From NCBI GenBank assembly GCA_050012475.1, contig JBEKHC010000041.1:1-39137 (forward strand): 39,137 nucleotides of DNA, read 5' to 3'. Below, piece after piece: positions 1 to 39,137 of this stretch. Made by a program: the position numbers and the translations under genes. Under the pieces are notes generated by a model. The model worked only from the letters and a program-made list of their open reading frames with translations. It made no database searches and was not told where the DNA came from. This stretch comes from Candidatus Velthaea sp. (GTDB lineage: Bacteria; Vulcanimicrobiota; Vulcanimicrobiia; Vulcanimicrobiales; Vulcanimicrobiaceae). Within the stretch, counting starts at the first letter, position 1, and each line of letters begins with the position of its first letter.

Positions 1-197
1 CAGCCGCTCGTTTGACTGATGAGTCGCACAAGGGGCCGTCCGGCAGATCGAGCATCGGCCGCGAGCCGCCGAAGCATTCCCATATAAACGACGAGCCGAT
101 GTGTTTACCGTTTGGCCAGACCCGTGCTGCGGCGTGCGTGTTACTTTTGTGGCAATCACTGCACCACTGGTGTGTGCAGCGATGTCGGGAGGCTCGC

Positions 198-878
198 ATC
201 GCTACTATCAAAGCGGAGCCCTATGCGTTCGATCTCGAACCGGCTCGCGTCGCCCTGGTCATCATCGACATGCAGCGTGACTTTCTTGAACCCGGCGGGT
301 TCGGGGCCGCATTGGGCAACGATGTTTCGCAACTTCGGCGTGCGATCGGGCCGACGCGGCGGTTACTCGAAGCCTCACGCGCAGCCAATATATTCGTCGT
401 TCACACGCGCGAAGGCCACCGGCCCGACCTTGCCGATCTGCCGCCGGCGAAAGCGGCGCGCGGGCGTTTCAAGGTCGGCATCGGCGACCGTGGCCCGATG
501 GGCCGAATCCTCGTTCGCGGCGAAGCCGGACACGATATCATCCCCGAACTTGCGCCGCTGCCCGGGGAACCCGTCGTCGACAAGCCCGGGAAAGGTGCGT
601 TTCACGCCACCGATCTCGACGCGCTGCTCAAGAACCGCGGCATCACGCAGTTGCTCGTCTGTGGCGTGACCACCGAAGTGTGCGTGAACACGACCGTGCG
701 CGAAGCGAACGATCGCGGCTACGACTGTTTGGTGCTCGAGGATTGCACGGGTTCTTATTTCGCGGAGTTTCACCTGATGGGATTGCGCATGATCGCCGCG
801 CAAGGCGGCATCTTCGGCTGGGTCGGCGAGTCGTCGTCGGTCGTCGCCGCACTGCAGCCGCAGGCGGTCGGCGTATGA
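198..878 (+). CDS. trtA: Triuret hydrolase TrtA-like cysteine hydrolase (isochorismatase family); start uncertain (ATC198 after SD, or GTG174)
   Basis: Catalytic Asp/Lys/Cys motifs [21 protein letters not shown]. Carries the TrtA-type rather than BiuH-type residues: [10 protein letters not shown] (F,L,N), TEVC (E), SYF (Y), QGGIFG (I). GGGAGG at 187-192. Confidence 0.85.
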
Positions 879-2458
879 TCGAGACGGAGATGGTCGTCGC
901 CCAGGCCGACACCGCAGTGATTCGTCCGGCCGGTCCCGTTCGTCCGTGGGTCACCGGCGATTGGAACGGCTTTTTCGGCCTCTTCACCAACGTGCTGCTC
1001 AACGTCATCGTGTTGTCGGGCTTGAGCTTGGGCGTCGTGAAACTGCCGCCCGAAATCGTGTTCTCGCGTATTTTGCCGGCGCTGGGCATCGCGCTGCCGA
1101 TCGGCAATCTTTTCTACGCGTGGATGGCCTGGAAACTCGCGAAACGCGAAGGCCGCGATGACGTTACGGCGCTCCCGTACGGACCTAGCGTTCCGCATAT
1201 GTTCATCGTCGTGTTCTTGATCATGCTGCCCGTGTATCTCAAGACCAACGATCCGATTCTGGCTTGGCGCTTGGGTCTGGCCTGGGCGTTCATCATCGGC
1301 TGCGTGGTGTTGGCGGGTGCGTTCATTGGACCGACCATTCGGAAGTACACGCCGCGTGCCGCGATGCTGGGAACGCTCGCCGGGATTTCCATTGCGTTCA
1401 TCTCGATGCGGCCCGCATTTCAAATGTGGGAAGTCGCGTGGCTGGGATTGCTGTCGTTCGGGATCGTGCTCGTCGCCTGGACCGCGAACGTTCGGCTCCC
1501 ATTCGGGCTTCCGGGCGGACTCGTCGCCGTCGTGCTCGGCACGGCCGTCGCGTGGGTGACGACCCTGTTGGGCTGGAGCGATCTCATGCACCCCGCGCAA
1601 GTCGGCGCGGCGCTGGGCACGTTTGGCTTGCATCTGCCTCGGCCGTCGGGCGACGTGATCAGCGGCCTGCGCGATATCGGACCGCTGCTGGTCACCGCGA
1701 TTCCGCTTGGCATTTACAACTTCACCGAAGGGATGAACAACGTCGAGAGTGCCGCTGCGGCGGGCGACAACTACGATCTGCGCCAAGTGCTCATCGCCGA
1801 CGGTTCAGGCGCGATCATCGGGTCGCTGTTGGGAAGTCCGTTTCCGCCCGCGGTGTACATCGGGCATCCGGGTTGGAAATCCGTCGGCGGCCGCATCGGC
1901 TACTCGCTGGCGACCGGTGTCGTCATCGCCGTCGTCTGTTTTCTGGGCTTGACCGCATTGCTCTTGGCGGTCGTGCCGCTCGTCGCGATTCTGCCGATTT
2001 TGCTCTACATCGGTTTGGTGATCGGATCGCAGGCGTTTCAAACCACGCCCGCCCGGCACGCACCCGCCGTCGTTTTGGCGCTGCTGCCGAACATTGCGGC
2101 GTGGGCGCAGTCGCAGATCGACGGCGCCCTGGGTGCGGCCGGCACCACAGCGGCGAAGGTCGGGATGGACAAGCTCATGGACAACGGCGTGGTCTATCAC
2201 GGGATGGCGCTGCTCGGAGGAGGTGCGGTGCTCGCCGGGCTCATTCTCGGTGCGATTCTCGTGTTCATCATCGATCGGCGCTTCGATCGCGCCGCGGTCT
2301 ACGCGGTCGCGGGAGCCGTGCTGTCGTTCTTCGGCTTCATTCACGGAACGTCGCTGGGCGTCGGCGCATCGACGCAAGTCGCGATCGGATATCTCTTCCT
2401 AGCGGTCATCTGCGTGGCGCTCGGCTTGAGAAATCGTGCGCCGCAGCCTGTCGCCTGA
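875..2458 (+). CDS. NCS2/xanthine-uracil-like permease, probable triuret/biuret-family substrate importer
   Basis: Many hydrophobic helices; [30 protein letters not shown] motifs; ATGA overlap with the trtA stop. Confidence 0.8.
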
Positions 2459-3221
2459 CGTCGCGACGATCGCTGCCGAACTCGAAGCTGCACGGCGGGG
2501 CCGGCGAGCGATTGCGCCGCCGGCGGAACTGGCAGCGCTGACGCTTTCCGAAGCCTACGACATTCAAGATTTCGCCACCGCGCGCCGCGAGTCGGCTGGA
2601 GCGGTGCGTTCGGGTTGGAAGCTGGGACTGACGAGCCGCGTGAAGCAGCGCGCGATGGGCATCGACCATCCGCTGTTTGCACCGCTCTTCACGGATGGAT
2701 TGCTCGCCAGCAGCAGCCGCGTGCTCTACTCGGGCTTCATTCGGCCGCGCGCCGAACCGGAGCTCGCGTTCGGTCTCAAAGCGCCGCTCGACGGCGCCGG
2801 GGATGTCGATTCACTCATGGAGGCGGTCGCGTGGATCGCCCCGGCGCTGGAGATCACCGACAGCCGCTATCTCCCCGGTTCGCGCTCGGCCGTCGAACTC
2901 GTCGCCGATCATGCTTCGGGAGCAGCCTACGTCATCGGCGGCCGGGTGCGCTTCGACGCCGCAACGCGCCTCGACGCCATCGGCACGCAGATCATTCGCG
3001 ACGGCAGCGTGCTCGCCGGCGGAACGACCGCCGATGTCCTCGGCGATCCGTTTGCCGCGCTGCAATTGCTCGCCGAGCATTTGGGGACCCGCGGCTTTCA
3101 CACCAAGGCCGGCGATGTCGTTTTGAGCGGCGCGATTACGGACGCCTTCCCGGCCGCACCCGGCGACCGCTTCGAGGCGCGGTTGCGCGGACTCGGCACG
3201 GCCTCGGTCGTCTTCGTCTAA
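2436..3221 (+). CDS. FAH-superfamily protein, 2-keto-4-pentenoate hydratase / 4-oxalocrotonate decarboxylase subgroup
   Basis: GWKLGLTS, PRAEPELAF, LEITDSRY, VLGDP, GDVVLSG motifs; overlaps the permease stop. Confidence 0.85.
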   Translation: MRRSLSPDVATIAAELEAARRGRRAIAPPAELAALTLSEAYDIQDFATARRESAGAVRSGWKLGLTSRVKQRAMGIDHPLFAPLFTDGLLASSSRVLYSGFIRPRAEPELAFGLKAPLDGAGDVDSLMEAVAWIAPALEITDSRYLPGSRSAVELVADHASGAAYVIGGRVRFDAATRLDAIGTQIIRDGSVLAGGTTADVLGDPFAALQLLAEHLGTRGFHTKAGDVVLSGAITDAFPAAPGDRFEARLRGLGTASVVFV

Positions 3222-3281
3222 GCCGATTTGCTCGAAGCGTCGGGGAATGGGTCCGACTCCGCGCGCGGAACACCACGTCGC

Positions 3282-3473
3282 ATGAGCGATGCTCCTCCGC
3301 AAGCGATCACGGCATACGTCGAGGCTGCAGCCGTGTTGACGAAGCTGCCGCTCGACGCCGATCGCGTGCACGCTGCAGCGGTGGCGATGACCCGGATCGC
3401 GGACTTCGCAGCGGACGTCGAAGCGTTCGCGCTGGGCGACGACGTCGAGATCGCCGGCACGTTCCCGGCGTGA
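3282..3473 (+). CDS. atzG: AtzG-like (DUF4089) small accessory subunit
   Basis: 63 aa helical protein (YVEAAAVLTKLPL...EIAGTFPA) whose stop overlaps the atzE start (GTGA). Confidence 0.75.
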   Translation: MSDAPPQAITAYVEAAAVLTKLPLDADRVHAAAVAMTRIADFAADVEAFALGDDVEIAGTFPA

Positions 3474-4819
3474 ACGCGCTCGAACTTGCCGGCGCGGTGC
3501 GCAAGCGGTTGATGACGGCGCGCAAAGTCGCCGAAACGACGCTGAGCCGGATCGCCGCGACCGACGCGCGGCTGGCGGCGTTCACCGCGGTCTTCCCCGA
3601 ACGTGCGATGACGCGCGCCGCGCATCTCGATGCGGAGATTGCCGCCGGCCGCGACCCCGGTCCGCTCGCCGGCGTGCCGTTCGCGGCGAAGAATTTGTTC
3701 GATGTTGCGGGCATCGTGACGCGCGCCGGAGCGAAGGTGACCGCCGGACACCATCCGGCAGCGCGCGACGCGGATGCCGTCGCCGCGCTCGAAGCACGCG
3801 GCGCCATCCTCGTCGGCGTCACCAACATGGATGAATTCGCGTACGGGTTCGTGACCGAAAATGCGCACGACGGAACGACGCGCAATCCGCACGACCTCGA
3901 GCGCATTGCGGGCGGCTCGTCCGGCGGTTCGGCGGCGGCGGTGGCCGCCGATCTCGTTCCGCTTGCGCTGGCGTCGGACACCAACGGCTCGATTCGCGTC
4001 CCCGCCGCGCTGTGCGGAATCTTCGGCATCCGGCCGACGTTCGGGCGGCTCTCGCGCCGCGGAGCGTTTCCCTTTGCCAGCAGTCTCGACACGGTCGGTC
4101 CGTTTGCCCGGACGGCGACGGATTTGTGCGCGGCGTACGCGGCGCTCGACGCGAGCTTTTCTCCGTATACGGGAGAACTCGCCGGCCTGCGGTTTGCCCG
4201 CCTGGGCGGATACTTCGATACGGGTCTCACGCGCGAAGCCCGGCGTGCGGTCGAGCATGTTTGCGCGGCGCTGGGCGCGGTCGACGACGGCACCCTCGAT
4301 GAAGCCGCGCGGGCCCGGCAGGCCGCCTTCATCATCACCGGCGCGGAAGGCGGAGAACTGCACGCTGCGCGGCTCCGCACGAACGCCGACGAATTCGATC
4401 CTGCGACGCGCGACCGGCTGGCTGCCGGCGCGCTGTTGCCCGCGGCGTGGTACATCCGCGCGCAACGCTTCCGCTCGTGGTTCCGCGAGCATCTCGCGGA
4501 ATGCTTCACCCACATCGATGTGCTCGTTGCTCCGGCGACGCCGTTTTCCGCAACGCTGGTCGGACAGCGTTCGCTCGTCGTCGACGGCCTCGACATCGAA
4601 ATCCGGCCGAATCTCGGTGTCTTCACCCAACCGCTGTCGCTCGCCGGCGTTCCGGTCGCGACGGTACCCGTGATTGCGCCGGACACGCTGCCGCTCGGCG
4701 TGCAACTGATCGGGCGCGCCGGCAGCGAAAACGTGCTGCTTGCACTCGCCATGGAGTTGGAACGGCGCGGCGTCGTCGGCGCCGGAGCCCCCTCCGCGCT
4801 GCTCGCGACGGCCAGGTAA
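3470..4819 (+). CDS. atzE: AtzE-family amidase (1-carboxybiuret hydrolase-like)
   Basis: Amidase signature AKNLFD, NMDEFAYGF, GGSSGGS, SDTNGSIRVP; preceded by an atzG-like gene. Confidence 0.85.
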   Translation: MNALELAGAVRKRLMTARKVAETTLSRIAATDARLAAFTAVFPERAMTRAAHLDAEIAAGRDPGPLAGVPFAAKNLFDVAGIVTRAGAKVTAGHHPAARDADAVAALEARGAILVGVTNMDEFAYGFVTENAHDGTTRNPHDLERIAGGSSGGSAAAVAADLVPLALASDTNGSIRVPAALCGIFGIRPTFGRLSRRGAFPFASSLDTVGPFARTATDLCAAYAALDASFSPYTGELAGLRFARLGGYFDTGLTREARRAVEHVCAALGAVDDGTLDEAARARQAAFIITGAEGGELHAARLRTNADEFDPATRDRLAAGALLPAAWYIRAQRFRSWFREHLAECFTHIDVLVAPATPFSATLVGQRSLVVDGLDIEIRPNLGVFTQPLSLAGVPVATVPVIAPDTLPLGVQLIGRAGSENVLLALAMELERRGVVGAGAPSALLATAR

Positions 4820-4832
4820 CGCGCCGGCCACG

Positions 4833-6188
4833 GTGCGCACCGGCAGCGAGGCGTTGCCCGCATTCTATGCGTCGGGCGGCAGCGTTCACGAGCGTTTGGG
4901 CGAGGTTCACGCCGCGATCGATCTGCGCGATCCGGTCTGGATCGCCGCGGTTTCGGACGTCGCGCTGGGCGAACGCACGCGGGCGCTCGATGCGCTCGGG
5001 CCCGCGGCGCGCGCAGCGCTGCCGCTGTTCGGCATGCCGTTCGCCGTCAAGGACAACATCGATGTCGCGGGCTTGCCCACCACGGCGGGCTGCCCGGCAT
5101 TCGCCTATGCCCCGGCGCGCTCGGCGACCGTCGTCGAGCGGCTCGAACGAGCCGGCGCCGTCGTCCTGGGCAAGACGAATCTCGACCAGTTCGCGACCGG
5201 TTTGGTCGGCACGCGTTCGCCCTACGGCGTGCCCGCCAATCCATTCGATCCGGCCTACATTCCGGGCGGGTCGAGTTCGGGTTCGGCGGTCGCCGTCGCG
5301 CGCGGATTCGTCAGCTTTGCGCTCGGAACGGATACCGCCGGTTCGGGCCGCGTTCCGGCGGGTTTTACCGGAACGATCGGCGTCAAGCCCACGCACGGTA
5401 TCATCAGTGCCGCGGGTGTCGTGCCCGCGTGCCGTTCGCTCGACTGCGTCTCGATCTTCGTGCGCACGCTCGACGAAGCGGCGCTGATCCTCGATGTCGC
5501 GGCCGCGCCCGATCCGCGCGATCCGTTCTCGCGCGAGCGGCCGGCGGCGGCCGCCGTCGGGCTGGCCGCGGACCCAGCGCGACCGTTCGTTTTCGCGGTG
5601 CCGCTGCCCGAACAGCGCATCTTTTTCGGCGACGACGAAGCGCGCGACCAATTCGAGCGGTCGATCGCGCGGCTCGTCGCGCGCGGCGGCAGCGCGCTGG
5701 ACGTGGACCTCGCCTGCTGCTTCGAGGCGGCCGCATTGCTCTACGACGGCCCCTTCGTCGCCGAGCGCACCGCGGCGGTCGGCGATTTCGTCGATGCGCA
5801 TCCCGAGGCGGTCCTGGACGTCACCCGGACAATCGTGCAAAGCGGGCGCCGCTACAGCGCCGTCGACACCTTTTCAGCGTTGTACGAGCTGCGCGCGTTG
5901 CGCAATGCGGCGGCGGAGATTTTCGCCCGCGCAGCGATTCTCGTCGTGCCCACGAGCCCGACGATCTATCGGATAAGCCAGATCGAAGCCGAGCCGTTCC
6001 TCTACAATTCACGCCTGGGGACGTACACCAATTTCGTCAATCTGCTCGATCTTTGCGCGCTTGCCGTGCCGGCCGGCGCGTACGCCGGCGGAGTGCCGAT
6101 CGGCGTAACGTTCATCGCGCCGGCCTTTGCGGACGCGTCCCTGCTGGCGTTCGCGCGCCGGTTTCTCCAGGAACCGCCAGTCGCTTAG
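4833..6188 (+). CDS. atzF: Allophanate hydrolase, amidase domain only
   Basis: KDNIDV, KTNLDQFATGLVGTRSPYG, GGSSSGS, GTDTAGSGRVP, LGTYTNFVNLLD; about 451 aa with no C-terminal domain. Confidence 0.9.
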   Translation: MRTGSEALPAFYASGGSVHERLGEVHAAIDLRDPVWIAAVSDVALGERTRALDALGPAARAALPLFGMPFAVKDNIDVAGLPTTAGCPAFAYAPARSATVVERLERAGAVVLGKTNLDQFATGLVGTRSPYGVPANPFDPAYIPGGSSSGSAVAVARGFVSFALGTDTAGSGRVPAGFTGTIGVKPTHGIISAAGVVPACRSLDCVSIFVRTLDEAALILDVAAAPDPRDPFSRERPAAAAVGLAADPARPFVFAVPLPEQRIFFGDDEARDQFERSIARLVARGGSALDVDLACCFEAAALLYDGPFVAERTAAVGDFVDAHPEAVLDVTRTIVQSGRRYSAVDTFSALYELRALRNAAAEIFARAAILVVPTSPTIYRISQIEAEPFLYNSRLGTYTNFVNLLDLCALAVPAGAYAGGVPIGVTFIAPAFADASLLAFARRFLQEPPVA

Positions 6189-7720
6189 CTGCCGCCCGGC
6201 CCGCCCTGCGACGTTCGCATGAACGCGGTTTGCCAAGTCGGCCGCGGCGGAACCAAGAGTCCCGCTTCGGGCGCTGAAGGCGCACGAACGGCGCGGCGTG
6301 ACCGGCTCAAGCTCCGGCTGAGGCTCACGCTCATTGCGGCCATGGCCATCAAGGCCAGCCAAACCGGGATCTTTTCCGCGACGTCGCGGGCATCGGGCGT
6401 CGAATAGGGTAGGTCGCGCGAAACGTATGCGGCCCAGTCGGCCGAGCCGAAGTCGTGCGCTCCGACGATCATCGGCGCAACGGTGGTGGGTGGTCCGACT
6501 TTGTGTCGCGGAATCGCTTCGATTGCCGTCGCGATGACGATCGTGGCGATCACGGCGGCGACGACTGCCGTCGCGCGCGTCGCCGTGGGCTTGGCGCGCA
6601 GCGCGACGAGCACCGCGCCGACGACCGCTGCGATCTCCAGGAAGCCGATTTGTTCGCGAGCGCCGGCGAGGCTCCAGGCGTGCCACGGAAACACGATCGC
6701 GATGAGCGCGGAGGCGCGCACGAACAAGGGCGGCCGGGTCGACGCCGCGAGGATGAAGGCCGCCGGAATCGCCGCCGCCATCTGCAAATCGTGCACGAAC
6801 GGTCCGCCGAGCAGCGCCAGCGCCGGTGGCAACAGCGTGACCAACAGTTCGGAACCGGCGGCTTTGGCCGTCCGCCGGGCGATCGCCACCCCGAGGGCGG
6901 TCATCACGAAGTACGACAAGCTTCCGGCGGCGAGCGCGAAACGATCGGGAAGACCCAAAATATGCAGCACGCGCGTGAGGCTGTACTGGTCCTGGGCGGC
7001 AATTTCCGCTGCGGCATGGAGCGGCAACACGGTGTGGAAGTACTCGATGTTCGCCGGGATCCCGATCGTGGCGACGCTGATCGAAGCCAGGGCCGCGGCG
7101 CACGCGACGAACGGCACGCGGGTCTTGGGCCACCAGATGAACATCGACAAGCACGCCGGCAGCCCGATGTGCGGCTCGATCATCGCCAGGGAGCCGACGA
7201 TCGCCGCCGCCGTGTAGCGCTTGGAACTCCCCAGGATGGCGCTCACGACGAGCGCGCCGACGGCGACCGGTGGAAGCTCGCCGTAGGTCAGATTGAAATA
7301 TCCGTCGACCATCGCCAGGCAGAGCAGCGCGACGAGTGGTGAGACCTTCGCGCGCTGCGCAAGCAGCACGGCGGTCATCAAGATCGCGGCGAGGATGAAG
7401 TAGAACCAGATCGTCCGGACGACCGTAAACGGCAAACGCGCCATAAGTGAGAACGCCGCGAGCGCGTAGCCCGGCAGCGGGGCCGGCTCGACCCATGGAG
7501 CTGTCCGGTCCGCATCGTACCGCAGTTCGCACGAACGCATCGGTTCAACCTGATAGGGGTCGGCCTTTTGGTTCGCGGCTTGACCCGCGCAGTACCAGAC
7601 CGTCGTGTCCGATTGGCTAAAGTGCGATGCGGGCTTGAAGTGTCCGTCGCCCAAGAGGCCGGCCATGGCCACGACGACGGCGAGCATCCCCAGGATCTCG
7701 AATATCCGTTTCACGTTCAT
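6185..7720 (-). CDS. Polytopic membrane protein, GT-C (GT87-like) glycosyltransferase candidate
   Basis: N-terminal TM, then SDTTVWYC..DPY and PLPGY loop motifs, followed by many TM helices. Confidence 0.55.
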   Translation of the reverse strand: MNVKRIFEILGMLAVVVAMAGLLGDGHFKPASHFSQSDTTVWYCAGQAANQKADPYQVEPMRSCELRYDADRTAPWVEPAPLPGYALAAFSLMARLPFTVVRTIWFYFILAAILMTAVLLAQRAKVSPLVALLCLAMVDGYFNLTYGELPPVAVGALVVSAILGSSKRYTAAAIVGSLAMIEPHIGLPACLSMFIWWPKTRVPFVACAAALASISVATIGIPANIEYFHTVLPLHAAAEIAAQDQYSLTRVLHILGLPDRFALAAGSLSYFVMTALGVAIARRTAKAAGSELLVTLLPPALALLGGPFVHDLQMAAAIPAAFILAASTRPPLFVRASALIAIVFPWHAWSLAGAREQIGFLEIAAVVGAVLVALRAKPTATRATAVVAAVIATIVIATAIEAIPRHKVGPPTTVAPMIVGAHDFGSADWAAYVSRDLPYSTPDARDVAEKIPVWLALMAMAAMSVSLSRSLSRSRRAVRAPSAPEAGLLVPPRPTWQTAFMRTSQGGPGGS

Positions 7721-7721
7721 C

Positions 7722-8345
7722 CTAATTCGTCAACCGTGCAAGTGAAGCGATGCTGGCGCCGGCACCCACAAGCATGAGTGCGGAGCAGGCGCGGTTGAGC
7801 CACATCATGCGCCCTAGCGTCAGTCCGGCGCGCCAGCGGTCGAGAAATAACGTCAGCGCAATCCAGTATGCGCAGCCCCCGGCAAAAAACGTGAGGAAGA
7901 AGATCGCGTCCTCGACCACCGAGTGGACCGCGATGCCCAGGCCGGCGAAGAGTGCCGCGAACAAGACGATGTCGGCCGGGTTGGCCAGCGCGATTCCCAA
8001 TGCCGCACCGAAACCGCCCGCCAGCGTTCCGTTCGTGGGGGTGGTGTCCTTGGGCAGCGCCGGCCGCGACCGCCAGATGAAGACCGCGACGACGGCCAGG
8101 ACGGCCGCGATCACGACGTGCCAAAGGTTCGAAAACGGCGCGAACAGCCGCGGCAGGAGCGTCCCTCCGGTCACGCCGATCGTGGCATAGATCGCCACCG
8201 CGATCGCATCGCCGGCACCGGCTGCGATGCCGGCGCGAAAGCCATAGATGAGCGACCGGCGGATGCAGATCGTCGATACGGGACCAACCGGCGTCATGAC
8301 GACGAATCCGGCCGCGAATATCGTCGCGAGGGTAGCGATGTTCAC
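7722..8345 (-). CDS. LysE/RhtB family exporter
   Basis: TPVGPV, GxGD and ALANP motifs; 207 aa, hydrophobic. Confidence 0.8.
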   Translation of the reverse strand: MNIATLATIFAAGFVVMTPVGPVSTICIRRSLIYGFRAGIAAGAGDAIAVAIYATIGVTGGTLLPRLFAPFSNLWHVVIAAVLAVVAVFIWRSRPALPKDTTPTNGTLAGGFGAALGIALANPADIVLFAALFAGLGIAVHSVVEDAIFFLTFFAGGCAYWIALTLFLDRWRAGLTLGRMMWLNRACSALMLVGAGASIASLARLTN

Positions 8346-8381
8346 GAAGTAGTTTCGTCCTTCAACTGACGAGGTGAGCAG

Positions 8382-9941
8382 TTATTGACCATCGGGCGCA
8401 ATCGTGGCAATGGATGAACCGTCGGGAACTCGCGTATACAGCCGCGCCAACGCTCCGCGAAAAGGAAAACTCAGGGTGAGCCGATATCGGCGGCGCAAAT
8501 AGTCTTCCATGTAGTGGCAGTGATAGTTGTAGTTGAGTAATTGTCCTTCGCGGCACACACCGTCGGTGACGACCCACAAACGGTCGGAGCGAGCACCCAC
8601 GGGATCGAGCACCCGCGCAACGTCGGATTGTGAATCGAGGGTCGTCGCGCGAACGTAGCCGACCGTGAACGGCATCGGATGGGGAATCGGGATCGTCGCG
8701 CCACGCAGATAGACGCCCAGCGGAAACGCAAGCTCGGCCGGAAAAACCGCAATCGGCACGGACGGATCGCCGGTCGAAAGCGTCGCCGCGACGCTTTGCC
8801 AGTCGCCCGGCTTGGCGAGCGGCGCGTGGTATTGCGACCAAAGCTGGCTGACGCTGAACACGGCGAAAGCGCCGATGGCAAGACCGCCCGCCAGCATGCG
8901 CCGTTGGGTGAACGACGAGATCAAAAGGAACGCGGTCAGCAGCGTCGGCGGCGCCAGCACGACGAGGTGGCGAATGAGATCGGCCGGCGCGCCCATAGCG
9001 GCGAAAACGAGGCTGAAGATGGCTAGGCACGTCAGCCAGCCGGTCACCAACGCACGGGCTGGCGAACGCGAGATCGAGGGCCGGCCCAGGATCCACAGTT
9101 CGATCAACAGACCCGCGGCGAAAGCGAAGCCGGCAATTTTGGGCGTGCCCGTCCATGCCATGTCGTGCGGGAGCACGAACACGAAGACGGCGTTGGCCAT
9201 GTCGTGCACGGCGTGGAAAAGCGTCTCGCGCGAAACGAAATCGCTGCTCGTGCGCACGTGCATGAGGGCGACGCCCAAGAAAGGCGCGAACGCCAGGGCG
9301 ACGGCGGTCATCGCGATACTGAAGGCGCGCAGTTCGCGCCGGCGCACGAACAACAGCGTGAAGAAGTGCGCCGCCAACACGAAGCCGATGTAATACTGAA
9401 CGTACAGCCCGACGATCGCGAAGAACGCATAGCAGATTTGGGCGCGCCGTGAGGGGAGCGCGAAGATGAAGCCTTCGTAGAAGGTCCAGGTGAGAATCGC
9501 GCCCACGAGCAGGACGAGAGCGTAGACGCGCATCTCGACGGCGGCCCAGATGAAAATTGGATTCAACGCCGTCACGAGTGCGACGACGTGGGACGGAACC
9601 CGCGGTGCGATCCGGCTCGCTGCTGCGACGACGACTGCCACCGCCGCGGCGGCGAAAAGAACCGACGGAAAGCGGGCAAACGCGATCGACGTTTCGTTGA
9701 TCATCCGCCAGATCGACTCGAGAACGAAATACAGCGGCGGTTGACCCTCGAAGGCGATCGACTGCGCCCAAGCCGTCAGCGGGCCGGCGCCGGTCGTGTG
9801 CAGCGTGAACGCCTCGTCGAGCCAAACGTTCAAGTTGGCCGAAAGCGGAACCGCGATCACGACCAAGATCGCCGCGCCGAAGGCTGCGGCGCGATCGACG
9901 ACTTGCGCTGAGTTCACGCGCAAAGCGGAGCGACTAAACAC
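8382..9941 (-). CDS. GT39/ArnT-like membrane glycosyltransferase
   Basis: WLDEAFT, QPPLYF, ARFPS, EMRVYAL motifs; many TM helices plus a C-terminal soluble domain. Confidence 0.8.
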   Translation of the reverse strand: MFSRSALRVNSAQVVDRAAAFGAAILVVIAVPLSANLNVWLDEAFTLHTTGAGPLTAWAQSIAFEGQPPLYFVLESIWRMINETSIAFARFPSVLFAAAAVAVVVAAASRIAPRVPSHVVALVTALNPIFIWAAVEMRVYALVLLVGAILTWTFYEGFIFALPSRRAQICYAFFAIVGLYVQYYIGFVLAAHFFTLLFVRRRELRAFSIAMTAVALAFAPFLGVALMHVRTSSDFVSRETLFHAVHDMANAVFVFVLPHDMAWTGTPKIAGFAFAAGLLIELWILGRPSISRSPARALVTGWLTCLAIFSLVFAAMGAPADLIRHLVVLAPPTLLTAFLLISSFTQRRMLAGGLAIGAFAVFSVSQLWSQYHAPLAKPGDWQSVAATLSTGDPSVPIAVFPAELAFPLGVYLRGATIPIPHPMPFTVGYVRATTLDSQSDVARVLDPVGARSDRLWVVTDGVCREGQLLNYNYHCHYMEDYLRRRYRLTLSFPFRGALARLYTRVPDGSSIATIAPDGQ

Positions 9942-9986
9942 GCGAAAGGACGCGTCGCCGTGACGCGTGCGGAAGGACCTGCGGCA

Positions 9987-10202
9987 TCATACGGCCTGTA
10001 ATGCTCCGGCGGCCGATTGCTCGGCGCGGTACAGGCGATCGGCACGGATCGACCGCCGTTCGAGCCCCACGGCGATGGTCAACGGAACGATAACGAACAC
10101 AAACGCCGCTACGCCGGCCGCTCCGGCTAGTGCCTTCGGCGACCGATACAAGCGAGGTGTCACGTCGCTCCGCTGCGACTCGACCGGTGGTGCTGTGACC
10201 AT
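9987..10202 (-). CDS. Small single-TM hypothetical protein
   Basis: 71 aa with one hydrophobic segment; AT-rich upstream sequence with TACATT just before the start; co-oriented with the GT gene. Confidence 0.4.
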   Translation of the reverse strand: MVTAPPVESQRSDVTPRLYRSPKALAGAAGVAAFVFVIVPLTIAVGLERRSIRADRLYRAEQSAAGALQAV

Positions 10203-10388
10203 GTTTACAATGTACGCATTTTTTTAACGTCCATTACGAGGCATCAGGCAACGCCCTATAGGACTTCCGGTCCTGTCCCGTTGGGCGATTGGGACGCAAG
10301 TCGTGCGCCGCACAGCGACGTTCCTGCGCCAAAACGACGCGCCCTGCGCGCCGCCGCGCGTTTGTTGATCGTGGAAATCGGTAACGGG

Positions 10389-10417
10389 TTGTCAGCTGCG
10401 AACTAGCTGCGTATTCT
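10389..10417 (+). promoter_or_regulatory. Sigma70-type promoter of the TA operon with a palindromic operator in the spacer; likely leaderless transcript
   Basis: TTGTCA (10389-94), 17 nt, TATTCT (10412-17); GTG start follows after 7 nt; CAGCT-N7-AGCTG at 10393-10409. Confidence 0.65.
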
Positions 10418-10424
10418 AGGTGCG

Positions 10425-10655
10425 GTGAGAGCCGTCGGCATTTTCGAGGCAAAGACGCACTTTTCTGCCCTCGTCGATGATGCCGAGCGCGGCCGATCGA
10501 CGCTCGTCACGCGGAAAGGAAGGCCCGTCGCTCGAATTATGGCAGTCGTCGATCCCAAGCCGCGCGAATTCGGATTTGATGACGGGCTGGGTTCTATCGC
10601 TGACGATTTTGACGCTCAGCTGCCGCGCGACGTGCTCGAGCCGTACCGTTCGTGA
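10425..10655 (+). CDS. Phd/YefM family antitoxin
   Basis: VGIFEAKTHFSALVD..GRSTLVTRKGRPVARI with an acidic C-terminus (IADDFDAQLP). Confidence 0.9.
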   Translation: MRAVGIFEAKTHFSALVDDAERGRSTLVTRKGRPVARIMAVVDPKPREFGFDDGLGSIADDFDAQLPRDVLEPYRS

Positions 10656-10994
10656 TTTGCGCTCGCAATTGGTCGAGCAGCGCGTGCGCACCGTGCTTGC
10701 CGATCCGGCCAATTTGGTCCATGCGTCGGCGGTTTCCACCTGGGAGATCGTGGTGAAATGCGGGTCGGGGCAGCTCGGTCTTTCCGGCGATTACGTCGCC
10801 GACCGGATCCGGCGGGCGGGACTGACGATTCTCCCGCTCGTTCCGGCGCACACGCTGGGCGTGTTGACCCTGCCGCCGCATCACGGCGATCCCTTCGACC
10901 GCCTTCTGATTGCTCGGGCGCAGGTCGAAGCGATGATCTTCGTAACCAACGACCGGATTTCGAGGAATACGACGTCATGCGGCTGATGACGTAA
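10651..10994 (+). pseudogene. vapC: VapC (PIN) toxin remnant: N-terminus lost and C-terminal frameshift
   Basis: SAVSTWEIVVK, HGDPFDRLLIARA and VTND are present. The N-terminal LLDTH strand is absent. The expected tail DFEEYDV lies in another frame ending at 10994. Confidence 0.75.
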
Positions 10995-10995
10995 G

Positions 10996-12048
10996 ATGCA
11001 CGGCGGGCAACCGTTGGGCGCGGAGCGCAGCGGCGTCTTGGCCGCGGGTCATTTCATCGTGGATCGGCTCGTGCTCATCGACCGTTACCCGCCGGAGAAC
11101 ACGCTGGCCTTGATTGAAGGCGAAACCGTTTCGAGCGGCGGCTGTCCGTTCACCGTGCTCAAAGACTTGGCTCTGTTCGGGGCGACATTCGGGCTCGCGG
11201 CGATCGGGGCGCTGGGATCCGACCGCGACGCCCAATGGATCCGCGCCGAATGCGCAGCGCACGGCATCGACACGCGCGGGCTCACGCAAATCGACGGCGC
11301 CACGACGTCCTATACGTACGCGATGACGGTACGGGCCACGGGCCGGCGCACGTTCTTTCATCAGTCCGGCGCGAACGCGCTGCTCGCACCGGAGCATTTC
11401 GATTTCACCGCGAGCAACGCGCGGATCTTCGTCTTGGGCTACCTTACGTTGCTGGAGTCGCTGGACGTGTGGGCGGCGTCGGGCGTGACGGCCGCGGCGC
11501 AGGTGCTCGCGCGAGCCCGTACCGCCGGTTTGACCACCGTCGTCGATTTGGTCAGCGCGCCGAATCCCGACTACCGCGCGATCGTGTGGAGCGCGCTGCC
11601 GCACATCGATCACCTGCTCCTCAACGAATGCGAAGCGGCCCTGCTGCTGAGCCGTCCGGTGGATGCGCAGCCCGGCGATCTTTTGTCAGCGGCGCACGAG
11701 ATCGCTGCCGGCGGCGTCGGCCGGAGCGTCATGATTCATTGCGAAGACGGCATCGTCGGGTTGGATTGCGAGACGGGACAGCACGTCGTGCAGGGCGCCG
11801 TCGCGCTGCCAAGGGCGTTCGTTGCCGGGGCGACGGGAGCCGGCGACGCGTTGACGGCGGGGTACGTTTGGGCGCTGCATGCCGGCGAACCGCTTGCTGC
11901 GCGATTGACGACAGGCGTGTGCGCCGCGGCTGCCTGCCTGGGTGATGCGAGTGCTTCGGGCGGCATCCGGAGCATGCCGGCGTGTTTGGAACTCGGAGAG
12001 CGCTTCGGCTTCCGGCCGTTCCCGGCGCCGGCGCAGGTCACGCGCTAA
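10996..12048 (+). CDS. PfkB/ribokinase-family carbohydrate kinase
   Basis: SGGCP, GRRTFF, GAN, ATGAGDA motifs. Confidence 0.85.
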   Translation: MHGGQPLGAERSGVLAAGHFIVDRLVLIDRYPPENTLALIEGETVSSGGCPFTVLKDLALFGATFGLAAIGALGSDRDAQWIRAECAAHGIDTRGLTQIDGATTSYTYAMTVRATGRRTFFHQSGANALLAPEHFDFTASNARIFVLGYLTLLESLDVWAASGVTAAAQVLARARTAGLTTVVDLVSAPNPDYRAIVWSALPHIDHLLLNECEAALLLSRPVDAQPGDLLSAAHEIAAGGVGRSVMIHCEDGIVGLDCETGQHVVQGAVALPRAFVAGATGAGDALTAGYVWALHAGEPLAARLTTGVCAAAACLGDASASGGIRSMPACLELGERFGFRPFPAPAQVTR

Positions 12049-13346
12049 CGCGGGGCGCCCGCAACGATCACGCAGTTGCGTCCGCCGGCCTTGGCCTCGT
12101 AGAGAGCCTCGTCGGCGCGGTTGATGATCTCTTCGATCGTTTCGTCGGCGGCCAGCGAGGCCGCGACGCCGATGCTGACCGTGCACGGAAAGGCGCCCGG
12201 CTGGTGACCTGAGTCCAAGATGCGTTCGCGGATGCGCTCGGCGATCTGCTGGCCGTTTTCGATCGACGAGGCGGGCAGCAAGATCGCGAATTCTTCGCCC
12301 CCGAAGCGGCCCAGCAGATCGCTCGAGCGGATCTCCGCGCGGCATTCGTTCACGATCCGCTGCAGCGTCGAGTCACCGCCGTCGTGCCCGTACTTATCGT
12401 TGACGGACTTGAAGAAATCTGCATCGAGCAAGAGCACGCACAACGAATCGTTGGCGGCCCCAAGACGCGTCCGTTCGCGCTTCGCATTCTCGAAGAACGA
12501 GCGCCGATTGAGCGCACCCGTGAGCGGATCGGTCATCGCGAGCAGACGCAATCGATCCTCGGCGCGCCGCTGGTCGGTCAGATCGCGGGTGATCACCGAA
12601 AAGCCGATGACGGTCTGCCCGTCTTTGGCGCGCAACACGCCGATCGACGTGCTGCCCCAATAGCGTTTGCCGTCCTTGCGGATGCGCCAGCCCTCGAACT
12701 CGTGCGCGCTATCGCGCAAGGCGAGTTCCAACCGCCGCATCATCGCACTCTTCAACGATCCGTTCGAGGGGAACAGAAAGTCGATGTGGCGGCCCACCGT
12801 TTCGTCGCTGCGATAATCGTCGAGCCGCTCCGCGGCGTGGTTCCAACTGGTGATCGTTCCGCCTTCGTCGACGGTACAGATCGCATAGTCTTTTACGCCG
12901 TCGAGTACCGCGTGCAGCCGTTCCTCGCTGGCGCGAATGGCGAGTTCGCGTCCGGTTGCGGCGGTGACGTCGGTCAGCACCGCAACGTACGATTCGGAAT
13001 CGACCTTCTGCAGCGTCACCGAAAGAATCGTGGCCGCTGCCTTGGGCGCGGGACGGGGCAAAAACACGCGATGTTCTTCGCAGACTTTGCCGATCCGCGC
13101 GGGGAATCGCCGCGCCATCTCGCCGACCTCGGGCGCGAACGATTCGAAGAGATCGAAGAGATTGGTGAGCCGGCCGTCGCTCGAAAGCGGCATGAGCATC
13201 TGCGCGCCGTAGGGATTCATCAAGACGATCGAGCCGTAGGCGTCGAGCTTGATCACGCCCACGGGGCAGAGATAGAGCAGCTGCAGCAGTTGCTCTTGCT
13301 CGCGCTCGCGGGCGGTCACTTCGCGCGAGAGAAGCTCGTCAGACAT
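12045..13346 (-). CDS. PAS-PAS-GGDEF diguanylate cyclase
   Basis: TDPLTGALNRR, DADFFKSVNDKYGHDGGD, RSSD I-site, GGEEF, ADEALYEAK; PAS segment DYAI..WNHAAE. Confidence 0.92.
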   Translation of the reverse strand: MSDELLSREVTAREREQEQLLQLLYLCPVGVIKLDAYGSIVLMNPYGAQMLMPLSSDGRLTNLFDLFESFAPEVGEMARRFPARIGKVCEEHRVFLPRPAPKAAATILSVTLQKVDSESYVAVLTDVTAATGRELAIRASEERLHAVLDGVKDYAICTVDEGGTITSWNHAAERLDDYRSDETVGRHIDFLFPSNGSLKSAMMRRLELALRDSAHEFEGWRIRKDGKRYWGSTSIGVLRAKDGQTVIGFSVITRDLTDQRRAEDRLRLLAMTDPLTGALNRRSFFENAKRERTRLGAANDSLCVLLLDADFFKSVNDKYGHDGGDSTLQRIVNECRAEIRSSDLLGRFGGEEFAILLPASSIENGQQIAERIRERILDSGHQPGAFPCTVSIGVAASLAADETIEEIINRADEALYEAKAGGRNCVIVAGAPR

Positions 13347-13364
13347 CAGAGCCGGCCGCGGCCC

Positions 13365-13705
13365 TTACCACTGGACGGCCAGGTATTGGCGCTGCGGTGC
13401 TTTGCTTTTGAGCGCCGAAGCCGGACCGGACCCTCCAGAGATGGCTCGGTTTCCAAGCGTCCCGCGACGAGAACGTCGTTGGTGCACGGCGCCACGTCGT
13501 CGTTGGTGCACGGCGCCACGTCACTGAAGAAGAAAAGCCCGATCGCGCGCCGGGCCGCGACGCCGATCCCATCGAGGTCCATCGCAACGAGCCCGAAGTC
13601 CAGCTCATTGCAGCGGGCTGGATCGTCGCGCAGAGCGTCGAGCAGAGCAAACAACCCGGGCGCATCGAAGGCGAGGGCCGGCGCCGCCAGGTTCTCATGG
13701 GCCAT
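13365..13705 (-). pseudogene. Photoactive yellow protein (PYP)-like gene, disrupted
   Basis: LDFGLVAMDLDG and FFSDVAPCTN motifs; apparent internal deletions; 24-bp duplication; frameshift separating VRLR from LKSKAPQRQYLAVQW*. Confidence 0.7.
13475..13522. repeat. Perfect 24-bp tandem duplication
   Basis: GTCGTTGGTGCACGGCGCCACGTC twice; encodes DVAPCTND twice on the minus strand. Confidence 0.95.
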
Positions 13706-13757
13706 GCTCGGTATATCGGCGGGGGGCGTCCCCCACGTGAGCAACGCGCGATACGGC

Positions 13758-14813
13758 TTAGGCGGCCGGGCGGGATGCCGCTCGCCGGCGGGCATTGGCG
13801 GCGATCATCGGAATTTGCATGAGCACCACAGCGATGAGGACGCCGCCGCGCGCAACCTGCTGCCAGGCCGGGTCGAGCCCCAGCAAGTTGAAGATATTGG
13901 GCAGGATGCGCACGATGAGCAACCCGATGACGGTTCCGCGGACCGTTCCGACACCGCCCGTCAAGAGCGCGCCGCCGACGACGACGGCCGTGATGGCGTC
14001 GAGTTCGTAGCCCCCGGCGGCGGTCGGAGGCGCCGAACCCTCGCGCGAGGCGTACAACACGCCCGCCAGTCCGGCCAGCATCCCGCTGATCGCGTAAACC
14101 GTAATTTTCACTCGCTTGACGTTCACGCCCAGCAGCAGCGCCGCCGACTCGTTCCCGCCGACGGCATAGACGTGCCGTCCGAACGGTTCGTAGCGCAAGA
14201 CGTACGCGACTCCGGCGAATACCGCGATCGCGATCAGCGCGGCGATCGGGAAGCCGAGAACGCTGCCCGAACTCACCAACTGAAAGCCGAAATCCCGGCT
14301 GGCGCTGACCGGTGCAGCGCCGCTGCCGGTGACCGACCCGCCATTGTACCAGGCCGCGGCTTGCAGCGCGAAGCCGCGCGCGATCGACAGCATCGCCAGC
14401 GTGATGATGAAGGGCGGCACCCGGGTGTAGGCGGCGCCAAGTCCGTTGAGCATTCCGACCCCGCCGCCGACTGCGATCGGCACGATCAGTGCCGGAAGGA
14501 GGCCGTTGTGCGAAAGCGCGGCGGCAAAGAAGGCGCAGAGCGCGAGCACCGAGCCGACCGAGAGGTCGATGCCGCCGGTGAGGATGACGACGAGTTGTCC
14601 GGCCGCCATGATCGCGAAGATCGGCAGCTGGTCGGCGAGGTTCGCGATGTTCTGCGGGGTCAGAAAGTTGGGCGAGAGCACGCCGCACGCGACGATGAGC
14701 AGGACCAGCAGCACCAGCGCGTTTTGGTTGAGCGCGAAGCGGACGATCCGCTCGCCGATCGGCTGCACGCTGCCGGCCGGCGGCGGGACGGCGTTGGTCC
14801 GCTGCAGCGACAC
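13758..14813 (-). CDS. Sugar ABC transporter permease (RbsC/YjfF-like)
   Basis: GGIDLSVGS, PPFIITLA, GRHVYAVGGNESAA, YELDAITAVVVGG. Confidence 0.92.
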   Translation of the reverse strand: MSLQRTNAVPPPAGSVQPIGERIVRFALNQNALVLLVLLIVACGVLSPNFLTPQNIANLADQLPIFAIMAAGQLVVILTGGIDLSVGSVLALCAFFAAALSHNGLLPALIVPIAVGGGVGMLNGLGAAYTRVPPFIITLAMLSIARGFALQAAAWYNGGSVTGSGAAPVSASRDFGFQLVSSGSVLGFPIAALIAIAVFAGVAYVLRYEPFGRHVYAVGGNESAALLLGVNVKRVKITVYAISGMLAGLAGVLYASREGSAPPTAAGGYELDAITAVVVGGALLTGGVGTVRGTVIGLLIVRILPNIFNLLGLDPAWQQVARGGVLIAVVLMQIPMIAANARRRAASRPAA

Positions 14814-15799
14814 TAGTTTTCGCCGCCCCCTTGCAGGATCACGGCGCCGGCGATGATGAGGCCTTGCGCGATCAGCTGCGCTTGGGTCGGCAAGCCGATT
14901 TGGATGAACAGCGCGTAGAGCACGGTGAGGATCAAGCCGCCGGTCAGCGTCCGCCACACGCCGCCGACCCCGCCCAAAAGCGACGTTCCGCCCACGACGA
15001 CCGCGGCGATCGTGGCCAGCTCGAAATAGACGCCGTCGTTGATCGGGTCGGCCAGCGCGTTGTGCGCGGCGAGCAGCAGTCCGGCGAGTCCGGCCAGAAA
15101 GCCGCTAACCGCGTAGACGATGATCTTCACCCGGTCGGCCTCGATGCCGGCGAGGCTGGCCGCGCGTTCGTTTCCACCCACGGCGAACACATACCGCCCC
15201 GCAACCGTCGAGCCCAGCAGATAGGCGGTCAACGCGTAGATCGCGATCAGCAGCACGACGGAGATGGGGATCGGACCGAGCAGCGGCACCGGACCCAGCT
15301 GCCAGGTCGCGAACCCGCCGTAGACTTCATCGCCCAAGTTCCGGACCGCATCGCCCGAGATCAGCTGCGCCAGGCCGCGTGCTGCGATCATGACCGCCAG
15401 CGTCACGACGATCGGTTGAATCCGCGCTTTGGCCACGATCGTCCCGGACAGCGCGCCGATGACCGTCGTCAGCGCGAGCGGGACCGCGAAGAACACGACC
15501 GGCGGGGCGCCGCGCAGCACGAACTGGCCGCCCAAACACGACGCCACGGCCATGAGCGCGCCGACGGAGAGATCGATCCCGCCGGTTAGGATGACCAGCG
15601 TCTGCCCCACGGCGATCAACGCCGTCGTCAGCGCAAAGCTCTGCAGTTGCAGCCGGATGTTCGATTCGGTCAGAAAGTTCGGACTCAAAATCGACGCGAC
15701 GACGACGAGGATGAGCAACCCGATCGGCGCGCCGAACCGGCGCAGCGAGGTCGCGATCGAACTGCGCCGCGATTCGCCGCGCACCGCAACGGCGCTCAT
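14813..15799 (-). CDS. Sugar ABC transporter permease (RbsC/YtfT-like)
   Basis: GGIDLSVG, QPIVVTL, GRYVFAVGGNERAA, FELATIAAVVVGG. Confidence 0.92.
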   Translation of the reverse strand: MSAVAVRGESRRSSIATSLRRFGAPIGLLILVVVASILSPNFLTESNIRLQLQSFALTTALIAVGQTLVILTGGIDLSVGALMAVASCLGGQFVLRGAPPVVFFAVPLALTTVIGALSGTIVAKARIQPIVVTLAVMIAARGLAQLISGDAVRNLGDEVYGGFATWQLGPVPLLGPIPISVVLLIAIYALTAYLLGSTVAGRYVFAVGGNERAASLAGIEADRVKIIVYAVSGFLAGLAGLLLAAHNALADPINDGVYFELATIAAVVVGGTSLLGGVGGVWRTLTGGLILTVLYALFIQIGLPTQAQLIAQGLIIAGAVILQGGGEN

Positions 15800-17307
15800 C
15801 CTTCGGAGATCGCTTTCATCACGCGTTCCTCGGTGGCTTCGCCGCGCACGAACTCACCGAGTTTGCGGCCGTCTTTCATGACCGCGACGCGGTCGCTGCC
15901 TTCGATCACCTCTTCGAGTTCCGACGAGATCATCAAAATGCCCATCCCCGCTTGGCGCGCGAGTTCCGATATCAGCCGCTGAATTTCCAGCTTCGCCCCG
16001 ACGTCGACGCCGCGCGTGGGTTCGTCGAGAATCAACAGCGCGGGCCGGCGGCACAGCCAGCGGGCCAAGATCACCTTCTGCTGATTGCCGCCCGAAAGAT
16101 TCTTTACCGGCGTGGACGGTGTCGGCGTTTTGATGTCGAGCCGCTCGATCATCTCGTCGACCTTGGCGCGCTGCCGCTGTTTTTCCAGCACCCCCAGCCG
16201 GGCAAAAAGCGGCAGCGCAGCGAGCATGATGTTGTCGGCAACGCTGAGGGCCGGAATGATGCCGTCGATCTTGCGGTCTTCGGAGACGAGCCCCATGCCG
16301 GCTTGAACCGCGGTATGCGGACTGTTCGCCTTGACCGGCCGTCCGTTGAGCTTGACCGTGCCGCTGTCGGCGGCGTCGGCGCCGAAGATCGTGCGCGCGA
16401 GTTCCGTCCGCCCCGAACCCAGCAGCCCGGCCAATCCGACGATTTCGCCGCGGTTGACGGTCAGCGTGACGTCGTCGGGCATCTTGCCGCGCGAAAGGTG
16501 TTCGACGTCCAACACCGCCGCGTGCTCCAGGTCGACGTGGGCTTCGCTGAACGCCGTTACGCCCGACGCCCGCACGTCCTCGACCTTGCGGCCGAGCATG
16601 AGCGCGATGATCTCGACCGGGTCGGTTTCGTCGACGCGCAGCGTGCGCACGAGCTTGCCGCCGCGCAGCACCGTGATGCGGTCGGCGAGCGCAAAATTCT
16701 CGTCCATCCGGTGGCTGACGTAAATCAGTCCGACGCCGCGTTCACGCAGCCGCCGAATGACCGAAAACAGCACGCGTACTTCGGCGTCGTCCAGCGACGA
16801 CGTCGGTTCGTCCATCACGACGAGCTTGGCGTCGAGCGAAACGAGGCGCGCCAACGCGACCATTTGCTGAGTCGCCACACCCAACTGCAGCACCGGTGCT
16901 TCGAGGTCGCATTTAATTCCGAAATCGTCGAGCAGTTTGCCCGCTTCGCGCCGCATCGTGCGCCAGTCGACGCGGCGAAAGCTGCCGCGCGGTTCGCGGC
17001 CGAGGAAGATGTTTTCCGGCGCGCTCAGATAGGGGATCAGGTTGACCTCTTGATAGATCGCCCCGACCCCCGCCGCTTGCGCGGCGCCCGGATTCGCGAA
17101 GGCGACGCGCTCGCCGTTGATGCGGATCTCGCCGCTATCGCGTTCGTACGCGCCGGTGAGAATTTTGATGAGCGTCGATTTGCCGGCGCCGTTGTGCCCG
17201 ACGAGTGCGTGCACCTCGCCGCGCTCGACGTTGAAGTCGACCGCGGCCAGGGCTTGAACCCCGGTAAAGTGCTTCGAGATGCCGTTCATTTCCAGGAGCG
17301 TACTCAT
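15796..17307 (-). CDS. Sugar ABC transporter ATP-binding protein (RbsA/YtfR-like)
   Basis: GHNGAGKS, MDEPT, SH, LSGGNQQK, LDEPTRGVDVGAK. Confidence 0.95.
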   Translation of the reverse strand: MSTLLEMNGISKHFTGVQALAAVDFNVERGEVHALVGHNGAGKSTLIKILTGAYERDSGEIRINGERVAFANPGAAQAAGVGAIYQEVNLIPYLSAPENIFLGREPRGSFRRVDWRTMRREAGKLLDDFGIKCDLEAPVLQLGVATQQMVALARLVSLDAKLVVMDEPTSSLDDAEVRVLFSVIRRLRERGVGLIYVSHRMDENFALADRITVLRGGKLVRTLRVDETDPVEIIALMLGRKVEDVRASGVTAFSEAHVDLEHAAVLDVEHLSRGKMPDDVTLTVNRGEIVGLAGLLGSGRTELARTIFGADAADSGTVKLNGRPVKANSPHTAVQAGMGLVSEDRKIDGIIPALSVADNIMLAALPLFARLGVLEKQRQRAKVDEMIERLDIKTPTPSTPVKNLSGGNQQKVILARWLCRRPALLILDEPTRGVDVGAKLEIQRLISELARQAGMGILMISSELEEVIEGSDRVAVMKDGRKLGEFVRGEATEERVMKAISEG

Positions 17308-17382
17308 CGCGAAGCCTCGAGCAGGGTTCAAGTAGTATCGGCTTGGGCGTGGCCGAAACGCGCTGATTGCAGCGAGCGCTAT

Positions 17383-17426
17383 CCGTCAAGGAGGCCGTTG
17401 GGCTCAAGCCCCGCGGCCTCCTACGG
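17383..17426. repeat. Intergenic stem-loop (REP-like / mRNA stabiliser) after the SBP gene
   Basis: AGGAGGCCG...CGGCCTCCT outer stem with an inner GGGCT-CA-AGCCC. Confidence 0.65.
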
Positions 17427-17446
17427 ACGCCCGTTTCGTCGAAGGG

Positions 17447-18493
17447 CTAGAAGCCTTCGGCGACCATCTGGGCTGCGTTTTCCTTGGTGAACGTCTTATC
17501 GGCGACGGTAAGCAGCGGCGGCAGTTTCTGACCGCCGAAGTAGGCGTCGATGGCATCGAAGGTCCGCTTGCCATAGTGCGGATCGCACTGCACGCAGACC
17601 GAGAAGTGTCCGTCCGCAACTTGCTGGATGGCTTGCTTCTCGCCGTCGATCGAACCGACGTACAGCTTCTTGGTATACCCGGCTTCTTGAATCGCCTGGA
17701 ACGCGCCCAGCGCCATGGCGTCGTTGTGGGCGTAAATGGCGTCGATTTTCGGACCAAAGCGCGTGATCCAGTTCGTCATGAGTTTCTTGCCGCCGGCGAG
17801 CGTGAAATCGCCGTCTTGCGAGTCGAGCAGCACGAAACGCTTTTCGCTGTCGATGACGTTGTGGAAGCCGTCGTGGCGTTCGATGGCGGGCGCCGCACCG
17901 GTGGAGCCGCGGAATTCGACGTAGTTGACCGGGCCGGTGGTGTTGGCGACAAACCAATGCCCGACTTTCTCGCCCTCACCGATGAAATTCGAAACGATCG
18001 CGGTGACGAAGTCGACGCCGCCCTTGCCCTTACTCGTACGGTCGATCTCGATCACGGGAACGCCGGCGGCCAGCGCGCGATCCGTCGCCGCGCGCAGCGG
18101 ATCGACTTCGCGCGGCGTGATCACGATCAGATCGCACTTCGCCGCGATGAGATCGGCCACGTCGCTGACCTGTTTGTTGGTGTCGCTATTGGCATTGGTC
18201 GATTTGAAATCGTATTTGCTCGAGCGTGCCTTGGCTTCGGACTCCATGCTGCTCTGCTCGGCGAAGCGCCAAGCGTTATTGAGCTCGCTTTGCGAAAAAC
18301 CGATCAGGTATTTCTCTTTCTTGGTGACCGTCGCGGGGGTAACATTCGGATTGGCTGCCGCGGCGGCGGGCAGCGGGCGCAAGCCGATCGGCAGGGCGGA
18401 CGCCGCGCCGAGCGCAGCCGTCAGCCGCAAGAACTCGGGTCGGTCGATGCGGCCGGTTTTCAGGGCGCGAAGAAGGTCGGAAATATCACGCAA
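17447..18493 (-). CDS. Sugar ABC substrate-binding protein (YtfQ-like)
   Basis: IGFSQSE..AWR, GVPVIEIDR, ERHDGF, AHNDAMALGA, SIDG; GAGGAG SD before TTG. Confidence 0.9.
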   Translation of the reverse strand: MRDISDLLRALKTGRIDRPEFLRLTAALGAASALPIGLRPLPAAAAANPNVTPATVTKKEKYLIGFSQSELNNAWRFAEQSSMESEAKARSSKYDFKSTNANSDTNKQVSDVADLIAAKCDLIVITPREVDPLRAATDRALAAGVPVIEIDRTSKGKGGVDFVTAIVSNFIGEGEKVGHWFVANTTGPVNYVEFRGSTGAAPAIERHDGFHNVIDSEKRFVLLDSQDGDFTLAGGKKLMTNWITRFGPKIDAIYAHNDAMALGAFQAIQEAGYTKKLYVGSIDGEKQAIQQVADGHFSVCVQCDPHYGKRTFDAIDAYFGGQKLPPLLTVADKTFTKENAAQMVAEGF

Positions 18494-18690
18494 GAGCCTC
18501 TCCTCATATGGGTGCGCCGTCCAAAGATGCGAGCGGCGCGGTTCGACGCAACGTGTGCCGAATGTAATGCTTTACCGCTTATACGCAGACTGATAGAAGA
18601 AAGTTTTACGGCCTGCTTCTTCATATAGCAGACCGTTTGCGCGAGCGCAAGAAGCGTCATCCGCATTCGCCATCTTCGGGGTCGAAGGGC

Positions 18691-19911
18691 TCAGTCGCGC
18701 AGTGCGACCGCGACGGTCCGCACCACCGAGCGAGCGCCGTGCCGCGACCAGGCATAGGCGGCGGCGACGCCGAGGCCCGCGATTCCCACGCTCAGTCCGA
18801 CCCCGACGTGCGGTTTGAACGGCAAGATGCCGTTCACCATGCTGCCGAGCGATCCGCCGAGCATCTGCGATGCGCCCAACATGCCGGCGCCGAGGCCGGC
18901 CATCGCACCCGCGCGTTCCAGCGCGGCGGCGAACGCATTGGGAACGATCACGCCGAAGGTGAACGCATAACCGGCCATCAGGGCGACGAACTGCCATGCG
19001 GCCGGCGCCTGCGGAGCAAAGACGCTGCGCGCTGCCACGGCGCTTCCGGCCAACGCCGCGACGATCGCGGCTCCGGCCAGCATGCGTTCCGACCCGATCC
19101 GATGGGCCAGCACGGCGGCGGAGTAGGATCCGGCCAAGATCGATCCCGAGCTGACGGCGAACGCGATGCCGTAGTTGGTATTCGACAGACCCAGTTCGCG
19201 CACGAGCACGAACGGCGAACCGCTGATGAACGCGAACAAGCCGGCAAACGAACAGGCGACGAGCACGCACAGTGCGGCCGAACGCGGCAGCGCCAGAAAG
19301 CGCCGGTAGTTCGCGAACACCGGACCGATACGGGCGCTTGCGGCACGCACCGTCAGGCTTTCCGGCAGCCACACCGCGGTCACGGCGAGCAGCAGCATTC
19401 CGGCGCCGAAGAGCGCCGCGTAAATCGCGCGCCAGCCCAAGGGCAAGAGAGCTGCACCCAAGAGCGGAGCGAGCATCGGCACGATGCCCGAGATTGCCGC
19501 GGCATAGGCTTGCATTTGAGCCGCGCGCGTGCGCTCGGTATAGATATCGCGAATGATCGCGCGGCCGACGACGGCACCGGCGCAAGCGCCGAAGCCTTGC
19601 ACGAACCGTGCTGCAACGAGCAGCCGCCCGTCGCTCGCGACGGTGCACAAAGCGCCGGCGAGCGCGAAGATCGCCATCCCCGTAACGACCACGGGACGGC
19701 GGCCGAACCGGTCGGACAGCGGCCCGACCACGAGCTGTCCGAACGCGAACGCCAGCATGAATGCACCCAGTGTCGCTTGGATCGTTTCGTCCGACGTGCG
19801 CAGAGCGCGCGCCATGATCGGCAGCGCCGGCAGACTCGTGTCGATTCCCAGCGGCGCGAGTGCGGTGATCGCACTGAGCAACACCACGAAGCCGCGGGAT
19901 TGCGGTGTCAT
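18691..19911 (-). CDS. Bcr/CflA family MFS efflux transporter
   Basis: GIDTSLPALP, GPLSDRFGRRPV, RFVQGFG, LPES motifs. Confidence 0.9.
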   Translation of the reverse strand: MTPQSRGFVVLLSAITALAPLGIDTSLPALPIMARALRTSDETIQATLGAFMLAFAFGQLVVGPLSDRFGRRPVVVTGMAIFALAGALCTVASDGRLLVAARFVQGFGACAGAVVGRAIIRDIYTERTRAAQMQAYAAAISGIVPMLAPLLGAALLPLGWRAIYAALFGAGMLLLAVTAVWLPESLTVRAASARIGPVFANYRRFLALPRSAALCVLVACSFAGLFAFISGSPFVLVRELGLSNTNYGIAFAVSSGSILAGSYSAAVLAHRIGSERMLAGAAIVAALAGSAVAARSVFAPQAPAAWQFVALMAGYAFTFGVIVPNAFAAALERAGAMAGLGAGMLGASQMLGGSLGSMVNGILPFKPHVGVGLSVGIAGLGVAAAYAWSRHGARSVVRTVAVALRD

Positions 19912-20009
19912 CCGGCCCCAACTCACGCGGCGCACAACTCGCGCGCTAGGCCGCCGGTTGCGTTCCGCTTCCAAAATACCGAGGACCGGCGCGCCGTTCT
20001 GCGGTAGCC

Positions 20010-20720
20010 TTGGGCGTGCCTGAATTGAACGCCCTGCTGTTCGACGTTTTCGGCACGCTGGTCGATTGGCGCAGCGGCGTGATCGGCGCCTTGCGCGCGT
20101 TCGGCGAACGTGCCGGCGCGAGCGTTGATTGGGCTGCGTTCGCCGATGATTGGCGGCGCGCGTACGCGCCGTCGATGGATCGCGTCCGGCGCGGCGACCT
20201 TTCGTGGCAGAATCTCGATGCCTTGCATCGAGCGTCGCTCACCGTTCTGCTCGAACGCTACGGCATCGAGGGTGTCGATGCTGCGCAAGTCGACCGCGTC
20301 GCGCGCGCGTGGCACGCTCTGCCGGCCTGGCCCGATACCGTTCCTGGACTGCGCCGGCTGCGCGAGCGCTTTATCGTCGCCTCGCTCTCGAACGGCAACG
20401 TCGCGCTGCAGGTGGATCTCTCGCGACACGCCGGCTTAGCGCTCGACATGTTGTTTTCGGCCGAACTCTTCGGGCACTACAAGCCCGACGCGCAAACTTA
20501 TTTGGGGGCGTGCGCGCTGCTCGATCTGCCGCCCGCGCGCGTGATGCTGGTGGCGGCGCACAACGACGACCTCGAGGCAGCGAAAGCATGCGGACTGCTA
20601 ACCGCGTTCGTCGCGCGGCCGCTGGAGTGGGGGCCGAGTGCACCGGAAGTGAAGGCCGCCGCCGGCGCTGACGTGTGCGTCGACAGCTTGCAAACCTTGG
20701 CCCAACGTTTCGGTGCATAG
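20010..20720 (+). CDS. Haloacid dehalogenase type II (HAD superfamily)
   Basis: FDVFGTLVDW, LSNGN, YKPD, VAAHNDD. Confidence 0.9.
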   Translation: MGVPELNALLFDVFGTLVDWRSGVIGALRAFGERAGASVDWAAFADDWRRAYAPSMDRVRRGDLSWQNLDALHRASLTVLLERYGIEGVDAAQVDRVARAWHALPAWPDTVPGLRRLRERFIVASLSNGNVALQVDLSRHAGLALDMLFSAELFGHYKPDAQTYLGACALLDLPPARVMLVAAHNDDLEAAKACGLLTAFVARPLEWGPSAPEVKAAAGADVCVDSLQTLAQRFGA

Positions 20721-20723
20721 CTG

Positions 20724-21503
20724 ATGGACTTCGGCATCGCGGGAAAACGCGCGCTGGTATGCGCGGCGAGCAAAGGCTTGGGACGCGGCTGCGCGCAGGC
20801 GCTGGCGGACGAAGGCGTGCTCGTCACGATCGTCGCCCGCACCGCGCAAACCCTCGAACGGGCCGCGCGCGAGATCGAGGCAGCCTGCCGCATCCGCGTG
20901 CAGTACGCGGTGGCCGACGTGACGACGCCCGCGGGGCGGGCGGCTGCGCTTGCGGCGTGTCCCGATCCCGATATCTTGATCAACAACGCGGGCGGTCCGC
21001 CGGCCGGAACGTTCCGCGACTGGGAGCGCGACGACTGGCTGCGAGCGCTCGACGCCAACATGCTCGCGCCGATCGAACTCATCAAAGCAACGCTCGATGC
21101 GATGATCGCACGCGGTTTCGGCCGCGTCGTCAACATCACGTCGAGCGCCGTCAAAGCACCGATCCCGTCGCTGGGACTTTCCAACGGCGCGCGCAGCGGT
21201 CTCACCGGCTTCATCGCCGGGCTCGCGCGCGACGCCGCACCACATGGCGTCACGATCAACAACCTGCTGCCCGGCACGTTCGGCACGGACCGCTTGATGG
21301 GCATGATCGCCGCCGAAGCCCGACAGGCAGGCCGTTCGGCCAACGAACAGTTGACGCTGCGCGCGCAACAGATCCCCGTTCGGCGGATCGGCCGGCCCGA
21401 CGAATTCGGCGCGCTATGCGCCTTCATCTGCAGCGCTCAGGCCGGTTACATCACCGGCCAAAACCTGCTCATCGACGGCGGCGCTTACCCAGGCACGTTC
21501 TAA
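20724..21503 (+). CDS. SDR family oxidoreductase
   Basis: AASKGLG, NNAGGPP, ITSS, LSNGAR, GYITGQ. Confidence 0.9.
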   Translation: MDFGIAGKRALVCAASKGLGRGCAQALADEGVLVTIVARTAQTLERAAREIEAACRIRVQYAVADVTTPAGRAAALAACPDPDILINNAGGPPAGTFRDWERDDWLRALDANMLAPIELIKATLDAMIARGFGRVVNITSSAVKAPIPSLGLSNGARSGLTGFIAGLARDAAPHGVTINNLLPGTFGTDRLMGMIAAEARQAGRSANEQLTLRAQQIPVRRIGRPDEFGALCAFICSAQAGYITGQNLLIDGGAYPGTF

Positions 21504-21625
21504 GGGTGCTGCTCTGATTTCGCCTCGGACGTCGTCGCTGCGCGGCTCATGTGCTAAAGCAAGCTTCGCCGCAAACTTCGCCGCGATGCAGCCCTAGCCG
21601 GGACGAAATTAGCGCATCCCGGCGC
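21504..21625. repeat. About 120-bp imperfect foldback element (REP/MITE-like) between convergent genes
   Basis: Left arm GGGTGCTGCTCTGATTTCG..CGG..GCTGCGCGGC pairs imperfectly with right arm GCCGCGATGCAGC..CCGGGACGAAATTAGCGCATCCC. Confidence 0.5.
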
Positions 21626-21630
21626 GCGGC

Positions 21631-22977
21631 TTAGTACGCCTTCGACCACGCTTCGGCGAGATCGCCGATCGCGCCGTCGAGCGCGGCGCTGATCTCGGCA
21701 AGGTCGTCGTCGGTCGCGATGAGCGGCGGCGCGATGTGGGCGATGTTGTAGCGGCCGAAGGCAATGACGCCGCGCTTGCGCAGCGACGCGAACAGCGTCG
21801 TCATCACGCCCATCGATTTGCCTTGCCAGTGCACGAGCGGCGTGCGCTGTTGGCGATCGCTGACGAATTCGAGCGCGAAGAACGCACCTGCGCCGCGCAC
21901 GTCACCGATGATCTCGTGCTTGGCTTGCAGGGCGAGGAGATGCGAGCGCAGCCGGGTTTCGATCACCTGGGCGCGCGCAAAGAGATTGCCGGCGGCGTAG
22001 GCTTCGAGTGTCGCGAGGCCGGCCGCCATCGCGAGCGGATGGCCGGAGTACGTGTGCCCCAGCCACATCGGGCGGTCGTCGAAGTAAGCGGCGAGATTCT
22101 CGCGCACGATCACGCCGCCGAGCGGGACGTACGCCGAGGTGACGCCCTTGGCAAAGGTCATGAGATCGGGAACGACGCCGAAGCGCTGGCCGCCGAAAAC
22201 CGCGCCGACGCGGCCGAAGCCGGTCATGACCTCGTCGAAGATCAACAGAATGCCGTGCTCGTCGCAGAGTTGGCGCACGCCGGCGAGGTAGCCCTCGGGA
22301 TAAACGATGACGCCATTCGAACCGACGACCGGCTCGATCAGCAACGCGGCGATCCGTTCGGGATCCTCGGCCAGCATGACCGCTTTGAGATGATCGAGCG
22401 CGCGGCTGCATTCCGTGGCCGGATCGGTGGTAAAAAACGGACTCCGGTACGGATACGGCGCGAAGAAATGCACGACACCGCTCATCGCGTGCGTTTCGTT
22501 GGCCCAGCGGCGATTCTCGCCTGTTAACGCCGTCGAGCCCATGGATGAACCATGGAACGAGCGATATCCGCTCAACACTTTGTGCCGTCCGCTGACGGTG
22601 CGCGCAATTTTTACCGCGTCTTCGACCGCGTCGGTTCCGCCGGTGGTGTAATAAACGCGCGCGCCTTCGTGCCAGGGCGCGAGTTTGGCCAATTGTTCGG
22701 CCAGTTCGGCGCGGCGATCGTTGAACAGCGCCGGCGACACGTAGCAGACTTGATCGAGCTGATCTTTGATCGCGGCAACGACGTGCGGATGACCGTGGCC
22801 GAGATTGACGGCGATCAAACCCGACGACGCGTCGATGTAACGCTTGCCGTCCTCGTCGTAGAGCGAGACGCCCGAACCTCGCACGATCACCGGCGCGTCG
22901 TAAGCCGCTTGCGCGGACCACGGCGTGAGCACGTAGCGCTTGTGAGTGGTCTTCGAGTTGCGCACGGAGATAGCCAT
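21631..22977 (-). CDS. Class III PLP aminotransferase (omega-amino acid/taurine-pyruvate type)
   Basis: NLGHGHP, SFHG, FDEVMTGFGR, DLMTFAKG, HTYSGHP. Confidence 0.9.
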   Translation of the reverse strand: MAISVRNSKTTHKRYVLTPWSAQAAYDAPVIVRGSGVSLYDEDGKRYIDASSGLIAVNLGHGHPHVVAAIKDQLDQVCYVSPALFNDRRAELAEQLAKLAPWHEGARVYYTTGGTDAVEDAVKIARTVSGRHKVLSGYRSFHGSSMGSTALTGENRRWANETHAMSGVVHFFAPYPYRSPFFTTDPATECSRALDHLKAVMLAEDPERIAALLIEPVVGSNGVIVYPEGYLAGVRQLCDEHGILLIFDEVMTGFGRVGAVFGGQRFGVVPDLMTFAKGVTSAYVPLGGVIVRENLAAYFDDRPMWLGHTYSGHPLAMAAGLATLEAYAAGNLFARAQVIETRLRSHLLALQAKHEIIGDVRGAGAFFALEFVSDRQQRTPLVHWQGKSMGVMTTLFASLRKRGVIAFGRYNIAHIAPPLIATDDDLAEISAALDGAIGDLAEAWSKAY

Positions 22978-23071
22978 GCTCGCCTGCTTTTGCGAGCGTG
23001 TCCGCAGTTCCCGTCCGGGTGCGGAGCGCTTGCCGGGGTACAAATACCGCAGAACGGAAACGATAGGCAAA

Positions 23072-23755
23072 ATGAACGGCCAGACCGGTTTTAGCGATCT
23101 TGGCATGGCACGCGTCGATATCGCCCGCGCGGTTCGCACCGGCGTGCCCGAGGTCGTGTACGCGGCCGGAAAGACCCGTGCGCAGACGGCCGCCGTGATG
23201 CGCGAACTCTTCGAGCGCACCGGGTTTGCGCTCGCGACCCGCATCCTTACCCCCGCCGACGGCGCCGCGCTCGCCGAATGTCTGCCGGAAGCCATGTACG
23301 ACGAGGGGGCGCGTGCGCTGCGCTGCGGGCGGCTGCCGGCCAGCGGGCGCCGCGTCGGCGTCGTCTGCGCCGGCACCTCGGATCTGCCCGTGGCCAACGA
23401 AGCGCGCTTCACGCTGACGGCCTTCGGCCATTCCGTCGTGGAACGCAGCGACGTCGGCGTCGCCGGCATCCATCGGCTGCTGGCCGACTTCGAAGACGTC
23501 AAGACCTGCGAGATCGTCATCGTCGCCGCCGGAATGGAAGGTGCGCTGCCCAGCGTCGTCGCCGGCCTGGTGAAGGCGCCGGTGATCGCCGTGCCGACCA
23601 GCGTCGGCTACGGCGTTTCGGAAGGCGGACTGGCGGCGCTGCTGACGATGCTGGCGTCGTGCGCGCCGGGAATCGCGGTCGTCAACATCGACAACGGCTT
23701 CGGCGCCGCGGCGCTGGCCCATAAGATGCTTGCGGTCGGTGACCGGTGCGCGTAG
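23072..23755 (+). CDS. larB: Nickel-pincer cofactor biosynthesis protein LarB
   Basis: RTGVPEVVY, AGTSDLPVA, DVGVAGIHRL, AGMEGALPSVV, PTSVGYG, VVNIDNGFGAA. Confidence 0.95.
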   Translation: MNGQTGFSDLGMARVDIARAVRTGVPEVVYAAGKTRAQTAAVMRELFERTGFALATRILTPADGAALAECLPEAMYDEGARALRCGRLPASGRRVGVVCAGTSDLPVANEARFTLTAFGHSVVERSDVGVAGIHRLLADFEDVKTCEIVIVAAGMEGALPSVVAGLVKAPVIAVPTSVGYGVSEGGLAALLTMLASCAPGIAVVNIDNGFGAAALAHKMLAVGDRCA

Positions 23756-24993
23756 CCTACGTCGAGATGATCGGCGGCGCGAGCGGCAACATGCTGCTCG
23801 GCGCGCTCATCGACGCCGGTGCCGACCCCGACGCGATCGAACGCGCGCTGCGCACCATCCCCGTCAGGGGCTGGACGTTCGAGCGTTCGCGCGTCGTCAA
23901 GACCGGGATCGCCGCAGCGTACGTCGATTTCGACATCCCGGGCGAAGACTGCCGGCCCGGCGAGATGATCGCTCACGGCCACCATCTGGGCGACATTCTC
24001 GACATCATCGAACGGTCGGGTCTGAGCGCGCGAGTGCGCGAGCGGGCCAGCGCGATCTATCGCCGGCTGGGCGATGCGGAAGCGCGCGTTCACGGCGTCG
24101 CCGTCGACGCGATCCACTTCCATGAAGTCGGTCAGGTCGACGCGGTCCTCGACGTCGCCGGGGTCTGCGTCGCGCTCGAGCTGTTGGGAGTCGAACGCGT
24201 GATGTGCTCGCCCTTTCCGCTGGGGCGCGGTTCGATCGCGATGCATCACGGCCGCTATCCCAACCCGCCGCCGGCGACCGCCGAACTCTTGCGCGGGGCG
24301 CCCACGCAGCCGCTCGACGTCGAGGGCGAGCTGGTGACGACCACCGCGGCGGCGATTCTCGCGACACTCGTGACCGACCCGGGTGTGCGGCCGCCGATGC
24401 GTTTCGAGCGGCTGGGATACGGCGCGGGCCGCAGCGACTTTGCGGTCCCCAACGTCACGCGGATCGTCATCGGCGAATTGACCCTCGGCGCTGACCGTCC
24501 CGCGGACCTCACGCCCGGCGGCGAGCTGCTGACCGACGAGGTCGTCGTGCTCGAAACGAACATCGACGATATGATCCCGCAAGCGTTCGAGCTGGCGATC
24601 GAGCGAATTTTCGCCGCCGGCGCGCTCGACGTCTGGACGGCGCCGATCGCCATGAAAAAGCAGCGGCCGGCGGTGCTGCTCAGTGCGCTCGCGCCGAGCG
24701 CTGCGGCGACCGCGTGCGCTCGGGCAATGCTGCGCGAGACGTCGAGCATCGGCGTGCGCATGCGCCGCGAGTCGCGCTTTACGCTGCCGCGCACCGTCGT
24801 GCGCCGGCTGACGCCGTACGGAGACGTGCGGTATAAGGAAGTTCACGGTCCCGGCGGCGCGCGGGTCACCGTCGAATACGATGACGTCGCGCGCATCGCT
24901 CGCGAACGCGGCATTCCGTTCGCGCAGGCCGCCGCCGAACTCACCCGCTTCTTGGAGCACGCGCAAGCCGCCGATGAACGCCATCTCGTCTGA
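23746..24993 (+). CDS. larC: Nickel insertase LarC (single uninterrupted ORF)
   Basis: HFHEVG, PPPAT, GELVT, GYGAG, LETNIDD, MKKQRP, ETSSIGVR, EYDD. Confidence 0.92.
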   Translation: MRVAYVEMIGGASGNMLLGALIDAGADPDAIERALRTIPVRGWTFERSRVVKTGIAAAYVDFDIPGEDCRPGEMIAHGHHLGDILDIIERSGLSARVRERASAIYRRLGDAEARVHGVAVDAIHFHEVGQVDAVLDVAGVCVALELLGVERVMCSPFPLGRGSIAMHHGRYPNPPPATAELLRGAPTQPLDVEGELVTTTAAAILATLVTDPGVRPPMRFERLGYGAGRSDFAVPNVTRIVIGELTLGADRPADLTPGGELLTDEVVVLETNIDDMIPQAFELAIERIFAAGALDVWTAPIAMKKQRPAVLLSALAPSAAATACARAMLRETSSIGVRMRRESRFTLPRTVVRRLTPYGDVRYKEVHGPGGARVTVEYDDVARIARERGIPFAQAAAELTRFLEHAQAADERHLV

Positions 24994-25804
24994 TCCGCTC
25001 GAACTCGCGGCCAAGGCCGAACGCCTGCGCGCCATCGTCCGCGAGATCGGCAGCTGCGTCGTCGCGTTCTCCGGCGGCGTCGACTCGGCGCTGGTCCTGC
25101 ACGTGGCCACGGCCGAGCTGGGTGAGCGCGCGCTGGGCGTGACCGGACGTTCGGAGAGTTTGGCCGAGCGCGAGTATGCGGGGGCCGTGGCCTTCGCCGG
25201 CGCGACGGGCGCGCACCACGAGATCGTCGAGACGCGTGAACTGAGCGAACCGCAGTACGCTGCGAATCCGGTCAACCGCTGCTACTTCTGCAAGAGCGAG
25301 CTCTACGGAAAACTGCGCGAGATCGCCGCGCTGCGCGGCTTGGCCGCGATCGTCGACGGCTTCAACCTCGACGACGAGGGCGACTGGCGCCCCGGGCGCA
25401 AGGCGGCGCGCGAGAACGGCGTGCGCAGCCCGCTCGCGGAAGCCGGCTTCACCAAAGCCGACGTGCGCAGCCTGGCACGTGAACTGGGTCTCGACATTTG
25501 GGACAAGCCGGCGCTGGCGTGTTTGTCCTCGCGCTTTCCGTACGGTACGCCCATCACGCTCGAGTTGCTGCGCCAGGTCGATCGCGCCGAACAGGCGGTT
25601 CACGACGCGGGTGTGCGGGTGTGCCGGGTCCGCCACCACGGCGACGTGGCGCGCATCGAAGTTCCGGCCGCCGACGTTGCGGCGTTCGCGGATCCGGCCC
25701 TGCGCGCCGCGGTCGTGGCCGGCGTGAAGGCCGCTGGGTACCGTTTTGTCGCCCTCGATCTGGGCGGCTACGTCTCGGGCAATCTGAATCCGCCGCCGCA
25801 TTGA
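24974..25804 (+). CDS. larE: ATP-dependent sulfur transferase LarE
   Basis: SGGVDS PP-loop, NRCYFCK, RPG, SPL, CLSSRFPYG, RVRHH, LDLGGY. Confidence 0.95.
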   Translation: MNAISSDPLELAAKAERLRAIVREIGSCVVAFSGGVDSALVLHVATAELGERALGVTGRSESLAEREYAGAVAFAGATGAHHEIVETRELSEPQYAANPVNRCYFCKSELYGKLREIAALRGLAAIVDGFNLDDEGDWRPGRKAARENGVRSPLAEAGFTKADVRSLARELGLDIWDKPALACLSSRFPYGTPITLELLRQVDRAEQAVHDAGVRVCRVRHHGDVARIEVPAADVAAFADPALRAAVVAGVKAAGYRFVALDLGGYVSGNLNPPPH

Positions 25805-25854
25805 CGGATCGGTCGCGGGAACGAAGCCCGGCGCCCGGAGCGTTCTTGAGTTCG

Positions 25855-26445
25855 ATGCCCGGCTTGTCGCGCGTAGTCGCCGCTCTCCTGATCGTCGCGC
25901 TCGGCACAGCGCCGGTCGCAGCGCAGCCGGCGCGCCCGCCGCTGGCGCTGTCGCCGCTCTATCTGATCGTCCCGTTCGGCGAGCCGGGCGATACCGATCC
26001 GGTGCTGCTCGACTCGACCCAAAAACTCTCTGAAGATCTGTCCGACCGCAGCGTGCGTTCGGCGCTCGGCATCCCGACCGACGCCGTCGAGGCGGTCTCG
26101 AACGCTCGGACGATGTGCGCTCAGTACCGAGCCGCCGGGATTCTGCTCAGTGAGATGCGGTTCGCCCAAACCAAGGGCTTCAACGCGCCCCAATTCGCGG
26201 CCGGCTTCATCCCCTGGGTGGGCGGCGTGTTTTCCGGGGTGGGTGCGCTGGATCGCACCTCGATCCACGCTCAGTACAAACTGTTTCTGGTCAATTGCTA
26301 CGGCAAAGTCGTGTGGCGGACGATCACGACGGCCCAAAAAGTCCATCACGGCGCCAACGTGTCGGCCGGGCTCACCGACATCAGCTTCCAGGCCATCGCC
26401 AAGGCGGCCGACGAGTTCGCCGCGCGCCGCGTTCAGGCGCATTGA
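25855..26445 (+). CDS. Secreted hypothetical protein
   Basis: Signal peptide (..ALGTAPVAA-Q), two Cys, alpha/beta pattern. Confidence 0.65.
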   Translation: MPGLSRVVAALLIVALGTAPVAAQPARPPLALSPLYLIVPFGEPGDTDPVLLDSTQKLSEDLSDRSVRSALGIPTDAVEAVSNARTMCAQYRAAGILLSEMRFAQTKGFNAPQFAAGFIPWVGGVFSGVGALDRTSIHAQYKLFLVNCYGKVVWRTITTAQKVHHGANVSAGLTDISFQAIAKAADEFAARRVQAH

Positions 26446-26602
26446 GTGCGGCAGCCGGCCGCCGGCCGGGGAATCGCGCTGCCGATGATTCGCCGAACGA
26501 TCGGGCGGGAAAGGGGTACTTGGTGAATTGCTTTTTGCGGTCTTCTCGCTGTTGCGTTGATGGTACCGTCCCGTAATCGCTGGTAGGACGCGCGAGCGTC
26601 TC

Positions 26603-29497
26603 ATGGTGCCCCGCGGCATGGAGAACATCGCGACCGCGCTCGCCGAACCTGGCGAGCGCAAGGTCGCGTTTGCGGTCGGTGCCGCGCTCGTCGCGTTCTT
26701 CGCGGCCCTGCTGCCGTTCGCAGCCGTTCACTTGCCGGAGATCCCGGCTTTCGTTCCGGCCGTCTTCTCGGCCGCCGCCCTGGCGCAGATCCTCACCGCG
26801 ATTCTGCTCTTCGTGCAGTGGCGCATCACGGGCCTGGCCCAGCTGGCACTGCTTGCGATCGCCTTCGGCACGTCGGCGCTGACCGGCACGGCGTGGCTGG
26901 CGACCTACCCCGAGGTCTTCGCGCCGAAGGGGCTGCTCGGCGGCGCGCCGCACAGCACCGGTTGGCTGTTCGCCTTCGCGCAGTTCACCTTCGGCGCGCT
27001 CGTCATCGCGTACGCCATGCTCGATCGCTTCCCGCGCGCGATCTCGCGCCGCAATATGCGGCTGGTCGGCGGCCTCGTTTTCGGCGCCGTCATCGCCGTG
27101 ATCGTGGTGTTTTTCGCCTTGGGCGACAGCTTGCCGGCGACGTCGGTCGGACGTTCGCTGACCCCGGTCTGGACGCGCGTGCTCATCCCGTTTCTGATCG
27201 GCGAGTACGTCGTCGTGCTGGCCGTCGTCGCGTCGACGGGCATTCGGACCGTGGCCCACGTGTGGGTCTTCGTCGTCTGCAGTTGCGAGCTGCTCGAAAT
27301 CATCAGCAGCGGCTCGGTCGCCGCCGCGCGGTTCACCGTCGGGTGGTACGGCGGCCGCATCGAGCACCTCGTGTCCGCCTCGCTGCTGCTCTACGTGTTC
27401 TTCGTGAAGATCAACGACTTGCTGGTGCGTTTAGCCTCGCGCAACCGCCGTCTGACCGAACGCACCCAAGTCGATGCGGCGGCCATCGCCGAAGGCGAAC
27501 AGCGCTACCGGCTGCTCACCAACGCCTTGCCGCAGCTGATCTGGATGGCCGATCGGCGCGGCAACCTCGAGTACGTCAACGACCGCTGGACGAAGTACGC
27601 GGGCCTCACGTTGACGCAGTCGCAACACGCCGGCTGGCTCGGCGCGGTCCATCCCGACGATCGCGCGGCCGTTCGCACCCGCTGGCAACAAGCGCTCGAA
27701 GCGGGCGAACCGCTGACGCTGGAGTACCGCATCTGCGAACGGGTCAGCCAGCGGTATCGCTGGTTTCTCATCAACGCTCTGCCGATCCGCGACTCGCGCG
27801 GGGCGATCACGCGCTGGATCGCGACCAGCACCGATATCGACGCCGCCAAGCGCATCGAGGAGCGCGAATCGTTTCTCGCGCTCGTCGGCGACCGGCTGGC
27901 GGCCTCGATCGACATCGCGACGACGCTCAACACCGTCAAGGCCTTCGCGGTCCCGCAGCTGGGGGATTGGTGCCAGATCGACTTGATCGACGAAGACGGC
28001 CGTTTCGTGCCGGCCGCCGTCGCCAGCCTCAATGCGGCGGACGCCGAACTGCTCGAAACGCTGGTGGGACGCCCGGTCGAAGCGGGCACCCAGGAGGCGC
28101 TCGAGCGCATCGTCGCGCGTGGCGAACCGCTCGTGATTGCCGAACCGCACCAGTTCGCGGGCGCGCTCCCCAATCCGCGCGACTGGGCCGTGTACCGCCG
28201 CATCCGTTCATCGTCGGCGATCATCGTGCCGCTCTGGAACGGGGAATCCGGCATCGGCACACTTTCCTTGGTGTTTGCGAACGAGCGGCAGATTTCGGCC
28301 GACGACGTGGCGGTGGCGCGCGACTTCGCCCGCCGCGCGGCGCTGGCGCTCGAACACGCGCGCCTGTACGAACGCGAGCGCTCGACCGCCGACGCGCTGC
28401 AGCGCGCGATGCTGCCGGCCCAGCTGCCGATCCTCGAACACGTCAAATTCTCGGCCAGCTATTCGGCGGCCAGCGAGTCGCAGCGCGTCGGCGGCGATTT
28501 CTACGATGCCTTCGAGCTGCCCGACGGGCGCGTCGCCGTCACCATCGGCGACGTTACCGGCCATGGACTGCAGGCCGCGGTCATCATGGGCGAAATCCGC
28601 CAGGCGCTGCGCGCCGCCGCCTTCGAGCGCGCCGAACCGTCGGCGATCCTGGACCGCGCGAGCCGGCTGCTCGTCGCGAGCGGGCGCACCGTCTTCGTGA
28701 CCGCGATCTTCGGCGTGCTCGACACTCAGACCGGGCGCTTCGCCTACTCGACCGCCGGCCATCCGCCGCCGCTGCTGTTCGACGGCCGGCGCGTGATTCG
28801 CCTCAAAAGCTCGGGCTTGCCGATCGGTCTGCGCGAGGACGACGGCGTCGACTTTTCGCTCACCCTGCACGCCCCGTGCACCCTGACGCTCTTTACCGAC
28901 GGGCTCATCGAGTTCGCCCGCGACCTCGACGAAGGCGAACGCCGGATCGAAGCGGCGATTCGCGAACTCGACGGCACCGAGACCGAACACCTCGCGGCGG
29001 CCATCATGAAGCGCGTGCTGGGCGCCGACGAAGCGACCGACGACATCGCGATCCTCACCGCGACGATCCTCCGTTTCCCGCACGAAGTGGCCGGCGAGGA
29101 ACGCGAGTGGCGGTTCCTTTCCACCGATGCCCGGGCTGCCGCGTTGGCGCGGCGCGAGATCGGCGAACTCGTCGCGCAGTATCGCCCCAGCGAACGCTTT
29201 GCCGCGGAACTCGCGTTTGGCGAGTTGATCGCCAATGCGGTGCGGCATGCTCCGGGGCTCGTGATCGCCCGCTGCCGGGTCGGGCCCAGCGGCGTCGCCA
29301 TGATCGAACTCGACGACGCCGGCAGCGGGTTCGTCCCGGCGCCGATCTCGGCCGACCTTTTCGCTGAAACCGGCCGCGGGCTTGCGCTTTTGCGCCGGCT
29401 GACCGATGAGGTTGTCGTGGCGGCTGCGCCCAACGGCGGGGCTCGCGTTTGCGTGCGGCTCAATAGCGAATGCGCGGCGGTTCGCGGGTTGCCCTAA
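26603..29497 (+). CDS. Membrane sensor (MASE4-like)-PAS-GAF-SpoIIE phosphatase-HATPase_c (RsbW-like) protein
   Basis: About 8 N-terminal TMs; PAS VHPDD; GAF; LQRAMLP, VGGDFYD, GDVTGHG, FTDGL, DDIA; ELIANAVRHA, DAGSGF, GRGL. Confidence 0.88.
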   Translation: MVPRGMENIATALAEPGERKVAFAVGAALVAFFAALLPFAAVHLPEIPAFVPAVFSAAALAQILTAILLFVQWRITGLAQLALLAIAFGTSALTGTAWLATYPEVFAPKGLLGGAPHSTGWLFAFAQFTFGALVIAYAMLDRFPRAISRRNMRLVGGLVFGAVIAVIVVFFALGDSLPATSVGRSLTPVWTRVLIPFLIGEYVVVLAVVASTGIRTVAHVWVFVVCSCELLEIISSGSVAAARFTVGWYGGRIEHLVSASLLLYVFFVKINDLLVRLASRNRRLTERTQVDAAAIAEGEQRYRLLTNALPQLIWMADRRGNLEYVNDRWTKYAGLTLTQSQHAGWLGAVHPDDRAAVRTRWQQALEAGEPLTLEYRICERVSQRYRWFLINALPIRDSRGAITRWIATSTDIDAAKRIEERESFLALVGDRLAASIDIATTLNTVKAFAVPQLGDWCQIDLIDEDGRFVPAAVASLNAADAELLETLVGRPVEAGTQEALERIVARGEPLVIAEPHQFAGALPNPRDWAVYRRIRSSSAIIVPLWNGESGIGTLSLVFANERQISADDVAVARDFARRAALALEHARLYERERSTADALQRAMLPAQLPILEHVKFSASYSAASESQRVGGDFYDAFELPDGRVAVTIGDVTGHGLQAAVIMGEIRQALRAAAFERAEPSAILDRASRLLVASGRTVFVTAIFGVLDTQTGRFAYSTAGHPPPLLFDGRRVIRLKSSGLPIGLREDDGVDFSLTLHAPCTLTLFTDGLIEFARDLDEGERRIEAAIRELDGTETEHLAAAIMKRVLGADEATDDIAILTATILRFPHEVAGEEREWRFLSTDARAAALARREIGELVAQYRPSERFAAELAFGELIANAVRHAPGLVIARCRVGPSGVAMIELDDAGSGFVPAPISADLFAETGRGLALLRRLTDEVVVAAAPNGGARVCVRLNSECAAVRGLP

Positions 29498-29523
29498 CGG
29501 CGATCGTCGCCCCTGGGCATCGC

Positions 29524-30420
29524 TCAATCTTCGCCCTGGGTGGGTTGGAGCCGGCGGTCGGCGTTTTCGACGCCGAGGGTGAGTTGTTCGGCTCGTGGGG
29601 GCGGGGCCGGCGCGCTTGCGACGGCGGCCGGATAGCGAGCCCGTAACAGGTCTTCCAGCATTTCCGCGTTGCGGGCGGCATTACCGCGGCGGTGGTTGTT
29701 GAAGAAGGCGAACACTTCGCGCACGTCGGGGTTGGTAGCGATCTCGATGAGGCGGTCGGCCCATGGGCCGAGTTCATCGGCCGTGTAGTCGTAGTCGTAG
29801 CGCGTTACGTTGGTGCCTTTCCACCACGTTTTGTAGTTGCGGCCGTGGAAGCGCACGTACGCGGTCGGCGCGGTTATATCGGTGCTGGGGCGCAAGAGCG
29901 AATCGAATTGGGGCATGTCGACGTTCACCCAGCCGATGTCGAGATCGCGCAAAAACTCGAGCGTGGCGTTGGTTTGCCACTCGCGATGGCGGAATTCGGC
30001 GACGAGCGGGATATCGGGCAGCGCCTCGGCGAGGGCTTCGATGTGCGCGCGGGCGGCGTCGGTGGGATGAAAGGAATTGGGAAATTGCATGAGCGCAGCA
30101 GCCAGCGAACCGGCGGCGACGAGCGGTTCGACGTTTCGACGCAGCAGCGCGACGTCGGGATGGACGGTGCGCTGCTCGGTTTCCGGGACGTGCGTTGCGG
30201 AGCCGGGCAGTTTGACGCTGAAACGGAAGCCGCGCGGGGCACGGGCGGCCATTGAGGCGAACGTCGCTGCCGACGGCACGCGGTAGTAGGTGGCGTCGAT
30301 TTCGACTGCGGTGAACGAGCGAGCGTAGAAGTCGAGCATCCCAGCCGGCCGGAGGTCCGCCGGGTAGAACGGTCCCTTCCAGTCCGCGTACGAATAGCCG
30401 CACGTGCCGACGTGAATCAT
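29524..30420 (-). CDS. DUF72 family protein
   Basis: GTCGYSYADW, VEIDATYY, QFPNSF, EFRH, YVRFHGRN, YDY, FFNN. Confidence 0.9.
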   Translation of the reverse strand: MIHVGTCGYSYADWKGPFYPADLRPAGMLDFYARSFTAVEIDATYYRVPSAATFASMAARAPRGFRFSVKLPGSATHVPETEQRTVHPDVALLRRNVEPLVAAGSLAAALMQFPNSFHPTDAARAHIEALAEALPDIPLVAEFRHREWQTNATLEFLRDLDIGWVNVDMPQFDSLLRPSTDITAPTAYVRFHGRNYKTWWKGTNVTRYDYDYTADELGPWADRLIEIATNPDVREVFAFFNNHRRGNAARNAEMLEDLLRARYPAAVASAPAPPPRAEQLTLGVENADRRLQPTQGED

Positions 30421-30482
30421 CGCCCGCACGCTTCGCTGTGCCGTGACGGGAAACCGCGGCGCCCGGGGAGCATCCCTGAATC

Positions 30483-30625
30483 GATCGACTTCGTCGATCC
30501 TTCGCGTTCGAGCTTCGCTCGAGCCGGAGGCCGGCAAGCCCGGACGGGCTCCTAGTGGCCGGAGCACGAAGCGCAAGCGTGAGCGGGCGCGCAGCGCGAC
30601 TCGGGGTGAGTTGGGCAAGGCCCAA
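30483..30625. repeat. Cluster of short perfect hairpins (REP-like)
   Basis: GATCGAC-TTC-GTCGATC, TCGAGC-TTC-GCTCGA, AGCCCG-GA-CGGGCT, TTGGGC-AAG-GCCCAA. Confidence 0.55.
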
Positions 30626-30631
30626 GGGAGA

Positions 30632-31534
30632 ATGGGAACGGGCTTGGATGTCCTAGCGGATAGGTCGATCGCCGTGCTGGTCTTCGCGACGCTTGCGGCG
30701 GCCTGGAGTTGGCTCGGTTCGTACGCCGGGATCGTCTCGTTCGGACATGCGATATTTTTCGGGATCGGCGCGTATGCCGTGGCCGCCTCGAATTTTCGCG
30801 GCGGATCGCCCTGGTACGGCGCGCTTGGCGGAGCGCTGCTGGCGGTGGCGCTGGCCGTCGTCTGCGGCTTGGTTTTTCTGCGCGGCCGCGGGTATGTTTT
30901 TGGGCTCGTTACGCTGGTGCTCGGTGCGCTGGCCGAACCGCTGGTCGCGGCGCAGAGTTGGCTGGGTCCGCACGAGGCGTATGTTTTTCCGGTTCGAACC
31001 GGCTTTTTGAATTTGCAGTTTGCGCAGAAGTGGCCGTACGTGCTTTTGGCGTTGGCCGTGTTTGGTGTCGCGCAGGCGCTGACGTTGGGGCTGCGCTCCT
31101 CGCGGATCGGGTACTCGCTGCGCGCGCTGCGGTCTGCTCCGGATGTTGCGCGCAGCGTCGGCGTGTCGGCGCTGCCGCCGCGCTTGGCGGTGCTTGCCGG
31201 ATCGGCGTTCGTTACCTCGGCGGCGGGTTCGTTTTTCGCGCAATACACGCTGGCCGTAGCGCCGCACCTGATGTTCGGGCTGCCCCTCGCGCTGGATATC
31301 GCGCTGCTCGGCGTGGTGGCGGGTTCGGGCTCGCCGTGGGGGGCGCTGATCGCCGGACTGCTCTATGTTTCGGTGACGAGCGTGGCTCCGCTGCATCCGT
31401 CCGGCGGCCCCGGCACCGTGATCTTGGTTATCGAAGGGGCGATCGTCGTGCTCGTGGTGCTGTTGCGTCCCCAGGGGATGTTCGCGGCGCTGCGGCGACC
31501 TGCGCCGGTCGAGGCGGCGCGGGCGGCCGGATGA
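30632..31534 (+). CDS. Branched-chain amino acid ABC permease (LivM-like)
   Basis: GIVSFGHAIFFGIGAY, LRGRGYVFGLVTL, SRIGYSLRALR, LLRPQG; start uncertain. Confidence 0.8.
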   Translation: MGTGLDVLADRSIAVLVFATLAAAWSWLGSYAGIVSFGHAIFFGIGAYAVAASNFRGGSPWYGALGGALLAVALAVVCGLVFLRGRGYVFGLVTLVLGALAEPLVAAQSWLGPHEAYVFPVRTGFLNLQFAQKWPYVLLALAVFGVAQALTLGLRSSRIGYSLRALRSAPDVARSVGVSALPPRLAVLAGSAFVTSAAGSFFAQYTLAVAPHLMFGLPLALDIALLGVVAGSGSPWGALIAGLLYVSVTSVAPLHPSGGPGTVILVIEGAIVVLVVLLRPQGMFAALRRPAPVEAARAAG

Positions 31535-32259
31535 TCAGCGCGCTCAACGTCGACAAATTGCGGCTCGACATGGGCGAGTACGTGCTCTCGGTGCAGGGCT
31601 TGTCGAAGCGCGTTCGCGGGCGCCAGGCGTTAGCGCGCATCGATCTCGACGTGAAGCGCGGGGCGTTCGCGGCACTCGTCGGACCGGCGGGCGCGGGCAA
31701 GAGTTTGACCCTGGCCTGCATTGCGGGCGCAGCGAAGCCCAGTCGCGGGCGCGTGCGCTATTTCGGCTACGAAATTCGCGGGCGCGCGCAAGAGCGGGTC
31801 GCGCAGATGGGTGTCGTGCGCACGCACCAGACGCCGCAGGCGTTCGGCGACATGACGGTGCTCGATAGCGTGATCGTCGGCGCGCTGCTGCGCAACCGAC
31901 GGGTCGGCGCCGCGCGCGAGCGCGCGCGCGAAATCCTGGCTTTGATCGGGCTCGCCGGCGTCGGCGGCCGGCGTTTCGCGCAGCTCGAGCCCCTCGATCG
32001 CAAACGACTTGAACTTGCGCGCGCGTTGGCCACCGAGCCGCAGGTGCTGCTGCTCGACGATCTTGCGGCGGGTCTGGATGGAGCGGGCATCGCTGCGCTG
32101 CGTTCGGTTCTCGGCGCGCTGCGGGGGCGAGGTACGACGGTGGTGGCCGCCGCGCGCACGCTGGACCAACTTCCACTTATCGCCGACGATGTCGTGGCGA
32201 TCGACCGCGGGAAAACCGCAGAAATCGGAGCCGATGCGGCTGTTAACTTTCGCGCGTGA
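31531..32259 (+). CDS. LivG-like ABC ATP-binding protein with degenerate catalytic motifs
   Basis: GPAGAGKS, RTHQ, LELARAL present; Walker B reads LLLDD and the switch His is absent. Confidence 0.8.
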   Translation: MISALNVDKLRLDMGEYVLSVQGLSKRVRGRQALARIDLDVKRGAFAALVGPAGAGKSLTLACIAGAAKPSRGRVRYFGYEIRGRAQERVAQMGVVRTHQTPQAFGDMTVLDSVIVGALLRNRRVGAARERAREILALIGLAGVGGRRFAQLEPLDRKRLELARALATEPQVLLLDDLAAGLDGAGIAALRSVLGALRGRGTTVVAAARTLDQLPLIADDVVAIDRGKTAEIGADAAVNFRA

Positions 32260-33100
32260 GCAAGGCTCACGCTTCGGTGTCGAGGTGCCGGGCGGCATTC
32301 TGGACGTCAACGCGGCGGAGCCGCGTTTGCCGGCCTCGCTGCACGCGTATTTGTATGCTGCCGACGAGTTGCGCCCGGTGCTCGAAGCGCTCGTTGCGGC
32401 GCCCCCGGCGCAGCACGTGCTGCCGGCCAGCGGCGTGCGGTATCTGCCGCCGATTGCGGCGCCGCAGAAGATCGTGTGCATCGGGTTGAATTATCGCGAC
32501 CACGCGGCGGAAGTGAATCTGCCGCTGCCGACCGAGGTTACCGCGTTCGCGAAATATGCCAACGGTCTGGTGGGCAACGGTGCGCCGGTCGAGATTCCGC
32601 GCGAGAGCGACAAGGTCGACTACGAAGCCGAACTCGCGTTCGTGATCGGCAAGCGCGGGCGCCACATTCCTGCGGAACGCGCATATGACTATGTCGCGGG
32701 CTATACGATCGTCAACGACGTGAGTGTGCGCGACTATCAGATGCGCACCTCGCAATGGATGCTGGGCAAAGTTTTCGATACGCATGCGCCCTGTGGTCCC
32801 GTCATCGTGACCACCGACGAGATCCCCGATCCGCAAACGCTGGGCATCAGTACCACCATCGACGGCGAAGTGCTGCAGAACTCGAATACCTCGAACCTGG
32901 TGTTCACCGTGCCGCTGCTGATCGCCGAACTCTCGGCGATCATGACCCTCGAACCCGGCGATATCGTGGCCACCGGAACGCCCGCCGGGGTCGGCACGTC
33001 ACGGACGCCCAAACGCTGGATGCGGCCCGGCGAGCGGGTCAAAGTCGAGATCGAAAAGATCGGCGCCTTGGAGAACCCGATCGTTTCCGCAGCTTCCTGA
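32234..33100 (+). CDS. Fumarylacetoacetate hydrolase family protein (FAHD/HpcE type)
   Basis: KIVCIGLNYRDH, DYEAEL, NDVSVRD, GKVFDT, GTPAGVG. Confidence 0.92.
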   Translation: MRLLTFAREQGSRFGVEVPGGILDVNAAEPRLPASLHAYLYAADELRPVLEALVAAPPAQHVLPASGVRYLPPIAAPQKIVCIGLNYRDHAAEVNLPLPTEVTAFAKYANGLVGNGAPVEIPRESDKVDYEAELAFVIGKRGRHIPAERAYDYVAGYTIVNDVSVRDYQMRTSQWMLGKVFDTHAPCGPVIVTTDEIPDPQTLGISTTIDGEVLQNSNTSNLVFTVPLLIAELSAIMTLEPGDIVATGTPAGVGTSRTPKRWMRPGERVKVEIEKIGALENPIVSAAS

Positions 33101-33209
33101 CTGCTGCGGCCCACGAGCCTCGGCCGTATCAGTAACTGGATCCTGCCTGCAGGTGAAAGCACTGCGACGCCGGGCGCTGTATTGCCGCGACACGAAGACC
33201 GCAGCTTCT

Positions 33210-33926
33210 TCAGCGACCGTGCCCGCAGCGCGGCTGGGCGCTCAGTCCCAACAGCACGGCTTCGCACATCGCATCGAGCTCGTCCGGCGACGGATCGCGC
33301 CGCAGCGATATCAGCCTCGACTCGGCTCGCTGGACGAACGGCGCCAGCGCCGCCGCCGTGTCGTCGAGCGACACGCTGCCGGCGCCGCTCTCGTTGAGGA
33401 CGACCGTCGCTATCGTGATGCTTCGCGCCCGCAAGACGTCGAGTGCGGTGAGCGCGTGACTGAGGGCGCCCAAGTAGGTGCCGCAGACGACGACGGCCGG
33501 GACGGAAGCCTGCATCAGCAAGTCGAGCAGCGTGTGTTCCTCGTCGAAGGGAACCATGATCCCGCCCAAGCCCTCAACGACCGTCCATTCCGCGGGTGCG
33601 GCTCGGAAAGCGTCGCCGATGAACGCCGCGATGGCGTTGAAGTCGATCGACCGCCCCTCGAGCGCGGCTGCGGCGATCGGGCCAAGTGCGGCTCGATAGC
33701 GCCAGGGCGAGATGGCGTCGAGCCGTTCGTCCGACAACGGCTCATCAAGCGCTGCGAGTAAAAGCGCGCTATCGCTGGCGGCCAGCGTTTGCGTTGTGCA
33801 GCCCGTGACCACCGGCTTGAACGCGCGCACCGGTCGGCCCAGTCTTCGAAGATAACGGATCAGGTGCGCGGCGACGTAGGTCTTGCCGATTCCCGTTCCG
33901 GTCGCCGTGACGAACATACCGGACAT
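33210..33926 (-). CDS. bioD: Dethiobiotin synthase
   Basis: VTATGTGIGKT, FKPV, VEGLGGIMVP, YLGALSH. Confidence 0.92.
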   Translation of the reverse strand: MSGMFVTATGTGIGKTYVAAHLIRYLRRLGRPVRAFKPVVTGCTTQTLAASDSALLLAALDEPLSDERLDAISPWRYRAALGPIAAAALEGRSIDFNAIAAFIGDAFRAAPAEWTVVEGLGGIMVPFDEEHTLLDLLMQASVPAVVVCGTYLGALSHALTALDVLRARSITIATVVLNESGAGSVSLDDTAAALAPFVQRAESRLISLRRDPSPDELDAMCEAVLLGLSAQPRCGHGR

Positions 33927-33929
33927 CCG

Positions 33930-35099
33930 CTAACGCCCGAGGATGTGCTCGCGCACGATTTCGGCGAGCGACGCGACCTCGGCATCGCCGTGCAGCGCAC
34001 TGAAACACACGCGCAGCCGGGCGCGGCCTTCGGCAACCGTGGGCGGCCGGATCGGCACGATCAGAAAGCCGTGCTCCTCGAGTTCGGCCGCGGCAGCGAG
34101 TGCGCGCTCCGACGAACCGACGATGAGCGGCACGATCGGCGACTCCGCTTCGCGCAGGCCGAGCGCGCGCGAAAAGGCTCGCGCTTTCGCGAGCGGTTGC
34201 TGCGTGAGGGCCGGGTCGCGCGCGATGATGTCGAGCGCGGCGGCCGCGGCAGCCACGCACGCCGGCGGCAAAGCGGTCGAATAGATGAAGCTGCGGGCGC
34301 GATTGCGCAGCAGGTCGATGACGGGCTGCGAAGCGCAGACGAATCCGCCGTAACTGCCCAGCGCTTTGGAGAGCGTTCCAAGCTGGATGTCGACGGCGAC
34401 GGGTGCAGCGTCGACGTACGCGCTGCCGCGACCATTGCCGAGCACTCCGAGTCCGTGCGCATCGTCGACCATCAGCCACGTATCGTACTCGTGGGCGAGG
34501 GTGCTGAGCGCCGCGAGCGGTGCGCAGTCGCCATCCATGGAGAAGACGCCCTCGGTAACGATGAGCGCGTTGCGGAAGGCGGCGCGCTGCGCACGGAGCT
34601 TGCCCTGCACGTCGGCAACGTCGTTATGGCGAAAGAGCTGCAGAGTCCCGGCCGAAAGCCGCGCACCCGTCATGATACTCGAATGGCAGCGTTCGTCGAC
34701 GAGTAACAGATCTCTGGAACCCGCAAGCACCGGAATCGTGCCGATATTTGCCAGATAGCCGGAACCGAAGACGCAGGTGTCCGCGGTGCCCTTGAAGTTT
34801 GCCAGCTGCCGTTCGAGCTGCGCGAACAGCGGGTGATTGCCCGTCACCAGATACGACGCGCCGGCGCCCGCGCCGTACTCGGCGATCGCTGCGATCGCCG
34901 CAGCACGAACCGCCGGTGCGTCGCGCAAACCCAGGTAGTCATTGCCGGAGAATGACACCAGCCGACGACCGTTTCGCTGTGCGGCCGCACCGCCGAGCAG
35001 ACACGTCGGCCGCGGCCGACGAAGGCGGCCGGCGCGCTCGATTTCGGCCAGCCTTCCGGCGGCGAAGGTATCCAAGCTCGGCGCCGTCAAAGCATTCAC
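33930..35099 (-). CDS. bioF: 8-amino-7-oxononanoate synthase
   Basis: NDYLGL, SGYLAN, EGVFSMDGD, DDAHG, GTLSKA, YSTALPP, IRPPTV. Confidence 0.93.
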   Translation of the reverse strand: MNALTAPSLDTFAAGRLAEIERAGRLRRPRPTCLLGGAAAQRNGRRLVSFSGNDYLGLRDAPAVRAAAIAAIAEYGAGAGASYLVTGNHPLFAQLERQLANFKGTADTCVFGSGYLANIGTIPVLAGSRDLLLVDERCHSSIMTGARLSAGTLQLFRHNDVADVQGKLRAQRAAFRNALIVTEGVFSMDGDCAPLAALSTLAHEYDTWLMVDDAHGLGVLGNGRGSAYVDAAPVAVDIQLGTLSKALGSYGGFVCASQPVIDLLRNRARSFIYSTALPPACVAAAAAALDIIARDPALTQQPLAKARAFSRALGLREAESPIVPLIVGSSERALAAAAELEEHGFLIVPIRPPTVAEGRARLRVCFSALHGDAEVASLAEIVREHILGR

Positions 35100-35148
35100 A
35101 CGAAACGCTGCATTCGGGCCGGCGTTGCCGATCTCCTGAGGATGTACG

Positions 35149-36144
35149 ATGAGCGTTGCCCCGCCGGACGATGTGATCTCGGTCGTGAGCCGCGCGCCCG
35201 GCAACGTTCGGATGGATTGGCAGCACGCTGAGGTCGCGGCGCTTTTCGCCGCACCGTTTCCCGAACTGCTGTTCCTCGCGCAGCAAGTGCATCGCACGCA
35301 CTTCGATCCGCGCGACGTGCAAATCTCGACCCTCTTGTCGATCAAGACCGGCGGTTGTCCCGAAGACTGCGCGTACTGTCCGCAGAGCGCGCGGTACAAG
35401 ACCGGCGTGCAAGCCGAGAAGCTGCTGTCCGTGCAGGCCGTGCTCGACGCGGCCGCGCAAGCGAAGCGCGACGGCGCATCGCGTTTTTGTCTAGGGGCTG
35501 CCTGGCGATCTCCGACGCAAGCGAATCTCGAGGCCGTCTGCGCGATGATCGAGGGCATCAAGGCGCTGGGGCTCGAAAGTTGCGTGACCCTCGGCATGCT
35601 CGACGCGGCGCAAGCGCAGCAGCTCAAGGGCGCGGGGTTGGATTACTACAACCACAATATCGACACGGCGCCGAGCTATTACGGCGAAATCATCACGACC
35701 CGGTCGTTTGCCGATCGCTTGGCGACGCTCGAGAACGTGCGCAGCGCAGACATCAATGTCTGCTGCGGTGGCATCGTCGGAATGGGCGAGAGTCTCGACG
35801 ACCGAATCGGCTTCATCTTGACGCTGGCCACGCTGTCCCCGCATCCCGAAAGCGTTCCGATCAACATGCTCGTGCGCGTCCCGGGCACGCCCCTCGAAGC
35901 GAGCCCGGCGCTCGACCCGCTCGAGTTCGTGCGGACGATCGCCGTGGCCCGGATCACGATGCCCGCCTCGCGGGTTCGCTTGTCGGCCGGACGTGAAACG
36001 ATGTCGGATGAGCTGCAGGCACTGTGCCTGCTGGCCGGCGCAAACTCGATTTTTGCCGGTCCGAAACTCTTGACGACGCCCAACCCCGCAATCGAACACG
36101 ATTCGCAGCTGCTCGAGCGCCTCGGGATGACGCCCGCCGTTTGA
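35149..36144 (+). CDS. bioB: Biotin synthase (radical SAM); alternative start 35212
   Basis: [42 protein letters not shown]. Confidence 0.97.
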
Positions 36145-36158
36145 ATTCGCACCCGGGC

Positions 36159-37394
36159 ATGCTCCACATCTGGCAGCCGTACAGTCAGATGAAAACAGCG
36201 CCCGAACCCGCGCTCGCCGTCAGCACCAACGGCTGCCGGATCACGCTGGCCGACGGCCGTGAGCTCATCGACGGCACGGCTTCATGGTGGACGGCCTGTC
36301 ACGGCTACAATCACCCCTGGATTCGAGCCGCGGTCGAAGACCAGCTGGCACGCATGCCGCACGTGATGTTCGGCGGACTCGTCCACGAGCCCGCTCTCCA
36401 GCTCGCAACGCGCTTGACGCAACTGCTGCCCGCAGGACTCCAGCGCGTGTTCTTTTCCGAATCCGGTTCCGTGTCGGTCGAGATCGCGCTCAAGATCGCG
36501 CTCAACTACTGGCGCAACAACGGCGTCGCCGAGCGCACGGAGTTCGTCTTTTTCAAAAACGCTTACCACGGCGACACGTTTGGCGCGATGGCGGTTTCGG
36601 ACGCGGCGAACGGCTTCGCCAATGCTTTTGCGCGCGCCGGCGTCGACGGGCATTGCCTCGCGTTACCGGCTTCGCCCCAGCGGGAAAGCGAGCTGGGCCG
36701 GCACCTCGAACGTCACGGCGACCGGGTTGCCGCGATCGTCGTCGAGCCGCTGGTCCAGGGCGCCGGCGGCATGAAGATGCACGATGCGCGCACGCTGGTT
36801 CGCATCCGCGAACTCGCAAACCGCTACGAATGTCTGCTGATCTGCGACGAGATATTCACCGGGTTCGGCCGCACGGGCTCGATGTTCGCGTGCGCGGCGG
36901 CGGACGTCCGGCCGGACATCATCACGCTGTCGAAAGCCATTACGGGAGGCACACTGCCGCTGGCGGCGACGGTCGTAACATCGGCCGTTTTCTCGGCGTT
37001 CTGGTCGGACGAGCCCGCGCACGCGCTGATGCACGGACCGACGTACATGGCGAACCCGCTCGCCTGCGCGGCCGCAAACGCCAGCCTCGACCTTTTCGAG
37101 CGTGAACCGCGGCTCGACCAGGTGGCCGCCATCGAGCGCAACCTGCGTGATGCGCTCGAGGCCTGCCGGAAGCTTGCGTGCGTCGCCGACGTCCGGGTCA
37201 CGGGTGCCGTCGGCGCCGTCGAACTGCACCGCAGCGATCGGAGCCTCGAGCTGCGCCGGCGCTTCCTCGACGCCGGCGTTTGGATTCGGCCGTTCGGCAA
37301 TACCGTCTACCTCACGCCGGCCTTCACCATCGATTTGGACGAGCTTCGATGCTTGACGGGTGCGATCGAGCACGTCTTGGCGGCGCTGGACTAA
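36159..37394 (+). CDS. bioA: Adenosylmethionine-8-amino-7-oxononanoate aminotransferase
   Basis: IWQPYSQM, SWWTACHGYNHP, SGSVSVE, YHGDT, DEIFTGFGRTG, LSKA, HGPTYMANP. Confidence 0.95.
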   Translation: MLHIWQPYSQMKTAPEPALAVSTNGCRITLADGRELIDGTASWWTACHGYNHPWIRAAVEDQLARMPHVMFGGLVHEPALQLATRLTQLLPAGLQRVFFSESGSVSVEIALKIALNYWRNNGVAERTEFVFFKNAYHGDTFGAMAVSDAANGFANAFARAGVDGHCLALPASPQRESELGRHLERHGDRVAAIVVEPLVQGAGGMKMHDARTLVRIRELANRYECLLICDEIFTGFGRTGSMFACAAADVRPDIITLSKAITGGTLPLAATVVTSAVFSAFWSDEPAHALMHGPTYMANPLACAAANASLDLFEREPRLDQVAAIERNLRDALEACRKLACVADVRVTGAVGAVELHRSDRSLELRRRFLDAGVWIRPFGNTVYLTPAFTIDLDELRCLTGAIEHVLAALD

Positions 37395-37399
37395 GGCGG

Positions 37400-38056
37400 T
37401 TAGACCCGGGTCGTGGGACGTTGCTCGGCGCGCTGGAGCACGCAACTCGAACGGGCGATGATCTGCGGCGGCGTTCCGGCGTAATGCACTTCGTCGAACG
37501 TCGCGCTGCGCAGGTCGTCGCCGTCTTGTTCGATTGCCGCCGTAACGACGATCCCAGCCGCGACGGCGGTGCCGGCCGCGGCATAGACGCCGCTCGAGCG
37601 GCCGTCGAGCGCGATGTCGCGCAGGCTGCCGCGGACTTGCGTGGCGCGCACCGTCAACGGAATCTGCACGACCGACTTGCCGAACCGCACGAACACCGAG
37701 GCCGGCTCGCTCGGCGCCGACAAGCGCGTCTGCGCGGCGGTGTCGACGGCCATGTTGTAGCACTGGACCGCGCTGTCTTGCGTGGCCGAATCGAGCTCGC
37801 CGTTCGCGGCGTACGCCGCCGGCAGCGAGAGCACGCTTCCGTCGTCGGCGGCGATCTGCAGCCGGGGACGCTTGCCGGAATGCTGCAGCGAAAGCGTTTC
37901 GTGGGCCACGACGGCTCCGGCGCCGGACGCCCCGATGGTCGTGACGACGTACGTGCGCTCCGGGGCCGTTGTTTGCGCGCCGGCGAGCGCGGGCAACGCG
38001 GCGATACCCGCCGCGACGGCGCACGTGACTCGATGCGTGCGCGTTCCGATGTTCAT
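37400..38056 (-). CDS. Secreted hypothetical protein
   Basis: Signal peptide (..AALPALAGA-Q), beta-rich, two Cys in the mature part. Confidence 0.6.
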   Translation of the reverse strand: MNIGTRTHRVTCAVAAGIAALPALAGAQTTAPERTYVVTTIGASGAGAVVAHETLSLQHSGKRPRLQIAADDGSVLSLPAAYAANGELDSATQDSAVQCYNMAVDTAAQTRLSAPSEPASVFVRFGKSVVQIPLTVRATQVRGSLRDIALDGRSSGVYAAAGTAVAAGIVVTAAIEQDGDDLRSATFDEVHYAGTPPQIIARSSCVLQRAEQRPTTRV

Positions 38057-38128
38057 GCACGCACCGTAGCAGCCCAAACTCAAGCCGCACATAGCCGCGG
38101 CTGAGAAGCGGCTGAGTGCGGCGGTTGG

Positions 38129-39137
38129 CTAAGGGGTCGGGGCGGAAGCCGGCGGGTTGGTGTCGCCCAGCGCCATCGCCATCGCGCGATAGACGTCGAG
38201 CCGGCCGCAGCCTTCGTTCGGATCGCTGATGTCGTCGGCCGTGGCGCAGAGCAGCTGCTTCATGAGCGTCGGTGATTGGTAGCTGGGATTCACCGAGAGA
38301 ATGAGGGCAGCCGCGCCCGCGACGTGCGGCGTCGACATCGAGGTGCCGGCGATGAGGATGCGGCAGTCGCTCGGACCCGATGATCCATAGTCGCTCGAAC
38401 AATCGCCGGCGAAATTCGTATCGCTCGCGGACGACATGAACGGCGTCGAGGTCCAAATGTTTTGGATCCAATGCAAGTCGTCGGAGTCGCTGCTGAAGGC
38501 GCCGCTGCCGGTTGGATCACCGCCCGGCGCGACGATGCCCCAGGCCGACGAACTGCCGGGCGACGCACCGGGGCTGCCGTAGTCCGAGTAGGAAGCGACG
38601 TACTCGAACGGCGACGACGGCGAGCCGCCCGCTTTGTTCGAGCCGTTCGTCGTGCCGTCGGCAAGTGCCGTGGCGCCGACGGCGATCACGCCCGCATCGC
38701 AGGCCGGCGCTTCGACCGGCGGCCCGGTGCCGTTCCCGGCCGCCGCCACGACGACGACATTCGCCGCGATCGCGTCGGCAATGGCCTTGCCTTCGGCTTC
38801 GTCGGAGTCGACGCCGGTCGTGCTGCACGCGCTTCCGCCCAAGCTGATACTGATGACGTTGACGTGCTGGGCGATCGCATCCTCGATCGCTGAAACGATG
38901 TCGGCGGTATCGGCTCCGCACTGGTCATCGGTGGTCGAGGTGTTTGTGCAGTTGTCGTCCGGGTTGGGGAACACCCGATAGGCGTACAGTTCGGCGTTGC
39001 CGCCTGCGGCGGTGAAGCCGAAGTCGTTGTTGGTCGCTTCGCCGGCGATGCCCGCAACGTCGGTGCCGTGGCCGTCTTCATCGGTGGTGAACGCGGATGT
39101 CGATTGGCTGTTGTTGGGATTGGTGATGAAGCAGCGC
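38129..39137 (-). CDS. S8 (subtilisin-like) serine peptidase, 5' part outside the window
   Basis: DGHGTDVAGI (His), VISISLG, AAGN (oxyanion), AGTSMSTPHVAG (Ser); open frame to the window end. Confidence 0.92.
   Translation of the reverse strand, partial: RCFITNPNNSQSTSAFTTDEDGHGTDVAGIAGEATNNDFGFTAAGGNAELYAYRVFPNPDDNCTNTSTTDDQCGADTADIVSAIEDAIAQHVNVISISLGGSACSTTGVDSDEAEGKAIADAIAANVVVVAAAGNGTGPPVEAPACDAGVIAVGATALADGTTNGSNKAGGSPSSPFEYVASYSDYGSPGASPGSSSAWGIVAPGGDPTGSGAFSSDSDDLHWIQNIWTSTPFMSSASDTNFAGDCSSDYGSSGPSDCRILIAGTSMSTPHVAGAAALILSVNPSYQSPTLMKQLLCATADDISDPNEGCGRLDVYRAMAMALGDTNPPASAPTP

Follow-up and report, generated by a model that had tools for sequence, protein, structure and literature searches.

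A six-gene cluster in Candidatus Velthaea sp. that may channel triuret through AtzGE without a biuret hydrolase

Six co-oriented genes on the + strand of a Candidatus Velthaea sp. contig, trtA-permease-FAH-atzG-atzE-atzF, may encode a triuret route that passes from TrtA through AtzGE and an FAH-superfamily protein to AtzF, without a biuret hydrolase. Read from sequence, this particular order of steps has an even chance of being correct, and it is likely that triuret is degraded by a BiuH-independent route of some form. What is new here is a DmpH-like FAH subfamily in the slot of AtzH, a gene to which the initial annotation gave no role. The permease would import triuret, TrtA would split off ammonia to leave 1-carboxybiuret, AtzGE would then convert this by deamination to 1,3-dicarboxyurea, the FAH protein would replace AtzH in decarboxylating this to allophanate, and AtzF would complete the conversion to ammonia and CO2. 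If the route is correct, it would be a second one for triuret, which is a fertiliser impurity, and would give AtzEG a natural upstream partner making its herbicide-pathway substrate, with a bearing on the origin of atzDGEHF. No published description of a TrtA and AtzGE pairing was found in literature whose coverage is incomplete for two key papers.

Table 1. Features of the cluster and its upstream region
Feature	Coordinates	Strand	Basis
Conserved upstream element, GGCCAnAC then extended -10-like GCGTGnTAyTTT	114..147	+	pattern conserved in G003, L128
trtA, predicted triuret hydrolase, isochorismatase family, cysteine hydrolase	198..878	+	PDB match, diagnostic residues
527-aa membrane protein	875..2458	+	homologs in trtA loci
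FAH-superfamily protein, distinct DmpH/NahK-like subfamily	2436..3221	+	PF01557
atzG/hpxX-like small partner subunit	3282..3473	+	PF13318 34 bits, cut-off 24
atzE-family amidase	3470..4819	+	TIGR02715 587 bits, NF006631 611 bits, both above cut-off
atzF allophanate hydrolase, amidase domain only	4833..6188	+	TIGR02713 567 bits, cut-off 511

Cluster organization, left flank and first two genes

The window, by which we mean the whole 39,137-nt stretch that was analysed, starts at a contig end; its host is described as a peat and soil bacterium. Gene calls and junctions bear out the overlapping stop and start codons reported in the initial annotation: trtA and the permease share an ATGA overlap, the permease and FAH genes overlap by 23 nt, and the atzG stop overlaps the atzE start at GTGA. 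Gaps of 60 nt and 13 nt separate FAH from atzG and atzE from the probable GTG start of atzF, a start that is uncertain between GTG 4833 and TTG 4740. A profile search of the window proteins likewise confirmed that biuH, trtB, atzH and atzD are absent among the six genes. To the left, public run X4 yields an 834-nt contig whose bases 1-336 align to the end of contig C76 and whose bases 519-834 align to window positions 1-316, the two matches being taken as one record on equal length and depth. This leaves 182 nt between C76 and the window, in which a divergent metal-dependent hydrolase gene must begin, and there is therefore no biuH upstream. A co-transcribed biuH or atzH just upstream, named earlier as the arrangement that would speak against the route, was not found in this flank.

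The trtA gene probably starts at ATC 198, as judged from a GGAGG ahead of it, from a residue numbering that then matches that of Herbaspirillum exactly, and from the same ATC at the start of the ortholog in G003, a genome of the same genus; contigs of three public runs cover the codon with zero differences. The conserved upstream element is the probable promoter of the operon. Its pattern precedes, by an equal distance, the trtA gene of G003 and a trtA remnant in the close syntenic relative L128, and its strict form has a single match in the whole source assembly. A sigma-70 promoter scan returned no full promoter, a terminator scan was at chance level (7 vs 6.4), and no riboswitch or ncRNA in window 1-900 came near an Rfam gathering score.

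The first gene is a TrtA, as first annotated, and is predicted to be a triuret hydrolase. Its best PDB match is TrtA 6XIX (E 2e-81), ranked above BiuH, and the alignment places all of the catalytic D24/K129/C162 and Q202. The published TrtA consensus F35/N41/A134/E160/Y187/I205, for which BiuH has Y, Y, S, D, T and V (PMC7948467), is present at 6/6 positions. As a control, FNAEYI occurs in 72/80 surveyed trtA loci and YYSDTV in 17/20 lower-identity BiuH-type matches. The protein scores 283 bits on the BiuH model NF050097, below the cut-off of 370, which the G003 BiuH exceeds as a positive control (392 bits). The membrane protein encoded next has no Pfam, NCBIfam or PDB match, and homologs accompany 62/80 of the closest trtA loci. 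It is probably a triuret/ureide permease, a substrate that we infer; the nearest named Atlas cluster, the xanthine/uracil permease family (score 0.90), is a lead only.

The AtzGEF enzymes and the FAH protein

The best PDB match of the window AtzE is AtzE 6C62 (E 1e-109), to which it is 45% identical, and its pocket segments agree with those of AtzE from Pseudomonas sp. ADP at 12/13 positions (119-131) and 9/9 positions (169-177). Klebsiella HpxY carries the same segments, so carboxybiuret and oxalurate cannot be separated as substrates by sequence. In a quick tree that left out rows of 330 aa or fewer, the frameshifted G469 copy and the G498 atzE locus, the AtzEs of the host family, including three copies in atzD operons, form one clade (SH-aLRT 100) on a long branch (0.63). 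The trtA-linked AtzEs as a whole are scattered in this tree, and a single clade for them was rejected. AtzF, 451 aa long and closest in the PDB to the AtzF amidase domain 4CP8, lacks the C-terminal domain, as do three aligned host-family copies; the amidase domain of the ADP enzyme keeps its activity when isolated (PMC3944691). A role for AtzF as partner of a urea carboxylase was rejected, with none above cut-off in the source genome and one in 1/11 relatives.

The FAH protein best matches the 4-oxalocrotonate decarboxylase NahK and falls far below the cut-off of the DmpH model TIGR03218 (162 vs 351 bits). Its domain content is PF01557 only, without the NTF2-fold PF11533 of AtzH, TrtB and HpxZ, and any role in common with these proteins would therefore be non-homologous. 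Among 113 homologs, K55, K63, E100, E102 and E132 are kept in 110-112; these positions correspond to the three metal-binding Glu and the two Lys of NahK/DmpH. G141 (108/113) and R143 (111/113) occupy the positions of two Phe in the DmpH encoded by this genome, and R143, judging by the alignment, would lie in the pocket. That DmpH is one of a dmpE/dmpH-like pair on contig C10; an origin of the cluster's FAH gene as a relic of aromatic meta-cleavage was rejected on scores and neighbours. Decarboxylases of the FAH family bind 2-oxo acids. Tentatively, and with a probability somewhat short of even, the FAH protein would be the N-carboxy decarboxylase of the AtzGE product, standing in for AtzH. Were it not a decarboxylase, the step could be spontaneous, with the genome's urease recovering urea from decay; in the literature, AtzD, AtzEG and AtzF together operate without AtzH, at lower speed. 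The subfamily comprises more than 110 sequence clusters that carry annotations as aromatic-degradation enzymes, and the assignment, if true, would mean a new activity for the superfamily and widespread misannotation.

Orthologs of the FAH protein occur in 8/348 host-family genomes, all eight among the 12 that have atzE. As a general partner of trtA it was rejected: it is present in 0/80 trtA loci outside the host family and is lineage-specific.

Distribution in the source genome, the host family and other trtA loci

The source assembly is 93.8% complete in 204 contigs. BiuH was not found in it, the best other isochorismatase reaching at most 30% over the domain with a TrtA query and the best match to a true BiuH query 28%; PF11533, the domain of AtzH and of TrtB (which is aligned with AtzH/HpxZ in the Fig. 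S11 legend of PMC12625717), was likewise not found. The genome search suggested by the initial annotation thus upheld the absence of biuH and atzH/trtB; for atzD it did not, as an AtzD-family gene sits on the short contig C187. This contig is probably foreign, from another organism. It carries a tRNA-Arg fragment that is unlike the host tRNA-Arg(CCG) and 94-98% identical to alphaproteobacterial records, and its AtzD is ~61% identical to host-family AtzDs. The tetranucleotide distance between C187 and the host (0.015) lies near the median of host chunks and gives no separation, which leaves the tRNA fragment as the ground for suspecting contamination, still unproven.

All four TrtA genomes in the family have AtzE, vs 12/348 overall, and one of the four has BiuH, as does 1/12 of the atzE genomes. 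The FAH-atzG-atzE-atzF module is placed behind either enzyme that makes 1-carboxybiuret, TrtA or AtzD: among three family atzD operons with atzE, FAH was seen in two, and the third contig ends at atzE (AtzD of the two operons scanned exceeds the NF052395 cut-off). Neither atzH nor hpxW/ggt occurs in the 11 host-family loci examined, strong AtzH matches being present in 2/11 of the genomes, and hpxW/ggt is absent from the window cluster too. The G003 cluster is the same except that it lacks atzF; that genome carries atzF, biuH and an atzH-like gene at other places. L128 retains a 28-codon trtA remnant and lacks the permease and atzF at the locus; its FAH, atzG and atzE genes are all intact, their dN/dS values against the window being ~0.17, 0.25 and 0.12, respectively. 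This loss of trtA with retention of FAH-atzGE suggests that AtzGE probably has another substrate too. Six of the 12 family atzE genomes (G470, G469, G421, G413, G253 and G382; three are 93-95% complete and G421 is one contig) lack both TrtA and AtzD. Since carboxybiuret decays with a half-life near 20 min (PMC7948467), AtzGE must have another substrate in these six, and the family AtzE clade probably has a different or wider range: biuret, triuret or oxalurate. FAH is present in four of the six; G253 (95% complete) has atzGEF without FAH and without AtzH, and G413 likewise lacks FAH.

Outside the family, trtA with atzE and without biuH recurs across phyla, as the neighbourhood survey proposed at the outset was meant to reveal. 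Among the 80 closest trtA loci, 12 have atzE (L052, at 33% over 107 aa, was excluded), 18 have biuH and none has both; of the 12, 10 have atzH, 11 have atzF and 8 a detected atzG. Taken alone, exclusion at the locus level carries little weight (Fisher p 0.059; the loci are not independent), and biuH and atzE lie within 4 kb in G083 and G084. Among the genomes with a biuH locus, AtzE was found in 2/18. Genome-wide, BiuH and AtzD each occur in 1/12 trtA+atzE genomes and both are absent in 10/12, which makes TrtA the sole known source of the AtzE substrate there and AtzE its sole known exit. A cultured Terrarubrum plasmid carries trtA-permease-atzF-atzG-atzE-hpxZ. In 21/80 loci trtA has allFG, the second oxalurate system, next to it; at L081, allK only is in view. 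With 12 atzE and 21 allFG loci vs 18 with biuH, counts based on biuH would miss such triuret degraders. The proposal of a route without biuret hydrolase is supported by the TrtA residues, the upstream region, the assembly and the recurrence of the pairing.

Alternative readings and known systems

TrtA produces carboxybiuret from triuret (PMC7948467); whether AtzGE takes it directly, its substrate being deduced, is evenly balanced. Under an unlikely alternative, carboxybiuret would lose CO2, spontaneously or through a TrtB-like FAH protein, and AtzGE would be a biuret or broad triuret/biuret amidase yielding allophanate for AtzF. Such an amidase would account for the six genomes above, which have atzG-atzE-atzF and an ABC importer without TrtA, AtzD, BiuH or a strong AtzH, and it would also cover the two without FAH, explain AtzF without urea carboxylase and fit the long AtzE branch and the original description of AtzE as a biuret hydrolase (PMC5806882). 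However, strain ADP cannot degrade biuret and AtzE takes 1-carboxybiuret (PMC6219798), the window pocket segments are nearly identical to those of ADP, and a TrtB-like job would be idle in the four genomes that have FAH and no carboxybiuret source. Moreover, outside the family, 8/10 PF11533 partners at trtA+atzE loci are nearer to AtzH/HpxZ (50-62%) than to the two biuH-linked TrtB-like proteins (42-52%).

Less probable still is parallel scavenging, in which FAH and AtzGE act mainly on oxalurate and TrtA is merely co-regulated, its product being side-used by AtzGE or decaying to biuret. AtzGE would form N-carboxyoxamate, the nitrogen analogue of oxaloacetate, and FAH would decarboxylate it as HpxZ is thought to; an oxamate-type substrate suits 2-oxo acid binding better than dicarboxyurea does. 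The naming by NCBI of AtzG and AtzH homologs as oxalurate catabolism proteins HpxX/HpxZ, the L128 locus, the allFG genes beside trtA and the common origin of oxalurate and triuret in urate oxidation (PMC11782772) all agree with this. Against it stand the missing hpxW/ggt, a linked amidase that scores as an allophanate hydrolase although oxalurate yields no allophanate, and the absence of BiuH, which parallel routes would still require, from 11/12 trtA+atzE genomes. Very improbable is the ordinary case, a biuH in the unassembled part serving the published triuret route with AtzGE serving the C187 atzD. The incomplete assembly, the true biuH on another contig of G003 and the presence of that atzD leave it some room, but the transporter genes of the G003 biuH locus have no close ortholog in the source genome (best 33-38%), BiuH is rare among the family atzE genomes, and C187 looks foreign. 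The TrtA-AtzGE-FAH-AtzF route can be extended to a more doubtful, wider picture: FAH would be a third, unrelated fold for ureide N-carboxy decarboxylation, with Arg for the NahK Phe; FAH-AtzG-AtzE-AtzF would be a plug-in carboxybiuret module behind TrtA or AtzD; and TrtA would have three exits across bacteria, BiuH, AtzGEH and AllFGHK, with carbamoyl phosphate conserved as ATP in the last of these.

The suggestion in the initial annotation that AtzEG has a natural role outside triazine breakdown is consistent with the literature and is not new: PMC6219798 proposes it, noting that atzG-atzE-atzH clusters mostly lack atzD and may be older than the cyanuric acid operon, and the NCBI names point the same way. 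Four known systems invite comparison. With the TrtA-TrtB-BiuH-AtzF pathway of Herbaspirillum sp. BH-1 (PMC7948467) the cluster shares the TrtA residues, a terminal AtzF and a predicted four ammonia, but it has AtzGE and FAH instead of biuH and trtB, and its AtzF is without the C-terminal domain. Pseudomonas sp. ADP atzDGEHF (PMC6219798; pADP-1) has the same atzG-atzE order, a downstream allophanate hydrolase and a first enzyme that yields 1-carboxybiuret, whereas the cluster has TrtA for AtzD, adds FAH and a permease, and lacks atzH. Klebsiella HpxX-HpxY-HpxZ(-HpxW) (PMC12625717) offers a homologous small subunit and amidase in a natural, non-herbicide role of the AtzGE family; the cluster, in contrast, lacks hpxZ and hpxW/ggt and links TrtA and an allophanate hydrolase. 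NahK/DmpH (PDB 5D2I) belongs to the FAH family, and its three metal-binding Glu and two Lys are conserved in the window protein, which differs in scoring far below the DmpH/MhpD/HpaH cut-offs, in having Gly/Arg where NahK has two Phe, and in its neighbours, which are ureide enzymes rather than those of catechol meta-cleavage.

Gene content and left boundary of the cluster

BiuH-independent use of triuret is the likely function of the operon at the left end of the window. The operon is real and its gene names are correct: all six genes claimed by the initial annotation were found, in the same orientation and closely packed, followed by a convergent glycosyltransferase-like gene. The TrtA assignment was borne out by the catalytic triad, Q202, all six residues separating TrtA from BiuH (the set used in the available text of PMC7948467) and a score below the BiuH cut-off, above which a true BiuH of a relative lies. 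The AtzF product lacks the C-terminal domain; one weak homolog resembling that domain occurs in the genome, on contig C74.

Features of the window and related loci
Feature	Sequence	Position	Remarks
Conserved element	window	114-147	also ahead of trtA in G003 and the L128 remnant
GGAG(G) ribosome site, apparent ATC trtA start	window	187-200
	L006	2385-2400
	L128	5825-5840
trtA	window	198-878	nearest TrtA 6XIX (PDB); diagnostic residues present
Permease	window	875-2458	527-aa membrane protein; permease role probable
FAH-family gene	window	2436-3221
atzG	window	3282-3473	over curated cut-off
atzE	window	3470-4819	over curated cut-off
atzF	window	about 4833-6188	over curated cut-off
trtA 5′ remnant	L128	5835-5921	28 codons
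Repeat, ~100 nt	L128	6701-6813	between FAH and atzG
atzD, integrase-like ORF	C187 (L008)	1-1050
FAH-atzG-atzE-atzF + atzD operons	L157	3035-11319
	L159	5514-14155
	L158
Plasmid cluster, Acidithiobacillus caldus	L132	4274-11000
ChrR-type cupin	L012, L022, L028, L031, L036, L041, L049, L053, L070, L075, L079, L025, L033		beside biuH

The trtA start appears to be ATC, likewise in the ortholog of G003 (same genus), and its bases are identical in three public runs; G405 has ATG where related loci have ATC. Such a weak start could tune the TrtA level. The permease family, which adjoins trtA in 62 of the best 80 trtA loci, had no Pfam, NCBIfam or PDB match, and one public record gives a homolog the name 'regulator'.

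The window begins where contig C41 does, in an assembly of 204 contigs. Synteny with L128, a close metagenome relative, indicated C76 as left neighbour, and an 834-nt contig of public run X4 bridges the two, spanning C76 1-336 and window 1-316 with a remainder of 182 nt; the matches were taken as one record because of equal length and depth and complementary coordinates. Since the gap is closed to 182 nt, in which a divergent hydrolase gene must have its start, the operon opens with trtA, and neither biuH nor atzH is co-transcribed upstream, an absence on which the initial annotation had made its reading depend. L128 itself is a deletion derivative of the operon: the trtA remnant follows the same promoter-like element, permease and atzF are missing at the locus, and FAH-atzG-atzE is kept under purifying selection. 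Its FAH-atzG gap also holds a repeat, 75-95% similar to many contigs of G000 (the window's genome) and missing from the window copy.

AtzE and FAH in the Vulcanimicrobiaceae

TrtA was found in 4 of 401 phylum genomes and an AtzE ortholog in 12 of 348 family genomes, all four TrtA genomes among them; trtA and atzE are linked in G000 and G003, and unlinked in G323 and G405. The 12 AtzE sequences form a single clade in a quick tree. Next to atzE, atzG and a short atzF are conserved, and atzH was absent from all 11 loci scanned; strong PF11533 matches occurred in 2 of 11 genomes and weak ones in 2 further. Three atzE copies (G214, G323, G334) lie in atzD operons. Six of the 12 genomes, three of them 93-95% complete, show neither TrtA nor AtzD in searches whose TrtA query did match in G323, and there atzGEF adjoins an ABC importer. 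G003 has the cluster without atzF, with biuH, atzH-like and atzF genes elsewhere, and G253 is missing both FAH and AtzH. From these genomes and L128 it follows that the clade very probably uses a substrate other than the TrtA product in part of the family.

The atzD operons L157, L158 and L159 also carry transporters of nucleoside type and genes resembling uridine phosphorylase and a deaminase of the amidohydrolase kind. This content hints that the natural substrate may be a triazine nucleoside, for example a product of guanine oxidation. At six loci (L151, L152, L154, L155, L156, L160) the pattern TCCGTTCGCC..TTG.TG.G ... GG.TTGGA.AG is conserved between atzG and a divergent binding-protein gene, probably as a binding site for a regulator or as a pair of divergent promoters.

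Orthologs of the FAH gene are present in 8 of 348 family genomes, all within the 12 with atzE: directly ahead of atzG in G000, G003, G214 and G334 (as also at locus L128), ~2 kb away in G421, G469 and G470, and close to a contig end in G382. The subfamily is tight (nearly all of the best 120 clusters listed are at least 49% identical). By NahK numbering taken from the alignment, its members share the Lys and Glu positions with this 4-oxalocrotonate decarboxylase, and Gly141 and Arg143 stand where Phe is found in NahK and in the DmpH encoded by the genome itself. A basic residue at position 143 would suit an anionic ureide, by analogy with the pocket of AtzH, described in PMC6219798 as arginine-rich.

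trtA neighbourhoods outside the lineage

The pairing that the initial annotation had read from one cluster recurs elsewhere. One scan of species genomes gave 595 confirmed TrtA-like loci; the best 80, a biased sample with many short contigs, were inspected up to 8 kb either side. All six diagnostic residues are present in 72, and one differs in 8. biuH was seen at 18 loci, atzE at 12, allF/allG at 21 (2 also with biuH) and none at 31. At no locus did atzE occur together with biuH (Fisher p 0.059) or with allFG (Fisher p 0.030), in both cases for loci that are not independent. The 12 atzE loci include atzH in 10 and atzF in 11. Across these genomes, whose completeness is not stated, BiuH was found in 1/12 (36 of 80 genomes searched) and AtzD in 1/12 (25 searched), so 10/12 have neither. 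A search for AtzE in genomes of 50 of the 68 other loci matched 2/18 with biuH (one the unpublished G498, locus L051), 0/20 with allFG/allK and 9/12 without a visible exit for 1-carboxybiuret at trtA. Among the latter, G081, G083, G084, G086 and G096 also have BiuH, and G078, G080, G082 and G090 do not; biuH and atzE lie <4 kb apart in G083 and G084, so the two genes tend to exclude each other but do not always do so. A plasmid of cultured Terrarubrum has the order trtA-permease-atzF-atzG-atzE-hpxZ.

The 21 allF/allG loci (L019, L059, L062, L065, L083 and 16 more) often add allK and atzF, and of 11 genomes of this group that were searched, one gave a BiuH-like match; carbamoyl transfer from carboxybiuret, yielding allophanate and ATP, is a possible third exit. 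Small separate genes that are similar to the C-terminal domain of AtzF adjoin trtA at L044, L046, L048, L058, L061, L063 and others, mostly allFG loci. In many trtA-biuH loci without trtB, a ChrR-type cupin gene adjoins biuH and is a candidate for another carboxybiuret decarboxylase. On the A. caldus plasmid, atzG-atzE-hpxZ and ggt are linked with genes for xanthine dehydrogenase, ureidoglycolate lyase and a ring-opening enzyme that resembles AtzD (41%).

Predicted route and known pathways

Direct hand-over from TrtA to AtzGE is the best of the predicted routes; we give the full sequence about even credence. The permease would admit triuret, from which TrtA would form ammonia and 1-carboxybiuret, as PMC7948467 demonstrates with the Herbaspirillum enzyme. 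AtzGE would then release ammonia and 1,3-dicarboxyurea, a reaction shown for Pseudomonas sp. ADP, as stated in PMC6219798; FAH, or water, would give allophanate, and AtzF two ammonia, while urease would recover urea from decay. The ADP cascade runs without AtzH, but slower.

Neither a BiuH-level isochorismatase, a PF11533 protein (AtzH, TrtB and HpxZ, per the Fig. S11 legend of PMC12625717), AllFG nor urea carboxylase was found in the 93.8%-complete assembly; urease is present. Of the genes that the initial annotation had noted as absent from the cluster, biuH, trtB and atzH were thus not found genome-wide, and atzD was, on the 3.4-kb contig C187, truncated by the contig end. A tRNA-Arg 3′ fragment adjoining this atzD is unlike the host tRNA-Arg(CCG) and matches alphaproteobacterial records at 94-98%; an integrase-like ORF is also beside it. 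The product is ~61% identical to family AtzDs, of which the three operon copies are 68-87% alike. Sequence composition did not separate C187 from the host, and the contig is probably a binning contaminant or foreign island.

That biuH simply went unassembled is improbable. Passage through biuret, with AtzGE as a biuret amidase, would be BiuH-independent too and deserves some, if minor, weight. Somewhat less credible is that FAH and AtzGE serve oxalurate in parallel to triuret. The AtzE pocket sequence leaves carboxybiuret and oxalurate indistinguishable.

All enzyme families of the operon are already known, and natural roles of atzG-atzE-atzH older than the triazine operon have been argued (PMC6219798). 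PMC7948467 mentions AtzEG as a known amidase of carboxybiuret and describes triuret only via biuret. The literature search found no description of trtA paired with atzGE, which existing neighbourhood surveys and supplements could contain, or of an FAH protein in the N-carboxy decarboxylation (AtzH) slot. The accessible part of PMC12625717 reports FAH genes next to archaeal biuH, and allFGHK next to comammox triuret genes, taken there as a separate oxalurate pathway. The distinctive feature of the operon is the FAH subfamily at the AtzH position.

Follow-up and report, generated by a model that had tools for sequence, protein, structure and literature searches.

An FAH-fold protein with a strong genomic tie to AtzEG is a candidate N-carboxy-ureide decarboxylase in Vulcanimicrobiota

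A ureidoglycolate lyase provides a precedent for a ureide substrate in the FAH superfamily. According to the accessible part of PMC7115867, the oxaloacetate decarboxylase FAHD1 provides one for metal-assisted beta-decarboxylation. In the pathway given in the available text of two papers (PMC7948467, PMC6219798), triuret is converted to 1-carboxybiuret by TrtA, 1-carboxybiuret to 1,3-dicarboxyurea by AtzEG, 1,3-dicarboxyurea to allophanate by AtzH and allophanate to ammonia by AtzF. The AtzH step is demonstrated in the available part of PMC6219798 solely as a gain in rate; acetonedicarboxylate, of which 1,3-dicarboxyurea is the di-aza analogue, was used there as an AtzH ligand. The substrate of this step is too unstable for direct assay, and the mechanism of AtzH is unsettled. 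An alignment of 126 positions in the accessible part of PMC12625717 includes AtzH, TrtB and HpxZ, so a search with PF11533 probably covers TrtB too. The same text reports FAH genes beside biuH/atzF in ammonia-oxidising archaea and suggests that they 'function in ureide degradation'. Those archaeal genes, compared here by description only, differ from the loci described below in keeping company with biuH/atzF and not with atzG-atzE, and the available text proposes no reaction for them.

We studied a stretch of 39,137 nucleotides from Candidatus Velthaea sp. (the whole of it is called the window) in which an FAH-fold gene forms part of an operon with the order trtA–permease–FAH–atzG–atzE–atzF. 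The genes overlap or lie close together:

198 to 878, + strand: trtA, triuret hydrolase (cysteine hydrolase); start likely ATC, after GGAGG at 188-192
875 to 2458, + strand: multi-pass permease without a Pfam or NCBIfam match
2436 to 3221, + strand: FAH-fold gene of an AtzEG-linked clade, predicted N-carboxy-ureide decarboxylase; 261-aa ORF
3282 to 3473, + strand: atzG-like small subunit; PF13318 over cut-off; its stop overlaps the atzE start
3470 to 4819, + strand: atzE, amidase of the 1-carboxybiuret hydrolase family; TIGR02715 at 587 against a cut-off of 426
about 4833 to 6188 (start uncertain), + strand: atzF, allophanate hydrolase, amidase domain only; TIGR02713 at 567 against a cut-off of 511

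The ureide setting proposed in an earlier, sequence-only reading of this DNA was thus confirmed by the TrtA-type hydrolase, permease, AtzG-like protein, AtzE and AtzF amidase. On sequence criteria the upstream cysteine hydrolase is TrtA and not BiuH: its best PDB match is TrtA 6XIX (276 bits, as against 258 for BiuH 6XJM), it falls under the BiuH equivalog cut-off (281 against 370), and it can be matched to the TrtA numbering in the available text of PMC7948467 at D24, F29, F35, N41, K129, K132, A134, V157-T158, E160, C162, Y187, Q202 and I205. These positions include the whole signature that separates TrtA from BiuH there (F35, N41, A134, E160, Y187, I205) and the triad D24/K129/C162. The AtzE product finds AtzE 6C62 as its best PDB match and is 45% identical to the ADP protein. 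Homologues of the permease adjoin trtA and atzF/atzG/atzE on proteobacterial plasmids, with 53-55% identity to those of two such loci (L247, L251). The FAH reading frame starts with GTG, in register with its close relatives, and overlaps the permease gene by 23 nt. Most of the operon is covered in pieces, with few differences, by contigs of four sequencing runs, and eight runs on soil or peat, drawn from 7 studies, contain at least half of the sampled words, no RNA run being listed among those with matches.

PF01557 (FAA_hydrolase) matches the FAH protein at 44.9 bits against a cut-off of 23.9, and NahK is its top solved relative (E 4e-37), with MhpD, 8IH6 and HpcG also found; the gene is therefore of the MhpD/4-oxalocrotonate decarboxylase type, as had been read from the sequence. 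A structure model built on 146 sequences (pLDDT 95.4) matched NahK, MhpD, 8IH6 and HpcG with TM-scores of 0.91-0.94 and Z-scores of 36-38, and its rmsd from the MhpD/NahK/HpcG branch was 1.5-2.0 over 256-259 residues, N-terminal helical domain included. Other FAH proteins gave Z-scores of at most 19, and FAHD1, which belongs to another branch, reached Z about 18 with 13-15% identity. The likeness to NahK/DmpH (PDB 5D2F, TIGR03218) extends to the fold with its helical domain (TM 0.94), some 33-36% identity, the three glutamates and the equivalents of K64/K72 and S164. The protein nevertheless scores less than half of the cut-off of each of the four equivalog models MhpD, DmpH, DmpE and HpaH: 161.8 against 350.55 for the DmpH/NahK model TIGR03218, and 133-138 against 350-409 for the three hydratases. 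PF01557 is its sole Pfam match; PF11533 and the NTF2 fold are absent from it, so it is no member of the AtzH/TrtB/HpxZ family, whose NTF2 proteins of about 127 aa have an unrelated fold. It belongs to the MhpD/NahK/HpcG branch of the FAH superfamily and lies outside the DmpH, MhpD and AtzH families.

The residues expected at the active site can be followed by alignment with NahK:

2619 to 2645, + strand: K62-L-G-L-T-S-R-V-K70, corresponding to NahK K64/K72
2754 to 2852, + strand: E107, E109 and E139, corresponding to NahK E109/E111/E142
2877 to 2918, + strand: clade-specific segment G148-x-R150-x-A152-x-E154-L155, then the private H159 and the conserved S161; outgroups have F/W-x-F/I-x-L-x-D

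The motifs that had been picked out by eye (E107-x-E109...E139, KLGLTSRVK and ADHAS) are all present. The three glutamates, which we take to be metal ligands here as in NahK, are invariant in the clade and 98-99% conserved in the outgroups; K62 is kept in 100% and K70 in 99% of the clade, and R144, D158 and S161 are likewise retained. The clade-specific changes are concentrated in the segment after DSRY (G148, R150, A152, E154, L155), with others at T141 and T160. Inside and outside the clade, R150 occurs in 98% and 1% of proteins, G148 in 95% and 2%, and E154 in 92% and 2%. The NahK counterparts of G148 and R150 are F151 and F153, which presumably line the substrate pocket, and S161 aligns with NahK S164. 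The rule that the second lysine marks the decarboxylase branch, given in the sequence-only reading, proved sound among 391 outgroup proteins: lysine goes with the F-x-F, decarboxylase-type segment in 163, whereas the W-x-I hydratase types have Met (108), Val (24) or Ile (22) at position 70. MhpD/DmpE and HpcG share with the FAH protein the fold, the metal-site glutamates and the first lysine, but it departs from the hydratase pattern of non-lysine plus W-x-I by its K70 (Val in MhpD) and its G-x-R, in addition to its low scores and different gene context. The residue at position 159 is Asn in 98 of 113 clade proteins, Cys in 5, Thr in 1 and His only here, 8 being unparsed. The ADHAS spelling is real DNA: runs X1 and X3, of which one may be the source, yield no alternative letter at the codon (2910-2912) in their contigs. 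As H159 is private to this species, we rejected the suggestion that it marks specificity or is diagnostic of the clade.

The sequence-only reading had asked whether the gene falls in a clade tied to atzE, and a separate clade of this kind is what we found. A tree of 494 sequences unites the 103 full-length members as a monophyletic group (support 1.0, stem 0.47), and among the best 120 of 282 matches about 113 proteins have at least 48% identity to the FAH protein, while the next ones share no more than 42%. When 1.84 billion representatives were searched with a profile, only three single-domain clade representatives came among the best 150 (P0054 and the partial P0112 and P0131). Of the 80 best GTDB matches 7 are clade loci, and these are from Vulcanimicrobiota/Eremiobacterota or unclassified MAGs. 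Clade members are present in 6/401 genomes of the phylum and 8/348 of the host family; all eight of the latter have atzE (seven by search, one as frameshifted pieces), a gene that reaches E<=1e-90 in only 11 of the 348. Seventeen clade loci (L040-L046, L120-L129) were compared, or 18 clade stretches with the whole window. AtzE is encoded next to the FAH gene in 12 of the 17; the contigs of the other five stop within about 1 kb of it, and for L046 the cassette resumes on another contig of the same genome. None of trtA, the permease gene, atzG, atzE and atzF occurs in 143 FAH loci outside the clade. A proposed link to trtA was not supported, that gene being present in only two loci. Four layouts and at least eight different upstream neighbours were seen, with atzG-atzE as the constant partners:

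window and L040: trtA-permease-FAH-atzG-atzE(-atzF)
L043 and L045: FAH-atzG-atzE-atzF-deaminase-atzD-uridine phosphorylase (atzG not called in L045)
10 loci, the ABC layout: FAH faces the gene of an NMT1-type binding protein and is often accompanied by a type II HAD; atzG-atzE-atzF and ABC ATPase/permease genes run divergently from it
L120: FAH-atzG-atzE alone

The relatives are labelled by JGI as 4-oxalocrotonate decarboxylase or 2-oxopentenoate hydratase, and the shared fold (TM 0.94, Z 38) and catalytic core would suit an ordinary enzyme of that kind. Six meta-cleavage marker queries came back empty across the 39-kb window, as had been noticed at the outset, and the closest homologues keep other company as well: markers are found in 0/18 clade stretches but in 93/143 non-clade FAH loci. 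Unlike NahK/DmpH, the protein has no hydratase partner nearby; it has lost the F-x-F or W-x-I segment, and the host genome (G000) possesses a complete meta-cleavage operon for phenol/catechol, in which a separate DmpE/DmpH-like hydratase/decarboxylase pair (38% identity) is encoded. With every equivalog score below half its cut-off, the database function is scarcely credible. The subfamily is real, well delimited and mis-annotated, and it combines a strong genomic tie to AtzEG with a remodelled active-site segment.

The host-family AtzEs form one clade, so the link between FAH and atzE may go back to one event. The two probably became associated just once, and the case for the link lies in its survival through rearrangement, with some three losses, and not in recruitment on several occasions. 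FAH is missing from the cassettes of G193 (95% complete), G376 and G368. The first two carry intact atzGEF with neither FAH nor atzH; in G368 there are frameshifts in atzF and its neighbours, where decay and read errors are indistinguishable, and the contig of a further genome, G275, begins at the end of atzG and is uninformative. Pairwise distances in FAH and AtzE are correlated (Mantel r 0.74, 11 loci; the trees differ at weakly supported nodes), but kinship explains this equally well and we do not count it as support. A single ancestral event in one bacterial family, the three cassettes without FAH and the separate transcription unit that the gene forms in the ABC layout, the commonest, would all fit a passenger or an enzyme of loosely related function, such as an oxaloacetate-type decarboxylase, that was inherited with the cassette. 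We regard this as unlikely, given that the gene has been retained across the four layouts and at least eight upstream contexts, that none of the eight genomes with a clade member is without atzE, and that the altered active-site segment has been fixed.

The usual companion of AtzEG is missing from these loci. With 12 of 36 plasmid atzE matches, chosen for different genera, as a control, the AtzH HMM detected a partner within 3-3.5 kb in 8/12 proteobacterial atzE loci (six of the eight were in the HMM, two are independent) as against 0/19 host-family stretches, made up of the window and 18 loci. The FAH clade is represented in 0/12 of the proteobacterial loci, and four of these have neither gene, including one with a trtA-permease-atzG-atzE run. 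Neither PF11533 nor our own HMM matched anything in the host genome (93.8% complete). The suggestion that the FAH gene fills the slot of atzH stands as a slot in the pathway but not as a position: FAH precedes atzG, but in strain ADP atzH follows atzE and comes before atzF, although the order on a Zymomonas plasmid is atzH-atzG-atzE. The minimal FAH-atzG-atzE unit of L040 and L120 matches the atzG-atzE-atzH clusters described in the available part of PMC6219798. An anti-correlation with atzH/trtB at genome level was not seen, AtzH being rare in the phylum with strong matches in 2/401 genomes: G239, which has FAH, and G368, which does not, both far from atzE. This amounts to one of eight FAH genomes and one of four atzE genomes without FAH, never beside atzE; G384 has a marginal third match of 27.1 bits.

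TrtA occurs in two clade loci and AtzD in two others, and both enzymes make 1-carboxybiuret. With AtzEG as the constant partner, two makers of carboxybiuret and the usual companion missing, the simplest reading is an analogue of AtzH. We tentatively favour, at somewhat short of an even chance, a metal-dependent 1,3-dicarboxyurea decarboxylase. After import, triuret would be deaminated by TrtA, and the resulting 1-carboxybiuret by AtzEG, giving 1,3-dicarboxyurea; the FAH protein would then remove one CO2 to give allophanate, and AtzF would hydrolyse this, its nitrogen leaving as ammonia. A metal bound by Glu107, Glu109 and Glu139 may chelate one carboxylate together with the urea carbonyl at the centre and serve as electron sink while the other, N-linked carboxyl departs as CO2 and Lys62/Lys70 protonate the anion. 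Arg150, in a segment where phenylalanines stand in NahK, may help to hold the dianion, which is short and polar. Such a loss of N-linked CO2 onto a metal-bound carbonyl would parallel the decarboxylation of a beta-keto acid by FAHD1, as described in the accessible part of PMC7115867, and its metal and lysine chemistry would differ from the Tyr22/Arg pocket of AtzH in the available text of PMC6219798. Like AtzH, the FAH protein would do no more than accelerate a reaction that proceeds on its own as well, and this would account for its loss from some cassettes. Two points count against an analogue of AtzH: dicarboxyurea is not a 2-oxo acid, the class of ligand bound by characterised members of the MhpD/NahK branch, and the C-terminal domain of AtzF is missing too, leaving two empty slots in the pathway.

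The second of these slots raises the possibility that the FAH protein stands in for the AtzF C-domain in degrading N-carboxycarbamate, which the AtzF amidase domain forms. The domain is present in ADP, L247 and L251, but was found neither in the window nor in any clade locus, and every host-family AtzF examined lacks it; in the accessible part of PMC5770610 the N and C domains catalyse sequential steps. The role is quite improbable, because FAH is kept with atzG-atzE without atzF in L040 and L120, the same truncated AtzF occurs in cassettes without FAH, and the host genome has a stand-alone gene like the C-domain on contig C74. Among the substrates offered by the sequence-only reading, 1,3-dicarboxyurea fits best and N-carboxycarbamate is a less likely candidate. 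The third, 1-carboxybiuret, is a poor fit, since its decarboxylation to biuret in the manner of TrtB would bypass AtzE. Such a role, very improbable in our view, would take away the substrate of a constant neighbour, and BiuH was not found in G000, G145, G287, G344, G384, G401 or G402.

The origin of the substrate is less plain in the ABC layout. We found no trtA, biuH or atzD in the ABC-layout genomes G384, G344, G401 and G402, nor in G193 and G376, and so no known source of carboxybiuret feeds AtzE there. PDB searches with the binding protein and the HAD of this layout gave no substrate clue. The absence of trtA and atzD, together with the ABC importer and the type II haloacid dehalogenase homologue, leaves a minor but serious possibility that the FAH protein decarboxylates or cleaves an oxalyl-ureide, either N-carboxyoxamate from oxalurate or a product of urate oxidation such as oxonate, whose oxamate end would form the usual 2-oxo-acid chelate of the FAH fold. 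AtzE and HpxY fall in one HMM family and AtzG scores to HpxX; OHCU decarboxylase, and with it urate catabolism, is present in 12/12 atzE genomes tested; and structures of the FAH fold with bound oxalate and pyruvate exist, to judge by their titles. However, the TrtA and AtzD layouts indicate carboxybiuret; 10 loci, the window among them, have an adjacent atzF, whose product requires allophanate; and the clade loci showed nothing like hpxW. In the host genome, part of an atzD stands at the end of a contig, and urease and urate catabolism genes are present; with urease in 11/12 atzE genomes, urea is no dead end.

We think it reasonably probable that an enzyme of the 4-oxalocrotonate decarboxylase type was re-tooled, from Phe-x-Phe to Gly-x-Arg, into a metal-dependent N-carboxy-ureide decarboxylase. 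As a non-homologous replacement for AtzH/HpxZ, it would be the first enzyme of the FAH fold to cleave an N-CO2 bond, and the cassette with an ABC importer and without TrtA or AtzD would be an undescribed route for natural ureide or s-triazine nitrogen in bacteria of acidic soils. A full-text search, with subscription literature outside its scope, returned no paper proposing an FAH-fold replacement for AtzH. If the proposal is true, enzyme evolution has converged at the least understood step of cyanuric acid and triuret mineralisation, and with a second catalyst, one that depends on a metal and has a well-studied scaffold, that step becomes open to testing. The proposal would also widen FAH-fold chemistry from C-C to N-C decarboxylation, call for the correction of about 110 database proteins labelled as enzymes of aromatic degradation, and point to natural use of triuret and s-triazines by Vulcanimicrobiota (Eremiobacterota) in peat and soil.

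Some smaller observations concern regulation and the edges of the clade. A palindrome, TGTCC-N4-GGACA, precedes atzG in the ABC layout but is not found upstream of the FAH gene or in the window operon, and a sigma-54-like box at 113-127 of the window is not kept in L040. GCGAA[CG] was rejected as a shared regulatory motif, as it is mildly enriched before starts throughout the genome (160 against 87 of 1865) and hence not informative. P0121 and P0123 are tandem-FAH proteins whose high profile scores came only from their two domains, and were set aside. The sister group of the clade consists of long-branch orphans in unrelated contexts (support 0.88), and two of its proteins, P0125 and P0248, also have R150.

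In the layout in which a binding-protein gene diverges from atzG, the region between the two genes carries a conserved TGTCC-N4-GGACA palindrome together with a CCGTTCGCCNATTG box, and these are likely to be the operator and promoter. The palindrome is exact in eight of the loci covered by the following entry.

L041:5386-5436, palindrome and CCGTTCGCCNATTG box (equivalents in L042, L044, L121, L123, L124, L126, L128, L211, L213, L214 and L215)

In locus L044 and six others, the atzGEF cassette's binding-protein gene shares a transcription unit with a gene for a type II haloacid dehalogenase (HAD) homologue. The genomes concerned mostly lack trtA or atzD, and the homologue may hint at the cassette's natural substrate.

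L044:8750-9415, type II haloacid dehalogenase homologue

In genome G368 (L213:11048-13506), the genes for the binding protein, the HAD and a cupin, and the next gene, form one uninterrupted run; the FAH gene is cleanly missing between HAD and cupin, the position that it occupies in five other loci.

The trtA gene has an apparent ATC start, 5 bases 3' of GGAGG, in three genomes; the equivalent codon of the G368 orthologue (L228) is ATG. From the sequences, ATC appears to be a conserved non-canonical start.

Window 188-200, trtA GGAGG and ATC start
L040 ~5170-5182, the same elements
L227 ~2604-2616, the same elements

The 527-amino-acid permease (window 875-2458) co-occurs with trtA and the atz genes and is a candidate triuret/ureide transporter; it had no matches to Pfam or NCBIfam, and one homologue is annotated 'regulator'.

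Three loci group atzGEF and atzD with genes for an 8-oxoguanine-deaminase-like amidohydrolase (PRK12393) and a uridine phosphorylase-like protein, to which L045 adds a cytidine deaminase. These clusters are possibly a route for s-triazine nucleosides.

L043:8025-14875, atzGEF/atzD/amidohydrolase/uridine phosphorylase-like cluster
L045:5900-15072, cluster of the same type
L212:844-5307, cluster of the same type

Elsewhere in the host genome, G000, a separate gene for a protein similar to the C-terminal domain of AtzF (C74:3406-3780, L264; 31%, E 7e-9) lies directly 3' of an allantoate-amidohydrolase-like gene in the purine catabolism cluster. The genome also has a full operon encoding phenol hydroxylase and catechol meta-cleavage (C10:1336-10589, L038). 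In both regions the gene labels come from reading the sequence. An atzD gene (C187:3-680, L219), adjoined by an integrase-like ORF, runs off the edge of its contig, and the G000 assembly yielded no sequence for the missing 3' portion. The window also holds an apparently broken PIN-domain toxin-antitoxin remnant (~10400-10986); in L120 the toxin is intact, accompanied by its antitoxin, and lies directly 3' of atzE.
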